A stretch of DNA of 63,469 nucleotides, the filler included, from Guillardia theta CCMP2712 (lineage: Eukaryota; Protista; Cryptophyta), in NCBI RefSeq assembly GCF_000315625.1. It is 4 parts of 4 records of this genome, joined end to end, with 100 filler letters (N's around TTAATTAATTAA, not from the genome) between each part and the next. Parts side by side here need not be neighbours in the genome. Positions count along the whole stretch, not along the records: positions 44,921 to 61,661 come from NW_005434526.1; 3 more parts are not named here. The stretch is one strand, 5' to 3'. The notes beneath the pieces were generated by a model that saw only the letters and a list, made by a program, of their open reading frames with translations, did not search any database and was not told the origin of the DNA. Position 1 is the first letter of the stretch. Each line of letters begins with the position of its first letter. The position numbers and the translations under genes were made by a program. Below are positions 1 through 63,469 of this stretch, one piece after another.

Positions 1-2646
1 ACCACCCTCCCTGAGTGGGAGGGGGAGGGGGTTGATGGCGTCAAGGAGTCAAAGGGAAGTCCAAACTGAGAAACTTCACTTCACCGGCTAGATTGTCTCG
101 CAGTCCTGCATGCGTCTTGCTCCCCACTGTTGCCTTGTACTCCTCGAATGCCTGAAGAGAATTGTGACAAGGCTGGAAAGAGGTGAGGAGGAGGAGGAGG
201 AGGAGGAGGAGGAGGAGGAGGAGGAGGAGGAGGAGGAGGAGGAGGAGGAGGAGGAGGAGGAGGAGGAGGAGGAGGAGGAGGAGGAGGCATTCACCTGATT
301 TTTATCGGGCTTTGCAGCACCAGGAGGAGCTTTCTTGACGACCTTCTTGGGGCTTTGATTCTCCGATGTCGCTCCCTGCTTGAGAGGAGAGCGCTGGAGT
401 TCTGCTGTCTGCTCGGCCGTTACAAAGCGAAGAGGTGGTGGAGAAGGAAGGGACAAAGGCAGGACAAGAGGAAGAAGACGCGGAGGGAGAGTGCGGAGAT
501 GGATTCAGGAGAAGGAGGAAGAGGAAGAAGGAAGATAGAAGATAGGCTGGAGGAGGAACCTTGACAGAGGTCTCTGGTACAGCTGCGTCAGGAGCGCGAC
601 CTATGCTGAAACCATCGCGATCTGCAAGTTGCCCGATGCCTGCCGTCTTGCTCGCTTCTTCTCCTCCTCCTTCCTCTCCCTCGTCTTGCTGCCCCTCCAC
701 GGCAGCTGCTGAAGCCCTGCCGTTGTTTGCGTCGAAGACAGCACTCTGAAAAGAGAATGAGAAGTAGCACCAGAGACGAGAGAGGAGGGGAGGGGAGGGG
801 AGGGGAGGGGAGGGGAAGAGAAGTAGAGGGCAGGGAGCTAAGACAGGAGACCTCACATTGTACAAATGTTTGAATTGCTGCAAGAGCTCGCGGACCTGCC
901 GCATGCTCTGGATCTGGATTTCTTCCATCTCTCCTCGGCAGTAAGCACGGATGGTCTGAGCAATCTCGTACTTCTGTTCCTCACTGTAAATAGGAGGAGG
1001 AGGAGGGGAAGGAGGAGGAGGAGGAGGAGGAGGAGGAGGAGGAGGAGGAGGAGGATGACACGCGTCAGATTGTTTCTCAGGAGGGGAAGTGGTCACCTGT
1101 ATGGATCGTATTGTACGTCTTTCCTGTCAGAGAGAGCATCGTGCATCGCCAGCTCCTGCTTGAGCTCGCGGATTTCCTGAAAGGCCGATGAGAAGAAGAA
1201 ATGAGTAGGATGCGAGGAGGGAGGAGAGGAGAGACGAAAAACAGGGAGGAGAGGAGGGAGGAACTTTCTGATCTTACTTGTTCGTATTTCTTCACCAGTA
1301 AGTTTGCATCCATCTTCACATTCACGATCGCTTCGTTCTGTAAAAACATCAACTGCCCCTGATGACTCGCAACCGATCTCCCACCAAACTCCTCTCCTCC
1401 TCTTCTACCTCGACCTTATCCTCCTCCGCCCTTCTCCTCCTCTACCCAGTCGTCCTTCCTCCCTCCCATCTCACCTTCACACGCATCATCCTCGTAGCAA
1501 AGTTGAGGGTAGAAATCGTCTCTTCGAGCTGCGAGCTCTCTCCCCAGATGTTTGCGATCATTGTTGTCCTGCAGTTCCCTCCCAACGAGTCCTTGAGCAC
1601 GTGCGTGAGTTTCGACTGCCGGAAGGGGACATGCTCCCGCCCCCGATCCGCCAGCGCGTTCACGCACTGCTCGAGGAAGGACAGAGACTTGTTGATGTAC
1701 ATGGCTTCTCTTAGGATCGCTCCTGTGCTCTGAGTCTTGCTCACCCTCTCTGAACCCGCCAGGTCCACCATGTTCAGCTTCGACACAAGGACGCGGTCTG
1801 CCGACTCCACCCTCGAGCGCGACTCGACGTGGACGGTGAGGATGCAGTGGGAGCGAGAGGAGGATGAGTTGAGTTGGTGCTCTGCGATCGCCCTGTTCGT
1901 CTCCCCCTCAAAGAACAAGTTCATGGCTTCCTCTTCCGTGTTGGCAGTCTCGACGGTCAACCCCTTGATGGTGATCCCTCCCTTGCTGTCCTCAATGACC
2001 TGCAGCTCGCTGTTCTCCTCCGCGATGACGCCGGCAGGAGCCAGGAGGTCGAACAGAGTCTCGTTGTAGATCTCCAGGTAGCTCATCCGGATGGTAAAGG
2101 ATTGATCAGGGCGCGCCGAGACCTCGCCGAAGACTTGCTGGATGGCGCGGGGGATGCAACCCCTCGCCTTATAGCTCTCTGTCCCTCCCGACATGGTGTA
2201 AGTCTTTCCTGCTCCTGTCTGGCCGTACGCGAGCATAGTGCCGTTGTATCCTTTGATCACTCCTTGAACAATCTACAGAGAAGCGTCAGAAGAGCAGCAG
2301 CAGCAGCAGCAGCAGTAGGATGAGGATGAGGATGAGGATGAGGATGAGGATGAGAAGGGGGATAAAGAAATGCAAGAGTACAAGCAATTAGGCGCATTTG
2401 CATATGCAGAGATCAACCTACCTCATCCATACACTCATGATAGACTGTCTCCTGACTGCTGTTATGCAGAAGACCGTCAAACTTGAAAGTATAGTTCTCT
2501 CGCATGTTGTTCACAACCCCCATCGCAGGATTCTTCTTCAGGTTCACTTCTATCGTTCTGCTCTCTGGCTTCACAATCAGCTGATCATGAGCAAACTGAG
2601 CTGTTGGTCTTGTTCGGACGCACACTCGGACGGAGGATTTCGTCAT
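1..2646 (-). CDS. KIF9: Kinesin-9 family motor (KIF9/KLP1-like), multi-exon, 3' end runs off the window
   Basis: Exon 1 MTKSSVRVCVRTRP...YTFKFDGLLHNSSQETVY; motor motifs GYNGTMLAYGQTGAGKTYTM (P-loop), NSSSSRSH, VDLAGSER, HVPFRQSKLTHVLKDSLGGNCRT; post-motor EIRELKQELAMHD and AFEEYKATVGS segments typical of kinesin-9. Confidence 0.9.
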
Positions 2647-3401
2647 TCTTTCTTCTTCCCGTCTCCCCCTTGTGCACTTTCCTCCTCACTAGCTTTTCTG
2701 TGCTTCGAGCCCTGTGGTAGGCAGTGGAGCGGTCAGGCTTCACTGATCTGGAAGCAAGTCAGTTAAGATGAGAAGTTTGATTTCAAGTTCGATATTCTTT
2801 GTGGAGTTCATCGTCTTTGTCGCTAGTTCCGTAAGGTCCAATGCGGAAATCCCTTCGTCAGCGTCTTTAGAACCTTAGTGTTTCAAATCACTATCTCACT
2901 ATCTCACTATCTCACTATCTCTCTGTCTCTCGCACTCCCTCCTTCTCGCCGGCCTCTGTCGAACCTTTCTTCTCTTGTTCCTGGTCATATCGGAACATTT
3001 CATGATAGATGCTTCCAGAATTTTCCATCCTTGACAATCTTTTCCCTCAGCCTTTTCATCACTTTACCATCGCTGTGTGAACAATCATCGTTCTCTCATC
3101 GTCTGTTCTCCTTCCCTCCCCTCGTTTCCCCCTCTTCTCTCGTCTCCTCTCCTCTGCTCTGCTCTGCTCTGCTCTGCTCTGCTCTCTTCACATGTTCACT
3201 TGCTCGTATCACGACAGCCGTTGATTATAAAAGTAACTGTCTTGTAACGGTGCTCGCGCACACCCTCATCCCCCTCCATCGCTCGACAGCAGCCTCCCTC
3301 AGTGACTCGGCGACCACGTGGCCACCGCCTGGTTGAGGCCCGGTTTGAGTGGAGATGAGGGCTCACATATTTTCAGTCAACAAGGTGTGCGAAGCGCCGC
3401 C

Positions 3402-4303
3402 ATGGAGCGGAGGGAGGAGGAGGAGGCCTACGAGCCGGAATCAAGGAGAATGTCGGGCCTTATGATGGCAGTTCTTGGAGGCATCATCATATCTGCCTTT
3501 GTTCTCCTCGTCTTGCTTCTTGTCTCTGAATCCTACATGACTATGCCGGCCAAATGCCTTCCCTTGGAGGACCCTAAGCTGGCAGAGAAAGTGGGAGACT
3601 CAACTCGACAATGTTTCGAAAAGGATACAAACTTACGGGTAGATCGAGACAAGCCTAGTGAAGAGAAAGATCAAGCATGTGATGAAATGACTCCAAACGA
3701 ATATCGAGCGTCCGTAAGAGTGCAAGTAATTACCGATAGAACGGGTTATGGGAAAACTGTCTTGGTTCCGGAGACTACGATATATGATTCAGGTTCAAAA
3801 CATCTCTTCAATGTATCGTTTATCTTTCCTGACACAAATGTTTGCTCGCAGCTTTTGAACGTTGGCACATCAACGGAACAAAGCAGATGGCGTGGGCGAT
3901 GACATATTGCCTTTGTCCTGGGTGCAATGGTATCCATCCAGGAGTTTGTGAAGAATGTACACCGAGGACGCCTGGATGTGATGTGGAGCCTCCTGAGTTC
4001 GACTGTTGGGTCCGCATCAGAAGGAGCGAAGCTGGATTCCCCATATTCAACATAGGAGTGACGAAAGTGCGCTTCGAGAAGTTCAGGGTTCGTTCTTTGC
4101 AGTTTATTTCGCCTGGTTCCTTAAAACTGACCTTTGACATACAGGCGGAGAGAAATGATGCTTTCTTGATTTCTCTCATCTTCTTCATAGTCTTGTTCGG
4201 GTTGCTTCTCATCGCGGGATTTTTCCTTGGTTTGCCGGCCAAGCTTTTTGGAAATTCTGACAAGAGCTACACCCCGCTAGAAGACCCTCCGCATGAGGCA
4301 TGA
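3402..4303 (+). CDS. Hypothetical two-TM membrane protein with Cys-rich loop (2 exons, intron ~3793-3851)
   Basis: ORFs 3318-3902 and 3842-4303 join through a GT..AG intron; hydrophobic segments near both ends; CLCPGC...CEEC...C...C cluster. Confidence 0.65.
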
Positions 4304-4450
4304 TTCAAGCATTCTTGTGCATGATTGTTCCTCTCCAGCCTCCTTACTCAACTATTCCTCTTCGCATGCACTAAGAGTGATATGAGAATCCATTCTTTAG
4401 CGAGTTCTGAGCCAACGCCCTCCTCCCTCTTCTGGAGCAAGGACCATCCT

Positions 4451-5052
4451 TTAAGCCAGTAACTGGTCCTTGAATCTATCTGCATCTACCACCTGATGAA
4501 AACCAATAAACAGAAGTATGAAGCTTGTTGTTCGCACCTCACACATCCACATGGCAAATCGATCGGGGTTTGCTGATAGATCAGCGATCTTGGTGCAGAT
4601 CACGTGGAGTCTTTGATCCGCGTCCTTGCTCAAAATACCTACAATTCAAATGTCACATTTGAAAGGTTTGCCCCTGCGATGAGCTTCCAAGGCACCTTGC
4701 GCCATCACGTACATTCCCTTGGCCAGTCGCCATGTATCTTTGTACTTGTCCTGTAAGGTCTCATGAGCATGTTCTTCGTTGCCGGACCCAAAGACAAGTT
4801 CTTACATAAACTTTGTACAACTCGGTACAATCAATTGAAACTACACCGGAACCATCATCAACCATGGCAGTTGTTTGTGTCTCAGTTTGCCGTAGGTCGA
4901 CTACATCCCCCTAGAGTTGCCAGTTAGTCTTCACATAACCTCTTTAACAAACGTCGTACTTGTATCCATACCCTTACATCTCTTCCCAGGTCCAACGAAC
5001 GCCTATGAGTTGATTCCAGCTGATCGACATGAAGCTTCACGCAAACGTCCAT
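4451..5052 (-). CDS. RMI2: RMI2-like OB-fold protein (RecQ-mediated genome instability 2), multi-exon
   Basis: Manual splice gives MDVCVKLHVDQL...VRVWIQ|GDVVDL...AMVDDGSGVVSID...AKGMYVMAQG...VICTKIADLSANPDRFAMWMCEV, matching the RMI2 pattern VWxQG/DDGxG/GxYVMxxG/KxxDLSxNP/MWxxEV. Confidence 0.8.
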
Positions 5053-5536
5053 TTTCCGTATAATTAATGAAGAGGTGGTAGAAGGGGGGTGGAGACAGTG
5101 GAAAATAAGAGGAGAAAGAGGAGAGCGACAGAACCGGGAGAGGAAAGAGAGAGGAAAGAGGGGGAAGGAAAGAGTAGATGGTAGAGGAAGAGGGATACAG
5201 TGGAAAGCGGATCAGGAATGCAAGGAGGGAGGGAGCGAGGGAGACGTTCTTTCAGATCTTCTTTGCGATCTCTTCCTCGTTCAAGTTGATCTCAGATAGC
5301 TACGTCTGTTTCTCTCATGGAGGAGGGCAGCTCCCCTTCATGCCGCCAAGTGGCAGCGCGCGGGTACGAGCACCATAGGGTTGGCGCCATTGGACTCTCG
5401 TCAGGTCGGGCTGATGTCGGGTTGATTTCTGGTGGGCATTGAGGGGATGAGGGCTCGTGGAGTTGGATGAGGGGAAGGGGTGGGTGAGGATGCTGAAAAG
5501 CAGGGGTGGGATCGATTCAAGCTATTTCCGGGAAAC

Positions 5537-7261
5537 ATGGCGCAGTCCGTGTGGCGGGGGATAGCGCTGATGGTGGTGGTAGGAGTGACGAATGCTCTGG
5601 GAGGAGGAGGAGGAGGAGGAGGAGGAGGAGGAGGAGGAGGAGGAGGAGGAGGAGGAGGAGGAATTCTGAGAGGAGGAAGAAGTGTTCATGGAGGAGCCAA
5701 AGGCGTCATGATGAAGAGCACTGCAGCAGTAAACAGAACCCGGGGATCGAGGAAGCAGAAGCGCGGCACGAGCATGCTCTTCGATGAAGCGTATCGTCCA
5801 CAAGACTCTCGTCACTTCAGCATACAGGCCAGCAGCACGTTCGTTCCTGAGACCTCTAAGAAGTTCCTCTTGACCTACGCCGACGGGACTGTCCTGAAAG
5901 GATTCCGAGGGTTGGATGTTGTGCAGCTGGGCAACTTCCATGCGCAAGCCCCGTTCGGAGTGATCACAGACTGCAACTCACCAGACTTCAACGGAGTGGA
6001 TGGCATTCTTGGTTTTGGTCTCCCAAAGGATGGCAGTGAAGGAGCCGACCTGCCTCGACCGGTTCTCTTCGCATTGACTGATCCGACGGCAAAGGATTCC
6101 AATGCTGGAAGCTTGCTCCGTAAATTCTCCTTCTTCTCCACCGACACGGCAGCAGAGCTCCAGCTGGGAGGTTATGACCCTGCATCGTGTTCAGAGGTGA
6201 TGCTCTACACTCCCTCCTTGTCCTCCTCGGACTTTGTGGTGGGAGTGACGTCGCTGTCCTACGGTACCCCAGGAGGAAGTGACCATATCGAGCTCTTGAA
6301 GTTCAAGAGTCCAACAGGAGGAGAATATCTTCCCGCCATCCTCGACTCGGGCACATCCTGTCTGGTTATCCCTGGAGACAACGTGTTCGGAACGCTGTCC
6401 AACAGCCCGTTCGATGACTTTGCGAACAACTGGAAGGAGAACACTTCCTTCTGGATCACCTTTGGAGGCAGGACGTTTGAGATCCCGTACAAGTCTTGGT
6501 TCTTGAGCAGCACACAGGAGACGTGCGTACAACCTTCACCGGACGGCATGGTTGGCATCTTAATTGGGGACGTGTTCTTCCGTCAGTACATCGTTGAGTT
6601 TGACATGCAAGACAATATCAGGCCGATCATCGGGGTAGCGAAACTGAACGCTCAGTACACACCTGTGAAGAGCAACGAGCTCGACTACTTCAAGCTGCAA
6701 CAGGCTCCACGTGCAAAGCTGCAGCTGCTCAAGGGTGAGGAGACTATGTATCCGGCGGAGCACAGTACCCGTCTCGAGGAGGTGGATCAGATTCCCATTG
6801 CCAACAACATGGGCACACAGTACTTTATGGATCTCTCCATCGGCACTCCCAAGCAGCCCTTCACCGTCATCTTCGACACGGGCTCTGCCGTCTTCGGCGT
6901 CTTCTCTTACAAGGACAAGCTGCCCGCGAACATCAAAGCCCAGCTGACGGCTCACCCCTACGTGAGCATGCGGATCGACCCGATGAACATTCTCATGCAG
7001 CGGCCAGGGGAGGTGAGAGACTCGAAGAAGCAGCAGGTGCAGGGGCAGGCGGTCTCGCTCGCCATGGCGGCGACTGAGATCAGGGGCGGGCCCGAGGGGA
7101 GGAGACATCATGCTCTGGCAGTAACCATGCTGCTGTGCATGATGTCGATGCTACTTGCGGTGGTACTGGCTTACAGGAAAGCAGCCCTGCAGCGAAGAAC
7201 AAGGATGGTCGTCGAGCTGCCTGTAGAGTATCGCGGCGTGAGCCGTGACGACGAAGTCTAG
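5537..7261 (+). CDS. Pepsin-family (A1) aspartic protease with signal peptide and C-terminal TM; motif order circularly permuted
   Basis: Single ORF containing ASSTF, flap YADG, DGILGFG, ELQLGGYD, AILDSGTS and LIGDVFFRQY, followed by TQYFMDLSIGTPKQPFTVIFDTGS; hydrophobic N- and C-terminal segments. Confidence 0.9.
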   Translation: MAQSVWRGIALMVVVGVTNALGGGGGGGGGGGGGGGGGGGGGILRGGRSVHGGAKGVMMKSTAAVNRTRGSRKQKRGTSMLFDEAYRPQDSRHFSIQASSTFVPETSKKFLLTYADGTVLKGFRGLDVVQLGNFHAQAPFGVITDCNSPDFNGVDGILGFGLPKDGSEGADLPRPVLFALTDPTAKDSNAGSLLRKFSFFSTDTAAELQLGGYDPASCSEVMLYTPSLSSSDFVVGVTSLSYGTPGGSDHIELLKFKSPTGGEYLPAILDSGTSCLVIPGDNVFGTLSNSPFDDFANNWKENTSFWITFGGRTFEIPYKSWFLSSTQETCVQPSPDGMVGILIGDVFFRQYIVEFDMQDNIRPIIGVAKLNAQYTPVKSNELDYFKLQQAPRAKLQLLKGEETMYPAEHSTRLEEVDQIPIANNMGTQYFMDLSIGTPKQPFTVIFDTGSAVFGVFSYKDKLPANIKAQLTAHPYVSMRIDPMNILMQRPGEVRDSKKQQVQGQAVSLAMAATEIRGGPEGRRHHALAVTMLLCMMSMLLAVVLAYRKAALQRRTRMVVELPVEYRGVSRDDEV

Positions 7262-7332
7262 AAGCCACCCGTCTCATTCTCTCCCCCTCTCTCCCTCTCT
7301 CCTTCTCATACTCTTACAAATTATTTGATTTC

Positions 7333-10300
7333 TTATTCTCTTCTGGGTTTGATAACAAAGCATTGAATCCCAAGAATTTCTGTAATCTCTCTTGTGACCT
7401 GTACGACTTGGTCATGCTCACATATCAAACAGAAAGTTTCACCCCAATGATGAAGTGAACGTAAGATATCATTGCTATTATGAAAATTCGTACAGGACGA
7501 CGTCTTCATGTGGTACAAGGACCTGACAGTCAAACATATTGTCACAGAGCTGAAGAATTCAGAGATGGGGGCGAAGAAGACAGCCAGCAACGGTAGAAAG
7601 AAGCATCACCGAATTCTCAACATTGGAAGGAGTCGGAACGAGAATATTCATTCCTCGATCAGCAAAGACTGACATATTGAAAGGCTGAAACAAGGGTTAG
7701 ATTTCACCCATGTAAATCGAGTCATAAAGTTCGAGACCCAGCACAGTTGCATGGCAGTACACTTAAAAGAGTGGGGGTGATCGGCTCTGAGATAGGGTAG
7801 GCGGATGTGGAGGCAACACAGGATACAAAGTTAGGATCATGATGATGATGAAGATTATGAAGATGATGAAGATGGTGGTGGTTGTGATGATGATGATGAT
7901 GATGATGTTGAGGAGGAGGAGGAGGAGGAGGAGGGGAGGAATGAGAACAGGGGATACCTTGAGAATGGAGGTTCCTATCAAATATTTCAAGGCTGGTATC
8001 TCGACCTGCAAGTCACTTCACTTTCACTGTCGCAGTCTCTCGAGAAAGTTCCTGATGCGCAAGATTGAACAACATGTGAGCACCAAGGAATGCGATGACG
8101 GAAATTGTCTTGCCCACTGCGAGAAAGTATCAAGAGAAGAGGGCGAATCGGCAGAGCATAATAAGGAGGAGTGGTAGGAAGAGATGGGGGAGAGGAGGAT
8201 TCCGAGTAAGAAAGGAGAGAAAAGTGAACCTGGATGATATTCTTCATCACAAACATGAGCCAACATGAGTTGAGTGACAAGCTGCAGATCAAGTCACTCG
8301 AACAGATGGAAGCAGGTGCAGCAATGGAGATAAGGAAAGAGCGGCACCATTGTCGTTCTTGTTCTTTCCCTCCATTCTCAATGACAGGGAGGAGGAAGAA
8401 TGGGAGAAGGGAGCAGGTGACAAGACAAAGAAGGCAGGAGAGTATCCAGATGATGAGCTGAGGGAGCAGAGGTGGAAGAGGAGGAGGAAGAGGAGGATCT
8501 GCAAGAAGTCTGGGAGTTACCTTGGAGAAGAGAAATCCAAGGGCCCATAATACAATACGAGGATGACGGAGCTAAAGGAGGAAGAGGATGAAAAGAAAAA
8601 GGCAGAAAAAGGCAGTTGATCGTAATCGTGAGCTCTGGTTCGCGCGAAGAAGTACGAACGTCACCATGATGTTTGTTGGAGACAACAGAACCCACGCAAG
8701 AGAGAGAAACACCTGTACCTGATTTAGTCCCCGCAACCGCAACCTCCACCTTTTCTGTTCTCTCACCACACAAAGGAAGGGCAACAGCCGTGTTAAGGCC
8801 ACCCGATATCTAAACTTTCCGTATCCTCCTTCGACCTGCGGGTAACATGAGGAGAAAAGGAGAGGAGCAGCAAGTGGAGGAGCAGGAAGCTGAGGAGAAT
8901 ATAGGAGCAAAATCTGATGTAACGAGAAGCAAGCTAGACGGAGAGCGACATCAAGATCGAGATTGAAATCGAGGTCAAAGATGACGAGAGAGTGGATATT
9001 GGTGTGATTAGAAACAAGAGGAGGAGCTCGTCACCTTGGCTTTGTTCTCTCGGACAGCAAGGAGCACGTGAAAGAAGTTCTGTCAAGTAAACAAAGTTAC
9101 CCTCTGAATCAACTTCAATGTCTGTCTCACTTGTGTGATTGTGAAGAAAGCGCACCCACAAGTGACAATAAAGAGAATCCAATTCCATGTGATGCCTGAA
9201 CAATGCAGCATGATCACAATATGGTGGGAGGTCAGGTCAAAACATCGAAGAGCTTCAATATCCCACGAAATAATTATTGATCAGACAAATTCTCCCGCTT
9301 TGACCTCCCATCCTCCTTCCAACCATTTTCTTTTCCATTAGTTTACATCCCCTGGTCACCTCATATCGCACAACACAATACATAATCGCAACCATGTCAC
9401 ATCGCCTCAAATTCTGCCATCTTTCACCGAAGATAGGACTTTGTTGTGTCCAGAACGACGCGCCAATGGCTGCAGTGATGAAATTGACTCCAGCTGCAAT
9501 CGCAAGCCCCTGCCCCATTCCGTCACTCCCAACCATTCTTGCTTCCTCTGTCCCTTCTCTTGTCAAGAACCATCCCCTCACCGCCTCCTCTCCGCTCTCC
9601 TCCCTCCCTCCCGTCTCCCCTCACCCTCTACTTCTCTTCTCCTCGATTACCTCATTGGGCCCATTAATGATCGCAAGTCTCAGCTCTCCTGTGTAGTATT
9701 CCTCCACAGTTGCGCTGTAGAACACCAGGACCGCTGCATTCCATGTTATTATCCTTTCCTCCCCTCCACAGACGCTCATGATCTTCTTATTCTTCACAAC
9801 CTAACCCTTTCCCCCTCTTGATCCTCCGATTTCTCCCTTGCACCCAACCCAAACTACAAATTGCTCCCACATTCTCGTCTTACCAACAAACCAGAACACA
9901 AAGGACGTCACGCCCGGGCCATACTGAACCACCGCACACCTGGCAAAGGTGAGCTGCATCGGGACTGATAAGGGGTGGAAGAAAGGACGCAGAAGGAAGA
10001 GGGCAAACATCAAGTTACAAACAACCGCAGAAATGAAAAGTGGCAGGAGTCAAGATAGTGGCAGAAGAACCAAGAGAGAAGATCAGGAGATGAAGGATTC
10101 AGCTCACATTGTGACTGACATCACAGTTGCATTGAGGGCATCACACCCGTGGTCGAAAAGCACTCCCAGAGCAGTTGCAGAGCCTGAAGAGAAACAGTGA
10201 GCCAACAAAGGGGAGGTTCAGATGAGATCTTAGCGTTCACGTTCTATCCTGCTACTGAAAGAATGTGGAAGGATCTTCTTCGGTGAGATTCATACCTGTT

Positions 10301-10867
10301 CTTCGCGCTTGTTTGCCATCCATCGCATCAAGAGCCTGCCATCTGATCGTCATGAAGCGCAACTCGATCTCACGCAGTTGACCTGATATGCCAAGATCGC
10401 AAACCCGTTCAGCATGTACGCCCACCAGGGCGCATGGCCTTCCAGAAGGGGACAATAGTAGTGAAAGATCCAATAGGTGACAAACCTACAGGACGTAGAA
10501 ATTCATCATGCACTCTTTGTCAGGGTATCACATATGAACATCATCTTCAACTCACGTGCAAAGAAGTCCCGACAGGGTGATCAGGTTAGGAGCAAGCCAT
10601 ACAGGAAAGTAGACGACGATGCGATTATACATAGGGTTGGTAATGTACTTGAGCATCAGAGATTTATCACTTCCCGCATATTTGTAAGCCTTTAAACCTA
10701 AAAGGCGGGAAGTGATGAACAAGCAAAAGATACTCAAACAAGAAAACATTCACTGCAAGGAAGAACACTCTTCCCTATCACCATTTCAAGATTTCTTTCT
10801 CACCATTTGCTCCTTCTTCCGAGACATATCCACCAAAGTATCTCGACCGACGAACTCCGGACGGCAT
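7333..10867 (-). CDS. CEPT1: Choline/ethanolamine phosphotransferase (CDP-alcohol phosphatidyltransferase, AAPT/CEPT), many exons
   Basis: GYVSEEGANG|LKAYKYAGSDKSL...PVWLAPNLITLSG; QALDAMDGKQARRTG; LGVLFDHGCDALN; LMLAHVCDEEY; C-terminal EITEILGIQCFVIK. Confidence 0.9.
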
Positions 10868-11510
10868 TTTCTTCTGTTTCGAAATCGATTCGGGTTCAAG
10901 GGTTTATGAAAGTAGCTTGAAATGTTCCATAACTTGACTTTGGTTCCTCAGCAATGAAGCCTGAGACATGCTGATTGTTACCATGAGCATTTAAATCCCC
11001 CGACCATCATGCTGTATTCAATTTCAATTTCTGTGCTATGTGTTCATCTGCTAAACATGCATTCAACCCCCTTCTCCAAAATCCTCATCCTCACACATGG
11101 ATTCCTTCTCCCAATGTCTTCACTTCCATTCTCAGGTTCCTCAGTCCTGCCTTGTCACTCTCCTCCTTCATCCCTTCTCTCCCTGCTCTCTCCTCTCCTC
11201 CTCCCTCTCCTCCTCTCTCCTCTCCTTTCTTCCCCTTCTCAGTTGCGTCTGCCCTTGCATTCGCACCTGCGAACATAACCGTTTAGTAACGACCGACCCT
11301 CATAAAGGAAAGGGACCGGTACCTTTATCTCTGTTTCCAAGCCTCACCCAGGGTAGGGTGGGCAGTTTCCTTAGGTGGACCCCTACCCTTGTCTAGTACA
11401 ACACCATGTACCACCGGTACCTACCCTCGGTGCGAAAATGAGAAGAGCATGGGAGAGGAGCAGGCGGGTAGAGGAGGAGGAGTGATAAGTCAGGGCAAGG
11501 GAAGCAGACA

Positions 11511-12023
11511 AGTGGATAGGAGATCAGTGGATAGGAGATCAGTGGATAGGAGATCAGTGGATATGAGATCAGTGGATAGGAGATCAGTGGATATGAGATC
11601 AGTGGATATGAGATCAGTGGATATGAGATCAGTGGATATGAGATCAGTGGATAGGAGATCAGTGGATATGAGATCAGTGGATATGAGATCAGTGGATAGG
11701 AGATCAGTGGATATGAGATCAGTGGATATGAGATCAGTGGATAGGAGATCAGTGGATAGGAGATCAGTGGATAGGAGATCAGTGGATATGAGATCAGTGG
11801 ATATGAGATCAGTGGATATGAGATCAGTGGATATGAGATCAGTGGATATGAGATCAGTGGATATGAGATCAGTGGATAGGAGATCAGTGGATATGAGATC
11901 AGTGGATAGGAGATCAGTGGATAGGAGATCAGTGGATAGGAGATCAGTGGATAGGAGATCAGTGGATAGGAGATCAGTGGATAGGAGATCAGTGGATAGA
12001 AGATCAGTGGATATGAGATCAGT
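11511..12023 (+). repeat. 15-bp minisatellite AGATCAGTGGAT(AGG/ATG), 33 full units plus partial ends
   Basis: Perfect head-to-tail units read directly; 17 end in ATG, 15 in AGG, 1 in AGA. Confidence 0.98.
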
Positions 12024-12173
12024 TCTGAGCCGAACCTGCCGTTGAGTTGTTGATCATCGAATCGGTGTCATGCGAGAGCGAAGCTTTGCCAAGGGTTCAA
12101 CGAAGAAATGAATGCTTCGATTTCAACAATGTTGTTGAAGTCTCCATGATGTAAATTAACATTATTTCAGGTC

Positions 12174-13543
12174 ATGGGAAGACTTCTCCTCTTCACCATG
12201 GCGATGTCGGCTTTCAGGGTCCGTTCCTCCTGCGCCTTCTCCGGAAGCCTCCCAGCCATGAACAATCTCCGATGCTCGATGCAGAGCGCCGCCCCCACCA
12301 AGAAGCTTGACCTACCTGAGCTCAAGACAGGCTCTGTCAGAGTAGTCCTCATACGCCATGGAGCTGTGGACTTGACTACTCCAGGCATGACCTTCCCGAA
12401 GGATTGTTTCTATGGAGGGCACGACGTCCCCCTTAGCGACTACGGCAAGCTGGAAGCACAGGTGTGTTGCTCGCTGCCAGCTCCTCTCTTGTTTGCTCTG
12501 CCCCTCCTCTTCAGACTTTCTCACGCTCGTCTGCTAGGCTGCAGCTAACATGGTGGAAGAAATTCCAATCGAGCAGGTATACTGCTCCCCTTTGAAGAGA
12601 GCGCTGTACGGCGGCGAGAGGGTGGCAGAGAAGTTCGGCTTGACCCCGAAGCAAGATGATCGGTAATGGCGAGAGAAGGAGGAGGGAGGGAGCAGAGAGG
12701 AAGAGCGCTCAGAGAGGGAGGGAGGAGAGAGAAGTGAAGGCGAAGGGCCCATGTAACGAGAAGAGGGACGAGAGGATAGCAGCAGTAGAAGTGACAGGTT
12801 GAGGATGAAAGGGAAAGAAAATAGACAGTTGAGAGGGAGGATAGAGAGAGTGAGGTACAGGGGAGGAGTTCAAGGGCAAGAGGGCAAGGACTGATCGCTT
12901 CCTGGCAGCTTCCGGGAGGTGAATCGAGGACGATGGCTGGGGTTGACCAAGGAGCAAGTGCGGGAGAAATTTCCTGGGGATCTTGAGAAGTTCCAGGAGG
13001 ATCCTTTGTGGTGTGAGCATGGGGGAGAGACGTACCGACAGCTCAGCGAGAGAGTATGGAGTGGGCTGAACGACATGGTGAAAGATGCGGAAGTGAATGG
13101 TTGGAAGAACATCGCTCTCGTGTCGCACAGTAAGTCGATGGTGAAGGAGATGATGATGATGATGATGATTATGACGACGACGACGACGATGACGACATGA
13201 TGATTATGTTATGATGTCATGATGATGATGATCATATGCTGCTGCTGCCGCTGTTGGTGTTGATGGTGGTGGTGTTGATATTTCAAATTTACCATCACCC
13301 TCAATGCTTCTCCTCACATTCTTTACAGTGTGGGTCACTAAGAGCATTATCACCAAGGTCATGGGAATTCAGCCCGACGATCAGAGCAAGTGGGCAGAAA
13401 TGAACATTCCCACAGCCTCTGTTTCCCTTCTCGACTTCAACTTGAAGCAGCGTGACAACGTTGAGGTCCTTGCTGTTGGGCTCAAACCTCCCATGGACAC
13501 TGTCATGGAGGAGGGCAAGGACGGGAAGACGTGGGGGGGATGA
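12174..13543 (+). CDS. Histidine phosphatase superfamily (phosphoglycerate-mutase-like), probably plastid-targeted
   Basis: VLIRHG motif, DVPLSDYGKLEA, YCSPLKRA, FREVNRGRWLGLT, GGETY, LVSH; N-terminal signal peptide ending in SAF/CAF followed by a Ser/Arg-rich transit-like region. Confidence 0.85.
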
Positions 13544-13880
13544 GCAGGAGGAGGATGGTGAGCTGGTTGTGCTAAGTACACGGGTGGAGGGAGGGGGAGT
13601 AAAATCAGCAGCGGTCGTACTCGGTGAATCTTACTTCATTGTCCAGACGCGTAAGCAGGGTGAGGAGGAAGCGAAGAGCAGGATGGAAGGGAGGCAGGTG
13701 GGTGAGGATTGGGAGATGGACGAGTCCGATGACAATCATTGAGAAGAGGGGAGAGGGGAGAGGGGAGAGGGGTAAGAGAAACACGAGAAAGTGGAGGTGG
13801 GAACAGGAGTAGGAGGAGATAAGAAGAGGAGAACAGACGGGAAAAGAGGAAGAAGAGGGAGGAGTAGGCGACGGAGACAT

Positions 13881-16387
13881 CTACCTCTGAGTCAGGGAAT
13901 GAAGGAAGGGAGAGTCCTGCTGCTTGAACACAGGTTCGCTCCCCAACGCCCAGTTCAAGTTCGCATGCCAGCTCGACAGACGCCCCCCTCCTGCCTCCTC
14001 CTCCTCCTCCTCCTCACTGGAAGAAGAATTTCGCGCCTGCCTGCTTGCGAGCAGGGAGCGTCGCTCCCTCCTTCTCCCCTCCTCATGTTGAGTCATGACC
14101 CGGGAATGACTCTCGGGGGTGGAGGATGGCCGTGAAGAGAACGCTCTGCTGTGACGATCCTCCTCCTCCTTTCTACCCTCCTTCGATGACAAGACTGGCC
14201 CACCTGGCGGCAGTGAGAGGAGCGAGAGGAGAGGAAGCAAGATTCACCGGCTGCCCGATCTCCCTCCTCCTGCTTGTCACCCTTGAGGGCAAGCTCGAGA
14301 TACTCCTCTGCTTTGGGGAGAATCTGACAGCGAAGACAGTCAGGAAGGACACGCGGGGAAGGGAAGAAGAGGAGACGTAGAGGAGCGAAAGGTAGAGGAG
14401 AAGGAAGCAGAAACTGATGGTCGCAGCTGTGAACAACATGAAGTAGGAGCGATGAACACAACAGCGCAGTGAGGCAGTGAGTAGGATGGAGGAAGGAAGA
14501 AGGAAGAGGAGGAGGAGGCTGGGAAGGCAGGAGGAACGAGGGGAGGAGGTTATGGTAACTTACGGCAGATGTAAGGGAGCCGATGCTTTCATGCAGAGCT
14601 GACGTTAGATATTCTTCCACAGCCGTCTTGACCCGCATGGAGAAGACAGACAGAAGCACGTTGTATAACCAAGCAGGCGCCTACAACCCCCTTCAACTCT
14701 ACTCTCGGACCGGTCTTGTATCCTCTCTCACCTGGGCCTTGTGGAGGCGGATATCAAGGTGTCGAATCTTGACTCTGTTGGTGGCCTCGAGCTGCTTCTT
14801 CCCTCCTCCTGCCTCCTCACTGCCATCTCCCCCTTGGACAGCGACAAGCCCTCCATGTCGAAGTTGAGCCACAGCGACAGTCCCTTCACCTGCTCTTCAC
14901 TCACCATCTTCCTCGCGCTCCTCAGCCCCTCCTCGCTTCTGGGTCTCTCTCGCTCTCCTCTACCCCTTTCCCTCCTCTACCTCAGCATCGGCGGACCCTC
15001 GGTCCTTCAGCCACGGGAAGCCTTTCTGCTTGTACATCCATGTGAAGTCCCGGAGCTCCGCGCTCACCTGCACCCCATCAACACCAGCCGGGGACGAGCA
15101 GGAGCGGTCAGCTGGGGGACAGGAGGTTGTCCAACCTGTTTGGCCTTGACAGTGACACGTTTGCCGGACACAGTGACGAGCAGGTCTGAGCTCGGGATGG
15201 ACACGGCGGAGAGTACGATCCGGCCGAGCGCATAGCTGAACTCGGAGGCGCCGCTGCCGCGGGAGAAGGTGAGGGGAGGAATCTCGAGCCTAGTAAGGTA
15301 CTGCAGGAGGAACTCCAGAACCTGTCAGCCTTCTTTCAGCTAGGGAACGACTGGACAACGAGCTGGCTCGAGGATCGAGATAGAGGAAGAGCTGGGATAG
15401 AGCTGGGGTGGACCTGGTTCTTGAGGGAGAGGAGGATGCTCTGGCGGGAGCGGGGGTTGTGAAGGGCCTTCTGATGCTGCAGTAAGATCCTCTTGGTCTC
15501 GTCCTTCTTCGTCTCGCTGGCCACGTAGCTGAGCCCCTGCTGGAGAAGTTCCTCCCTCTTGTGCAGTCCCTCCTTGATCAGCTCCTCCGCCTTGGGGTTG
15601 TGATACTTGGTCCTCCCCAGCATGCCTGCCAGCTGTAGGTGAGCTGTATGTGGGAACGGGCCTAGGACAAGGAGGGAAGAGGGCGGAGAGGTGGGGGAAG
15701 GATGGGAAAGAGAGGAAGGAGGAGCCAGGAGGAGACGTCGGGGAGCAAGAAAAGTCAAAGGAGCAAATGGGAAGCAGGAGGGAGGTGAGATGGAGGAGGT
15801 GGAGGGAAGAACGATAGATATTTTGTCGAGGCAGAAAAAGGGGGGAAGGAGGGAGGAGGGGAGGAGGGGAGAGAAGACGAAGCAGAGACGAGGGATCAGG
15901 ATGGGGAGAGAAAGACCGATGATGGCGCTAGAATCTCGTTCCATGAAGTGGTCCATGAGCTCCTTGCCTGCTCCCTGCAGGAAGCTGCACAGGCGTCAAG
16001 AGGAGGAGGAGAGAGGAGGAAGAAGATTCACAGCTCGCTCTTCTTGAGAAGATTGTCCGTGGAGGAATCGGAGGTCAGCCTTGTCAGGAGTTTCTCACAC
16101 CTGCCTCGCAGCGTCAGGGTTGAGGGGAGGGAAGGTGTGGACTGAGGACGGAGAGAAGGAGAACAGCAAGAGGAGGAAGAATGGGAAGGAAGGGTGAAGA
16201 GAGAGGGAGGGAGGGAGTAGGTGAGGAGGGAGGGAGGGAGAGGACGAGAGGGAGAAGCAGATGAGGCCGAGGAGGATGAGCGGGGGTTCCCAAAAAAGCG
16301 GAGCAGGGTTTAAGGGTCAGAAGACATCAGGAAAGAATTGAGAACGGAGAAGGTAGTTAGGAGGCAGGAATGAACCTTTGCAGCCAT
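13881..16387 (-). CDS. Hypothetical protein with HAM1-like/BPI(TULIP)-like domain, multi-exon
   Basis: Exons give LEIPPLTF...LGRIVLSAVSIP, LRDFTWMYKQKGFPWLKDRGSADAE and AWLYNVLLSVFSMRVKTAVEEYL, resembling HAM1/BPI-fold signatures recalled from memory. Confidence 0.5.
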
Positions 16388-16832
16388 GTCCGACCAGTTT
16401 CCGTCTCAAAGAAATCCTTGTCAAAATTGTCAAACTGGCCAGACTGTTACCATAATATCACATGGCTTAACTGCTGCCGGTCAATGGTCTCGAGGATGAA
16501 AAGAATGATATCCTTGTTCTCCCAGTAGCACCTAGCAGGTATCAGAGCGCGCTGGAGGCAGGTGGGGAGGAAACGACGAGGGGAAAGTTGAGGAGAGCAG
16601 AGAGGAACGAGCAGGAATAAAGGACTAGGGAGGACAAGAGGATTTGAGAAGGCGAGGGAAGAAAAAAGGACGAACGGTGGGCAAAATACCAGGGAGGGAG
16701 AAAGACAGTGTTGTGAGAGGAGAGAGAGAGAGAGAGTGGGAGAGGGAGTGGGAGTGGGTGGGAGGGAGGGGTGGGAAGGGGAGGGGAGGGTGGGAAAGGG
16801 GGAGGGGAGGGGTGGGGAGGAGGAGGAGTAGG

Positions 16833-16932
16833 NNNNNNNNNNNNNNNNNNNNNNNNNNNNNNNNNNNNNNNNNNNNTTAATTAATTAANNNNNNNNNNNN
16901 NNNNNNNNNNNNNNNNNNNNNNNNNNNNNNNN
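16833..16932. other. Assembly gap with TTAATTAATTAA six-frame-stop linker
   Basis: N-run with central TTAATTAATTAA; the same structure occurs at 44821-44920 and 61662-61761. Confidence 0.95.
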
Positions 16933-17900
16933 CGTCAAAGCCACAAACTTGCTCGTATACCCCACCCCTGCACACTCCAGAATATTTGTTGTACCCACCT
17001 AGTATTGACGTCACCACCCACCGTATTCTTTCAGCAACGGCATTTCATGTCCTTCTGAGGTGGCATATCTATCGAATAACCCCTTCCTATACCACATAAG
17101 TACCCTACCATGATATACCAACGAATCAAAATCGATGCAACCAGCACCTGATACCCTACCCCTACCCAATGAAATATACCCTACCCTCACATTACCAGAA
17201 GACGTTGTACCCCTACCCACTACGTGGAGGTCCGCTTCCAGCCGGACTTTGTTGGATTTTTCAAATTTTAAATTTCTCCTCGGGTAAATTCCAAATGACA
17301 CGATGAAGGTTGAATAATAGTCTCCAAATTTGAATCGAGTGAGATGGAGTACCCCCACCTCCAAGATCCATCCAGTTTTCGACCAAAACAGAAAATAGTC
17401 ATCCAAATATTCAAAATTAAACCAAGGAGTTCAACCCTTTCGTAACTCAGAATGTAACTGTTGAACCTTACTTCCATTGAATAGGGTAGGGTCTGCCCAT
17501 GGTTGATCTCATGTGGGGTAGTCACTATCAAGGGGGTACACCTTCGAAAGAAGGGGGTCATCTATCCACACGCAACGTCAATGGTGTGGTGATAGCACGG
17601 GTGACATCCAAAATACACCGGTACTATCATTTGGAAGGGGTGTTTTATCTTGTATAAAATGGTCCCTAAAGGGGGTTCAGAAAGACATATTTTTTGAAAT
17701 AAGGGTAGGGGTACATTTTTTAGGGGTCATCAATTCGAAAACAAGGATGGTACACATCACCCACCATGAATGCTTGACTTGCCTTCCGAGATGGGTGGGG
17801 TGGAAAGTTTTGGGGGTCACCTTCAGGGGGTAAGGTGGTACGTGGGGTAGTGCAAAACAACTTTTTGAAACTTGAATGCACGACGTTGAGCAGTGCGATG
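16933..17900. repeat. TACCC/GGGTA-rich intergenic block
   Basis: Many ACCCTACCC/GGGTAGGG/TACCCC motifs and no convincing coding signal; similar blocks recur elsewhere in the window. Confidence 0.55.
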
Positions 17901-18281
17901 TGAGGAGCGACGGGGAGGGGAAAGGGCATGGCAGGAGCAATCAGAGACACAAGAATGTAGCACAGGGAGCATGAAGGGAGCAAGAGAGGATGATGATCAA
18001 AACTAGAGGCAGGATAGGTTTGGAACAGCCTGACCTTGATCCGAAACGCCCGCAGGGATGTAGAGATAGGCAGGAGGCAACAGGAAGGCAGAGGAGGTTG
18101 GGGCAGAGCTTAATGGCAACGCCATCAAACACATGGAACAAGTGTACCCCGAGGACGAGAACAAACGAAGTGGATGGGTCCACCATTACATACAGAATCA
18201 AGTCCCCAAGGGGATGTGAAATTGATTCTGTCAATCATTGCGACCTCATGATTCCTTGACATCGAACAGTCTTCTTGACGC

Positions 18282-20453
18282 ATGATAGACAGGTCAAAGC
18301 AGCGGATGGATCTGCTCGCGAAGGTTGGAGCAGGTAAGCCTTTGCACTCAGCCGATTTAATCTCTCGTCACTTCCAAATTCTTCGCAGCCCAAGAACCTT
18401 TGGCAGTGAAGAATGAAGACGGAAGGCGGGTGGAGAAAGAGCCCCAAAGGAGCTCAACAACTCCTGATGGCAAAGAGAACCCTGAGAAATCATACACAAC
18501 ATCATCAAGTGAAAGAGCGTTGGTTAGGTCTCTAATCATTCTGATTTTGTGCCAACAACAGGAAAGGATGCCTCGCCGAATATGCTCGATGCAGAAGCAG
18601 CTGCCATGGCCGGTCTTGCTGCCTTGACACAGGTACAGCTCCTTCATTTGTTGTTTTCATATCGGATCTTGCATTTACTCGCTGCAATGCAGAGTTTTGT
18701 GGCAAGCACAGAGTTCAAATCAGGTCAAAGCGTCTCCAACGGGAATGGAAAGAGAGAAGCAGAGAGTGGAGCCCATGAAGCTGCAGACGCCTTGATCGCC
18801 TTGACGTCGTTGAGCAACGTTCGCAACCACCGCAAACGATCCAGACGAGGTCCTGACAGCAATAGCTCCTCGAATGCAAGCAGCCCCAAACGAAGGATGA
18901 TGGCTATTCATCATTCTTTGCGAGTTGAAGTCCCCTCGCCGAACAAAGCCAAGTCTCGTCAGAGCGAGCTGTCCACTCCCAAGGATGAAGAGATGAAGAG
19001 CAGAAGCAGTGATCAGAACTTTTCCTCTCCAGCAGCCAACTCTCTGTTCAACAGCGGCACCTCCAACCGCGAGGTCGGATTTTTCTGTGCAAGTTTGCCG
19101 TTTGACTATCAGGTGCTCGACAGGGATCCAGCAGACCTGGAACTCCTGCAAAAAGGAAGCCGTGCAACTGTAAAAATTCAAAATGTCTGAAATTATATTG
19201 TGAATGCTTTGCTTCGGGTGAGATTGTACATGTGTGGTTGTTTTCTGCTCATTTCGATGTTTCAGGGCTGTATTGTGAAGTTCAGTGTAACTGTCACTCT
19301 TGCCACAACAACGTCAGGTTCGAATGGGATCGACAGGCAGCTGTTGTTTCCACTCTTGAGAGGAATCCGCATGCTTTTCGACCGAAGATTACACAGACTG
19401 GTCAACAAGGGATTGTGGATTCACCTGCCAAGGTGATTGAATACATCTGAGGGGGCGCGATGGCTTATGTTTGTGAAGGCCCGGCATATGAAGGGATGTC
19501 ACTGCAAGAAAAGTGGATGCTTGAAGAAATACTGCGAGTGTTTCCAGGTCAGTGTCAAGCTGCTCGTCCTCTGGTTACTAGCTTATACATTGCGACTGAA
19601 TCGCAACTTTCAGGCTGCAGTTATGTGTTCAGACACTTGTAAATGCATAGAATGTCGTAACAATGTTGAGAACCTCACTCTCCTGTCCATGGGAGGGTTC
19701 AAGGTCAAGCACGGCATTGACTTCGCAGCTGTTTCCAAGAATGTCGAAAAAAGTTCGAACTCCAGTGCGTCGGATTCCAGCGAGAGAGGGTCGAAGCCGA
19801 TTGAATCTGGCAGCCAGCAGCCTCTTGAAAGTCCTATTCGAGCCCAGGAAGAAGAACAGGATTTCACCTTGGTTCGTGAGGACAGCGATTCGTCTTCAAA
19901 CCTCGAGCAGATGTCTCTCCAGCACCTTCTCGCTGATCACGAGCTGTCAAAGATGTGCTTTAGGATGCAGAGGTCGCTCAAGGGCGACGCGCTGAAAGGT
20001 GATGAAGGCAGCAGAGGGTCCAGTTCTAGCCTGGAGAGCCAAGAGGAGGGCTCGGAGAAGACTGGGTCTTCTCCGAAAGGGGCCACATGGGACGAGCAGT
20101 GCAAGCCAAAGAGCGTCAAGGCAGCCTGCGAGCCCCAGCAGGAGCGAGCGATCCTTACGGAGATGGCTCAGTTCTTGAATCGAACAAACATGCTACTACA
20201 GGGCAACGTGGCAAGCAACTCCCACAAGACGCTGGAGCCAGTGAAGCCCAGTGGCAGAGCACGAGAGGCGCACATGGAGGTGGGCTTGAAGGAATGTTGC
20301 AGTGACATGCGCGTGAAGAAGGTGCTGGAGGAAGGAGCTGAGAAGCCGAGGCAAGTGACAAGTTACTTCCAGGTGGGAAGCGACAGCAGGGCCCCAACTT
20401 CTGGGCCTGAGCCAGGAGATGTCGAGGATGCAGCGGTGAGCTTGAGCATGTGA
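18282..20453 (+). CDS. Tesmin/TSO1/LIN54-like CRC (tandem CXC) domain transcription factor
   Basis: [22 protein letters not shown], linker [11 protein letters not shown], second [24 protein letters not shown]...[12 protein letters not shown]. Confidence 0.92.
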
Positions 20454-20744
20454 GGGTTTTGCTGGTTGATGGGTGGCTGCTGCAGAAAGGATCCAAGGGC
20501 TCAGACTCCAGCGAGTCGGGGGATGGGGAGGAGGAGCTGGAGAACTACCCGGCAACCATTCCGAATCGTCAAGTCGTCATGATTTGTTAGATCGGGGAAG
20601 AAAACGGCACATCTGCATCTAAATTACATCTTCTAGTAGCTGTGCAAGGCAGTTCTGCTGACGCTCGCGCTCTTTCAGCACCGTCGGGATTGTCGATGAT
20701 GAAGGGAATTCAACAAATCCAGACTGGGAAACGTGTTTTGTACA

Positions 20745-21939
20745 TCATTCCATATGTTGTCGTTTTTGATTCTTTCCAATGAACCCCGGCTGAAGGCGGC
20801 CTCGGTTGCGATTCATCAGCCCCTCATCGTAGGCGTACCTGCCAACAGTCGTCAGAGGTCGCTTCCTTGCCAGCCTCGTCCCTCGCTGACCTGTATGAGT
20901 ACATGAAGTCTCGCTTGCCCGGGTCTGAGAACCTTGGCCCTCGCATCCCCCTCACTGGTCGGATTCCGATCTGTCGGAGTATCTCGTATACGGGCCCCGT
21001 CGGCTCCTTGATGTCAACCTTGCCATTGACCAGCCAGCAATGCTGCTTGTCCTCCTGCACCATCAGGCGGATATCCGAGTTGAACCTTGGCAGCTCGTGC
21101 ACGTGGATCTCAGCGAAGCCGAGCATGGAGTTCTCCTCGTCATTCTTGCTCTTCACCAGGGTCAGAACGTTGGCGTCGGCCAGTCGGACGAGGAGGAGGA
21201 GGAGATCTTTCATCCTCTTCTTGGCGTTGGCCTTCATCTCCGAGCTCGAAACGGCACTGTCAAGCCGCTCTAGAGCCCTCTGCGCGTCCTGGGGAAGGAA
21301 TTGAAGGAAGGTAGGATGAATGCAGAACTTTGGGTATCTCGACACGCAGATCAAGCTCTGCACCTGCGCGTTCGAGTTCTCTGTGTGCGACCTCGATGTC
21401 TTGTCCTTGGACCCTACCAAGCGGGGAGCAACGTCGCTGAACGACCGGCCAACGTTGCTCCTGCCGAACTTCCAGTGGGGGCTCTCCGAGCACTCGTCCG
21501 GGTCGTCCGAGCTCTCCACCTGTGACCTGTAGCTTGCAGCCTCTGAGCAGTCGCTCAAGTATCGGAGGGAAGGCTCCGACTCTGGCTTCTGCTGCACATG
21601 CGCCAGCGCCTCCTCCATCCAGTCCCCGTAACCCGCTCTCGTCGGGATCAACCACAAGGACTTATGGGAGGGTCCATTCTTCAGGTAGGGGTCGAAGTAC
21701 CTTGAATCACAAGGGCTCGAGCACGAGGCCGTGTCGTCGTCGCTTTTGGACGATGACTGCGCGTCTGAGTTGTGCGCCCGTGCGAACTCCCGTCCATGTT
21801 CCTCCTGGCAATCGATGATGGTCGACTCAACAGCAGCACTTGGGACCGAGCAGAAGGACGAAATATCAATCTCGTTGCTGTCTGTAGCCCCAACACTCCT
21901 GAGCTTCTTGAAGGGTAGGAACGCAGAGCACGTGGCCAT
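20745..21939 (-). CDS. Hypothetical protein (Ser-rich N-terminus, globular C-terminal domain)
   Basis: Long ORF 20824-21948 with strong GC3 bias; likely introns near 21290-21350 and 20840-20890; last exon RYAYDEGLMNRNRGRLQPGFIG. Confidence 0.7.
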
Positions 21940-24306
21940 ATCGAACAAGCTTGGTCTGATTTCGACTGTTTCAATCTCTGCACAATCAACTCTTCTTTGG
22001 TGATTCCTTTGAATCCATTAGATTCAGTCCAGGTGATGCGGGAACCGAGGGGATGAACCTCTCCTGAATTCCGTTCATCCACCAGTTGCGAGCCTGAGTG
22101 TTCAATGCCCAAGACAAGCCGAGGTGACCTGCTAGCAAAGTCACTCCTCATCAACCCCGAGGGCCCAGAAAGCCAACAGCCGATCGACATGGTACGGTCT
22201 CTCAGACAGGCTGAAGGGGCTTGCAGTCAATGTTTTTCTTACGCCTCCTTGCTCCTCCTTCACACATCTCTTCACCACTTAGCCAATCTCATCCCCACAC
22301 ATCAACAAATCTCCGCCACTTGCTATTCGCTCCCTTTGCCATGATCTTTGCTCATCCAACGCAGAGAGATGGTGGCGAGATGAATTCGTTCCTTCAATCG
22401 GCACCCACTTGCTTCAACCCTCCCTGTCTCTCATTTTGTGGTCTCAACTTTATCTTCCCCTCTTTTTCATTTCCTGCAATCCCTTCCTTCACTCTCTCTG
22501 CCACCCTCATCCGCATCCTCCACATCCTCCACATCCCGGAAAATCTGCTGCACAAATGGAAAATTCTCACCTCAGTTCACCTCACCTTTTTCTCTGCAAT
22601 TCACCCAATCCCTCTCACATTTCTTCTCTTCATCATCATCCCATTGTAATTTCTCTTCTCTTCTTCTCGGATCTGCGCCCATGTGTTCGGTGCATCCTAT
22701 ACCTACCACCTTCTACATCGAACCCAACGCAAACGTCGATTAAACGTCTTCGACCTATCTTCTGCCCTCCTCGTCTGCTCTTCTCTCCTTACTTGCTGTC
22801 CTCGTCAGTGATCTCCAAGTCATCGTGACCTGTCTCGTCCTCTTCCTTCTCTCCCTTCCTCTCCTACTTCCTCCATCTTCCAATCCTATCCTCCCCATCG
22901 CCATTTTCGCAGCACCCTTCCCTTCTCACTACCCCACCCCCTCGTGTACTCCGCGGGAGGAAAAAGTCCCACCACGACCACCCCCATCTCCCATTTTTGG
23001 TTCCAGGTTCCCGAATGGACCCCCCCTGATGAGCCATCACACCCCCTGTAGTCCCCTGCCTGTACATCCACCCCTTCGCTACCATGATCCACCACCCCAC
23101 CTTCCTAAAATCTTAAATCTTTACATCCCCACTACCCCTGCCCCTTCCCCTCATCCAGCATGTTAGGGGGTAGGGTTACCCATGGATACAACTCGTCCTT
23201 GGTATCTCCACCCCTATTTTCCCCTTAACCACCCCCCTATAAATCAACACCCTACAACTGCCATATATGCTGTGAATGTACCCCATACCCTGTAGTAAAA
23301 TTGTACCCTACCCCTCAATCCCCTTCCACTACCCCACCCTATTCTGTCTTCTAACCCCTATCTTCTCAAGCTCACTCACAGTCACCCGTCCTTATCTGCC
23401 CCAATAACCACTACCCCTATTTTTGACTTGTAAGTACCGGTACTGAAAGTACTGACAAATTCCAGGACCCTACCTACTAAAATTTGGACACAACGACGGG
23501 TGTTTTATCCTACCCGACTCCGCCACTGTTGGAGAGTCGCTGCTGCCTGCTACACGCTTCCCCGCTAGTCACCTCCTGTGGATCCAGCGGCGGGTCCAGC
23601 TATGCCCTGGCCCTCATGCAAGCAGCTGGACGAGTCTCACGGCGGGAAGGAGGTCGATGAATTGGCGAAGCACCTCAGGGAGTGAAGGTTTGGAAGCCAG
23701 GGAGAGCGAAGGGTGTTTTACCCTGTGATGTGAGATGAAGGGTTTTGAGGGGCAGACCCTGCATGCCAGAGTTGAGGAGGCAAATAGTTTGAAACATGGG
23801 TGAAAAGGTACAAAAGATAGCATAGATATCTTTCATACGAAAGATAGCATTCTGGGGAAGAAAACCAGGTGATATTCGTTTACTGCAAGAAGACGAGCAA
23901 AGGGATAGGACGTGAAAACAGTTAGTATCGGGCGTAAACAGAGAACATTTAACAGGACGGAGGTAATATTGTAGCCCTGTTCTTCACCTTGATGGCACAT
24001 TTCAGTGAATCAAAAACCAATATCTTCTGTCGAAACCTTTCGTCATGCTGTTTCCCCTCCGCGCTCTTGTCGTGTCCTGTAAGAGGATGGGTTTACCACA
24101 ATCGATCCTCGCAGCTACAAGCTGCTTGTAGCTGCGAGCCCAGCTCGGCAGTGTCAAGTGTTCACTCCTACACCGTAGGCTGACTGGAAACTGTCCCTGC
24201 ACCTCTACTTTGGCTTCCGCGAGGCAGGGCCCGCTCCTTCACAGTTCCATCTTCTCCCTAGTCCTCCCTCCCTCCTATCGCTCCGCCGCCTCCTCCCGGG
24301 CTGCCC

Positions 24307-27300
24307 ATGATGCGACGTTCAAGGCAGCATTTCCATGTATGCTTCGCCGGACGATGCGTCCTGTCAAAGTACATTAAATCGCTTTTCAAGGCGGAAAGCA
24401 GGGAAAAGATCGATGCACCCCATGCAAGCTGGCGGGGGAGGGTGGAGATGAGTTGGCGGAGCTGGCCTGCGGTCATGGCGGTTGCAGCCTTGTGCTCGTC
24501 CTCGTGTCAGCCTGTCAGCTGCTCCCTCCTCCTCAAGCCTCCTCCGTCTTGCAACATCAAGCTCGGCTTCTTGCCTGTTGCCTGGAGCCTGACAAGGAGG
24601 GCAGGGCCAGTCTCCGGATGTCCGCGGAGCTGGAGTGGGAGGAGCCCCTGGGAGGGACCGGATGCAGGACGAGATGCTTCTTGCATCGCCGCATGCATTC
24701 GCGATCTCAACAGTGCAAGGAAAGTGGAAAGAAGGACGATGGAGAAGTCAAAGTACTTGTGCTCGACGTATCCACCGGGGGCCCCTTCCTTGCTGCGGAT
24801 CCCTGGAAGCCAAGGGAAGAGGAGGATGGTTCAGTTCCCCGAGGTCTCTGCGCACTACTACCTTCGTCGTCACGATAGGAGGAGGATGAGCCTGCTGGCA
24901 AGCTCAAACGAGATCGAGCCTGATGTGTACCCCGGGAACGAATTTTGGGAGGAAATGATGCTGGGGGTTGACCGCCCTTCGGCTAGGGGCATGCTCCCTC
25001 TGATCAACTCTAAGTATCCACTTGGTGTCGATCCAAACATCAAGGGGGTTTCAGAGTCCAAGGACTCTCTCTTCGAATTCTACAAGAAGGTTCGGCGCCA
25101 GGTGAGCTGCGGGCAGGTGCAACGGAGATCTTTGTGACAAAGGCTCCTGCAGCATCCGAGGAAAGTTCTGTTAGTGCGAGTAGGAGAGTTCTATGAAGCC
25201 TTCGGCTACTGTGCCGTCCTGCTCGTGCAGTGAGACTGCCATTGACGATCGAGCATGCTGTCAACTCTGATCCCCTGGCAGGCATGCGGGACTGAACCCG
25301 ATGGGTAGCCGACTACCGCGGGCAGGATGCCCTGTGGTCAACATTCGTAGGACGCTGCAGGACCTGGTGGACGCGGGGCATTCAGTAGTTGTGAGGATGA
25401 GCAGCTCTGCTTGCGTGAGGTAACGGCAGAGGGGCAGGTGTGCGAGGAAATGCCTGTGCTGCCGGGGGCCAAGGGGAAGAAGAAATCAAGGTTCATCGCT
25501 GGTGAGGATGCAGGAGCAGAGCAGCTCCTCCCTCTGTTCCACCTCAAGATCATGGCAGGCATCGTGACCCCAGCATCTCCCATCTACGTGCACGGCATGT
25601 CGCTCGAGCGCGATAACGACGCGGGGTCGAGGTGCTCGGGTAAAGATTTTCGTGTGTTCCTGTTGGGGTCGAGGATTGTGAACGGCAACGCTGACAGATC
25701 TGCCGCCCATCATTGGGCTGGCAGCAACGACAAGAGGAATCATCCTCTACACCATCTCGCTAGACACTAGATCAGTGAAGGTGGGAAGCATTCCAGAGTA
25801 GAGGCGGCAACGGGATGACTTGGAGCGGGTTGGCAGGTGATGGAAGGGATGACAGAGGAGTCAGTCATGGCAAGGCTTGCAGCAGGAGGTTGCTCTCCTC
25901 CTCTCTACCTCCACAACAAGATCAGGAAGGTTCGCGTCTGCTCAGGGGGCCGAGCGGTCATGAACGTTGCTGTGATCCCAGAACGTTGTCGAGAGCCTCC
26001 AGCAGCAATCAGATCACGCGCATCGCAATCGAGTCTTCCTGTCAGGATCCGTCCGCAGTCCTGCCAATGACAAGTGAGAGAGGATGAACGTGAAGGGCGA
26101 GGGGGGGGCGAGGGCGAGGGGGGTGAAGACGGGGATACGATGTGCGAGGAGGATGGAACTGAGTGACATTGCTCAGACCGGGAACGTTCCTTCGTGCTAT
26201 CCTCGATGCGATCCGAGTTGACATGTCGTTGGCGGTAACGTCTCTGTGCTCCACTCCTTTCGATCTGACTTCCTCCCTCCTCTCCGTCCTCCCACATCGC
26301 CAAGGCCGCGGAAAATTTCACCATTCTCAGTGAAAAGAGCACGGGAAGACCAAGGCCCCTGTACTTGACGACTGCAAGACAGGTGATGAGGAGAATGACA
26401 GTGACGGAGTAGGAGCAATGTTGAGCTGCTGCTGCTGCTGCTGCTGCTACAGACAGAGCTGGAGCGGGAGAGGGCGCTGAATTTTTAAATTTCTTTGTAC
26501 AGATTGGGATCCTTCACAACGACGCTGTTCCCTCCCTCGTCGATGCCATCGTGACCAAAGACTCTGGTGATCGACTCGAGTCTTGGCATTCCCGTCTTGA
26601 CTGGATGAGCTGCAGAGCATCTGATCCGATCCTTCTTCCAACGATGCTTGCTGCACCCCCTTCCGACCGACGTCGCCGATGCCGTCTCGGACGCTCTCAC
26701 TCACCTCAACCAGACTTCTTCTCTCCTTCACTCTCTCCCCCGCTTCCCCGTCATGTCAACGTCTCGGGTTCCCTCCTTCTTTCTCCCTCCTCCTCCCTCC
26801 TCTCTGACATTTTAGCAGATCGCTCGCTACATCTTGGCGTGCGAGGCGAACAACATGATCTTCGAGGACATTTCCCGCGTGTTCAGCACCACTGCTTCCT
26901 CTCTCCGCTCGCCGCAGCTCGTCGACTTCAGCGTCTGCGTGCTGAAAGTCGCGAGGTTTGAGACTGGGATAGGTGAGAGCTGAATGGAAGGAAAAGGGAA
27001 AGGGAAAGGGGAATGGGGGGAGGGGTGGAAGGGGAGTAGCGAGGGAGAAGGGGGAGATGAAAGAGGGGCAGGAAGAAATACGAGGAGGCGGAACGGAAGG
27101 GAAGGGAAGGGAAGGGAAGGGAAGGGAAGAAAAGGGAAGGGAAGAAAAGGGGAAGGGAGGTGAGGGGAGGGAGAAAAAGTGAGGGGGGCAGTGGCTGATG
27201 ATTTCCAAGGGAACGTGGAAGTGGAGCCTTTGCTGAAGGCAGCGGATCAAGTGATTGAAGAAATCAAAGAAACCATCATCTTCTCAGATCGACACGCTGG

Positions 27301-30089
27301 GAGCGAGCAGCGAAAGCTGGAGGACGAGGAGGGTCTCATCGAGGACAGCCCGGGCTGGACCCGCCTGCTGGACTTCTTCTCCTGCAACGAGCAGTTTGCT
27401 GGGAAGGTCAAATTCGAGCGAGCTGAGAAACCATTCCAGCTGGTGGACGACGCCAAGGATCGCGTCATCCGCTGTTTCTCCGAGGAGCTCGTGCCGGTCT
27501 GGGGGGCCCTGGTGGAGAACTCGCGGGGGGAGTCGAAGAAGGCGAGGAAGGTGACCCTGGATCATGATGTGGTAAACAACGACCTCTACATCCGTGGCAT
27601 CTCCCTGGAGCGAGCTGAGAAGTTGCTTCCTCCGGGCCAAGCCTCTCTCCTCGTCGTCCCTCGAGACAGGAACGGCCGACTTCTCCACGACTGTGTGAGC
27701 TCACGAGGCTCGGCCGAGGCGATCGCTGCATACAAGGAAGCATGCGAGCATGCGACTGCGGCGGTGCGAGAGGTCCTGCGAACTCTGTCCTCGTTCGTGG
27801 GAGACCGGATGCCGTTCCTGATCAACTCAGTCGCCTTCTGCACCATCGCCAAGGCTCTGGTCGCGCACTACGCGGAGGCCAGCAGGAAGAGCTGGTGCTT
27901 CCCCGATCGGGTCAAGAGCCAAGAGGGGCAGGTGGGGGAGGACACGCTGAACATAGGAGGGCTGATCCCCTACTGGATGGACCCACAGAAACCAGGTGAG
28001 CAAGGAGGAGGAGGAGGAGGAGGAGAAAGAGAGGGAGGAGGAGGAGGAGGAGGACGAGACCGACACAGCTCTAAGAGAAGAGCATGCGCAGGAGTGATAG
28101 TAGCCAACGACATCAAGCTCTCCGGCATGATCGTTCTCACTGGGCCCAACACTGCCGGCAAGTCGACCATCATGCGCTCCGTCTGCGCCGTCTCCCTCCT
28201 TGGCAACTGCGGGTTGATGGTGCCCGCCAGTCATGCAAAGGTAGCCGCTCCTCCTCCTAGCCGCTCCTCTTGCTTCTCGTCTGTTCGCTAGTCCTCCTTC
28301 CCTTCCTTCTTCACCATTACCACATGCTCCTCGTCCTCGTCCTCGTCCTCCACTACCATCACCACCACCACCTCCTCCTCCTCCTCCGCCCCCTTTCCTC
28401 GTGCACTTTATCTTCGTCGCTTTTTGATCTGCAGCTGAGCCATTGCGCAGGTCCCCGTGCAGGACAGCTACTTCCTGCGAGCCGCCTCCTTCGACTCGCC
28501 GGCCGAGGGGCTGTCAGCCTTCGCCATGGAGATGCTGGACACAGCGACGATACTGCGAGATGCGACGAGCAAGACGCTGGTGAGCGAGTGCAACGGAGGA
28601 GAGAAGGGAAGGGGAAGGAGGACGAGAGAGAAGGGGAGGGGAGGGGAGAAGAGCATGCTAGAGGGGGTCTGCTCGTGAAGGCAGAGCAGGTGCTGGTGGA
28701 CGAGCTGGGGCGAGGCACGGAGACACGTGCGGGAGCAGCGATAGCTGGAGCCGTGCTGGAGGAGCTGCTGGCTAGGAGATGTCGCGGAATCTTCACGACG
28801 CACCTGCACGAGATGTTTGACCTGCCGCTCGAGATCAGTGAGGGAGGAGGAGGACGGGGAAAGTCAGGACAAGTGAGGAGGATAAGACGACAGGAGCGAG
28901 GAGGAGGAGGAGGAGGAGGGGGGAGGAGAAGGAGGAGACCCGGGGGGACGGCGAGGAAAGAAGAAAGACCTCTATATGGAGGGGGCGGTGGAGGGAGAGG
29001 AAGTGGTGGTTGAGGGAGAGTACTGTAATCTCTGTACCGCTTGCTGTTTGTGACGACGGAGTAGGTCAGGCGAGGTTTCAGCAGATGGAAGTGAAGATGA
29101 AGAAGAACGGCGCCTGGGACCCAACATGGCGGCTGGTGGCTGGCCGATGCGTCGACAGCCTGGCAGTGCATGCAGCAGAGAAGTGCGGGATACCCGGCAT
29201 GCTCATTCGACGCGCCAAGACTCTGGTGAAGTGGCAGAATCGCGTGTCAAAGAGGAGCGTGCAAGGGGAGCAGGCGGGGCTGGAGGAGGAGGTAACAGAC
29301 TTCAGTCTGTACGAGGAGCAGGAGCAGGAGCAGGAACCGCAGCAGGAGCAGGAGCCGCAGCAAGTGTCGGAGATATTCTTTGCAGAGGGCGAAGGGGAGC
29401 GGGAAGAAGGGGAGGAAGTGGTGGAAGAAGAGGATGAACCAGACGAGGACGTGGAGAAGGCGGAGAAGGAGGTGGGAAGGGCTCGAGGGAGGAGGAGGAA
29501 GGAGGGAGCCGCTGCAGAGAATCAGCGCAGCTTGGAGGAAGCGATCGCGGTGCTGAGGAACTTGATCCAGAAGCAGCAGGGGGGGGCGAAGGATGTGGAG
29601 GTCACGATCATTGACGAGAGCTCTGAACCTCATCCTAATGCGCAAGGGAGCTCGCATGTTTACCTGGCCCGGACCAGCCTTGGCTTCTTCTATGTGGGAG
29701 AGACCGACGACATCCGCACCCGCATTCAGGTGCTCTTCCTCCTTGACCCCTCTCGTGCTGCCACTGGCAGGACATGGCAGAACGTGTCCTCCTCCTCCTC
29801 CTCCTCCTCCTCCTCCTCCTCCTCCTCCTCCTCCTCCTCCTCCTCCTCCTCCTCCTCCTCCTCCTCCTTCCTCGCTCTCGCCCAATCTTTGTTACGTCTC
29901 CCTCTGCCTCCTTTCCGTCATTCTTGATGCCTGGGCAGGCCCATCGTAGGAAGAAGCAGATGAAGGAGGCCATCTTCGCGCTCTTTGAGATCCAGGAAGG
30001 AAAGAGCAGGGCGAGGCAGGTGGAGGCTCAGGGGATCGCAGCCCTGGTGGAGGTGAAGTGCATCTGCTCCCACCTCCCGATAACTGCTG

Positions 30090-30179
<90 letters not shown>

Positions 30180-30343
30180 CTACTTCTTCCGCCCCTCACA
30201 GCTCTGCGCAGGCTGGGTTCGCGATGTTGTCGGCCAAGGATGCAGGTGTAGAAGAGAGTTCAACGAGTTTATTTGTCGTTCTGACGGTTGGCGCAGAACA
30301 TTTTCGCTTCGGGGGGCGCGTGACGAGATCACAGGAAACGTAA
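24307..30343 (+). CDS. MSH1: Plant-type MutS homolog 1 with C-terminal GIY-YIG endonuclease
   Basis: HPRKVLLVRVGEFYEAFGYCAVLLVQHAGLNPMG (domain I, FYE), LTGPNTAGKST (Walker A), DSPAEGLSAFAMEM, LVDELGRGTET, THLH, and SHVYLARTSLGFFYVGETDDIRTRIQAHR (GIY-YIG); second in-frame ATG at 24448. Confidence 0.95.
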
Positions 30344-30390
30344 AAGTACAAAAGCGAGCACAACACAAGAGAGTAGAAGCAGGTTGCTTC

Positions 30391-31761
30391 CTACTCCTTC
30401 TTTCTTGGAACCACAAACAGAGCCGATCCGTCAGCGAATTCTCTGTTGCGCACAAACGTCAGTCACTATCTCGAGCTCACTCCCGCACTTACGTCTGCTT
30501 GCCGTCGCTGACAACAGCGTCCAGAGTTACCTTTCGCCCTTCAATGCTCTTTAGCTTGACTGTGATCTGACCACGAGACAACTCAGCAGGGCAGGAGAGG
30601 GAGAAAAGGTGGAGAGGGAGGGAGGGAGAGGGAGAAAAGGGAGGGAGGGAGAGGGAGGGAGGGAGAGGGAGGGAGGGAGAGGGATTGAAGAGAAGGAGAG
30701 GCGAAGTTTAGAAGCGGATTGGGGTCAAGGACAGCAGGGGGAAGAGAAGCAACAGGCACACCAGTAGAGGAATCCCGGCAGGGGTCGGCTTCTTGTAGTT
30801 GACATGCAGGTAGGCCGTGAAGCCAAGTCCCCTCCCCAACGCCATGAACGCGTGCCCGCAAGACTCGTCGATGGCGGTGGCTATCGCTCCTCCGTGAACG
30901 ATCTCGGGGTGGCCCACCTGCTGCTTCTCAGGCCAGCCGAAGCCAAGGGGACGAGGAGGAGAGCCAGAAGGGGATGGAGCGAAGGAGGTCCGAGGGAACC
31001 ACGAGCAAGCAGGAGATGAGACAATGAAGTGGAGGAGGAACGGTGACGAGGAGGAGGGAGCGGGGAAGGGAGAGGATGGCGAGGAGGACAAAGGGAAAGG
31101 GGGGGGGGGGAAGGGGATTACCGCATCCTTCCCAAAGTGCCATGTGCAGTACACGTCTCTTGATTCGTATCCCTACCGATCGTCGTCAGCGAGTGAAGAG
31201 GGAGCTCTTTTTCGAAAGACCTTCTGGTTCTTCTTGTCCTCCTCCTCCTGCTCTTCACTGTACGGAGTTTCCGGGATGTAAATCTTGGTGAGCAAGCGTC
31301 AAGGAATCCTTCCCACGTCCTCTCAACACTCACCCTCGGCATGCAGACCAGCAAAGCTCCATCAGTGCTGCTCTGAGCAAACCGACTCACCTGGGCCTGC
31401 AACTTCAACCTGACCACACTCTCACTCTGAGCTTTGTTGACACTCCTTCACAGAGAGCATACCCGGGCCTGGAAGCGATCTCTTCCTCCCACTCTGGGAG
31501 CTTCAAGGTCGGAGGGAAGAAATAGTTCTTGATGATGGTTCCGATCTTGGGCACGAGCAGCTTTGGCACATAGAGGTACAAACTAACTGCCAGACAGATG
31601 GCGGTGAAGCATGAAGAGACCAATACCTCGTAATGAGGTCGAGGCAGCCTCCATTCTCCCGCTACCGAATGCGCATCCTTGTATCCCTCTGCCCATGCCA
31701 CGCTTCCTCCTGCAAGAGCCGCTCCGCCGATGAAGAGCGCAGTAGCTTGCTTTGCAAACAT
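30391..31761 (-). CDS. Hotdog-fold acyl-CoA thioesterase (THEM4/PaaI-like)
   Basis: GHPEIVHGGAIATAIDESCG, GFTAYLHVNYKKPTP, IEGRKVTLDAVV, FADGSALFVVP. Confidence 0.9.
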
Positions 31762-32419
31762 GCTGTCGAGGGAAGAGTAAGTATGAAAGAAACCAGCATA
31801 ACCACCATCCACAGATCTACTTTCATGCATCCCTCATACATTCACTTCCAAATAGACCTCATCCTCTCCTCCTCCTCATGCTGATGCTCCTCCCCCTCCC
31901 CCTCCCCCTCCCTCTCCTCCTCCTCATGCTTATCACCCCCCACCACCACCCCCCACCCCTTCCTCCTCCTCCTCCTCCTCCTCCTCCTCCTCCTTCTCCT
32001 CACCTTCTGAATCCCCGCATTTTTGTCGGGCTCCTGTTCCTGTTAAAAGCACTCAATGCACCCCCCACCTCTCGTATCCCCTAGCTGGGTCCCCACCCTA
32101 TCTATTACCTCCACAATTACCATCATTGTACCGGTATCTTCCAGATTTCTGAGTACCCCCACCTACTATCAACCCCCTTGCACAGGGCTCCCGACGTAGA
32201 GTACCCCTATCTTCCCATTCCACTACCCCTCTGGTATTCAAGGATCTTCGTGTCTGCCTGCTAGACCCCCTGCCATTCATTCAATACCCCTGCAAATGAC
32301 TGCAAATTTGAGTGTCAAGGGTAGGTATTGTCACACCAGCACCGGTGCTTGGAAAAGGGTAGTCTACGGGGGTAGTTGACTGCAACGTGGAAGATAGTTT
32401 GGGGGTGGGGGTGGGGGTA

Positions 32420-32560
32420 GGCCCGCCGGTTCTCCGGACTCCTCCGAACCGGTGACAGTCACCCGGCGGGTCCGGTCGGACCTCCGAACGACCACACCGG
32501 GTCCGCCCCCCAACTCCGCTCACTGACTCGGAGCGCCGCGCCCCGGCATGCGTCACATAA
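32420..32560. repeat. CpG-rich TGACTC/CCGG dispersed element
   Basis: gtgacagtcac, cactgactcggagcgccgcgccccgg; same motif vocabulary as 53680-54145, 37455-37545 and 58640-58705. Confidence 0.55.
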
Positions 32561-32624
32561 CAGGAGTTTACCATAAACTTTCACATAGTTTCATAACAGC
32601 AGCCTTAGCTCGCAATGGCATTGC

Positions 32625-34194
32625 TCACAGGCTTGCAGTGCCTTGAGGTCGTTGACCCGGGCAAAAGTACCACAAGGGCATCATTATTGCAAGCATCACA
32701 AGGTCGACACACATGTAGTTCCCGCCTAGCTGGTTGTCGGAGATACTAGCGAGGGGATAGACCAAGAGAGAAATGACCGCAGCCACTAGCTGCATGAGTC
32801 CGAAGAGAAACCCGAAGTTGGCATACCCGAACGTGGCTGAGGTGTAAGAGTAGAGCACTGCAAAGAGGACCATACGGTGAAGGCTGATGAAGATGATGGA
32901 CAAAAACTGCACCTGAAGCACAGGCACGACATTTGTAATACCTGCAATACAATGCTGTTAGACCCGTATGACGGAACAGGGCAGTAAAAACTTTACCGTA
33001 GCCCATTCCCAGCATATTGCAAAATATGAAACCGTGCCAAAGGCTGTATCGGTCAATTATACGCCCGATTAAAGGTATAGACAAGGCACCAAAAGGTAGA
33101 AGAAGTGTTAGTGCCAGAGTATAAACATTTGTTTGTGAAGAATTGCCTTTTCCTTCAAGATACTGTATCTGCTGTATGAAAGTGCCAATGTACAAGTTGA
33201 AGCGTAGGACATGAATACAAGCAAAGCTGAAGAGCAGCAGGTACTCTTTCGATCGCATCTGGCGTAACAGAGGGGCATTCACCAAAGAATTCGAGGCTGT
33301 CCCGGGGATACGAGCATTGGATTCAGTACCGAGATCAGTCTGCGTGTCTATATCGCCTTGAGTTCCATCGGACTTAGAGGTATACTCAGAGATGACTTCA
33401 GACTTGGATGCTTCGAGAACGACGTCCTCGGTCACTTGTGGGGGCATCTCGACATTTTCGACAATGCTGCTGTGCGGAACGATGGTGTATCTCAGAAGAA
33501 ACCCCCTTAGATAGACCTTGTCTCCGTCTTGAAACCGTTTGATGGGCCAGACAAATGCTCCAGCAAGGGCGAGAAGCATCAACCAGGAGGCATGCACGAG
33601 GAAGACGTACTCCCTGTTCGCATGCACGCCCTCCAGCAACCAGCCCTCGAGAGGAAAGAGAATCGCGCTCATGACAAACGCACCGACCAGGCAGCTCTTC
33701 ATTGTCCCTCTGATCCCCTCTCTGAATAAGTTGGCAAGGTGAAACAGAGAAAGATGCACGCCGGGGCCCCGCCCGATCAAGGCGAACGCTTCTGGGTATC
33801 CATCGAAGCCGTTGGAGTCGCTAAACGACAAGATGTAAAACCCGATAGATATGCAGGTCAAACCTGTGCATGATGCAATTTTAGGCCCAATGCGGTCGAG
33901 AATTATGCCATGGCAGATGAAGGAAGCGAACAACGCAGATGATCCGATGGTATACAGAAGGCTAAACCGCAGGTCTTGATTGGCGCAATGTACCGTGCCT
34001 GACGTTGAATTGGTGGAGCTGCATAGAGAAGAGTACTGGCCAATGTTTTTCAGAGCGCTAGCAATGGCTGTGAAACCAAATATGATTCCCGAGCAGCTGA
34101 ATGATTGAATCAGGCCGAAAATGAAGAGAATGGTGCGGGAAGTTTCGAAGTTGCACCAGGTTCTGGAAGCAGCGGTCGCTTCCGTTGAATCCAT
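32625..34194 (-). CDS. MFS transporter, SLC43/FMP42 (LAT3-like) family
   Basis: SGIIFGFTAIASALKNIGQYSSLC, QDLRFSLLYTIG, GIILDRIGPK, IHVLRFNLYIGT, IGRIIDRY, ATFGYANFGFLFGL; about 12 hydrophobic segments. Confidence 0.85.
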
Positions 34195-35558
34195 CTTTGT
34201 TTGTTGATGTGGTTACGAAACTTTCGATTTTTAGATGAGCTCACTTCTGCTCGTATATTCCTACTTGGAGTATATCCCTTGCACAGTTCTGCCCACAATA
34301 TGTAATGTTGTATCCAATGAAGCGCTGCAACTCAGTCCCAAAGTCAATATCTCTCGCTTTCCCTCAAGAGACCACCGGGCGTTCCAACTTCGTTCTGTTG
34401 AAGACTCTCTTTGCACAAGGTTCTCTCCTCCCCTTCGCTTCCGCGCTGCTTCTTTTTCGCAGCCTCCTCTCTTCACCACTCTCAACCCATTCCGTCCCTT
34501 GCTCCATCACAAACCTTGCAAGCGTGATCACCCCCCTAATTTCCTCACCACCCCTCCTCTTCCCTTATTTTACCCCCATCATACCGTCACTTTCCGCCCC
34601 ACCCCCTGTCTTGTTTGTCTCATCCCCCGATTACCCACCCCCACCCCCCTTCACTCAACAAACCACCCCTCCTTTCCACTTCCCACCTGCCTACCTGTGC
34701 CTTCCCTGCCCTCATCGCCTCCTCCTCCCTCTCCTCCCTCCTCTTCCTCTTTCCCGCTCTCGAATATCTCTATGACCCCCTCTTGGCCCACCCAAAGATG
34801 AGCAGAAGGGAGTTGAGCATTCCTTCAGAACTCCTCAACAATGAAAGGTTTGCTCGATGTCTCCGATCGACAACAATTTATTTCAAAGCGCCTTGCACGC
34901 TTGTTGAACGACTCGTTTCATGATACAGTTTCAGCTCAAAGTATTATCTGTCAGCATTGCCTCTGTTCATGAGATCCGTTTTGGCTTCAGATGCCATGTG
35001 GAACATCTCCTTGCAGTAAACTATGAGAGCAATCACCGGGTTCACGATTACCATTTCCCACCCTCACAGATTGACAGCAGAACATCTTTGCTCGCTCAAC
35101 ACAAACATCTTGTGTTGATCAGCAGTTACGACAAGTCTGCATGCTTTCCTCTCTTGGCTCCTCATCAACTTTTCCTCTCTGCCTCCACCGGCTGCTACGA
35201 CATGCTTGTCGAAACTCTCTGGGGTAGGGTACTAAGATAGGAAAGAGGGGGTAGGGGTGCATGGGCTTTCTTGGCGGGAACAAGTTTGTGGGTTATGCAG
35301 AGCGAGGTGATGAAGGTGAAAGGGTGTCGATGTTCGAGAGGATGGGCGTCAGAGATTACACAGATCTATGTAGAGTTTAGTCCTCAAAGTCTTGAGAATT
35401 TGAAACATTTCGGCACGCCTCTCTCTTACAGTTTGGTCTCACGAAACATGGTTGTTTTGAATTCATTTTCTGCAAAGCTCGAAATTTACTAAACAAACGT
35501 ACTTCTTTGTTCAGATAAAACAAACCTTGGAAGTGAATCTTGTTTGGAGAAGACACTG

Positions 35559-36480
35559 ATGAGCACTTGGATTGTAAAGCCTGAATTTACAAGCCTTGTT
35601 GAGAGCTCAATGGCGATATTGAAGCATGACGATAGCAAGCATATCAAGGTCGTTCAATCTACAAAGATACCTGCCGACATAATCCTGTCGTACGGATCTA
35701 GAAGCATTTCGCTGATTATTCTCGAAGTGAAGGAAGATGTTGGAATTTCAGCTGAGCGTCTCGAGTCTATCAAGTCCATCGGAATGAAATTTGGTTGTGA
35801 TAGATCCGCCGTGATAGTTGTTTGCACCTCCCATGAAGACCTCTTCAGCAGCATTTCGTCAGTGCACAAGACATGCTGGTAACCAAAGGAGGAGAAGACT
35901 TTGAGGAGCTCATGCACGTCGTTTGCAAATGATTTGAATCAGGATGTTGCCCATTCAGAATCGGCCAAGAATTCTTGAATTTCCGAATGGCATTACTACG
36001 GTAAATTCGTAATAATGATTTGGTTCGTGAGCATAGTTTCAATGTAAGCCAATCTCAAGGGTAAGCTCAGTTGACAGGATGTTGTGCTAAATTCGCAATC
36101 CCTGACTCGGTTCTTGAGCAGAAACTAACACAGATTCCAGAAAGAAGCCTTGATAGGGTTTGTGAGGACACTACCAAGGCTTGCAGACTTGACCAATCAG
36201 GCATGTGAGCTCTGATCGGCGCATCAGAGCATCAAGTGTTCTTATTAGACGCATCCAAGATATCGTGCGATGATATGAACATTTGATGGTCGATGCATTT
36301 CTGCATTTGCTGATCTTGGTTTCCAGTGCCGAGAGTTCCTGGAAGCTAATCTGAAGAGCGACCATGTCATCCAACCGATCATTCACTCTCTAATGAGGCG
36401 ACGCGAAAACTTGAAGCAGGTGAACGTCAAATAATCCGGTCGAAAACGGTGACCCTTGAGGGCACAGAAGATTGAACGTG
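35559..36480 (+). CDS. Putative ERCC1/PTD(SPO16)-like inactive nuclease-fold protein; exon structure incomplete
   Basis: PADIILSYGSRSISLIILE...ERLESIK...AVIVV...QNRPRILEF resembles the PARTING DANCERS/ERCC1 central domain; downstream exons not resolved. Confidence 0.4.
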
Positions 36481-36803
36481 ACCATCCATCTGCAACACAG
36501 AGAGAGCGCGGTATGAGTTGTAGAAATTTCTTTCAATGATCTCTGCAACTGCAGGATTCTGAGACAAATTTCATCTCAATCAGGAATTCAATCAAATAAT
36601 TCCAAGTGATTTGCAGAGACGATAAATACCAAGTTCCATGTGTCACTTGACCTCTGAAAATAAAGATCAATATGAGACGAATGCACACGGGTTAGAAGTA
36701 GAAATGCTTGTTTAATAACTACAAACCAGCAGGCATTTGCTTTACCCTCCTCTAACTCACCCGAGTGAAAAATTATCTTACATCACCGAACCGAAACCGC
36801 GCT

Positions 36804-37292
36804 CTAGACACCGCTGGGTCCCTTAGGTCCTCGGGGACCCACAGGCCCCTGGAGTCCCTTGGGACCTGGAGGTCCCTGGTCACCTTGAGGTCCTGCCAAA
36901 CTTCCAACCGGTCCCGCTGGTCCTGGAGGTCCTTCGGGGCCAGGAGGGCCTTCCTGGCCTTGTCTACCCAGTTTGATGCTGATCAAGGTTCCCTCCCCAG
37001 CATTCGACTTCAGCTTTGCAACATCATCTTCCAACCCATTCACCATCGCATTCACTTTCTCATAGATCTCCTCCACGTCAGCAGGCGTCTTGCGCGCTCC
37101 AACGGGCAGGGGAGCCCCTTCCCTGAAGTCCTTGGGGTTATAAGAATCACTCTCATCTTCCCCCGTCAGCTGCACCAGCGACGAGATCTGCTTGTTGTCG
37201 TTCGGGATGAAGGTCATGCACATGATAACGCCAACACACAGCAGGCCGCATCCCACAACTGGAGCGCTGAACCGCGTCCTCCACATCTCCAT
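36804..37292 (-). CDS. Small type-II membrane collagen-like protein
   Basis: N-terminal hydrophobic anchor, heptad coiled coil ([24 protein letters not shown]), about 16 Gly-X-Y triplets with one interruption. Confidence 0.8.
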
Positions 37293-37657
37293 GGCGAAAG
37301 GTCAGCTTATCACCCTACCCCTGTCGCGGAATTCCAAGGAATCACCCACCCCCATATTCGACTACCCCCAAAACTCCTCAGTACCCCTGCAATCAGCGAT
37401 GCATTCATGACCACCCTACCCTTGACTAATAAAGGTTAGCCTCAGTAATAATCCACTGCTCGGCCTCGGCCCGGCGCCGGGCCCGAGCGGCGGATGCCCG
37501 GGATAAGTAAAAAAAATTGACTACTCCAACCGCCCGCGGCGCTCCAATGGGTTGGGAAACTTCCAAGGGAGAGAACGAGCGCTCGGAAGGAAGACAGTGA
37601 TGGTGGAACTTGCAAGGATGGAGCTGTCGTTCAACTGAAGTCACAGACTTGACTATC

Positions 37658-40600
37658 ATGAGCCAGGATATAGCAGATGACAATGATGAGATGCCAGCGG
37701 CCCTGGAAGCTGGCAAGAAGGAGACGGCGGAGGCATCAGGGCAGTTCGAGAGGATAAAGTCGAGACCCAGCACTTCAAACTCCTGGGTCGGAGGGAACTT
37801 GACCGACGAGGCTCAAAACCCGACAGGGGATGGAGCAACAGGCGTACAAGTGTTCCATGTAGTCTCAGATGACTCGGAGAGCGAACACATGGACGCTCCG
37901 TCTCCTCCCCCCCCTGACAACGACGAGCCGCTCGGAGGGGGGCAGAGGAGGCCGTTCCCGTCCCTTGCAGATCTGGTGGACAGCGGGAGTGATGCCTCGG
38001 ACAAAGAAATGGAGCCTCCTTCCCCACCCAGCTCTGCGGCGTCCAGCGAAGGCTCCTTCATGCACAGGATGGAAGAGTCCCGCATGTATGCAGGAGTCCA
38101 TCCAGGAGAGTTCGACGAGCAGGGTGCTGCTGGGTCAGGGTATGCAGACTCGACTATCCTGGAGAGGCTGCAGCAGCTGAAGCTCAGGGAGACGCAGCTT
38201 GAAGCCAAGATCCGAGAGAAAAGGAAGCGCGCAAGGAAGGCTCAAGAGGAGGCTGAAAAGAAGGAAGAGGAGGGTACAGCAGCGCTGAGCGATGAGCCTG
38301 CCCCCCTGCATCACGATCAGGCAGACCAACTTGACGATGCTCCCTCGCCAGACCCGGACCTGGTTGTGCCTGTGCACAAGGTATCAGCGAAGGAATCATA
38401 CTTGAAGTCGTTGCAACTCAAAGAGAAAGTGGAATATGACAAGATGGTGAAGAGATGGCCGAAGATCAGGTCAAGCTTCCTCCTGATCTTCTACGATGCC
38501 GTGTACAAGACAAAGGCTCTGCGGAAACTCAGGAAGCAAAGGCTGGCGGAGATGTTCTGGTATATCATCTTCGTGACCATCATCTCACTTTGTATTATAC
38601 AAGCTCGATCCTACATGCAGATCTTTAACGCCGTGGACACCTTGAAGCAGAGCATGTGGACCTTGTCCAACTTCACGGACATGCTTGTCATCGTCAGCAA
38701 ACTTCAAAGTTCTGTCCTCTTCCAGAATGTCTCGGACATGAAGAACCCGGGCACAATGAAACTCAAATTGAAGTCGAATGTTGTTGGGAACAACCTCATC
38801 GCAGGGGACGTACAGCTCAGGCAGTGGAAAGTCCCGCTGCACTCTTGTAAGATCCCCGAGTTTGTGTCAGAGGTCGGAGTATGCTTCCCCGAGTACACCA
38901 AGGCCAACCAGGAGGTCACGTTTCTTCCTGCTCCTTTGCCCGTTGCCTGCTCTGTCTTCTCCTCCCCTGTAGCACTTTCCCTCTATCTCAAATCTCTCTG
39001 GCCTCCCCTCCCTCCCTTACCCTTCCTCCCTCTCCTCCCTTCCCCCTTTCCCTGCCCCTCTCCTCCTCTTCTCTCGTCCTGGTCGACTCGTCTTCTTGCC
39101 TGTGACTCTTCTTCGTGCACAGATTCGCACGATGCCTCCAGGTCAGTACCCATGGACGCTGGACCCCGACGGCCTCGTGCCCTCCTGGGGCTACTGGCTG
39201 GGAGGAGGAGGAGATTCGTACATCCCCCTCGAATCTTTCCTCGCGCGAGTGTACGACCAGGGGGCCTATACGGCAGACCTGAACAGCTCGCACGACGATG
39301 TTGGCGGTAAGGGGAGAGGAGAGGAGAGGAGAGGAGAGGAGAGGAGAGGACGAGGTCAAGGGTGACGCGGACCCTCAGCCTTGTTCGGCGAGCTTAAAGC
39401 GAATCGCTGGCTGGACCACAACTCGACGAGGATGGTGCGATTGGAGTTCAAGTATGATATGAACAGGGAGCTTGTCCAGTGCTAAACGGCTGTGCAGTTT
39501 CTACAACCCCAACGTCGAGCTGTGGTTTGCTGCGATGATCCAGTGGGAGGCAAGGAACCGTTGCCCATGCTCCCCCTGCCTGACTTGCGAGCCTCAGGTC
39601 AGCCAGACTGGCAGCATCGTCAACTATTTCAGGGTTCGCCCGATGGATCTGTGCCCGACTTGTGCGAGGGGAGGCAGCGGCTCACAGACAGGGATCTTCG
39701 TCACCATGGTCGTCCTCGTCGCTATCTACACGGGCATACAGGTGATCACTCCTCCTCCTCCTCCTCTTTCTCTTCCTCCTCCTCTTGCCCTTGCCCCTGC
39801 CCTTGCCCTTGCTCCTGCTCATCTCAACGTACGACCTTCTCTCTCCTGATTCTTCTGCTCCTTTCTCCCTGCTTTCCCTCCTTTCCTGCGCCCTCCCGTC
39901 CGCTCCCGTTCTCCCCCACTACCCTCACCGATCCCCTGTCTCGTCTCCTCCCGTCTCCTCCATCCTCATCTCTGCGCTCTGTTTGCCATTGACTGGCAAG
40001 TTTCAGGTCGTTCACATCAGCGAGTTGAAAATCAAGTACCTCTACGACTTCTACAACGTCCTCACCATCTTGAACCTCGTGGTCAGAATCTCCCTGCAAC
40101 ATCTTGCTGCGAACAGCTCCTTCCTTCTCCCCTTCTATCTTCACTTCTCTCACTCCCCCCTCCCTCTTACTTCTCTTCATCGTTTCTTCCCCTTGTTGTT
40201 TGTCTTAATCTTCATACAATCTTTCTTCTCCTCCTCGTTCTCCTCGTTCTCCTCGTTCTCCTCTTCTTCATTCTCGTCCTGCTCTCCTTCCTTATCATTC
40301 TTCTCCTTCAGATCTTCTACATCGTCATCGTTCGCGAAGTCTCCACCCGCATCGCTGCCAATCGGATCAACAATGGTCCCATAAGCTCTCAGCCTCAAGA
40401 ACTTTCCTACTCCATCCAGCTGGTTCGCAACCTTCTCTGGCTCTTGCTCCTTTCCTCCTCCTCCTCCTCCTCCTCCTCCTCCCACTCCTCCTCCTCCTCC
40501 TCCTCCCACTCCTCCTCCTCCTCCTCCTCCTCCTCCTCCTCCTCCTCCTCCTCCTCCTCCTCCCTGTCTGACAGCTTCTATAGATCAACTACTGGACTGC

Positions 40601-40810
40601 GTTCAATGCCATGCTCCTCTGGATAAAGTTGGCAAAGTTCACGGACGTGGTTCGAGTTGGCAAAGTTCACGGACGTGGTTCGAACCCCTGCCCCTGCTCC
40701 TGCCTCCCCTCCCCTCCTTCTCCTCGCCCTCCTTCTCCTCCTTCTCCTCTCCTCCTCCTCCTTCCTCCCCACCCCCCACTCCACCTGCTCCTGCTCAAGC
40801 TCCTGCACCA

Positions 40811-40844
<34 letters not shown>

Positions 40845-42587
40845 AACATCCAGCAGAGGTTCTTATTCTCCAGCAGATGAGCGCCCGGGTCGCTGCCTAT
40901 TCAGCTGCATTCCAGCACACGTGCTGGGACGTCGTCGCGGTGATGATCGCCTACGGGATGCTGTTCGGGGGGTTTGCGATCTCGTTCCACGTGTACCTGG
41001 GACAAGACATGCGAGAGTTCCAGGTGAACAGAAGCAGGGGGGGAGGCAGGGCCAGGGCCAGGGCCAGGGCCAGGGGGCAGGGGGAGGGGCAGGAGACAGG
41101 GCCAGGAGACAGGGCCAGGGCCAGGGCCAGGGGAAGGGGCAGGAGACAGGGGCAGGAGACAGGGCCAGGGCCAGGGCCAGGGGAAGGGCCAGGGGAAGGG
41201 GCAGGAGAGAGGCGGGATGAGGGGGGAAAGAGAAGTTTTTAACACCCTGAAAGGACATGAAGACCGCCGCTTACTCCATGTGGACCATGGCGACGGGGTT
41301 GGGCCCTTACAGCTCGGATTTCTATCGCACGCAGAACGCAGCTGGTATTGAGGAGGCTAAGAGGAGGGGAGGGTAGGGTGGAGGAGCAGGGTGAAAGGAA
41401 ACTGGAATGTGAAGTTGTGAGGAACGGAGAAGAGTCAAGGAGGGAGGAGGAGGAGGAGGAGGAGGAGGAGGAGGGTAGGGAGGGTAGGGAGGGANNNNNN
41501 NNNNNNNNNNNNNNNNNNNNNNNNNNNNNNNNNNNNNNNNNNNNNNNNNNNNNNNNNNNNNNNNNNNNNNNNNNNNNNNNNNNNNNNNNNNNNNNNNNNN
41601 NNNNNNNNNNNNNNNNNNNNNNNNNNNNNNNNNNNNNNNNNNNNNNNNNNNNNGACCCTTCTCCCCGCACACGAAACAGCTCCGCTTCCTCCCGCTCCCC
41701 TCCTGCTCACTCTCAGAGCAGCAAGAGGAGGGAGATAGAGAAGGTTGGGAGAAGCACAGGAGGAGGAGGATGGAGTAGGGGCGGGGAGGCGGGAGGGCAA
41801 CAACGGAGAGGAGGAAGATGAGGGAGGGAGGGAGGACATGCTAACGGGGTTTGCAGAGGGCGATCTCAAGAATATCTATTTCATCAGTGAGGAGGAGTTT
41901 GTCAACGAGGGCATGGACACTGTTGATCAGTTCTTGGAGACTTTGTTCTACAACCCTTCCATGAAGGTCACAATCATTCTCCTTCTCCTTCCTATCCCTC
42001 TCTTCCCCTCCCCTCCCCTCCTCGCCTCGCCTCGCCTCTCTTCCCCTCCCCTCCCCTCCTCGCCTCGCCTCTCCTCCCCTTCCCTCCCCTCTCCTCCTCG
42101 TCTTCTTCTCATGACAGTGAGAGCAGCGGGAGACTTTCATTGGCAAGGTCGACGTGATGGATCCGGCAATCAAGCAGAAGCAGACGATCATGAAGCATCT
42201 CAACTCAGTCAACCAGATCCTCTCCGAGCTTGAAGTCTGCAAAACCCCCATCTCTCTTCCTCCTTCCCGCTCATCCTCTCCCTGCTTCCTGCTTCCTCCT
42301 CCGCATCCTCGTCACCATAATCATCACCATCATCATCGTCTTCATCCTCCTCCTCCTTGTCCTCCACTTGGTCTCCGTCCTTCGATCTTCCTTCTCCTAC
42401 CCCTCCTGAAACCTCCTCCTCACCTGCCCCTCAATCCTATCTTCCTTCCTCCCTCACCCTCTAACTCAAATTCTTTGCAGGAGGAGACGCTGCTGCTTCA
42501 GAACTCGCTATACCTCTCCTACGGGCTCAAATCCTCTGAGGTCTGCAGAACTTTTCCATCTTCCCATCTCCTCCCTCCACACCCCTG
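37658..42587 (+). CDS. PKD2: Polycystin-2 (TRPP/PKD2-like) cation channel, multi-exon, interrupted by gaps
   Basis: EMFWYIIFVTII, LRQWKVPLHSCKIP, CFPEYT, YDQGAYTADL, ELKANRWLDHNSTRMVRLEF, FYNPNVELW, FNAMLLWIKLAKF, GFAISFHVYLGQDMREF. Confidence 0.88.
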
Positions 42588-43212
42588 NNNNNNNNNNNNN
42601 NNNNNNNNNNNNNNNNNNNNNNNNNNNNNNNNNNNNNNNNNNNNNNNNNNNNNNNNNNNNNNNNNNNNNNNNNNNNNNNNNNNNNNNNNNNNNNNNNNNN
42701 NNNNNNNNNNNNNNNNNNNNNNNNNNNNNNNNNNNNNNNNNNNNNNNNNNNNNNNNNNNNNNNNNNNNNNNNNNNNNNNNNNNNNNNNNNNNNNNNNNNN
42801 NNNNNNNNNNNNNNNNNNNNNNNNNNNNNNNNNNNNNNNNNNNNNNNNNNNNNNNNNNNNNNNNNNNNNNNNNNNNNNNNNNNNNNNNNNNNNNNNNNNN
42901 NNNNNNNNNNNNNNNNNNNNNNNNNNNNNNNNNNNNNNNNNNNNNNNNNNNNNNNNNNNNNNNNNNNNNNNNNNNNNNNNNNNNNNNNNNNNNNNNNNNN
43001 NNNNNNNNNNNNNNNNNNNNNNNNNNNNNNNNNNNNNNNNNNNNNNNNNNNNNNNNNNNNNNNNNNNNNNNNNNNNNNNNNNNNNNNNNNNNNNNNNNNN
43101 NNNNNNNNNNNNNNNNNNNNNNNNNNNNNNNNNNNNNNNNNNNNNNNNNNNNNNNNNNNNNNNNNNNNNNNNNNGACCCCCTGAGTTGGGCTATCGGCCT
43201 CCTGCCTAACCA

Positions 43213-44820
43213 CTACCTCCTGCTGGAGGGCCCGAAGCCCGTTAAATGAGGAGGATCGAGGTCATTCTCCTCGGGGTGTTCATGCTGCCTGATCCTACCG
43301 ATGGAGTGCTCCTGGTCCGACAGGTAGTGCTAGTAGTACTCTTCCTCGTACTCCTCCTCCTTCTTCTCATGCTAATAGTACCACTCCTCCTCCTCCTCCT
43401 CCTCCTCCTCCTCCTCCTCCTGGTGCTGGTGCTGGTGCTGGTGCTCCTCCTCCTCCTCTTCTTCTTCTTCCTCTTCGTCTTCCTCCTCCTCCTCTTCCTT
43501 TCGACGTACCTTGGGTGAAGTACAGGAGGCGACGACATGGCCGGATTGACCGCAATTGAAGCAGCGAGCAACTTGACCCTTGCGAGTCGGTGCAGCCTGA
43601 GGGAGACAAGAAGAGGGAGGAGGAGAGAGGAGAACGAGAAAGAGAAAGAAAGGGAAACAGGAGAAGCAAGAGCAAAACAAAAAGAAGTCAGAAGAAATCA
43701 AAAGCAGATTGAGGTGCGGCAAAAGAAAAGAAAACACTTTGTCAAAAGAAAGCAATTCATCAGAACATTCGGGACATACGGGAGTGGAAACAGATGCATC
43801 TGAACCAAAAACAGTTAGAATCAACAACAACATGCAAAATCCACATTAACCTTCTGTTGACGACTCAGCGTCTCCCTCGGCCTTGCTGCCCTTGCCCTTG
43901 CTCCCTGACCCTGGCGTGCCCGCTGCCGCCGTCGTCGTACGCTGCTGCTGCTGCTGCTGCTGCTGCTGGGGCTTGCCTGGTGTCTTGGCGGGCCTCTCCT
44001 CCTCCTCCTCTGACTCCGAGCTCTCCCCCTCTGACTCCTCCTCCTCGTCGTCGTCTGACGTGTCTGGCTTGGCGGCGGCCTTGCTGCCGCCCTCCTCTAC
44101 CTCGGCGATGCCGTGCTCCATCCTCACTCGCTTCATCACTCCGACCAGGAAGCCGCTCACGTTGTGGATGGTTCTCGGGTCCTTCTCGACCAGCTTGCTC
44201 ATCACCTCCAGCCCCACCTTCTCCGGCAGCCCCAGCAGCTGCTTCCTCGCCCCCTCGTCGATCGCCCCCCGCCTCAGCGTCCCGGCCTCCTCCAGCTCTG
44301 CGATCCTCGCCTCTACCGCCCCGGCCCCTCCTCCTGCCTTGGCCTTGCTGCCCTCCCCGCCCTCGGCCTTGCTGCCCTTGCCCTTGCTCCCTGACCCTGG
44401 CGTGCCCGCTGCCGCCGTCGTCGTACGCTGCTGCTGCTGCTGCTGCTGCTGGGGCTTGCCTGGTGTCTTGGCGGGCCTCTCCTCCTCCTCCTCTGACTCC
44501 GAGCTCTCCCCCTCTGACTCCTCCTCCTCGTCGTCTGACGTGTCTGGCTTGGCGGCGGCCTTGCTGCCGCCCTCCTCTACCTCGGCGATGCCGTGCTCCA
44601 TCCTCACTCGCTTCATCACTCCGACCAGGAAGCCGCTCACGTTGTGGATGGTTCTCGGGTCCTTCTCGACCAGCTTGCTCATCACCTCCAGCCCCACCTT
44701 CTCCGGCAGCCCCAGCAGCTGCTTCCTCGACCCCTCGTCGATCGGCCCCCGGCTCAGCGTCCCGGCTCCTCAACTCTGGGATCCTCGCCTCTACCGCCGC
44801 GAGGCCTCCGCCTGGCTTGG
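43213..44820 (-). CDS. Protein with tandem hnRNP-Q acidic-domain-like repeats and C-terminal CCHC zinc knuckle; 5' end lost in gap
   Basis: IDEGARKQLLGLPEKVGLEVMSKLVEKDPRTIHNVSGFLVGVMKRVR resembles the hnRNP Q/R N-terminal domain (NKSAFLCGVMK); spliced exon RCFNCGQSGHVVASC. Confidence 0.7.
43872..44820. repeat. Near-identical ~480-bp coding tandem duplication
   Basis: Sequence from ~43872 is repeated from ~44358; differences are mainly CTG/TCG microsatellite length, with degeneration next to the gap. Confidence 0.92.
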
Positions 44821-45109
44821 NNNNNNNNNNNNNNNNNNNNNNNNNNNNNNNNNNNNNNNNNNNNTTAATTAATTAANNNNNNNNNNNNNNNNNNNNNNNN
44901 NNNNNNNNNNNNNNNNNNNNCCCTCCTCCTCCTCCTCCTCCTCCTCCTCCTCCTCCTCCTCCTCCTCCTCCTCCTCCTCCTCCTCCTCCTCCTCCTCCTC
45001 CTCCTCCTCCTCCTCCTCCTCCTCCTCCTCCTCCTCCTCCTCCTCCTCCTCCAACTTCTCCTGCTTCTCCCTCCTCATATGCCGCCTTCCTCTGTCTTCT
45101 TCACTTCTC

Positions 45110-47325
45110 TTCATACCGATGGGATTGTATCCAACTTCGTACATGGCAAGCGCACAGAGAAGGAAGTTGGGAATGCCAGACACTAAGAAAACGGTCACTT
45201 CACATTCCACGTCATCACTTGCATCACCGAGAGTGTCGTAAGTGTCAACCAGCGCAAGGAAACTGTGAGGGAAAGCCTGTAAAGCAAACATTATTCTCTG
45301 TCCCTCCCTCCCGCCGACCCTCCCTCCCTCCGACCCTCCCTCCCTCTCCCTCCCTGTCTCTCCCTGTCCTCCTATCTTTCCTCCTTCCCCTCCCACCTCT
45401 CCTGCCCTCCGCCTCTCGTTCCTCCCTTCCTCTCCACCGCTCCGATTCTCTTCCTCGATCTCACCTGGCAGTAGGAGATAAAGGCAGCAAGCTCTCCTGA
45501 CATGACGCGTCAGCTGACTCGAGTCACCCCCCTTCCTTTCACCTGAGTTCGTGTGCTCCCACTCCATCTGCGATCGGTACTTGAGCACGATGTCGACGAT
45601 GTCGACCTGCCAGTCGTCAGGCCCTCAAGGCTGGCGAGGCTTCTGACCGTCTCGTCGCGGCCGGGCAATTCGATCAGTCGCGTCGTGAGGTCGTCAAGGG
45701 AGGAGAAGGACTGAGGTGACGTCAGCGGGAGAGAATCGAGCACAACGACTTGTGCCTGCACGAACGAGTGCGCGTGGGTCCCTCCGACTTTCATGCCGAA
45801 CAACATCCCAGCTAGAGCATTGCTGGGAGGATGTGAGCTAAGAAGGTGAGGAATGATGAGGAAGGACGAGCGAGGGAAGGAGGAGCAGGGACGGAGGGAG
45901 GCGAACAAGAGCGGCAGGAGCAAGAGACCTGGTCCCGTCGAAACCTCCAATGTAGGAATATCTCGACGCACTCACTCCCCCGTCAGGCCCCTGATACCCC
46001 AACAAAGTCAGCAGGTGAGAAGCCAAGTCCCAACAACGCTCCCCTTCCCCCTCCTGCCCTCGCTCGCTCCCTCCCTCCCTCCTCCCCTTCCTCCTCGCTC
46101 CCTCCTTCCCTCTCTCCTCCTCCCCACCGTCCATCCCTCCCTCCCTCCTCCCTCCCTCTCTCCCTCCCTCCTCCTCCTCTCCCTCCCGCATCCAAACTAA
46201 GATTCGCCACTTCTCAACGTCGACCTGAGATCGTCGTAGGCCGAACTCCAGCAGCGTTTTGTTGGGGCCAACAGCCATGCGCCTACGAGAGGAGGACGTG
46301 AGCTGACAGAGAAGACGCCGGCGGCCCCTCACATCCTTGCAGCATTGGTCGCCACGAGAGAAGCATAGTTGACGATACACTACTTCCGGTCAGGTCTCGT
46401 GCCTCCCACGTCGGGATGTTCCTCACCAGCAACGTTGTCTCCAGTAGCTGACAGATCCCGACGGGCCCCTGCTGGTCCTCAGCTCCCCGGGCCCACCTCA
46501 GTCGCTCTCAACCTCGACACGCAGGAGAGGCTCGCGAGGAAAGACAACGGAACCCTCCTGGAAGGCGTAGATCTTGACCTGCGTCGATGTCAAGCTGGGA
46601 AGACGGAACAAGCACAGCACAAGCACAAGCACAAGCACAAGCACAAGCACAAGCACAAGCACAAGCACAAGCACAAGCACAAGCACAAGCACAAGCACAA
46701 GCACAAGCACAAGCACAAGCGCCAAGGACAAGGACAAGGACAAGCGCCAAGGACAAGGAGAGGGGAATTGAAACCTCAGAGCAATCAAGCGATCTCAAGT
46801 ACTCGAAGAAGTCTTCAGTGGCGTCAGGGATCTAGAGGAAGACGTCACAGTCGCTCCTTCTGCTTGTCTCTCCTTGCCTGGACTTTGAGGTACTCGATGT
46901 GCTCGTCCGTGAAGCGATAGTTGCTCATGAAGGCTATGACCTGCAGGTCTGTGAGATGCCGCTGCTGCCGTAATGTCGCCTGACCTCACTCAACCCGGCG
47001 AAGATGGTGTACTCCCCGTCGAACGGGTTTTGGCTGTCAACAACGTGAGCAGAGCTTGTTACAAGCTTGCCGCTCTGTCGGAGCTACCGGAAGAAAAGAT
47101 CGAAGACAGCATGAGTGTTGTGTCGTTTGGTTCGAAAGTAAGCATAGCACATGGTGATCTGCATGGCTTGGTGATGCGTAGAAAGACAACAAGAACGGAT
47201 TACTTGATACATGTCTGTGAGCAATGCGTTGACCAGGTTGCATACTGGTTTCAGGTTGGGATCTGAGGAGAGGAGCGTCAGGTATGCTAGGGGACGCATC
47301 TTTCACCATGCTTGGCTTCGGACAT
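45110..47325 (-). CDS. NAPRT: Nicotinate phosphoribosyltransferase, 3' part lost in gap
   Basis: [95 protein letters not shown]. Confidence 0.95.
46617..46720. repeat. (CACAAG)n hexanucleotide microsatellite in a NAPRT intron
   Basis: Read directly from the sequence. Confidence 0.95.
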
Positions 47326-47744
47326 TTGGAAGATTGGAGTCGCTGGTATGTTTCTGTCGGATGAGATAAATGAGTCAAGATACATTATTCTACCTCAAAC
47401 TTGTTCCTTCGCTTGCTTCTCTGCCATCTTCTGCGATAAAACCTTGCTACCACCACCCGTCCCCCAAAACCCCTCCTGCTCCTCTTCCTGCTGCTGCTGC
47501 ATCTCCTGCTGCTTCTCCTACTGGTCATCCTCCCAATCGTCCTGCTCCTACTGCTCCTCGTCCTCGCCCTCCTCTGCTTCTACTCCTCCTCCTCCTCCTC
47601 CTCCTCCTCCTCACCTCACCTCAAGCGCTTGTCAGCATAAAGCAGCCCCCGTAATCGCTCATCCCCCTCATATTCACTCATCCCCCTCATATTAATTCAA
47701 CCAGCCCTCGTCCCCCCTCAGGCCCCTCGCTGTCTCTTCGGGAC

Positions 47745-48958
47745 ATGGCGAGCGCCATGGCGAGGGAAGGGGGGAGAGTAGTCGCAGCATGCCTGCTCGC
47801 TGCCGCTGCCGTTCTCTTGCTCGTCCATAGCGGCCAGCATGCGGAGCAGAGACCTCAGCCAGCCATCATGTACAGCAGAGCTCAGGGGCGTGTCGGGTTG
47901 ACCAGGGTCGAGCGGCTGGAGAGGCTCGAGTTGATGCGGGATTTGAGGAAAGAGAAGGCGAAGGAGGCGAAGGAGGACAACAAGGAGCCGTTCCATGTCG
48001 CCAAGAAGTGGACCTTGGCAACAGAAGAAGATGACATGAACAACTACTTCGATAACCTCCAGGTACCTCCTCCTGACACTCGCTGACAAACCCTTTCGTG
48101 TCTTAAACGTTTGTATAGGAGAGAACCTTAGATGAGATCAACTCGATTCGCGAGCAGAGAGCAGCCACATTCAAACGCGCCCATCAAGGTTTCGCGATGA
48201 TCCTTCGCTTGTTGTTGTAAAATCTTGAAGCAGGTTCTCAAAAGCTGCCGTTTGTCGACTACAATCACAAACCTCAGCTGTCGCCTTCACACGTAAGATC
48301 TGTTATTCCTCTCCTATCCTTCCCCCTTTCCTCTCTTATCCCTCCCCTCTCCTCTCTCTCCCCTTCCATCTCTCCCTCCCTCCCTCCCTCCCTCCCTCCC
48401 TCCCTCCCTCTCCTTCTCCCTCTACCTCTCCCTCTCCCTCTCCCTCTCCCTCTCTCATGTTGCTATCGCCAGGCGCATCAGCAGGCGACTGCTCGCGTCC
48501 TCCATGCAACTCAGCCGGCGCCAACAACTTCGCTCACCAGCAAGAAAGTGACGGCAGCTGAGAAGGAGCAAAAGACGCCCGTCAATGCAAAGCTCATGCA
48601 CCTCAAGCATGTGAGGGACCCTTGGGATGATGAGAGAAGAAGAAGAAGATGATGATGATGATGATGATGATAGAGAAGATGATGATGATGATGATGATGA
48701 TGAGAGAAGAAGAAGAAGAAAAGATGATGATGATGATGATGGAGATGATGACGATGACGATGACGATAATGAGAGCTATTGAGACGATGTGCAATCTCGA
48801 TCGGCTCTGACGATCTGACATGCTGCCTCAAGGTTGCGTTTCCCAAGTCACGGAAGGCACAAGATCGAGTGCTGTCAGAGTTCGAACGAGAAACTCTGAG
48901 GAATGAAGAGAAGCAGAGTGTAGTGAACAAGAGCTTCAAGGCGAGGAGGGCGGGATAG
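47745..48958 (+). CDS. Hypothetical signal-anchored/secreted protein, about 5 exons
   Basis: Hydrophobic N-terminus VVAACLLAAAAVLLLV; GT-AG bounded exons; stop at 48956-48958. Confidence 0.6.
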
Positions 48959-49609
48959 CCGGAGGGGGAGGGGAGCTGACTTTTCTCTAACAGATGATGA
49001 AGAAGGAGGAGAGGGAGCTGGGCACTTGGGAGAGACGGAGGAAGGAGGACGGGACGGCGAATCTCCTGGAGGGGGGGGAGGCAGAGGTGAAGACTGTGAG
49101 GCATAAGAATCCTTCCTTGTCAGCTGTCTACGGCTTTATTGGAAACGCCGCAGCATGATATCTAGTCTCTTGTACTCCCTTGCCAACTCAATCTCGAAGA
49201 AAATCATCTACTGATCTTTGCTGCCTGCTCTCAAATTGTACTACATCGACTAGTGGGAGGAGGATGGAGAGAAGGGAGAGGGAGGAATGACACCTCAGGT
49301 TAGAGGAAGAAATCAGGGAGCCGGGGCAACCAGACGTGCTGAGGCGTAACGAGAGGGTAGGAGAAGGCAGGGAGAGGCACGAGAGGAGAGGCAGAGAGAG
49401 AGGAAAGGGAGATGGAGAGTGAGGGGACGGTAGCGGAGGTGAAGAGAGGACAGGGCAGTGGAGAGGAGGAGGGGAAAGTGAACAGAACACAACTTTACCA
49501 TTACTTTAGACTCTCGTTAGCAATCAGAGAGGTCGAGCTGCTTCGGCTGGGCAACAAGACGACCGATAGGGTACAAGAGGAGGGAGGAAAGGAATGAGGA
49601 ATCATAACC

Positions 49610-50049
49610 TTAAGAAAAGAGATTTTTGAGCGGCTCCATGACAGAGGGGACGTTGGAGACGTACGCCATGAGCGACACCTGCTCCTCCTCGTTACTTCCC
49701 CTCCTCCCTTCTCCTCCTTCCCCTCCTCGCCTTCCTCTCCTCCTTCCTCTCTTTCCCTCCTCTCCTCCCTCCTCGCCTTCCTCTCTTTCCCTCCCTTCTC
49801 CTGCCTTACCTCTTCCATCCCTCCGCTCCCTACATTGCATCCCCTCCTTCTATCCTCCTTCAACTCCCTCCTCCCGCTCCCTCCCTCAGCTCGTCATCGC
49901 TCCCTTCCTCTCGCTTGCCCTCCTCCCCTCATTCTCCTCGATTCCTGTCGTCGCTTACGTAGAGAAGTCCGGCTGTCAGGTATGGAGCGAAAAGCTTCTT
50001 GGGAATACCTGGGAGGGGATCAAACTCAGGCTCTGCCCTCATCGTCCTT

Positions 50050-50081
<32 letters not shown>

Positions 50082-52966
50082 TATCGTCGTCGTCGTCGTC
50101 ATCATCATCATCATCAACAACAACAACATCGTCGTCGTCATCATCATCATCATCGTCGTCATCATCATCATCCTACCTGACATCTTCTGCGCCTTGCGGT
50201 AAGACTTGAGGAGCATAGGTGAGGGCAGCGATCGGGAAGCTACTTCGAGTCAGGCGAACCATGAGAGAAGGGGGGAGGAGGTGAGAGGAGAGAAAGGAGT
50301 AGGAGGCGAACCTCGAGGAACCTCTCGGCGGAGGTAGAGGATGGCAGCGTTCACAAGCTGCATGGGCATTGCGGCAGCCTTGACGAGGTTCTGAGCAAGG
50401 AGCTCCGAGTACAGCTGAACAAGATCAGCACAAGGGGGAGGACAGGACGACAAGAGAGCAAGGAAGCGGGAGAAGGAGGGGAGAGGAGAGGAGAGAGAAC
50501 TGAAGAGGAGGGGAGGGAGGGAGGGAGGGAGGGAGGGAGGGGAGGGAGGGAGGGAGGGAGGGAGGGAGGGAGGGAGGGGAGGGAGGGAGGGAGGGAGGGA
50601 GGGAGGGAGGGAGGGAGGGAGGGAGGGAGGGAGGGAGGGAGGGAGGGAGGGAGGGNNNNNNNNNNNNNNNNNNNNNNNNNNNNNNNNNNNNNNNNNNNNN
50701 NNNNNNNNNNNNNNNNNNNNNNNNNNNNNNNNNNNNNNNNNNNNNNNNNNNNNNNTTGCTGCCGGCCAGGAGAGCAGGGAGGGGAAGTACTGCTCGAGCA
50801 TGTAGGAGATCATCTGCACCGCTCTCAGGCCATCTACCTCCTCCCTCCTCCCTCCTCCCTCCTCCCTCCTCCCTCCTCCCTCCTCCCTCCTTCTCGTCCT
50901 GCTGCTTCCCTCTCACCTGGACTGTCTTCCACCGGCCCTGTGCCGTGATCATGGCCATGGTTGTGCTGTAGGCAAAGAGTCCGAGGTGTCGGGGATAGGA
51001 AACCATGAGGTCTGCACGTAGAGTCAGGATGAGATCGAGGGGCAAGAACCAACTGAGGAGGCGGGAGGAGGGAGGCGGGAGGGAGGAGGAGCTGTAAAGT
51101 GAGATTACCCCGGAATGCGACGAGGAAGGAGACAAACTTCGCAATCAAGAGATTTCCTGAGTCGTACAACTACTTGTGGTGAGAGAGGAGTGGAGCAGAG
51201 CAACGAGAAGGAGGGGAGGGAAGAGAAGGACAGGAGAGTGAAGAGGAGATGAGAAGAAGAGCAGAGGGACGTAGAGGCGGGGGACGAGAAAGGGAGGAAA
51301 AGGAGACTGAGAGGAGGGAGGGGATAGAGGAAACGGCTGTCGAGTGGGAGGGAGAGCAGCATCGAGGGGAGAACCTCGAGGATGATTCGCCAGACAGCAT
51401 CCTGAAGCTTGTGGAGCATCGCGTCGATCCTCTTGAGCAGTAGGGCAGGGTTGCTGCAGGAAAGTTGGCGAAGAGAGGGGGAGAGAGAGTTGAGGTACCG
51501 GACGGATGTCGAGAGGAACCGGAGGAAGCTCACGGCGAGTCGCTGCACATATTTGAGGAGCTTGTAAAGCGACTGCAGCGACGTCAGAGAAGGAGGAGAG
51601 AGGGGGAAGAGGACGAGCAGTGGGATGAGGGCGAGAAGAGGGAGGGGGATGAGGATGAGCTGAAAGTGAGAGAGGAGGCGAGGTGACGACGAGGAGACGA
51701 GAGGAGCAGTAGCCTGACCTGAGGGGTGGACATTTTCATCAGCTCCTCGGCAAACACAGAAATCTTTTTCATGAGGCCGTAGACCTGCGCGACCCGAGCT
51801 GGAGGAGGAGATGAGAGGAAAGTGAGACAAGGGGAGAGAAGGTACCCAGGACAATGAAGAAGGACGCGAAGAAAGCGACCGTAAGGGGGAGCAGAAACTG
51901 CGGTTGAAAGTTAACAGGAAAGGAGGTAGAGGAGAGGTGAAAGTGCATAAAGGAAAGCAGAAGGGTGGGCAAGGGGAGTAGGGTTGGGTATAGGCGAGGA
52001 AGGAGGGAGGAGGACGAGAGATGAGAAGAGGCGAGGACAGGAGAGGACAGGAGAAGGTCGTACCTTGTGTGGTACTCTAGAGGAAATGAGCTCGTAGAGT
52101 TCAGCAGGCAGCCCATTGAGATGCTGAAACCCCTTGCGAAGGGGCTGGGAGATTTGAGTGCTGCGCTCATAGAGCAGAGATCGCCTGCCCGCCGATCAGA
52201 GACAACAAGCCACACAGCATGTAAGACCCGTGCGAAACCAACGAAGTAACTGACTCAGACGCGCTTCTTGCTCGCTTCAACAGTCTCTGAGAGGAAAGAA
52301 GGTGAGGTGCCAAGATTGAGAGAGGGGAGGGGAGGGAGGTGAGCGGGAAAGAGATGGGAAAGAGAGGGAGGAGCGATGGGGAAGGGGGAAGGGGGGAGAG
52401 GGGAGAGGGAAGAGGGGGAAGTGAGGAGGAGGGGAGAGGGGGGAACGAGTGGAGAGCAAGGGGAGAAGAGAGGAGGAGGACAGGAGGGGAGAAGAGAGGA
52501 GGACAGGAGGGGAGAGGCAGAAAGTACCTGACTGAACGAGGTGGCCTCCTCTGCCGCCGAAGGTTCACCGGACGCTCTAACCGTCAAGGTTCAGTCCCTG
52601 AAGGTTCACGGGGAGCAAGTCAAGACCTTCGTTTTCTCGTCTGTGCTGGGCCTTCTGCCTTGGACTTGTTGCTTGCTGCTACACCTGCAACCCCTCAGAC
52701 GAACTCGCTCCCTCCCCTTTCTCAGTACCTCCTCGCAAACATAAATTTCTGGGCAAGGGGAGGACAGGGCTTGACAGCAGGTCGATGCTCCTGACAAGAG
52801 GGGTAGGGGGAAGCGAGTTGAGCCTTCGGAGACGATGAGCATGCAGACTTCCGTCCAATCCAGTGACGGAACAGCAGAACATGACGATCAGGAGGCTAGG
52901 CAGGAGAAAACGATAGACCCTTTCCATGCTCTGGGTCGTTGTAGCTTTCATCATTCGATTCATCAT
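49610..52966 (-). CDS. Hypothetical multi-exon protein with signal peptide and LCLRGG motif
   Basis: FLLPSLLIVMFCCSVTG signal; spliced RNLCLRG|GVAAS; a series of coding-like exons separated by CT-rich introns, ending MEPLKNLFS*. Confidence 0.6.
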
Positions 52967-53679
52967 CGGCAACCAGGGAGGGGCTCTGGGATTTGATCAA
53001 GAGTGCAGGTTGATGGTTGGAAGAGAGTCAGAAACTTGAGGGCCAAAGTCTGTCAAGATATCTAGTTCGACCCATTCTCAACCCCAGATTCAAAATTCCT
53101 TTCGCTCCCACCCTCCCTGCAGCAATGGTCAAGAACCAAGAAACAGCATAGATACGAGGCTTCAACTTTTGCTTGTCTACGTTATACAGAGATTGCTTCA
53201 AAGTCATGTCATGTCATCTAAAATGCACCATTTGAAAGCGGTCCTGAGAATGGAGAAGGAGCAGGCATTCAGAGATTTCAACGGTACGTCTGAGATCACT
53301 ATCTCCTTCTTCTCAGACAAGGAAACCATGAGTCTCATCCGCCTGATCTCATCGCACCAGGTCCACTGCCCCCTTACACTCTCGTCCTCGGTCCTTGGAT
53401 TTTCTCTTCCTTTACCCTTTCCCTGTTCCCCTCCCTTCCCATCCACTAGCCTCCTCTCCCTTTCAACTCCATCCCCCTCAGCACACACTGAGTGTCGTCA
53501 TTCTGAATGTCTTCATCTCTACTCTCCTCTCTCCCCTCCCCTCCTCTCCTCTCCTCTCCTCTCCTCTCCTCTCCCCTCCCATTCTCTTTCCCCTCAACAT
53601 CCGCTTTGCATGGGGCGGATCTGCCGTTACGAGTCCTTCCGTTACAACGACGGTTACCAAAACGAATTTTACGTTCAAC

Positions 53680-54145
53680 TTCTGACTCAGTGAGGGCCCG
53701 GGGCTTGACAGTGAGTGAACTCAGTCGGCCCGGTGACTCCCCGGGCCCGGGGTACGGTACGCGGTACGTCGGGCCGTGACCGGTGGCGTCCAGCGGCGGC
53801 GAGTCGGGCCGGGTTTGAAGAAGGTCTTCCACAGCCTGGAACACACTTGAAGTCGAAGATCATGATGGCATGCGAGTGGTGGAGGTCGTTGTGATCGGAA
53901 TCTTTCGTGACTCGAGTCGTGACTGAACGGTATATGCACTCTAGGCTGCCAGCCTCCGACTCGGTTGGCCCTGCTAGTCATGACCGTAGGGGCCGGGCCG
54001 GGCCGCTGCGCCGCGATCGGCCCCGGGGACGGTCGGACGGTCCGATTGACTCAGAGTCAGTGAGCGGCCGGGCGTCACAGTGGTGCTCGTGACCGGCGGC
54101 GGGCCCGGGGCGGCCTCGGATCGGATCGGACAGTCGGAGGTGGGG
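53680..54145. repeat. CpG-dense palindrome-rich dispersed element
   Basis: CCCCGGGCCCGGGG, GACTCGAGTC, TGACTCAGAGTCA and (TCGGA)n; composition differs sharply from the flanks. Confidence 0.65.
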
Positions 54146-54207
54146 GCGATTTGAGGAATTGCGGCTCCTTGCATGGAATGATGATAACAAGCGCAAAACA
54201 AACATTT

Positions 54208-57200
54208 TCAAGAACATGCAGCGGCAAAGTAAGAAGTAGCCAGCGGGAGACTGTCGACATGAACGGTCAACAGCTGACGGTGGCGGGCAGCAAGAACGAA
54301 CCTCAAGTCCGGCTGCGACCTCCAACAGCCTTCCATGCTCGAGCCATCCAAGATGAGTCGTTCCACATCCTTGACCTGACCGAGGATCTTCATCCTTCCC
54401 GCTCCCAACTCACATGGACGCACCTGATCCTTGCCATCATTCCCGCCGATAGCCAGGAGCTCGCCATTGAAGGTGAGGAGGATGCAGTTGCGGCTGCAGG
54501 GCAGGTCAGTCACTTTGCATCGCTGGATCGGAGCTACCGAGGGCTCTTGAGGTCTGGCGCAGACACCCAGGCACAAGCTGAAGCATCGTACCTCTCCTAC
54601 ACCGCCAGTCAAGCTGTTTCCTCTCCCAAGTTGTCCTCCCCATCCCCCTCCTCCTCCTCCTACATCCCCATCCCCCTCCCTCCATCCCCTTCCCCTCCTC
54701 CTGACTCACCGAAGTTCTCAACCATTCCGCCCACATGGAATCGAAGCCACCAGCAGCGAACCTGCAGGAGTATGTCAGGTGGAGGTGAGGCGAAGGAAGC
54801 AGGAAGAGCAGGAGCAATGCAAGACAAGACGGGAGGAGACGGCCGAAGGACTCACATCTGCCCGTTGACTACGGCAACTCCCAAGTTCTCCCTTCGCGTT
54901 GTCATGCCTGAGGAGAGGGGAGGTCAAGGAAGGAGTGTGCGAGGGGAGCGCGTGCGGGGTCAGGAGGGATCTTACCAGCAACGGGAACCCATCTATCCTC
55001 CCAGGGATTGTACTTCTCTACACTCCTCTGCAACGCCCAGCAGTCAGTCTCAATCGCAATCGCCCGAGATAGCCCCCTGTACCTGAGACATCTGTCCATC
55101 TGTAGACTTGGTAAGCAGGAGACACAGCGAGCAGGGAGCTAAACTCACCCGATCCTCCGACAGCATAGATAGAACCATTGAGGGCGCACGCCCCAAACGC
55201 AGATCTGAGATGGAGCATGAGAAGAGGCAGCAGGCAATCGAAACTTCTGATCAACCTCGGTGCTGAAAGACTCGCCACTTCCTCCCATTCATCTTTCGCG
55301 GCATCATACCTCTCAACCTGTTCAAACGACGGGGAATCAAGGCAGGAGTAACGGGGGCATGACGGTACCTGACGCAGCCAATCTTGTCCGTCAAATCCTC
55401 CCATCACGTAGAGGAACCCTGAATGTCCCGATGTGGTCAGACCTTGACAGCTCAACTCTGCTTGTCATACCATCCAGAACGGCAAGAGCTGGGCTGGCAC
55501 GAGGAATCCTCAGGTCGGCAACGCGCACCCATCTGTGGATCAACCACGTCAGACGCGCTGCCAGTCTTCCTCATGCTCACCGTCCGAGCGAGACGTCGAG
55601 TCGCTCAACCGAGGAGAGGACGCTTCGCCCATCCCAGCCCCCCACCACATACAGTTCGCCATTGAGGACCTGCAGGAGCGCAAGGCCGTCAGGATGAGGA
55701 GGCCAGCATGTCGCATCGTGTACCGCTGCTCGAGCCGAGACTCTCGGGCGGATCATGTCAGGCCCTGCTTCCCAATTGCCTGACATCCTGCAAAGACGCC
55801 TCAGCCACTGGGGGCCCCCCTTCCCCCCTCATCCCTCCACCTGTCGTAGATGATGGTGTTGGCTGTCGTCGCGTTGTCCATGTCCCTTCTCCCACCACAG
55901 ATGAAGAGAAACCTCCCGGGCTCCAGCAGCTGTGCAAGTCAACCAACCGGTGAGTTCCCTCTCTTCCCTCGCTGCCCTCACACCCTCCCACCTGCTCTGC
56001 TCCAGGTCGAGTTCCTCCTCGCGGCCCCGACCCGAACCGCATGTTGCGGACATAGGAGGAGAGCTGGTTCCCTGCAGCAGGGCCCTCCAGCAGGCCCTTG
56101 ACAGCCGATGCGATCAGAGGAGCTCCGCGCTTCGCCATAATGCGAGCGATGCACTCGAACACGAAGATGAGCAGCTGGCCGATGCTGAAGATGGAGCCTG
56201 CCGCTCCTGCGAACGCGCTCACCAGCAGCCGGATGACTGCGATGTCTCCCGGGCTGTTCCACGTGGGTCGAACGCCATCGACGGCAGGGACGACAGAGGT
56301 GGCAAACGGGTTGGCAGGCCGGACTTCCGAGCTCACGGGAGGGCTGGAGCCCCACAGGCGATTCAAGAAGCTGTACAAGGGGCCAAGGGGAGTCCCGTTG
56401 CTGTTGCTGTCACTGGGCATGGGGTTGATAGGAGGAGGAGGAGGCTCCCACTGAACTGTCGGGGGGTTGTTGTTGCAGTTGATGTAGAAGAACGCCTGGC
56501 GGTTCAGGTCCCATTGTTTCGCCCAACCAGGAGGTAGCGGAAGGTCTCTGGGAGCTCCTGCTGTAGCACTAGGAGCATTGATGCTCCCCAGGGCTCGTTC
56601 CAGATGCGCAATGCTCTCTTTGGCCCGCAGCAACTCTGCGTTGACTTGCGATGCTGGCAGTTGCCCCATCTGATTCTGACTCTGTTGGCCAAGGAAGCCC
56701 GTAGCGCCTTGATTCAGTCCGCTCACAGGAGGAGCTTGCGCGTTGGGTGAGAAGACAGAACTTTGAGGATTAGATGATCCCATGGTGAAAGAGTTCCTCG
56801 ATGGGTCAAAGAGCGAGCTCGGTTGTAGCGAAGGCGGCTGGCTCGGGTTGCCAAAGAGCGAAGAAGCCTGCGGTGCAGAGTTGGATGCTCCTCCGAACGT
56901 AGACCCTCCGCTTCCCATCGGTCCACCAAACAAGGAGGGCTGGGAGGGCTGGGAGTTGTTGGCCTCGTTGCCAAAAAGAGAGCTCCCTCCAAGATTTCCG
57001 AAGATGGACCCTGACGACCCCGGCAAGTTGCTGAAGAACGAGGGTTTGTCCTGTTGAGTCTGTTGTACAGGGTTGTTCAAGGAGCCAAAGAGACCTGAAG
57101 ACTGCTGAGGAGGGTTCTGCTGTCCCTGCTGACCTCCAAACAGTCCTGTGGAGCTTCCTCCGAAGAGGCTCGATCCTCCAAGTCCACTGGACTGCCCGGT

Positions 57201-57581
57201 CAGTCCACCTGAACCGAAACCGCCTGGCGCTGACGAGCCTTGCGGCATGCTTCCTCCAAACATCGAGCTCGATCCTCCGGCGTTCTGATTTGATCCTCCA
57301 AAGATGCTGAAGGGGTTAGAACTCTGCTGAGGCTGCTGCTGCTGCTGCTGCTGTGGCTGAGACGATGAGGCGGAGGTTGCGAAGGGATTGAAGGTGCCTG
57401 TTAGGGTGAGAGAAGGTCAGAGCCTACAAGGAAGCATGATTGTCAGCGAGTTACTTTGCTGTTGCTCTCCGAATTTGAATGGAGAACCTTGTTGTTGCGT
57501 TTCAGAGAAAAATCCTCGGACAGGAGACTGTAGCACGTAGAAAATCTTGTTCAGCTCTGGAGAAGCTCGCAATATACAATA

Positions 57582-57633
<52 letters not shown>

Positions 57634-58028
57634 ATTGAATCCAAATGGGTTCAAGGTCGGGGAGGTTTGTTGTAGAGGACTTGTCGGGAACAAGCTTTGG
57701 CCCTATCGGTCGTATCAGCACATGTGAACATTTCTCAAGAGATGGCAACCGGCGGGTTAGCAGTGGGTGAGTTGATGCCGAACAGATTGCTTCCTTGCGG
57801 CTGCGGCGAGCCCCAGAAGTTTGCGCTCCCACCCCGAAGACGCAAGCATGGACCACCCTCCTCGCCAAGCTTCAAGCCTGATTCATGCACTAACGCCTTG
57901 CCTCTGGTGCCGGGGGGATCGAGACGGTGCAAGAGGTGCCCTGTGTCTCTGTAGACTTCAGTAGAGATGGTGGTTGTCAAAAAGAAGAAGATGGCGAGGA
58001 TTTGCAGCTGAGGCTTCTTCAAAGGCAT
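54208..58028 (-). CDS. Signal peptide + LRLRGG + FG-repeat + WW + Kelch-repeat protein
   Basis: Spliced frame is continuous from MPLKKPQLQILAIFFFL through many SLFG/GLFG repeats, WW (LPPGWAKQWDLNRQAFFYINCN...VQWEPP) and Kelch blades (LYVVGGWDG, LYVMGGFDG, IYAVGGS, LLAIGGNDG). Confidence 0.8.
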
Positions 58029-59304
58029 TCTTTCTTGGCGCGTCTTCAACTCTTAGCAGATGTTTGACTTCAAGACGTGACTTATGACGAACCCCAAAGA
58101 CACACAGGAAACGCAGAACCTTCAAGCTCAAGTTGCATCTCGAGCAGTAAAATCACAAAATCCTGAAAGAGAACATGTTAGACTTGAAGCGAATGAGCCG
58201 CACGAATGGCAACTCGTAGCAGAGCGAGCCAGGGGGCGGAAGCAGACACAAGCGAGTGAAGGAGCACTAGGGCACAGCATGTGCTGCAGGAGACCTAATC
58301 TCGTCACATCCTCTTCAATCTTCACTTTTCAAGTAACTTGCCGCCTTGGCCCCTCCCTTCCACGAGGCAAAGGACAGGTGCAGCATATTCTCCATAACAA
58401 GTCTCCCAGCAACCCATCAGCCACCTCAACACAAACACCCTGACAAAGGGAGCGGGCATCAACCAGACCCTTCCATGCAGAGACTCTGCTTCTCATCCTG
58501 CTCCTAATCCTCCTCTGTCCTCCTCCTCCTCCATCTCTCCCGCCTCCCTTCTCTGTCCTCCCTTCCAGCCATTCCCCCCTCCTCTCCCGCCAAACTCCCC
58601 TCATCCCCTCCTTCAAGCCCTCATCCCCCCATCACCCCCACATGCCGGGGCCCGGCCCAGCCCGCTTCTGCCTCCCCGATGACTGCCCCGATGACTCAGA
58701 GTAAATCAGGTCATCCATCTTCCTGGTTTCTTCGGTCTTGCAAGGAACACCTACCCCACTCTAGATTTTCCTCAACTACTTCCATGTCAGTACCCCCCTT
58801 TTCCACTGTATTAGTACCCGTCATCATCCTCTATGAACCACCCCTACCCAGCTGACTTCATGTCGCACCCCTACAGCAACTGGAGGCGATCAACTACTTT
58901 GTACCGTTGACTACCCCTGGGACCCACCCTCACGTTCATGGAGTACCCCAATTTTACTGGTTTGAATGAGGGGTACATATTGTTTTGTTGGTCCCACCAA
59001 CCTGGCATACCCCACCCCCTCAAGGAACCTTCCCGGACCCTTGACCCCACCCACTACTCCTCACCTACCTTGCCACCTTTTGACCCCTACCCTATCCATT
59101 TCGCTGTCTGAGTCTACTTTACCCTGCACCCCTGGTAGAATTCGAATCACCCCACCCTACTTCGCTGCCCATTCACCGGATCGTATGGTCATTCCATGAC
59201 CCACCCACCCACCCACCCACCCACCAGGTGTTCCAGGTCTACTCCACCCCACCCCCTTGCCCTCCCATTTCCCCATACCTCCGCTAGTATGCAGCAGGCA
59301 GGGA

Positions 59305-62300
59305 ATGGGAGATAGCAGTGGAGGGTCCCGCGTCAGCTCCTCCTCATCTTCTCTCCTTCCCTCATCACCTCCTTCCATATCTCCACACTTTACATCCTCC
59401 TTCTCAAGCTCTACCTGTGCCACTTCTTGCCCACCCTCGGAATTACCATCCACGGTTTTGAAAGTGAACTGCGATTTTTCAAACGTGCTCGACAGTGCTG
59501 CCAAAGCTGAAGCAGACTTCTTGCAGCCCACCCAGAACTCAACAAGGTCAAACTCGATTGACTCTAACTCCAGCCAGCTGCTGCATGGTGGGACGTCTTA
59601 TGACTTGAGCCTCTTCGAGCTGAAGCTCATCTGTGATGACTACGGGGCCTTCTGCCATCAGTTAGGGACAGAGCAGGTAGAGATCTCGCAAGCAAAAGAT
59701 CATCCAGCTGTGCTGCAAGAGAGTGAACCCAAGAACCTCCTTGATTGGATGGTGATGCTAGCAGCAGACCCAATGCACATCGTCTCTCGGACTTCATCCT
59801 GTTCTGTTGATTCCCTTCCGGCCAGTTCTCTCGACAACGAGCCGCCGATGCCTATGGAGGGATCAGGAGGGGAGCTGAGAGATGACATGGTACTGTCTGA
59901 CGGCAGCAGGGGACATGAAGACGTTGATGACCATCATCACAGCTCGAGTGACCGAGACGACCCGGTTAACGAGTCGCCGGAGGACGAGCAAGCTCAGAGC
60001 AAGGGACTGCTGCACGAGGAGGAGGAAAGGTCGATTTCTCATTCCGTCAAAAACATCCGGGAAGTTTCTCCACGCAATCATGATGATCCCGCGGCAGAGA
60101 AAGCTGGGACGGAGGCCGCGGTCCAGTCCCCAGACAGCAAGAATGCTGGCAGGGTTTCCAGTGGGGAGGTCATGGGCGAGCAGGCTTTGGAGCGGCAGCC
60201 ATGCAAGATAACCTCAGAGTCTGAGATCATCAAGAACGCAGAGAAGGAGTCTGTGTTCCATGACGAGTCTTCCATCAGCTTCCATGGCAACTTGAAGGTC
60301 GAAGCTCTGCTCGCTGAAAACGTTGTGTTGATGTTTGACATGCAGCGCTGGAAAGCTCTTGTGGACAAGAAAGATCCTGTGAACTCCTTGAGCTCTACGC
60401 CTCAACGAGCAGAGAATTCTGTCAAGCGAAGGAACAGCAAGACCAAGTCGGATGATGAGAGTGCAGGTGAAGGCTTGTGGCTTGCCTCCCCTCGTTGTGT
60501 GAAGCAGTTTGCAGTGTGTGATGAGGTGCAGAAGCAAGCTCCTTCAGGAGAAGATCGAACAGTGTCGAGGTGAAGAGGAGGAAGCTTGTCCTCGCAAGTG
60601 ACATTCCCGTTGTCAGCTCCGAGGTGGTCGTTGAAGAGCACAGTTCGTCCGACGAGTACGACGAGGTTGGTGACTGCCGTGCTGGGTGTTGGGTCGCTGA
60701 GTGGGAACAACAGATACCAGATTTACAAGTGTATAACGAATCTCCCAAGTGGGGAATCAACCATGGAGAGAGGGTGGAGGTGATGTTGTCCCCATCGCTG
60801 GAAGAGTTTTCCAAGGATGAACAGTCTCGGTCGGACCTGTCGGGCTTCCCCGATGGGAATGAAAGCTTGACATCCTTGAGTTTTGCCGTCAACACCTCGG
60901 CTGCATACAGAGACACAAGCATGCAGGAGGACGAGGAGGAGAAAGGCGCAGAGGAAGTGAACTCATACGACTGGAAGGATCGTCAGGATACCAACGAGGT
61001 TGTACAGAGCGGAGGAAACGTACTGGAAATGGCGGAAGAGGAGAAGAGGAAGAGGATTGAAGGAAGGGCAGTGAAGATGGAGGAAGCGCGAGGTAAGCTA
61101 CTTGTCGCGTCACTCTTGGTCTCACAGCATCTACAGCGGTAGAAGCGTCCTGCCTGGGGAGGCACGGCATCGCAGCGAAAGACGTCTGCCATGTGAGCTT
61201 CCTGTCTCGTCCTTCTTCTCTGATTCAGACACAAAGGAATTGGAATGGCACTGCACACGCCATACCAAGAGGGCGCTGGCACTTAAGAAGAAGGTGAGGA
61301 GCAGGAGCAGGAGCAGGAGGAGGGATCGACTTGTGGGCTAACTCACCATTCCATGTCAGTCCAAGCTTCGTTTGCACGTCGACGTCTTGGGGAGGATGCG
61401 CTTGTTTCGAGCGAGTTATCTTCTCAGACGCGATGAGAGCTGTCCTCCTGCTATCAGCTACTCGCGCAGGGACGAGAAGCGTCCTGAAGGGCCCGGACGT
61501 AGGAAGTTTTTCGGCTCAACTTCCAAGTCTCCGAGCCGCAAGGTATGGTAGCGAAGCAAGAGTTTGTGGATTGGGGGGGGGGGGGGGGAGAGGCAGGCGG
61601 GAGGAGGGAGAGGACGAGACGAGACGAGGAAGGAGGGCCAGGTGGAGTTGGAGAATGAGGANNNNNNNNNNNNNNNNNNNNNNNNNNNNNNNNNNNNNNN
61701 NNNNNTTAATTAATTAANNNNNNNNNNNNNNNNNNNNNNNNNNNNNNNNNNNNNNNNNNNNCCTTTTTCGCCTCCCTCGCTCCTCGCTCCTCCCTGCTCC
61801 TCCCCCGCCCCCCCCCCCCAACCTGCTGCTGCTCTTCCTCCTAAATCACCCTCGCTGCCGGCAGATCTACCGTGGCGCGTATGTGGGCATGAAGGTGCGG
61901 GAGCTACTTGGGCTGGACCAGGATGCAACGGCACGAGCCCTTGGCTTCATCGAACATCACATGCAGACTGAGCAGAAGCACCTGGAGGTACCTCCTGCCC
62001 CTGCTCCTTTTCTACCTATTCCTCTTCTACCTGCCCTCTACCTGCCCTCGTCTCCCTGCCCCTGCTCTTCCTCTACCTGTTCGTCCTCTACCTGCCACTC
62101 CTCTACTTGCTCCTTCTCCTCTATCTCTCCTCTACCTGCCGTTCTTTACCTGCTCCTCCTCCTTCTGCCCCTCCTCCTTCACCTGGCCTCCTCTTCCTCT
62201 CCTCCTCCTCTCCCTCACAATCTCCTCCCTTTCCTCCCCTTCCTTTCCTCCTCCTCTCTCCTCGCCTTCATATACTCTCTCAATCTTTCCCTTCTTCCTC

Positions 62301-62710
62301 CTCCTGCTCGTCCTCCTCTTGCTCCCTCTCTCCTCGTTCTCTTTGTCCTAGCATCCTTCCTGCACTCGTGCTATGCCTCTAACCGCTGTTTCCTCCTGCT
62401 CCTCTTGGCCCCTCCTCCCTCCTCCCTCCTCCCTCCTCCCTCCTCCCTCCTCCTCTTCCTCCTCCCTCCTCCCCCTCCTCCGCATCCTCCTCCTTACTGC
62501 TTCTCAGGTCGTCAGTCTCCTCGTCCCCCCCTCCGATCGCACGCGGCTTCTCGCTCTTTGGACCCTCTCAGCTCGTTCCCTCGGCTTTTTTCCAGCTCTC
62601 CTGGGCCCGCGAGCGCTGTCGGTATGCTGGGGCAGAAGCATCGGCTGACGTGCCGCAGGTACTGGACGATTGCAGCTGTGGAGACGTTTGTGGAGGAGCA
62701 CTACCAGGTG
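59305..62710 (+). CDS. Large hypothetical protein (acidic/Ser-rich N-terminus); continuity across the 61662-61761 gap uncertain
   Basis: 438-aa and 190-aa ORFs followed by GT-AG exons (DTKELEWHCTRH, GMKVRELLGLDQ, YWTIAAVETFVEEHYQ); no family recognised. Confidence 0.5.
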
Positions 62711-63015
62711 AAGAGGGTGGGGGAGAGGGGGAGGAAGAGGAGAAGGAGGGGAAGGGGAGGGGGAGGAGGAGATCGGGGGCTAGGGAGGGAGAGGAGGTCT
62801 AGGGAGAGGGGAGGAGGGGAGCAAGAAGGGGGGCGCACAGGGGGACGGGGTTGGGGAGGGGAATGGTCGCAGGGTCAGAGGAGGAGGATGTGGGGTGGGG
62901 AGAAGTTGGAGAGGAGGAGGAGGAGGAGGAGGAGGAGGAGGAGGAGGAGAGCTTAAGAGGTTTTTGACAGCATCAGTTTGAGCGATTGGAGGAGGAGAAA
63001 ATACTTCCAGAGGCT

Positions 63016-63469
63016 TCACAGCTGTTCGTTTTCCCTTCCTCCCTCCCTTCCTCCTCCTCCTCCTCCTCCTCCTCCTCCTCCTCCTCCTCCTCCTCCTCCT
63101 CCTCCTCCTCCTCCTCCTCCTCCTCCTCCTCCTCCTCCTTGCAACCTGACTCTCGATGCGGATCGCGCTCTCCTCGAGGTCCTTGAGGGTGTTGACGAAG
63201 TCAGTCTCGAGCGTGAAGTTGTCTCCCTCCAGCGTCGCGAAGTTCTTCTGGTTGAGGCCGATGAGCTCATTCAGCTTCGACATGTCCGTGTGCATCCCTG
63301 GGAGACTTTCAGACGGCAAGAGGGAGACGAGAAGAGGAGGAGGGAAGGAGAGGAGGAGGAGGAGGAGGAGGAGGAAAGGAGGAGGAGGAGGAGGAAGGAG
63401 GAGGAGGAGGAGGAGGAGGAGGAGGGGAGGAACGATGGGATAGGTGGAAAGAAGAAGTGGAAAAGTGAA
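63016..63469 (-). CDS. 3' end of a coiled-coil protein gene entering from the right edge
   Basis: Exon MHTDMSKLNELIGLNQKNFATLEGDNFTLETDFVNTLKDLEESAIRIESQ with strong GC3 bias, then a GT donor and a terminal CTG TGA. Confidence 0.55.

What the first reader, a model, noticed from the sequence alone, without database searches (positions are those of the whole stretch)
5537..7261. Apparently circularly permuted pepsin-family aspartic protease
Seen: the single intronless ORF enters the pepsin fold midway through the N-lobe (FSIQASSTF, flap LTYADG, DGILGFG) and runs through the whole C-lobe (AILDSGTS at ~6344, LIGDVFFRQY...IGVA). Only then does it supply a prosegment-like stretch (RAKLQLLKG...IPIANN) and the canonical first catalytic segment QYFMDLSIGTPKQPFTVIFDTGS (~6875), followed by a TM anchor. 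Established: in A1 proteases that segment comes first. Each motif occurs exactly once, as expected for a true permutation (tandem duplication then trimming) rather than a simple truncation. Inference: an active two-Asp enzyme in which the old propeptide is an internal linker, implying a different activation mechanism. The usual LWV after DTGS is FGV here.
Basis: partly seen in the sequence, partly recalled or inferred. Interest (0 to 1): 0.88.

Follow-up and report, generated by a model that had tools for sequence, protein, structure and literature searches.

The report
Circularly permuted pepsin-family protease, cryptophyte algae
This expressed, intron-free algal gene encodes a membrane-anchored pepsin-type protease whose first catalytic segment has moved to the end of the chain, an order shared by a whole family in cryptophyte algae, and no paper in the library searched here describes it.

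Summary
The ORF 5537-7261 (+), 574 aa, matches pepsin-family enzymes in two non-overlapping, out-of-order pieces. Residues 82-371 correspond to pepsin 47-326 (flap Tyr, whole C-lobe, DSGTS). Residues 416-456 correspond to pepsin 1-41 (DTGS). A 44-aa linker joins them. A signal peptide comes first; a stalk, TM helix and short tail with YxxΦ come last.

It is not an artefact. Spliced transcriptome contigs cover 5670-7275 colinearly with no joint. The Hanusia phi orthologous transcript has the same order, as do 220 related proteins. In this genome (Guillardia theta CCMP2712), 16 of 19 A1 loci are permuted and none is canonical. On a tree of re-ordered cores the permuted proteins form one branch (SH-aLRT 100), which fits a single origin.

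Both catalytic motifs, the flap Tyr and both psi-loop motifs are invariant. AF2 gives pLDDT above 90 across the core. A two-chain prediction docks the DTG segment onto the body, touching the DSG loop (0.83 against 0.37 for the best control).

The claim that the linker is the old propeptide is not supported statistically. Activation remains open. I found no paper describing this. It is a new variant of a known kind.

The parts
5537..5602 (+). Start codon and signal peptide (res 1-22, MAQSVWRGIALMVVVGVTNALG)
   Evidence: The first ATG in the frame. The Hanusia phi transcript P0001 starts with a similar hydrophobic N-terminus and aligns 1-574 to 1-565. The public model P0393 starts only at Met80.
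5600..5662 (+). (GGA)21 coding microsatellite, a poly-Gly run (res 22-42)
   Evidence: Read directly from the sequence. It is absent from the Hanusia orthologue. Read laying skipped it as a repeat, so its length is not verified.
5663..5779 (+). Non-conserved, basic, disordered spacer (res 43-81)
   Evidence: pLDDT is below 50. Column occupancy and identity are low. In paralogues P0002 and P0003 this spacer is only about 10-15 aa.
5780..6649 (+). Body of the pepsin fold (res 82-371, equivalent to pepsin 47-326). It holds the flap Tyr114 (5876-5878), DGILGFG (5999-6019), the second catalytic motif DSGTS at res 270-274 (6344-6358) and LIGDVFFRQY (6560-6589).
   Evidence: Pfam Asp profile 42-308. 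VIA-align places model 85-371 on pepsin 47-326 with Z 22 and rmsd 2.2 A over 252 residues.
6650..6781 (+). Internal linker (res 372-415) from the old C-terminus to the old N-terminus
   Evidence: It is present in about 90% or more of members, with a median of 44 aa (range 25-87). It is weakly conserved (P391, K394, L395, G400, M404). pLDDT is 76-91. There is no significant similarity to canonical propeptides.
6782..6946 (+). Relocated N-terminal segment of the fold (res 416-470). It holds the first beta-strands and the first catalytic motif FDTGS at res 446-450 (DTGS = 6875-6886), followed by VFGVF.
   Evidence: phmmer aligns res 415-457 to chymosin 2-44 and res 419-455 to pepsin 4-40. TAXi_N positions 1-25 match. 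D447, T448, G449 and S450 are invariant. pLDDT is 93-98. The segment docks on the body with ipSAE 0.83 against 0.37 for the best control.
6947..7108 (+). Stalk (res 471-524), ordered to about res 480 and then disordered
   Evidence: pLDDT profile and low conservation.
7109..7192 (+). Transmembrane helix (res 525-552)
   Evidence: AF2 helix 525-552. A hydrophobic stretch is present in about 90% of members.
7193..7261 (+). Short cytosolic tail with YRGV (YxxPhi, res 565-568, nt 7229-7240) and the stop codon (7259-7261)
   Evidence: A Tyr-x-x-hydrophobic motif lies in the last 35 residues of 36 of 57 members, often as a near-terminal YG[AT][VIL]. Its role in sorting is an inference.

Best explanation
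This is a genuine, expressed gene for a type I membrane-anchored aspartic endopeptidase of the pepsin family (MEROPS A1) whose chain order is circularly permuted.

After a signal peptide and a variable spacer, the chain enters the fold at the equivalent of pepsin residue 47. It builds the flap, the rest of the N-lobe and the whole C-lobe, including the Asp215-equivalent D270 in DSGTS. A linker of about 44 residues follows. Only then come the strands equivalent to pepsin 1-41, with the Asp32-equivalent D447 in DTGS. That segment folds back into the N-lobe and completes the two-Asp active site. A stalk, a TM helix and a short tail with a Tyr-based motif follow.

Shown here: the order, its expression without splicing, its conservation, one clade, and fold completion in predictions.

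Inferred: the enzyme is catalytically active. It faces the lumen of an endosomal or vacuolar compartment, or the cell surface. Because there is no conserved N-terminal prosegment, control of its activity differs from classical pepsinogens. That control could come from the compartment's pH alone, or from cleavage within the internal linker to give a two-chain enzyme.
For: 1. Out-of-order, non-overlapping matches cover the whole fold. The protein aligns colinearly to a tandem double A1 across the copy junction.

2. RNA evidence. Contigs of three runs carry spliced junctions of the neighbouring minus-strand genes, so they come from RNA. They cover 5670-7275 (X1) or 5670-7396 (X2, X3) with 0 differences and no joint. 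The Hanusia phi transcript P0001 has the same order and is 86.6% identical over the full length.

3. Every full-length homologue has DSGTS first and FDTGS about 177 aa later. Of the fetched proteins that hit either model, 220 are permuted, 72 canonical and 4 tandem doubles.

4. Genome census: 19 A1 loci, of which 16 are permuted (5 of these split by introns), 3 lack a detectable DTG piece and 0 are canonical.

5. The permuted proteins form one side of one branch, SH-aLRT 100.

6. The invariant residues are D447-T-G-S, D270-S-G-x-S, Y114, G156/I157/G159/G161 and L342/G344/D345/V346/F348/R349, across 57 sequences of 33-90% identity to the query.

7. The AF2 model has pLDDT above 90 over most of residues 81-480, dipping to 76-89 in the linker. 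The pepsin fold is matched with Z 22 and Foldseek E 1e-11.

8. Two-chain prediction: ipSAE 0.83 against 0.37 for the best of 3 controls. That mark was reached by 51 of 78 solved complexes and 2 of 108 mismatched pairs. The runs agree in at least 94% of contacts, and the partner's pLDDT is at least 79. The interface includes the DSG loop (268-272, 274) and DGILGFG (153-164).
Against: - No biochemical activity has been measured.
- No coordinates were available, so the Asp-Asp distance was not measured. The docking pass may partly reflect the model's memory of solved two-chain A1 structures.
- The raw RNA-seq run X19 gave only 39 laid reads, so the expression evidence rests on assembled contigs and MMETSP transcripts.
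- The (GGA)n stretch 5593-5669 was not bridged by any contig.
- Trp39 of pepsin is replaced by Gly (FGV), which could change flap mechanics.
- The trees are quick searches with several long branches, and the canonical sample is limited to 44 sequences.
Confidence: 0.85

Rival explanations
1. The linker is an internal pro-segment. The protein would be made as a zymogen whose linker (res 372-415) blocks the cleft. At acid pH it would be cleaved or excised, leaving a two-chain enzyme: the body, plus a membrane-anchored DTG chain. This refines the main reading rather than excluding it.
For: - The linker is kept in about 90% or more of members at a median of 44 aa, about the length of A1 propeptides (my own knowledge) and much longer than a minimal connector.
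- It is modelled with pLDDT 76-91 and contains a strand at 381-386, so it is predicted to be ordered.
- There is no conserved N-terminal prosegment. The spacer is only 10-15 aa in P0002 and P0003.
- The body and the DTG segment are predicted to associate as separate chains.
- HMMER alignments to prorenin, procathepsin D and prophytepsin run 8-18 residues upstream of the mature N-terminus.
Against: - Profile-profile comparison of linkers with propeptides is not significant (probability 1.6%, P 0.03).
- Pfam A1_Propeptide does not hit.
- The position of the linker relative to the cleft could not be read, because no coordinates were available.
- Linker residues are only weakly conserved.
Confidence: 0.3
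2. Assembly or annotation artefact. The true gene would have a normal order, with a missed upstream exon carrying DTG, or two collapsed tandem genes read through by chance.
For: Cryptophyte genes usually carry introns, and the neighbouring genes here are spliced. Tandem double A1 models exist elsewhere.
Against: - Transcript contigs are colinear over the ORF with no joint.
- Independent transcriptomes of other genera show the same order.
- 16 separate loci in this genome have the same order.
- Each motif occurs only once.
- The ORF ends in a conserved TM helix and tail.
Confidence: 0.02
3. Inactive pseudo-protease. The fold would be kept for binding, like the plant xylanase inhibitor TAXI-I, rather than for catalysis.
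For: - Three loci of this genome have a body but no detectable DTG piece.
- Trp39 is lost.
- The classical disulfide loop at residues 45-50 is removed by the break.
Against: In this gene and 56 aligned relatives both Asp motifs, the flap Tyr and the psi-loop glycines are invariant. That is what is expected under selection for catalysis.
Confidence: 0.08
4. Domain-swapped oligomer. The DTG segment of one chain would complete the N-lobe of a neighbouring chain on the membrane rather than its own.
For: The segment docks as a separate chain in prediction. Long linkers favour swapping.
Against: The single-chain AF2 model is confident across the core and the linker. The linker is long enough for closure within one molecule. 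No oligomer test was run.
Confidence: 0.05

Closest known systems
Classical pepsin-like A1 peptidases (pepsin, chymosin, renin, cathepsin D/E, yeast proteinase A, phytepsin)
   Same: The bilobal fold matches (Z 22, rmsd 2.2 A over 252 residues to pepsin). DTGS and DSGTS, the flap Tyr and the psi-loop motifs are all present. These are the nearest canonical sequence relatives of the family.
   Different: - Chain order: pepsin 47-326 comes first, then a linker, then pepsin 1-41.
- There is no conserved N-terminal propeptide.
- The Cys45-Cys50 loop is the break point and is gone.
- FGV stands in place of LWV.
- A C-terminal TM anchor is present.
Membrane-anchored A1 peptidases (BACE1/2 memapsins, plasmepsin V)
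   Same: From my own knowledge, these have a type I topology with a C-terminal TM helix and a short cytosolic tail bearing a sorting motif. Also from my own knowledge, BACE lacks Trp after DTGS (FAV). BACE1 structures are among the fold matches, and plasmepsin V gives weak sequence matches.
   Different: Those enzymes have the canonical order and an N-terminal propeptide. Here the TM helix follows the relocated DTG segment. No specific phylogenetic link was tested.
Swaposin: the plant-specific insert of phytepsins, a circularly permuted saposin domain
   Same: It is a precedent for circular permutation inside A1 protease genes (found through, PMC8683733, plus my own knowledge).
   Different: There the permuted unit is the inserted saposin-like domain, not the protease fold itself.
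Two-chain cathepsin D (light chain carrying DTG plus heavy chain)
   Same: It shows that an A1 fold works when the DTG-bearing N-terminal piece and the rest are separate chains. PDB light-chain entries match residues 421-462. This parallels the predicted docking.
   Different: In cathepsin D the cut comes after translation, near residue 97, in a canonical-order precursor. Here the order is changed in the gene, and cleavage of the linker is only hypothetical.
Head-to-tail double A1 proteins (P0283 Cymbomonas tetramitiformis; metagenomic P0319 and P0216)
   Same: They are the kind of intermediate that the duplication-and-trimming route needs. The permuted protein aligns colinearly across their junction.
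   Different: They nest among canonical A1 on the tree and are independent, recent events. The two copies are 84% identical in P0319 and 100% in P0216. Some may be fused gene models.

Membership tests
Peptidase family A1 (pepsin family) | Significant match to the family profile (Pfam PF00026 above its gathering score) | tested here: met
   95.8 bits against a cut-off of 19.9, E 4.4e-27.
Peptidase family A1 (pepsin family) | Two catalytic Asp residues in D-T/S-G-T/S motifs, one per lobe | tested here: met
   DSGTS at residue 270 and DTGS at residue 447, each occurring once. Both are invariant in 57 relatives.
Peptidase family A1 (pepsin family) | Bilobal pepsin fold with flap Tyr and psi-loop (hydrophobic-hydrophobic-Gly) motifs | tested here: met
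   AF2 pLDDT is above 90 over the core. VIA-align gives Z 22 to pepsin, renin and cathepsin D. Y114, DGILGFG and LIGDVFF are invariant.
Peptidase family A1 (pepsin family) | Canonical chain order: the DTG segment precedes the flap, the rest of the N-lobe and the C-lobe | tested here: not met
   The body (profile 42-308) precedes the DTG segment (profile 1-25). 220 relatives share this order, against 72 canonical proteins.
Peptidase family A1 (pepsin family) | N-terminal inhibitory propeptide (Pfam A1_Propeptide PF07966 or equivalent) | tested here: not met
   PF07966 gives no hit at E up to 1. The N-terminal spacer is not conserved and is as short as about 10-15 aa in paralogues. The linker compared with propeptides is not significant.
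Peptidase family A1 (pepsin family) | Pepstatin-sensitive endopeptidase activity at acid pH | not testable with these tools
   This needs expression and an assay.
Natural circular permutant of a known fold | The two segments are homologous to the two halves of the parent in swapped order, each occurs once, and they align colinearly to a tandem duplicate of the parent | tested here: met
   Residues 77-451 align to residues 48-412 of the double A1 P0216, across its junction.
Natural circular permutant of a known fold | The relocated segment occupies its original place in the 3D fold | tested here: inconclusive
   Predictions only. The DTG segment has pLDDT 93-98. Its docking contacts include 444-445 with 155-157 and the DSG loop 268-272. 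Coordinates could not be inspected and there is no experimental structure.
Natural circular permutant of a known fold | Real in the organism: transcribed as one unspliced message and conserved in relatives | tested here: met
   Spliced-RNA contigs are colinear over 5670-7275 or 5670-7396. Transcripts from Hanusia, Hemiselmis, Rhodomonas and Guillardia show the same order.

The most novel reading that the evidence does not exclude
A single ancient circular permutation of the pepsin fold became the only form of A1 peptidase in cryptophyte algae; a divergent copy is also present in Ancoracysta twista. With it, the N-terminal propeptide mechanism was replaced by an internal pro-segment. On this reading the 44-aa linker holds the enzyme latent and is cut to give a two-chain, membrane-tethered active protease. 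That would be a zymogen logic not known for family A1.
Probability: 0.3. Interest if true: 0.88.

Novelty: new variant of a known kind. Interest (0 to 1): 0.78.

Why it matters
Pepsin-family proteases are a textbook case of a fixed architecture: propeptide, then the DTG lobe, then the DSG lobe. Their zymogen activation depends on that N-terminal order. Here a whole algal lineage appears to use only a permuted version, with at least 16 loci in one genome, 220 related proteins and a single clade.

This gives a natural experiment on three questions: how the fold tolerates new termini inside the N-lobe, how activity is controlled without an N-terminal prosegment, and how a permutant can replace its parent completely.

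It also has practical consequences. Domain-based annotation sees only a partial Asp domain. The public model of this gene lacks its signal peptide. Gene finders or curators could wrongly 'repair' such genes.

Tried and rejected
- Missed exon or misassembly: rejected by colinear spliced-RNA contigs and by homologues.
- Linker as old propeptide: hhalign of 131 linkers against 58 canonical propeptides gave probability 1.6% and P 0.03 over 11 columns, which is not significant. Pfam A1_Propeptide was absent.
- Tandem doubles as direct ancestors of the clade: rejected. They nest among canonical A1 as independent recent events.
- Raw RNA-seq run X19: only 39 reads laid at about 6% sampling, too thin to give ends or depth.
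- The protein-atlas search: returned only generic A1 clusters and nothing on the spread of the permuted form.
- Foldseek and VIA-align are sequential, so they align only the body (model 85-371). They cannot place the DTG segment.
- Model coordinates are not exposed, so the D270-D447 distance was not measured.
- A DTG piece at three loci (C56, C9:1007k, C19): none found even at E up to 50.
- Seven literature searches for a permuted pepsin fold found nothing relevant. The library lacks most subscription journals, so this is absence of evidence only.
Full report
**Numbering.** Residues are counted from the first ATG of the frame (nt 5537). The tools' GTG-start ORF (5480) is 19 residues longer, and I have converted its coordinates.

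**1. Observation**

The window holds one open frame, 5480-7261 (+). Its first ATG is at 5537, giving 574 aa.

- Pfam Asp (PF00026) matches at 95.8 bits (cut-off 19.9), but only over profile positions 42-308, at residues 91-360.
- The profile start is found downstream instead: TAXi_N positions 1-25 at residues 429-453.
- phmmer against all PDB chains shows the same pattern. Residues 415-457 align to chymosin 2-44 and residues 92-368 to chymosin 56-320.
- D[TS]G[TSA] occurs exactly twice: DSGTS at residue 270 (nt 6344) and FDTGS with D447 (nt 6875).
- In the classic test for circular permutation, residues 77-451 align in one colinear stretch to residues 48-412 of P0216. That protein is a head-to-tail double A1 with DTGS at 46 and 408 and DSGT at 224 and 586, so the alignment crosses the copy junction.

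**2. Is it real?**

*The genome.* It has 87.1 Mb in 669 contigs, and the window is C40:17168-34055. Contig C9 has the same length (1,138,462 bp) as the contig on record for the Guillardia theta CCMP2712 protein P0046. The catalytic-motif contexts of the paralogue at locus L002 on C9 also match P0046's. I therefore take the genome to be G. theta CCMP2712.

*RNA.* Contigs of three public runs carry the spliced junctions of the flanking minus-strand genes: nine joints of 44-273 nt, eight of them CT..AC, which is GT..AG on the minus strand. They are therefore RNA assemblies. The same contigs cover 5670-7275 (X1) or 5670-7396 (X2, X3) with no differing letter, no gap and no joint. The ORF is thus transcribed unspliced, and no upstream exon is joined to it.

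*Limits of the RNA evidence.* The (GGA)21 stretch (5600-5662) was skipped as a repeat and is not bridged. The raw-read RNA run gave only 39 laid reads and adds little.

*The orthologue.* The Hanusia phi transcript P0001 aligns 1-565 to 1-574 at 86.6% identity. It begins with a similar signal peptide.

*The public model.* The public model of this very gene (P0393, 495 aa, 100% identical) starts at Met80 and so lacks the signal peptide.

**3. Family**

- All full-length hits of two database searches have DSGTS first and FDTGSxVFGVF about 177 residues later, down to 38% identity. Named sources are Hanusia, Guillardia, Hemiselmis, Rhodomonas and Baffinella, all cryptophytes. One divergent member comes from Ancoracysta twista.
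- I built separate HMMs for the body (res 82-371) and the DTG segment (res 412-470). Of the fetched proteins that hit either model, 220 are body-then-DTG, 72 are DTG-then-body (canonical: cathepsin D/E, phytepsins, and oomycete, diatom and fungal enzymes) and 4 are tandem doubles.
- A profile search with divergent permuted members shows a score gap between the permuted set and the canonical proteins. Apart from one tandem double (P0319, E 1.8e-61) and a few fragments of 263-313 aa, permuted proteins score E 1e-66 or better and canonical ones E 1e-37 or worse.
- I re-ordered the cores inside a script, placing the DTG piece before the body. On a tree of 60 permuted and 44 canonical rows, the permuted rows form one side of a single branch with SH-aLRT 100. 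One change of order suffices. These are quick searches with some long branches, so a single origin is supported, not proven.

**4. Genome census**

PF00026 hits 29 pieces of this genome at 19 loci. No hit runs from profile position 1 through 300 in order. With the two HMMs on six-frame translations:

- 16 loci have the DTG segment downstream of the body on the same strand. Five of these are split by introns (C111, C21, C91, C39:447k, C39:150k).
- 3 loci (C56, C9:1007k, C19) have a body but no detectable DTG piece.
- None is canonical.

As far as this search can see, the permuted form is the only A1 form in this alga.

**5. Anatomy**

| Residues | Feature |
|---|---|
| 1-22 | Signal peptide |
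| 22-42 | Poly-Gly run |
| 43-81 | Non-conserved, disordered spacer |
| 82-470 | Conserved core |
| 82-371 | Body, within the core |
| 372-415 | Linker, within the core |
| 416-470 | DTG segment, within the core |
| 471-524 | Stalk |
| 525-552 | TM helix |
| 553-574 | Cytosolic tail with YRGV |

*Break point.* VIA-align puts model residues 85-371 on pepsin 47-326 (Z 22.3, rmsd 2.2 A, 252 aligned). phmmer puts residues 419-455 on pepsin 4-40. The break therefore lies at pepsin 41-46, which from my own knowledge of pepsin is the Cys45-Cys50 loop.

*Invariant columns* in 57 sequences of 33-90% identity to the query:
- D447, T448, G449, S450
- D270, S271, G272, S274
- the flap Tyr Y114
- G156, I157, G159, G161 (DGILGFG)
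- L342, G344, D345, V346, F348, R349

That pattern is what selection for catalysis would give.

*Tail motif.* A Tyr-x-x-hydrophobic motif lies in the last 35 residues of 36 of 57 members, often as a near-terminal YG[AT][VIL]. From general knowledge of YxxPhi signals this suggests endosomal or lysosomal sorting. That is an inference, and I did not compute a chance rate for the motif.

**6. Does the relocated segment complete the fold?**

- AF2 with the family alignment gives mean pLDDT 78.9 and pTM 0.73. Values are above 90 over most of residues 81-480, 93-98 for the DTG segment and 76-91 for the linker.
- Foldseek's best matches are proteinase A, plasmepsin X, BACE1, chymosin and pepsin (E about 1e-11).
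- Coordinates are not exposed, so I used a controlled docking test instead.
- The test used the body (78-373) and the DTG segment (410-472) as separate chains. It scored ipSAE 0.83 in three runs, against 0.37 for the best of 3 controls.
- That mark was reached by 51 of 78 solved complexes and 2 of 108 mismatched pairs. The runs agree in at least 94% of contacts, and the partner's pLDDT is at least 79.
- The confident interface includes 153-164 (DGILGFG, paired with 442-445 and 455), 99-101 and 127-130 (paired with 433-437), and the DSG loop 268-272 and 274.
- This is the packing expected if residues 416-456 take the place of pepsin 1-41 and the two catalytic loops meet.

Caveats: this is a prediction, and solved two-chain A1 structures may be remembered by the model.

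**7. Mechanism and activation**

Shown: the order, its expression, its conservation, and the predicted completion of the fold.

Inferred: an active, lumen- or surface-facing, membrane-tethered aspartic endopeptidase.

There is no conserved N-terminal prosegment. The spacer after the signal peptide is variable and only about 10-15 residues long in P0002 and P0003. The linker is kept in about 90% or more of members at a median of 44 aa (range 25-87), with a few conserved positions (P391, K394, L395, G400, M404).

However, profile-profile comparison with canonical propeptides is not significant (probability 1.6%, P 0.03, 11 columns). PF07966 does not hit. I rate the internal-zymogen reading at about 0.3. 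The alternative is an enzyme controlled by compartment pH alone.

**8. Origin**

Natural head-to-tail doubles exist:
- P0283, from the green alga Cymbomonas tetramitiformis.
- P0319, metagenomic, with halves 84% identical.
- P0216, with identical halves, possibly an artefact.

They show the kind of intermediate that duplication-plus-trimming needs. On the tree they sit among canonical A1 as independent events and are not sisters of the permuted clade.

**9. Known or new?**

Seven full-text searches found no description of a circularly permuted pepsin fold. The only permutation discussed for aspartic proteases is the swaposin insert of plant enzymes. Public records call these proteins 'hypothetical protein' or 'Peptidase A1 domain-containing protein'.

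The library lacks most subscription journals, so a prior report cannot be excluded.

I class this as a new variant of a known kind. It belongs to family A1 by sequence, fold and catalytic residues, but fails the family's canonical chain order and lacks its N-terminal propeptide.

Noticed in passing
window 5600-5662: A perfect (GGA)21 microsatellite inside the coding region gives a 21-Gly run right after the signal peptide. It is absent from the Hanusia phi orthologue. No transcript contig bridges it, so its true length is unverified.
   Followed up: partly
window 5537-5774 (public model P0393): The public protein model of this gene (495 aa) starts at Met80 and lacks the signal peptide. The orthologous transcript supports the start at 5537. 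The database annotation looks truncated at the N-terminus.
   Followed up: yes
window 7482: All three transcript assemblies carry one extra A after 7482 relative to the genome. The site lies inside an exon (7441-7520) of the downstream minus-strand gene. This may be a 1-nt indel error in the assembly that would shift that gene's frame.
   Followed up: no
window 4300-5400 and 7318-8300 (minus strand): Both neighbours are minus-strand genes with many very short introns (44-273 nt; eight of nine joints read CT..AC, which is GT..AG on the minus strand). The protease gene between them has none. Transcript contigs merge the protease message with the convergent downstream gene, so their 3' ends overlap.
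   Followed up: partly
window 1442-2257 (-): An ORF with a kinesin motor domain (Pfam PF00225, E 1.5e-95), probably one exon of a larger gene.
   Followed up: no
G000 C56:101584-102171, C9:1007403-1007891, C19:210072-210530 (L014, L019, L020): Three A1 loci have a recognisable body, but no DTG segment was found within 10 kb on either side. They may be degenerate or non-catalytic paralogues, or the piece may be too divergent or too far away.
   Followed up: partly
P0183 (Ancoracysta twista transcript, 687 aa): A divergent permuted member (DSGTS at 201, DTGS at 490, with a longer linker) from a non-cryptophyte predatory protist. Its nearest relatives are cryptophyte proteins at about 30% identity. 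This could reflect a wider, older distribution, gene transfer, or material from food or contamination.
   Followed up: partly
P0397 (member of the P0003 cluster): A 299-aa fragment of a cryptophyte-type permuted A1 protease is labelled in NCBI as 'MAG: pepsin-like aspartic protease, partial [Promethearchaeia archaeon]'. This is most likely a eukaryotic contig mis-binned into an Asgard MAG.
   Followed up: no
P0283 (Cymbomonas tetramitiformis), P0319, P0216: Head-to-tail double canonical A1 proteins (DTGS-DSGT-DTGS-DSGT). The halves are 84% identical in P0319 and 100% in P0216. They are either natural fusions or fused gene models of tandem genes.
   Followed up: partly
L002 = G000 C9:827632-827862: In the paralogue on C9, the Pfam Asp match that starts at the relocated DTG segment runs on to profile position 74. 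The tail after DTGS therefore still resembles the region that also opens the protein. This may be a relic of the second copy and was not examined further.
   Followed up: no

What the first reader, a model, noticed from the sequence alone, without database searches (positions are those of the whole stretch)
54208..58028. Signal-peptide-bearing FG-repeat/WW/Kelch protein: candidate nucleomorph or periplastid nucleoporin-like factor
Seen: by manual splicing one gene encodes a signal peptide, a leader ending PCLRLRGG, a long N/Q/S/G-rich region with many SLFG/GLFG/NPFG repeats, a short coiled coil, a WW domain, a hydrophobic helix (IAVIRLLVSAFAGAAGSIFSIGQLLIFVF) and a Kelch propeller. Established: GLFG/SLFG repeats typify Nup98-class nucleoporins, which lack signal peptides; in cryptophytes bipartite leaders route proteins to the periplastid compartment holding the nucleomorph, whose pore complement is highly reduced. 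I know no nucleoporin with this architecture. Inference: a host-encoded novel component of the nucleomorph pore or a phase-separating periplastid scaffold.
Basis: partly seen in the sequence, partly recalled or inferred. Interest (0 to 1): 0.82.

Follow-up and report, generated by a model that had tools for sequence, protein, structure and literature searches.

The report
Signal-peptide FG-repeat WW–Kelch membrane protein
A cryptophyte alga (Guillardia theta) expresses a mis-annotated gene for a membrane-anchored protein that joins a secretory-type leader to a nuclear-pore-like "FG" gel-forming domain, a WW domain and a Kelch propeller. That makes it a testable, still unproven, candidate for the missing pore or scaffold material of the alga's relict second nucleus.

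Summary
The window is Guillardia theta CCMP2712. On the minus strand, CDS 58028..54208, 19 coding exons encode a 922-aa protein:
- hydrophobic signal-peptide-like leader (residues 1-22)
- fast-evolving spacer ending in CLRLRGG
- 338-aa almost uncharged FG domain with SLFG, GLFG and related FG motifs
- short helix
- WW domain
- roughly 39-residue hydrophobic helix
- six-bladed KLHL-type Kelch propeller

RNA-like contigs from three studies put FG, WW, hydrophobic helix and Kelch on one spliced transcript, and put the leader together with the first FG motifs on another of equal depth. Two CAG repeats break the assemblies between them. A colinear Hanusia phi transcript protein bridges that gap.

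The public model GUITHDRAFT_166251 starts at an internal Met, so it lacks the leader, and it is fused to the downstream gene. Earlier targeting screens therefore could not have seen the leader.

The domain order recurs in several unnamed metagenomic lineages, one of which looks like a cryptophyte. It was not seen in any named non-cryptophyte organism.

The protein is not a Nup98-family member: it has no autoproteolytic domain, and the Pfam FG model scores below threshold. Periplastid targeting is plausible but unproven, because the spacer lacks the positive charge of a transit peptide. The nucleomorph-pore idea remains a minority hypothesis that can be tested.

The parts
54146..58164 (-). Transcribed region. 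The 5' UTR is about 136 nt with one 18-codon out-of-frame uORF at 58138. The 3' UTR is about 62 nt.
   Evidence: Extent of the RNA-like contigs in X1, X3 and X4; uORF.
54208..58028 (-). CDS of the corrected 922-aa model: 19 coding exons, stop codon at 54208-54210.
   Evidence: The ATG at 58028 follows an in-frame stop and has A at -3.
57963..58028 (-). Signal-peptide-like leader, residues 1-22: n-region MPLKKP, h-region LQILAIFFFL, c-region TTTIS with small residues at -3 and -1.
   Evidence: Kyte-Doolittle mean 2.71 over the 10-residue h-region. 73% identical in Hanusia. No SignalP was available.
57849..57962 (-). Fast-evolving spacer, residues 23-60. It is the candidate transit-peptide-like region.
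   Evidence: 38% identity to Hanusia, against 92-98% in the folded parts. 5 K/R against 6 D/E.
57828..57848 (-). CLRLRGG junction motif, identical to the ubiquitin tail. It lies immediately before the FG domain.
   Evidence: Conserved as LRLRGG in Hanusia, IRLRGG in L007 and LALRGG in L004. No ubiquitin fold was detected.
56655..57827 (-). FG domain, residues 68-405, interrupted by three introns (57702-57748, 57528-57582, 57398-57454). Motifs are SLFG, GLFG, S[IM]FG, NPFG and others, plus two poly-Q tracts.
   Evidence: FG enrichment and low charge. Pfam Nucleoporin_FG 25.8 bits, below the 32.2 cut-off.
57583..57636 (-). CAG-repeat poly-Q tract at the end of exon 2 (residues about 116-133; the upper bound is approximate). 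A second CAG tract lies at 57322-57365. Both break short-read transcript assemblies.
   Evidence: sequence; repeats skipped, contig ends at 57607 and 57321.
56574..56654 (-). Conserved short helix, residues 406-432 (QVNAELLRAKESIAHLERALGSI).
   Evidence: 96% identical in Hanusia. A helix of similar character sits before the WW domain in L004, L007, L008 and L031. AlphaFold2 predicts a helix at low confidence.
56436..56546 (-). WW domain, residues 442-478 (LPPGWAKQWDLNRQAFFYINCNNNPPTVQWEPP), followed by a Pro-rich stretch.
   Evidence: Pfam PF00397 at 26.7 bits, E 5.7e-6. Both Trp and the final Pro are conserved in all orthologs.
56130..56246 (-). Hydrophobic helix, residues 542-580 (DIAVIRLLVSAFAGAAGSIFSIGQLLIFVFECIARIMAK). 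It is the presumed membrane anchor.
   Evidence: 19-residue hydropathy windows of 1.4-1.96. 95% identical in Hanusia and retained in P0003, L008 and L031. AlphaFold2 gives one long helix at pLDDT about 50.
54211..55929 (-). Six-bladed Kelch propeller, residues 627-922, spread over 15 small exons.
   Evidence: Pfam Kelch_1 E 5e-58. AlphaFold2 pLDDT above 90. Foldseek matches KLHL17, KLHL12, KLHL20 and Keap1 Kelch domains at TM 0.93.
55083..55099 (-). Micro-exon of 17 nt (laid by the tool as 14 letters at 55086-55099). It encodes part of GSDGQMSQ.
   Evidence: table 5c. Placing it correctly restores identity with Hanusia DGQMSQ.

Best explanation
This is one expressed nuclear gene of Guillardia theta. 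It encodes a membrane-tethered scaffold that forms a cohesive FG phase.

Shown:
- The architecture is leader, LRLRGG motif, uncharged FG domain (SLFG, GLFG and related motifs), short helix, WW domain, hydrophobic helix and KLHL-type Kelch propeller.
- The gene is transcribed and spliced.
- The domain order is conserved in Hanusia and in several uncultured lineages, at least one of which looks like a cryptophyte.

Inferred mechanism:
- The N-terminal signal peptide takes the protein into the ER.
- The fast-evolving spacer, which follows a non-aromatic residue at +1, then acts as a periplastid-type transit-like sequence. The protein therefore ends up in the periplastid compartment, the relict cytosol around the nucleomorph.
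- The leader is removed at or near the conserved LRGG|S junction.
- The hydrophobic helix anchors the protein in a membrane facing that compartment.
- The Nup98-like FG domain self-associates into a selective gel or condensate.
- The WW domain (proline-rich ligands) and the Kelch propeller (short peptide degrons or motifs) recruit partners.

Whether that membrane is the nucleomorph envelope, which would make this a pore component, is a further and less likely step.
For: - Gene and transcript: 14 spliced joints and two contigs of equal depth in three runs from three studies. The leader and the first FG motif are on the same exon. Hanusia transcript protein P0001 carries leader, FG domain, WW domain and hydrophobic helix in one ORF.
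- FG domain: 14 FG against 4.5 +/- 1.9 expected, and 2.7% charged residues. The distant ortholog L004 has 18 FG with 0.6% charged residues, mostly GLFG, although its sequence has drifted. This is the pattern of cohesive FG domains.
- WW and KLHL-type Kelch are cytosolic-type modules and they sit on both sides of the hydrophobic helix. Moog et al. used 'a cytosolic-type protein that carries a signal peptide' as a criterion for periplastid candidates, whatever the transit-peptide length, and they state the rule that the +1 residue is not aromatic or Leu (PMC3101018). Here the +1 residue is Thr under the predicted cleavage TIS|TE.
- The spacer is 38% identical between Guillardia and Hanusia, while the flanking parts are 73-98% identical. 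Targeting peptides typically evolve this way.
- Distribution: the full architecture was found only in Guillardia, Hanusia and unnamed metagenome contigs. For a neighbouring gene on contig L004/L005, the best named hits are the cryptophytes Chroomonas and Hemiselmis.
- Precedent: nucleomorph-type Nup98 of chlorarachniophytes is predicted to carry signal peptides, and cryptophytes lack any known nucleomorph FG protein (PMC6411479).
Against: - There is no localisation evidence of any kind.
- The spacer has net charge -1 (Guillardia) or 0 (Hanusia), with 6 acidic residues in 37. Functional transit peptides of red-lineage complex plastids are normally net positive (my own knowledge).
- In L004 only about 20 residues separate the hydrophobic stretch from LRGG.
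- The C-terminal flank of the hydrophobic helix is the more positive one (+2 against 0; read from the sequence). That fits a plain type-I topology, with the Kelch propeller in the host cytosol and the FG and WW parts in the lumen.
- In L004 and L007 a Met lies 7-8 residues before the GG. The leader may therefore not be universal in the family.
- No ortholog appeared under a named Chroomonas, Hemiselmis, Rhodomonas or Cryptomonas entry.
- The signal peptide was judged by eye and by hydropathy only.
Confidence: 0.38

Rival explanations
1. It is an ordinary type-I protein of the secretory pathway or cell surface. The signal peptide is cleaved in the ER. The low-complexity FG/Q/S/G-rich region, together with the WW-like module, lies in the lumen or outside the cell as a sticky, gel-like ectodomain. 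This could be part of a cryptophyte-specific surface or extrusive structure such as the periplast. The hydrophobic helix spans the membrane, and the Kelch propeller faces the host cytosol as an adaptor to cytoskeletal or ubiquitin-ligase partners.
For: - The leader looks like a signal peptide, and there is a single strongly hydrophobic helix.
- The more positive flank lies on the Kelch side, which matches the positive-inside rule for type-I insertion (read from the sequence).
- The spacer is acidic or neutral, unlike a transit peptide, and it is short in L004.
- The family appears lineage-restricted, as expected for a lineage-specific surface structure.
Against: - WW domains and uncharged GLFG-type domains are not known from luminal or extracellular proteins (my own knowledge).
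- The N-terminal part has no conserved cysteine pairs. Cys464 inside the WW domain is not conserved (Ser in P0003), and Cys61 is absent from the L004 and L007 junction motifs.
- It does not explain why the FG motifs are kept while the spacers drift.
- It does not explain the conserved LRGG junction.
Confidence: 0.32
2. The N-terminal hydrophobic stretch does not work as a targeting signal, or translation or processing begins near the LRGG junction. The protein is then a host-cytosolic, membrane-anchored FG scaffold. It might sit on the ER or nuclear envelope like a pore-membrane FG protein, or at some other organelle as a PEX13-like aromatic-Gly conduit.
For: - L004 and L007 have a Met 7-8 residues before the GG, so a leaderless form is conceivable there.
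- All modules are of cytosolic type.
- The long hydrophobic segment of about 39 residues could be a hairpin that leaves both halves on one side (low confidence).
- PEX13 shows that membrane-anchored aromatic-Gly phases occur outside nuclear pores (PMC9795577).
Against: - In Guillardia the first in-frame Met after 58028 is residue 203. The 5' contig containing the leader has the same depth as the 3' contig.
- The ATG at 58028 has a good context and an in-frame stop upstream.
- Hanusia keeps the leader at 73% identity.
Confidence: 0.15
3. The protein is a structural or barrier component of the nucleomorph pore: a membrane-anchored FG nucleoporin analogue that replaces the lost Nup98-type barrier.
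For: - Everything listed for the periplastid reading applies here too.
- Cryptophytes have pore-like structures in the nucleomorph envelope but no identified FG nucleoporin. Novel nucleoporins were explicitly proposed (PMC6411479; PMC6559170).
- The FG domain is of the cohesive, barrier-forming type, and it is tied to a membrane anchor and a beta-propeller.
Against: - It depends on periplastid targeting, which is itself unproven.
- There is no homology to any nucleoporin beyond composition.
- No ortholog was seen under named entries of other nucleomorph-bearing cryptophytes.
- FG-rich low-complexity regions also occur in proteins that have nothing to do with pores.
Confidence: 0.12

Closest known systems
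Nup98 / Nup100 / Nup116 / Nup145N (GLFG nucleoporins), including the signal-peptide-bearing nucleomorph-type Nup98 of chlorarachniophytes (PMC6411479)
   Same: Both have a long, almost uncharged, N/Q/S/G-rich domain studded with GLFG, SLFG and related FG motifs. The Pfam Nucleoporin_FG model gives a sub-threshold hit. In chlorarachniophytes, such a domain also follows a predicted signal peptide.
   Different: This protein has no C-terminal autoproteolytic (Nucleoporin2) domain and no recognisable GLEBS motif. It does have WW, hydrophobic-helix and Kelch modules that no Nup98 has. Outside composition there is no sequence homology.
Pom121 (vertebrate pore-membrane FG nucleoporin) and gp210
   Same: Pom121 combines a membrane anchor with FG repeats. 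gp210 shows that pore-membrane proteins can carry a cleavable signal peptide (my own knowledge).
   Different: In Pom121 the transmembrane helix is N-terminal and the FG repeats are C-terminal, with no WW or Kelch domain. In gp210 the luminal part is Ig-like, not FG. There is no homology to either.
PEX13 (peroxisomal YG-phase conduit; PMC9795577)
   Same: Both have an N-terminal aromatic-Gly low-complexity domain, a membrane anchor, and a small domain that binds proline-rich ligands (SH3 there, WW here). PEX13 is a worked example of a pore-like phase outside the nuclear pore.
   Different: The repeats are FG rather than YG. This protein has a Kelch propeller, a signal-peptide-like leader, different membrane segments and no sequence relationship to PEX13.
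BTB-BACK-Kelch (KLHL) substrate adaptors: KLHL20, KLHL12, KLHL17, Keap1
   Same: The Kelch propeller is of this type: 30-37% identity, TM-score 0.93, six blades.
   Different: No BTB or BACK domain is present, so there is no evident link to Cullin-3. The propeller is attached to a membrane helix instead.
GUITHDRAFT_166251 (public G. theta gene model; 'WW domain-containing protein')
   Same: It is the same locus. Residues 203-908 of the corrected model are identical to residues 1-706 of that entry.
   Different: The public model starts at an internal Met, so it lacks the leader, the LRLRGG motif and the first 135 residues of the FG domain. Its last 260 or so residues come from the downstream gene.

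Membership tests
Nup98-type GLFG nucleoporin | FG repeats of the GLFG, SLFG or related kind, set in uncharged N/Q/S/T/G-rich spacers | tested here: met
   14 FG in 338 residues, against 4.5 +/- 1.9 in shuffles; 2.7% charged residues.
Nup98-type GLFG nucleoporin | C-terminal autoproteolytic domain (Pfam Nucleoporin2, PF04096) | tested here: not met
   No such hit in Pfam scans of the exons, of P0004, or of P0001/P0002. The C-terminus is a Kelch propeller.
Nup98-type GLFG nucleoporin | Pfam Nucleoporin_FG (PF13634) at or above the gathering score | tested here: not met
   Best score 25.8 bits against a cut-off of 32.2; 17-22 bits for P0004, P0001 and P0002.
Nup98-type GLFG nucleoporin | GLEBS (Rae1/Gle2-binding) motif inside the FG region | not testable with these tools
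   No profile was available. The conserved helix at 406-432 lies in a comparable position, but its similarity to GLEBS was not established.
Periplastid-compartment protein with bipartite targeting sequence (cryptophyte/diatom rule, PMC3101018) | N-terminal signal peptide | tested here: inconclusive
   It has a positively charged n-region (KK), a 10-residue h-region with Kyte-Doolittle mean 2.71, and T and S at -3 and -1. No SignalP-type predictor was available.
Periplastid-compartment protein with bipartite targeting sequence (cryptophyte/diatom rule, PMC3101018) | First residue after signal-peptide cleavage is not aromatic and not Leu | tested here: met
   The predicted cleavage TIS|TEV gives Thr at +1. 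This holds only if that cleavage site is correct (rule).
Periplastid-compartment protein with bipartite targeting sequence (cryptophyte/diatom rule, PMC3101018) | Transit-peptide-like extension between the signal peptide and the conserved mature part, normally net positive and poor in acidic residues | tested here: inconclusive
   An extension of 37-38 residues exists and evolves fast (38% identity). Its net charge is -1 in Guillardia and 0 in Hanusia. It is short in L004.
Periplastid-compartment protein with bipartite targeting sequence (cryptophyte/diatom rule, PMC3101018) | Experimental localisation to the periplastid compartment | not testable with these tools
   Needs GFP fusions or immuno-EM.
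WW domain (PF00397) | Profile match plus the two signature Trp residues and the final Pro | tested here: met
   26.7 bits, E 5.7e-6, which is 0.2 bits under the gathering score. The pattern GW...W..P is invariant in Hanusia, P0003, P0122-P0124, P0144 and L031.
BTB-Kelch (KLHL) adaptor | Six-bladed Kelch propeller | tested here: met
   Kelch_1 E 5e-58; AlphaFold2 pLDDT above 90; Foldseek TM 0.93 to KLHL17, KLHL12 and KLHL20.
BTB-Kelch (KLHL) adaptor | N-terminal BTB and BACK domains | tested here: not met
   No PF00651 or PF07707 hit in P0004, P0002 or P0001.
Ubiquitin-like domain or ubiquitin fusion | C-terminal LRLRGG tail | tested here: met
   Residues 62-67 are LRLRGG. Orthologs have LRLRGG, IRLRGG or LALRGG.
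Ubiquitin-like domain or ubiquitin fusion | Beta-grasp ubiquitin fold upstream of the tail | tested here: not met
   Pfam at E up to 10 gave no ubiquitin-family hit for any of the three leaders. PDB phmmer at E up to 10 gave no ubiquitin chain. Only 60 residues precede the tail, and 22 of them are hydrophobic leader.

The most novel reading that the evidence does not exclude
The protein is imported into the periplastid compartment and its leader is clipped after the ubiquitin/NEDD8-like LRGG tail, possibly by the deubiquitinase of the SELMA import machinery. It then anchors a cohesive FG (SLFG/GLFG-type) phase in the nucleomorph envelope, or in another periplastid membrane. It would thus be a non-homologous replacement for the lost FG nucleoporins: a minimal, membrane-tethered 'pore gel' with its own beta-propeller and WW docking sites.
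Probability: 0.1. Interest if true: 0.9.

Novelty: new variant of a known kind. Interest (0 to 1): 0.62.

Why it matters
Nucleomorphs are the only nuclei thought to work without a canonical pore complex. For cryptophytes, not one FG-barrier protein is known (PMC6411479, PMC6559170).

This gene provides a concrete and cheaply testable candidate. It is an expressed, lineage-restricted protein that joins an ER-entry leader to a Nup98-like cohesive FG domain and a membrane anchor. Earlier screens could not have flagged it, because the public gene model lacks the N-terminus.

The finding has value even if the protein goes elsewhere. It would then be an unusual case of an FG phase on the non-cytosolic side of a membrane, or of a PEX13-like conduit at another organelle.

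The conserved ubiquitin-tail motif at the leader junction also suggests a processing step that has not been described for this kind of targeting sequence.

The corrected gene model is a useful annotation fix in its own right.

Tried and rejected
- The raw-read RNA run X19 gave no reads on the stretch in the roughly 6% of the run that was sampled, so it is no test.
- Ubiquitin-fold hypothesis for the leader. By eye, QILAIFFFLTTTISTEV resembles ubiquitin's first hairpin. Pfam (E up to 10) and PDB phmmer (E up to 10) found nothing, so only the tail motif stands.
- I enumerated all GT..AG combinations across the uncovered 57300-57701 region. 167 two-intron solutions keep the frame open. The contig extents exclude most of them, and the Hanusia transcript picks 57528-57582 plus 57398-57454.
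- My first placement of the micro-exon (55088-55101) was wrong. I corrected it to 55083-55099.
- ESM Atlas look-ups gave no usable relative for the WW-helix part, and only generic oxidoreductase clusters for a neighbouring gene of L004.
- A JGI metagenome scan with a family profile returned mostly generic Kelch proteins. Only L031 was a true family member, and it lacks the 5' end, so no further N-termini were obtained. A WW/LRGG regular-expression scan of those loci found nothing, because introns split the motifs.
- A paper search for GUITHDRAFT_166251 found nothing.
- I considered filing the protein as a KLHL adaptor or as Nup98. Both were rejected because defining domains are missing.
- I sent no complex-prediction job, because I make no specific binding claim.


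Full report
**What is there**

The finding lies on the minus strand. The window piece is Guillardia theta CCMP2712. A word search with the large exon returned GUITHDRAFT_166251 (P0004) from a 144-kb contig. Residues 1-706 of that entry match residues 203-908 of my model. The same searches returned two Hanusia phi transcript proteins at about 87% identity.

**Transcript evidence**

- RNA-like Logan contigs of three runs from three studies (X1, X3, X4) were laid on 53300-58900. They show 14 joints, all with GT..AG ends on the minus strand.
- One contig runs from 54146 to 57321. It therefore carries most of the FG domain, the WW domain, the hydrophobic helix and the whole Kelch region.
- A second contig covers 57607-58164 with the 47-nt intron removed. 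It carries the 5' UTR, the leader, the LRLRGG motif, the first FG motifs and the start of the poly-Q tract.
- The depths of the two contigs agree within each run: 42 against 30, 8.7 against 11, and 366 against 370.
- The assemblies break at two CAG repeats. The stretch 57366-57606 is not covered by any listed contig.
- For that stretch I enumerated the intron combinations that keep the frame open. Introns 57528-57582 (55 nt) and 57398-57454 (57 nt) have canonical ends and are typical in size for this gene. They reproduce, residue for residue, the order seen in the Hanusia transcript protein P0001...NPFGFNQQQ / (S/T)PVRGFFSE.QQQGSPFKFGEQQ / S.FNPFA....
- A 113-nt intron (54597-54709) was hidden by repeat masking. 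It follows from the contig length and is the only CT..AC interval of that size.
- The reported 118-nt skip with 14 inserted letters is a 17-nt micro-exon at 55083-55099. Placing it correctly restores identity with Hanusia.

The result is 19 coding exons and 922 residues, with the stop codon at 54208-54210.

**Start codon**

The ATG at 58028 follows an in-frame stop and has A at -3. One short out-of-frame uORF (18 codons, at 58138) ends before it. The next in-frame Met is residue 203.

**The public model is wrong at both ends**

P0004 begins at that internal Met. It therefore lacks the leader, the LRLRGG motif and 135 residues of the FG domain. It also reads past the true last exons into a downstream gene, whose exons lie around 50250-52200 on the minus strand. 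The contigs end at 54146. This matters because any earlier screen for leader-bearing proteins could not have seen this one.

**Anatomy**

| Residues | Feature | Evidence |
|---|---|---|
| 1-22 | Leader MPLKKPQLQILAIFFFLTTTIS: basic n-region, strongly hydrophobic core, small residues at -3 and -1 | |
| 23-60 | Spacer | |
| 61-67 | CLRLRGG | |
| 68-405 | FG domain: 29 Phe, 14 FG against 4.5 +/- 1.9 in 5000 shuffles (none reach 14); S 19%, Q 19%, G 15%, P 11%, N 7%; 2.7% charged against 19.3% elsewhere | |
| 406-432 | Short conserved helix | |
| 442-478 | WW domain, 26.7 bits, E 5.7e-6 | |
| 542-580 | Hydrophobic stretch; AlphaFold2 draws one long helix at low confidence | |
| 627-922 | Six-bladed Kelch propeller, pLDDT above 90; Foldseek TM 0.93 to KLHL17, KLHL12, KLHL20 and Keap1 | |

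There is no BTB or BACK domain, no Nup98 autoproteolytic domain and no ubiquitin domain.

**Conservation**

Identity between Guillardia and Hanusia, by region:

| Region | Identity |
|---|---|
| Leader | 73% |
| Spacer | 38% |
| Junction (CLRLRGG...WGSPQPQG) | 90% |
| FG domain | 76% |
| Helix, WW, hydrophobic helix, Kelch | 92-98% |

More distant relatives exist only as unnamed metagenome sequences.

- P0003/P0160, on contigs L001-L006 (Tara and other marine samples), is 54-59% identical in the core.
- On L004 the upstream exon encodes 349 residues of mostly GLFG repeats: 18 FG, 0.6% charged, with a poly-Q tract. A helix follows, and then WW, hydrophobic helix and Kelch.
- L008, L007 and L031 show the same order.
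- The FG motifs are therefore kept while the spacers drift. Functional FG domains typically evolve this way.

An exhaustive HMMER search with the helix-WW-hydrophobic-helix part against 1.84 billion cluster representatives found Hanusia, fragments of these unnamed lineages, and otherwise only generic WW proteins.

For a flagellar neighbour gene of the L004 organism (read from the matching contig L005), the best named matches are the cryptophytes Chroomonas sp. CCMP1168 (55%) and Hemiselmis tepida. Palpitomonas follows at 35%. That organism is probably a cryptophyte or a close relative. I could not establish whether Goniomonas has or lacks the gene.

**The N-terminus in relatives**

- L004 begins MLTRRRNVNGRGG... 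It then has an Ala/Leu-rich hydrophobic stretch (SLLGALLLASGAALG) and about 20 further residues ending in MRLALRGG|SSPFGG.
- L007 reads ...MNLIRLRGG|SSYWGSPQHQ close to the contig edge.
- The LRGG|S junction is thus conserved in four lineages, while everything before it varies.
- LRLRGG is the tail of ubiquitin and LALRGG is the tail of NEDD8 (my own knowledge). No ubiquitin fold is detectable.
- I read the junction as a processing site. Which protease acts there is unknown.
- The Met close to the junction in L004 and L007 leaves open that those lineages can make a leaderless form.

**Interpretation**

- No nucleomorph-directed FG nucleoporin is known in cryptophytes. Only a red-algal-type Rae1 is retained.
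- Novel nucleoporins have been proposed as one solution (PMC6411479; PMC6559170).
- In chlorarachniophytes the nucleomorph-type Nup98 is predicted to carry a signal peptide, so the combination has a precedent.

For periplastid targeting:
- The modules are of cytosolic type and sit behind an ER-entry leader. This is a criterion that Moog et al. used for periplastid candidates (PMC3101018).
- Thr is at the predicted +1 position.
- The spacer evolves fast.
- The distribution is restricted.

Against periplastid targeting:
- The spacer is neutral or acidic.
- The spacer is short in L004.
- Charges flanking the helix fit a simple type-I topology.
- No orthologs are seen under named entries of other nucleomorph-bearing genera.
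- There is no experimental localisation.

**Odds**

| Reading | Probability |
|---|---|
| Periplastid membrane-tethered FG scaffold | about 0.38 (of which nucleomorph pore about 0.1) |
| Ordinary type-I endomembrane or surface protein | about 0.32 |
| Host-cytosolic membrane FG scaffold | about 0.15 |

**Comparison with known families**

In how it probably works, the protein resembles cohesive GLFG domains of the Nup98 class and, in overall logic, PEX13. PEX13 has an aromatic-Gly phase, a membrane anchor and a domain that binds proline-rich ligands (PMC9795577). In membership it is none of these. It lacks the Nup98 autoproteolytic domain, falls below the Pfam FG threshold, and lacks the BTB and BACK domains of KLHL proteins. 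The architecture is not described anywhere that I could search.

**Verdict**

The next experiment (leader-GFP, or immuno-EM) is straightforward and would be decisive.

Noticed in passing
window 57828-57848 (-); L004 about 4676-4699; L007 73-99: A ubiquitin/NEDD8-tail-like motif sits exactly at the junction between the leader and the FG domain: LRLRGG in Guillardia and Hanusia, IRLRGG in L007, LALRGG in L004. It is conserved in four lineages although the sequence upstream is not. This suggests a processing site. No ubiquitin fold is detectable.
   Followed up: partly
window 50250-54210 (-) and 57263-58028 (-): The public model GUITHDRAFT_166251 (P0004, 966 aa) is wrong at both ends. It starts at the internal Met at 57263, and it joins the Kelch gene to exons of a separate downstream gene (...SLYKLLKYVQRLAVSFLRF..., ...LYSELLAQNLVKAAAMPMQLVNAAILYLRRE...). 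The RNA-like contigs end at 54146.
   Followed up: partly
window 55083-55099 (-): A 17-nt micro-exon lies inside the Kelch region, flanked by introns of 49 and 55 nt. The gene's introns are very short throughout (44-118 nt).
   Followed up: yes
window 58082-58138 (-): A short upstream ORF of 18 codons, out of frame, lies in the 136-nt 5' UTR and ends before the main ATG.
   Followed up: no
window 57583-57636 and 57322-57365 (-): Perfect CAG repeats encode poly-Q: about 18 Q in Guillardia against 11 in Hanusia at the first tract. They fragment every short-read transcript assembly of this gene, which may be why full-length orthologs are missing from public transcriptomes.
   Followed up: partly
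window 54631-54704, 53513-53589 and neighbouring introns or intergenic DNA: Strongly CT-rich (polypyrimidine, 'CCTCC') low-complexity tracts lie in introns and between genes. They were flagged as repeats by read laying, and they produce long spurious Pro/Ser/Leu ORFs on both strands.
   Followed up: no
L003-L006 (Tara and other ENA marine metagenome contigs): The ortholog sits in a gene-dense contig with few introns, next to an EFHC1/Rib72-like flagellar gene, an AIF-like oxidoreductase, a TAFII55 gene and an NAC gene. The organism is not represented by any named sequence at 90% identity or more. The nearest named relatives of the flagellar gene are Chroomonas and Hemiselmis.
   Followed up: partly
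P0130, P0132, P0142: Small proteins from unnamed sources share the same WW subtype (PLP.GW..Q.D...[WY]F[YF]V......NPP.T.WE.P). In at least two of them it is followed by low-complexity sequence and a Gly/Ala-rich hydrophobic segment. A WW-plus-hydrophobic-segment module may therefore be older than the cryptophyte family.
   Followed up: no
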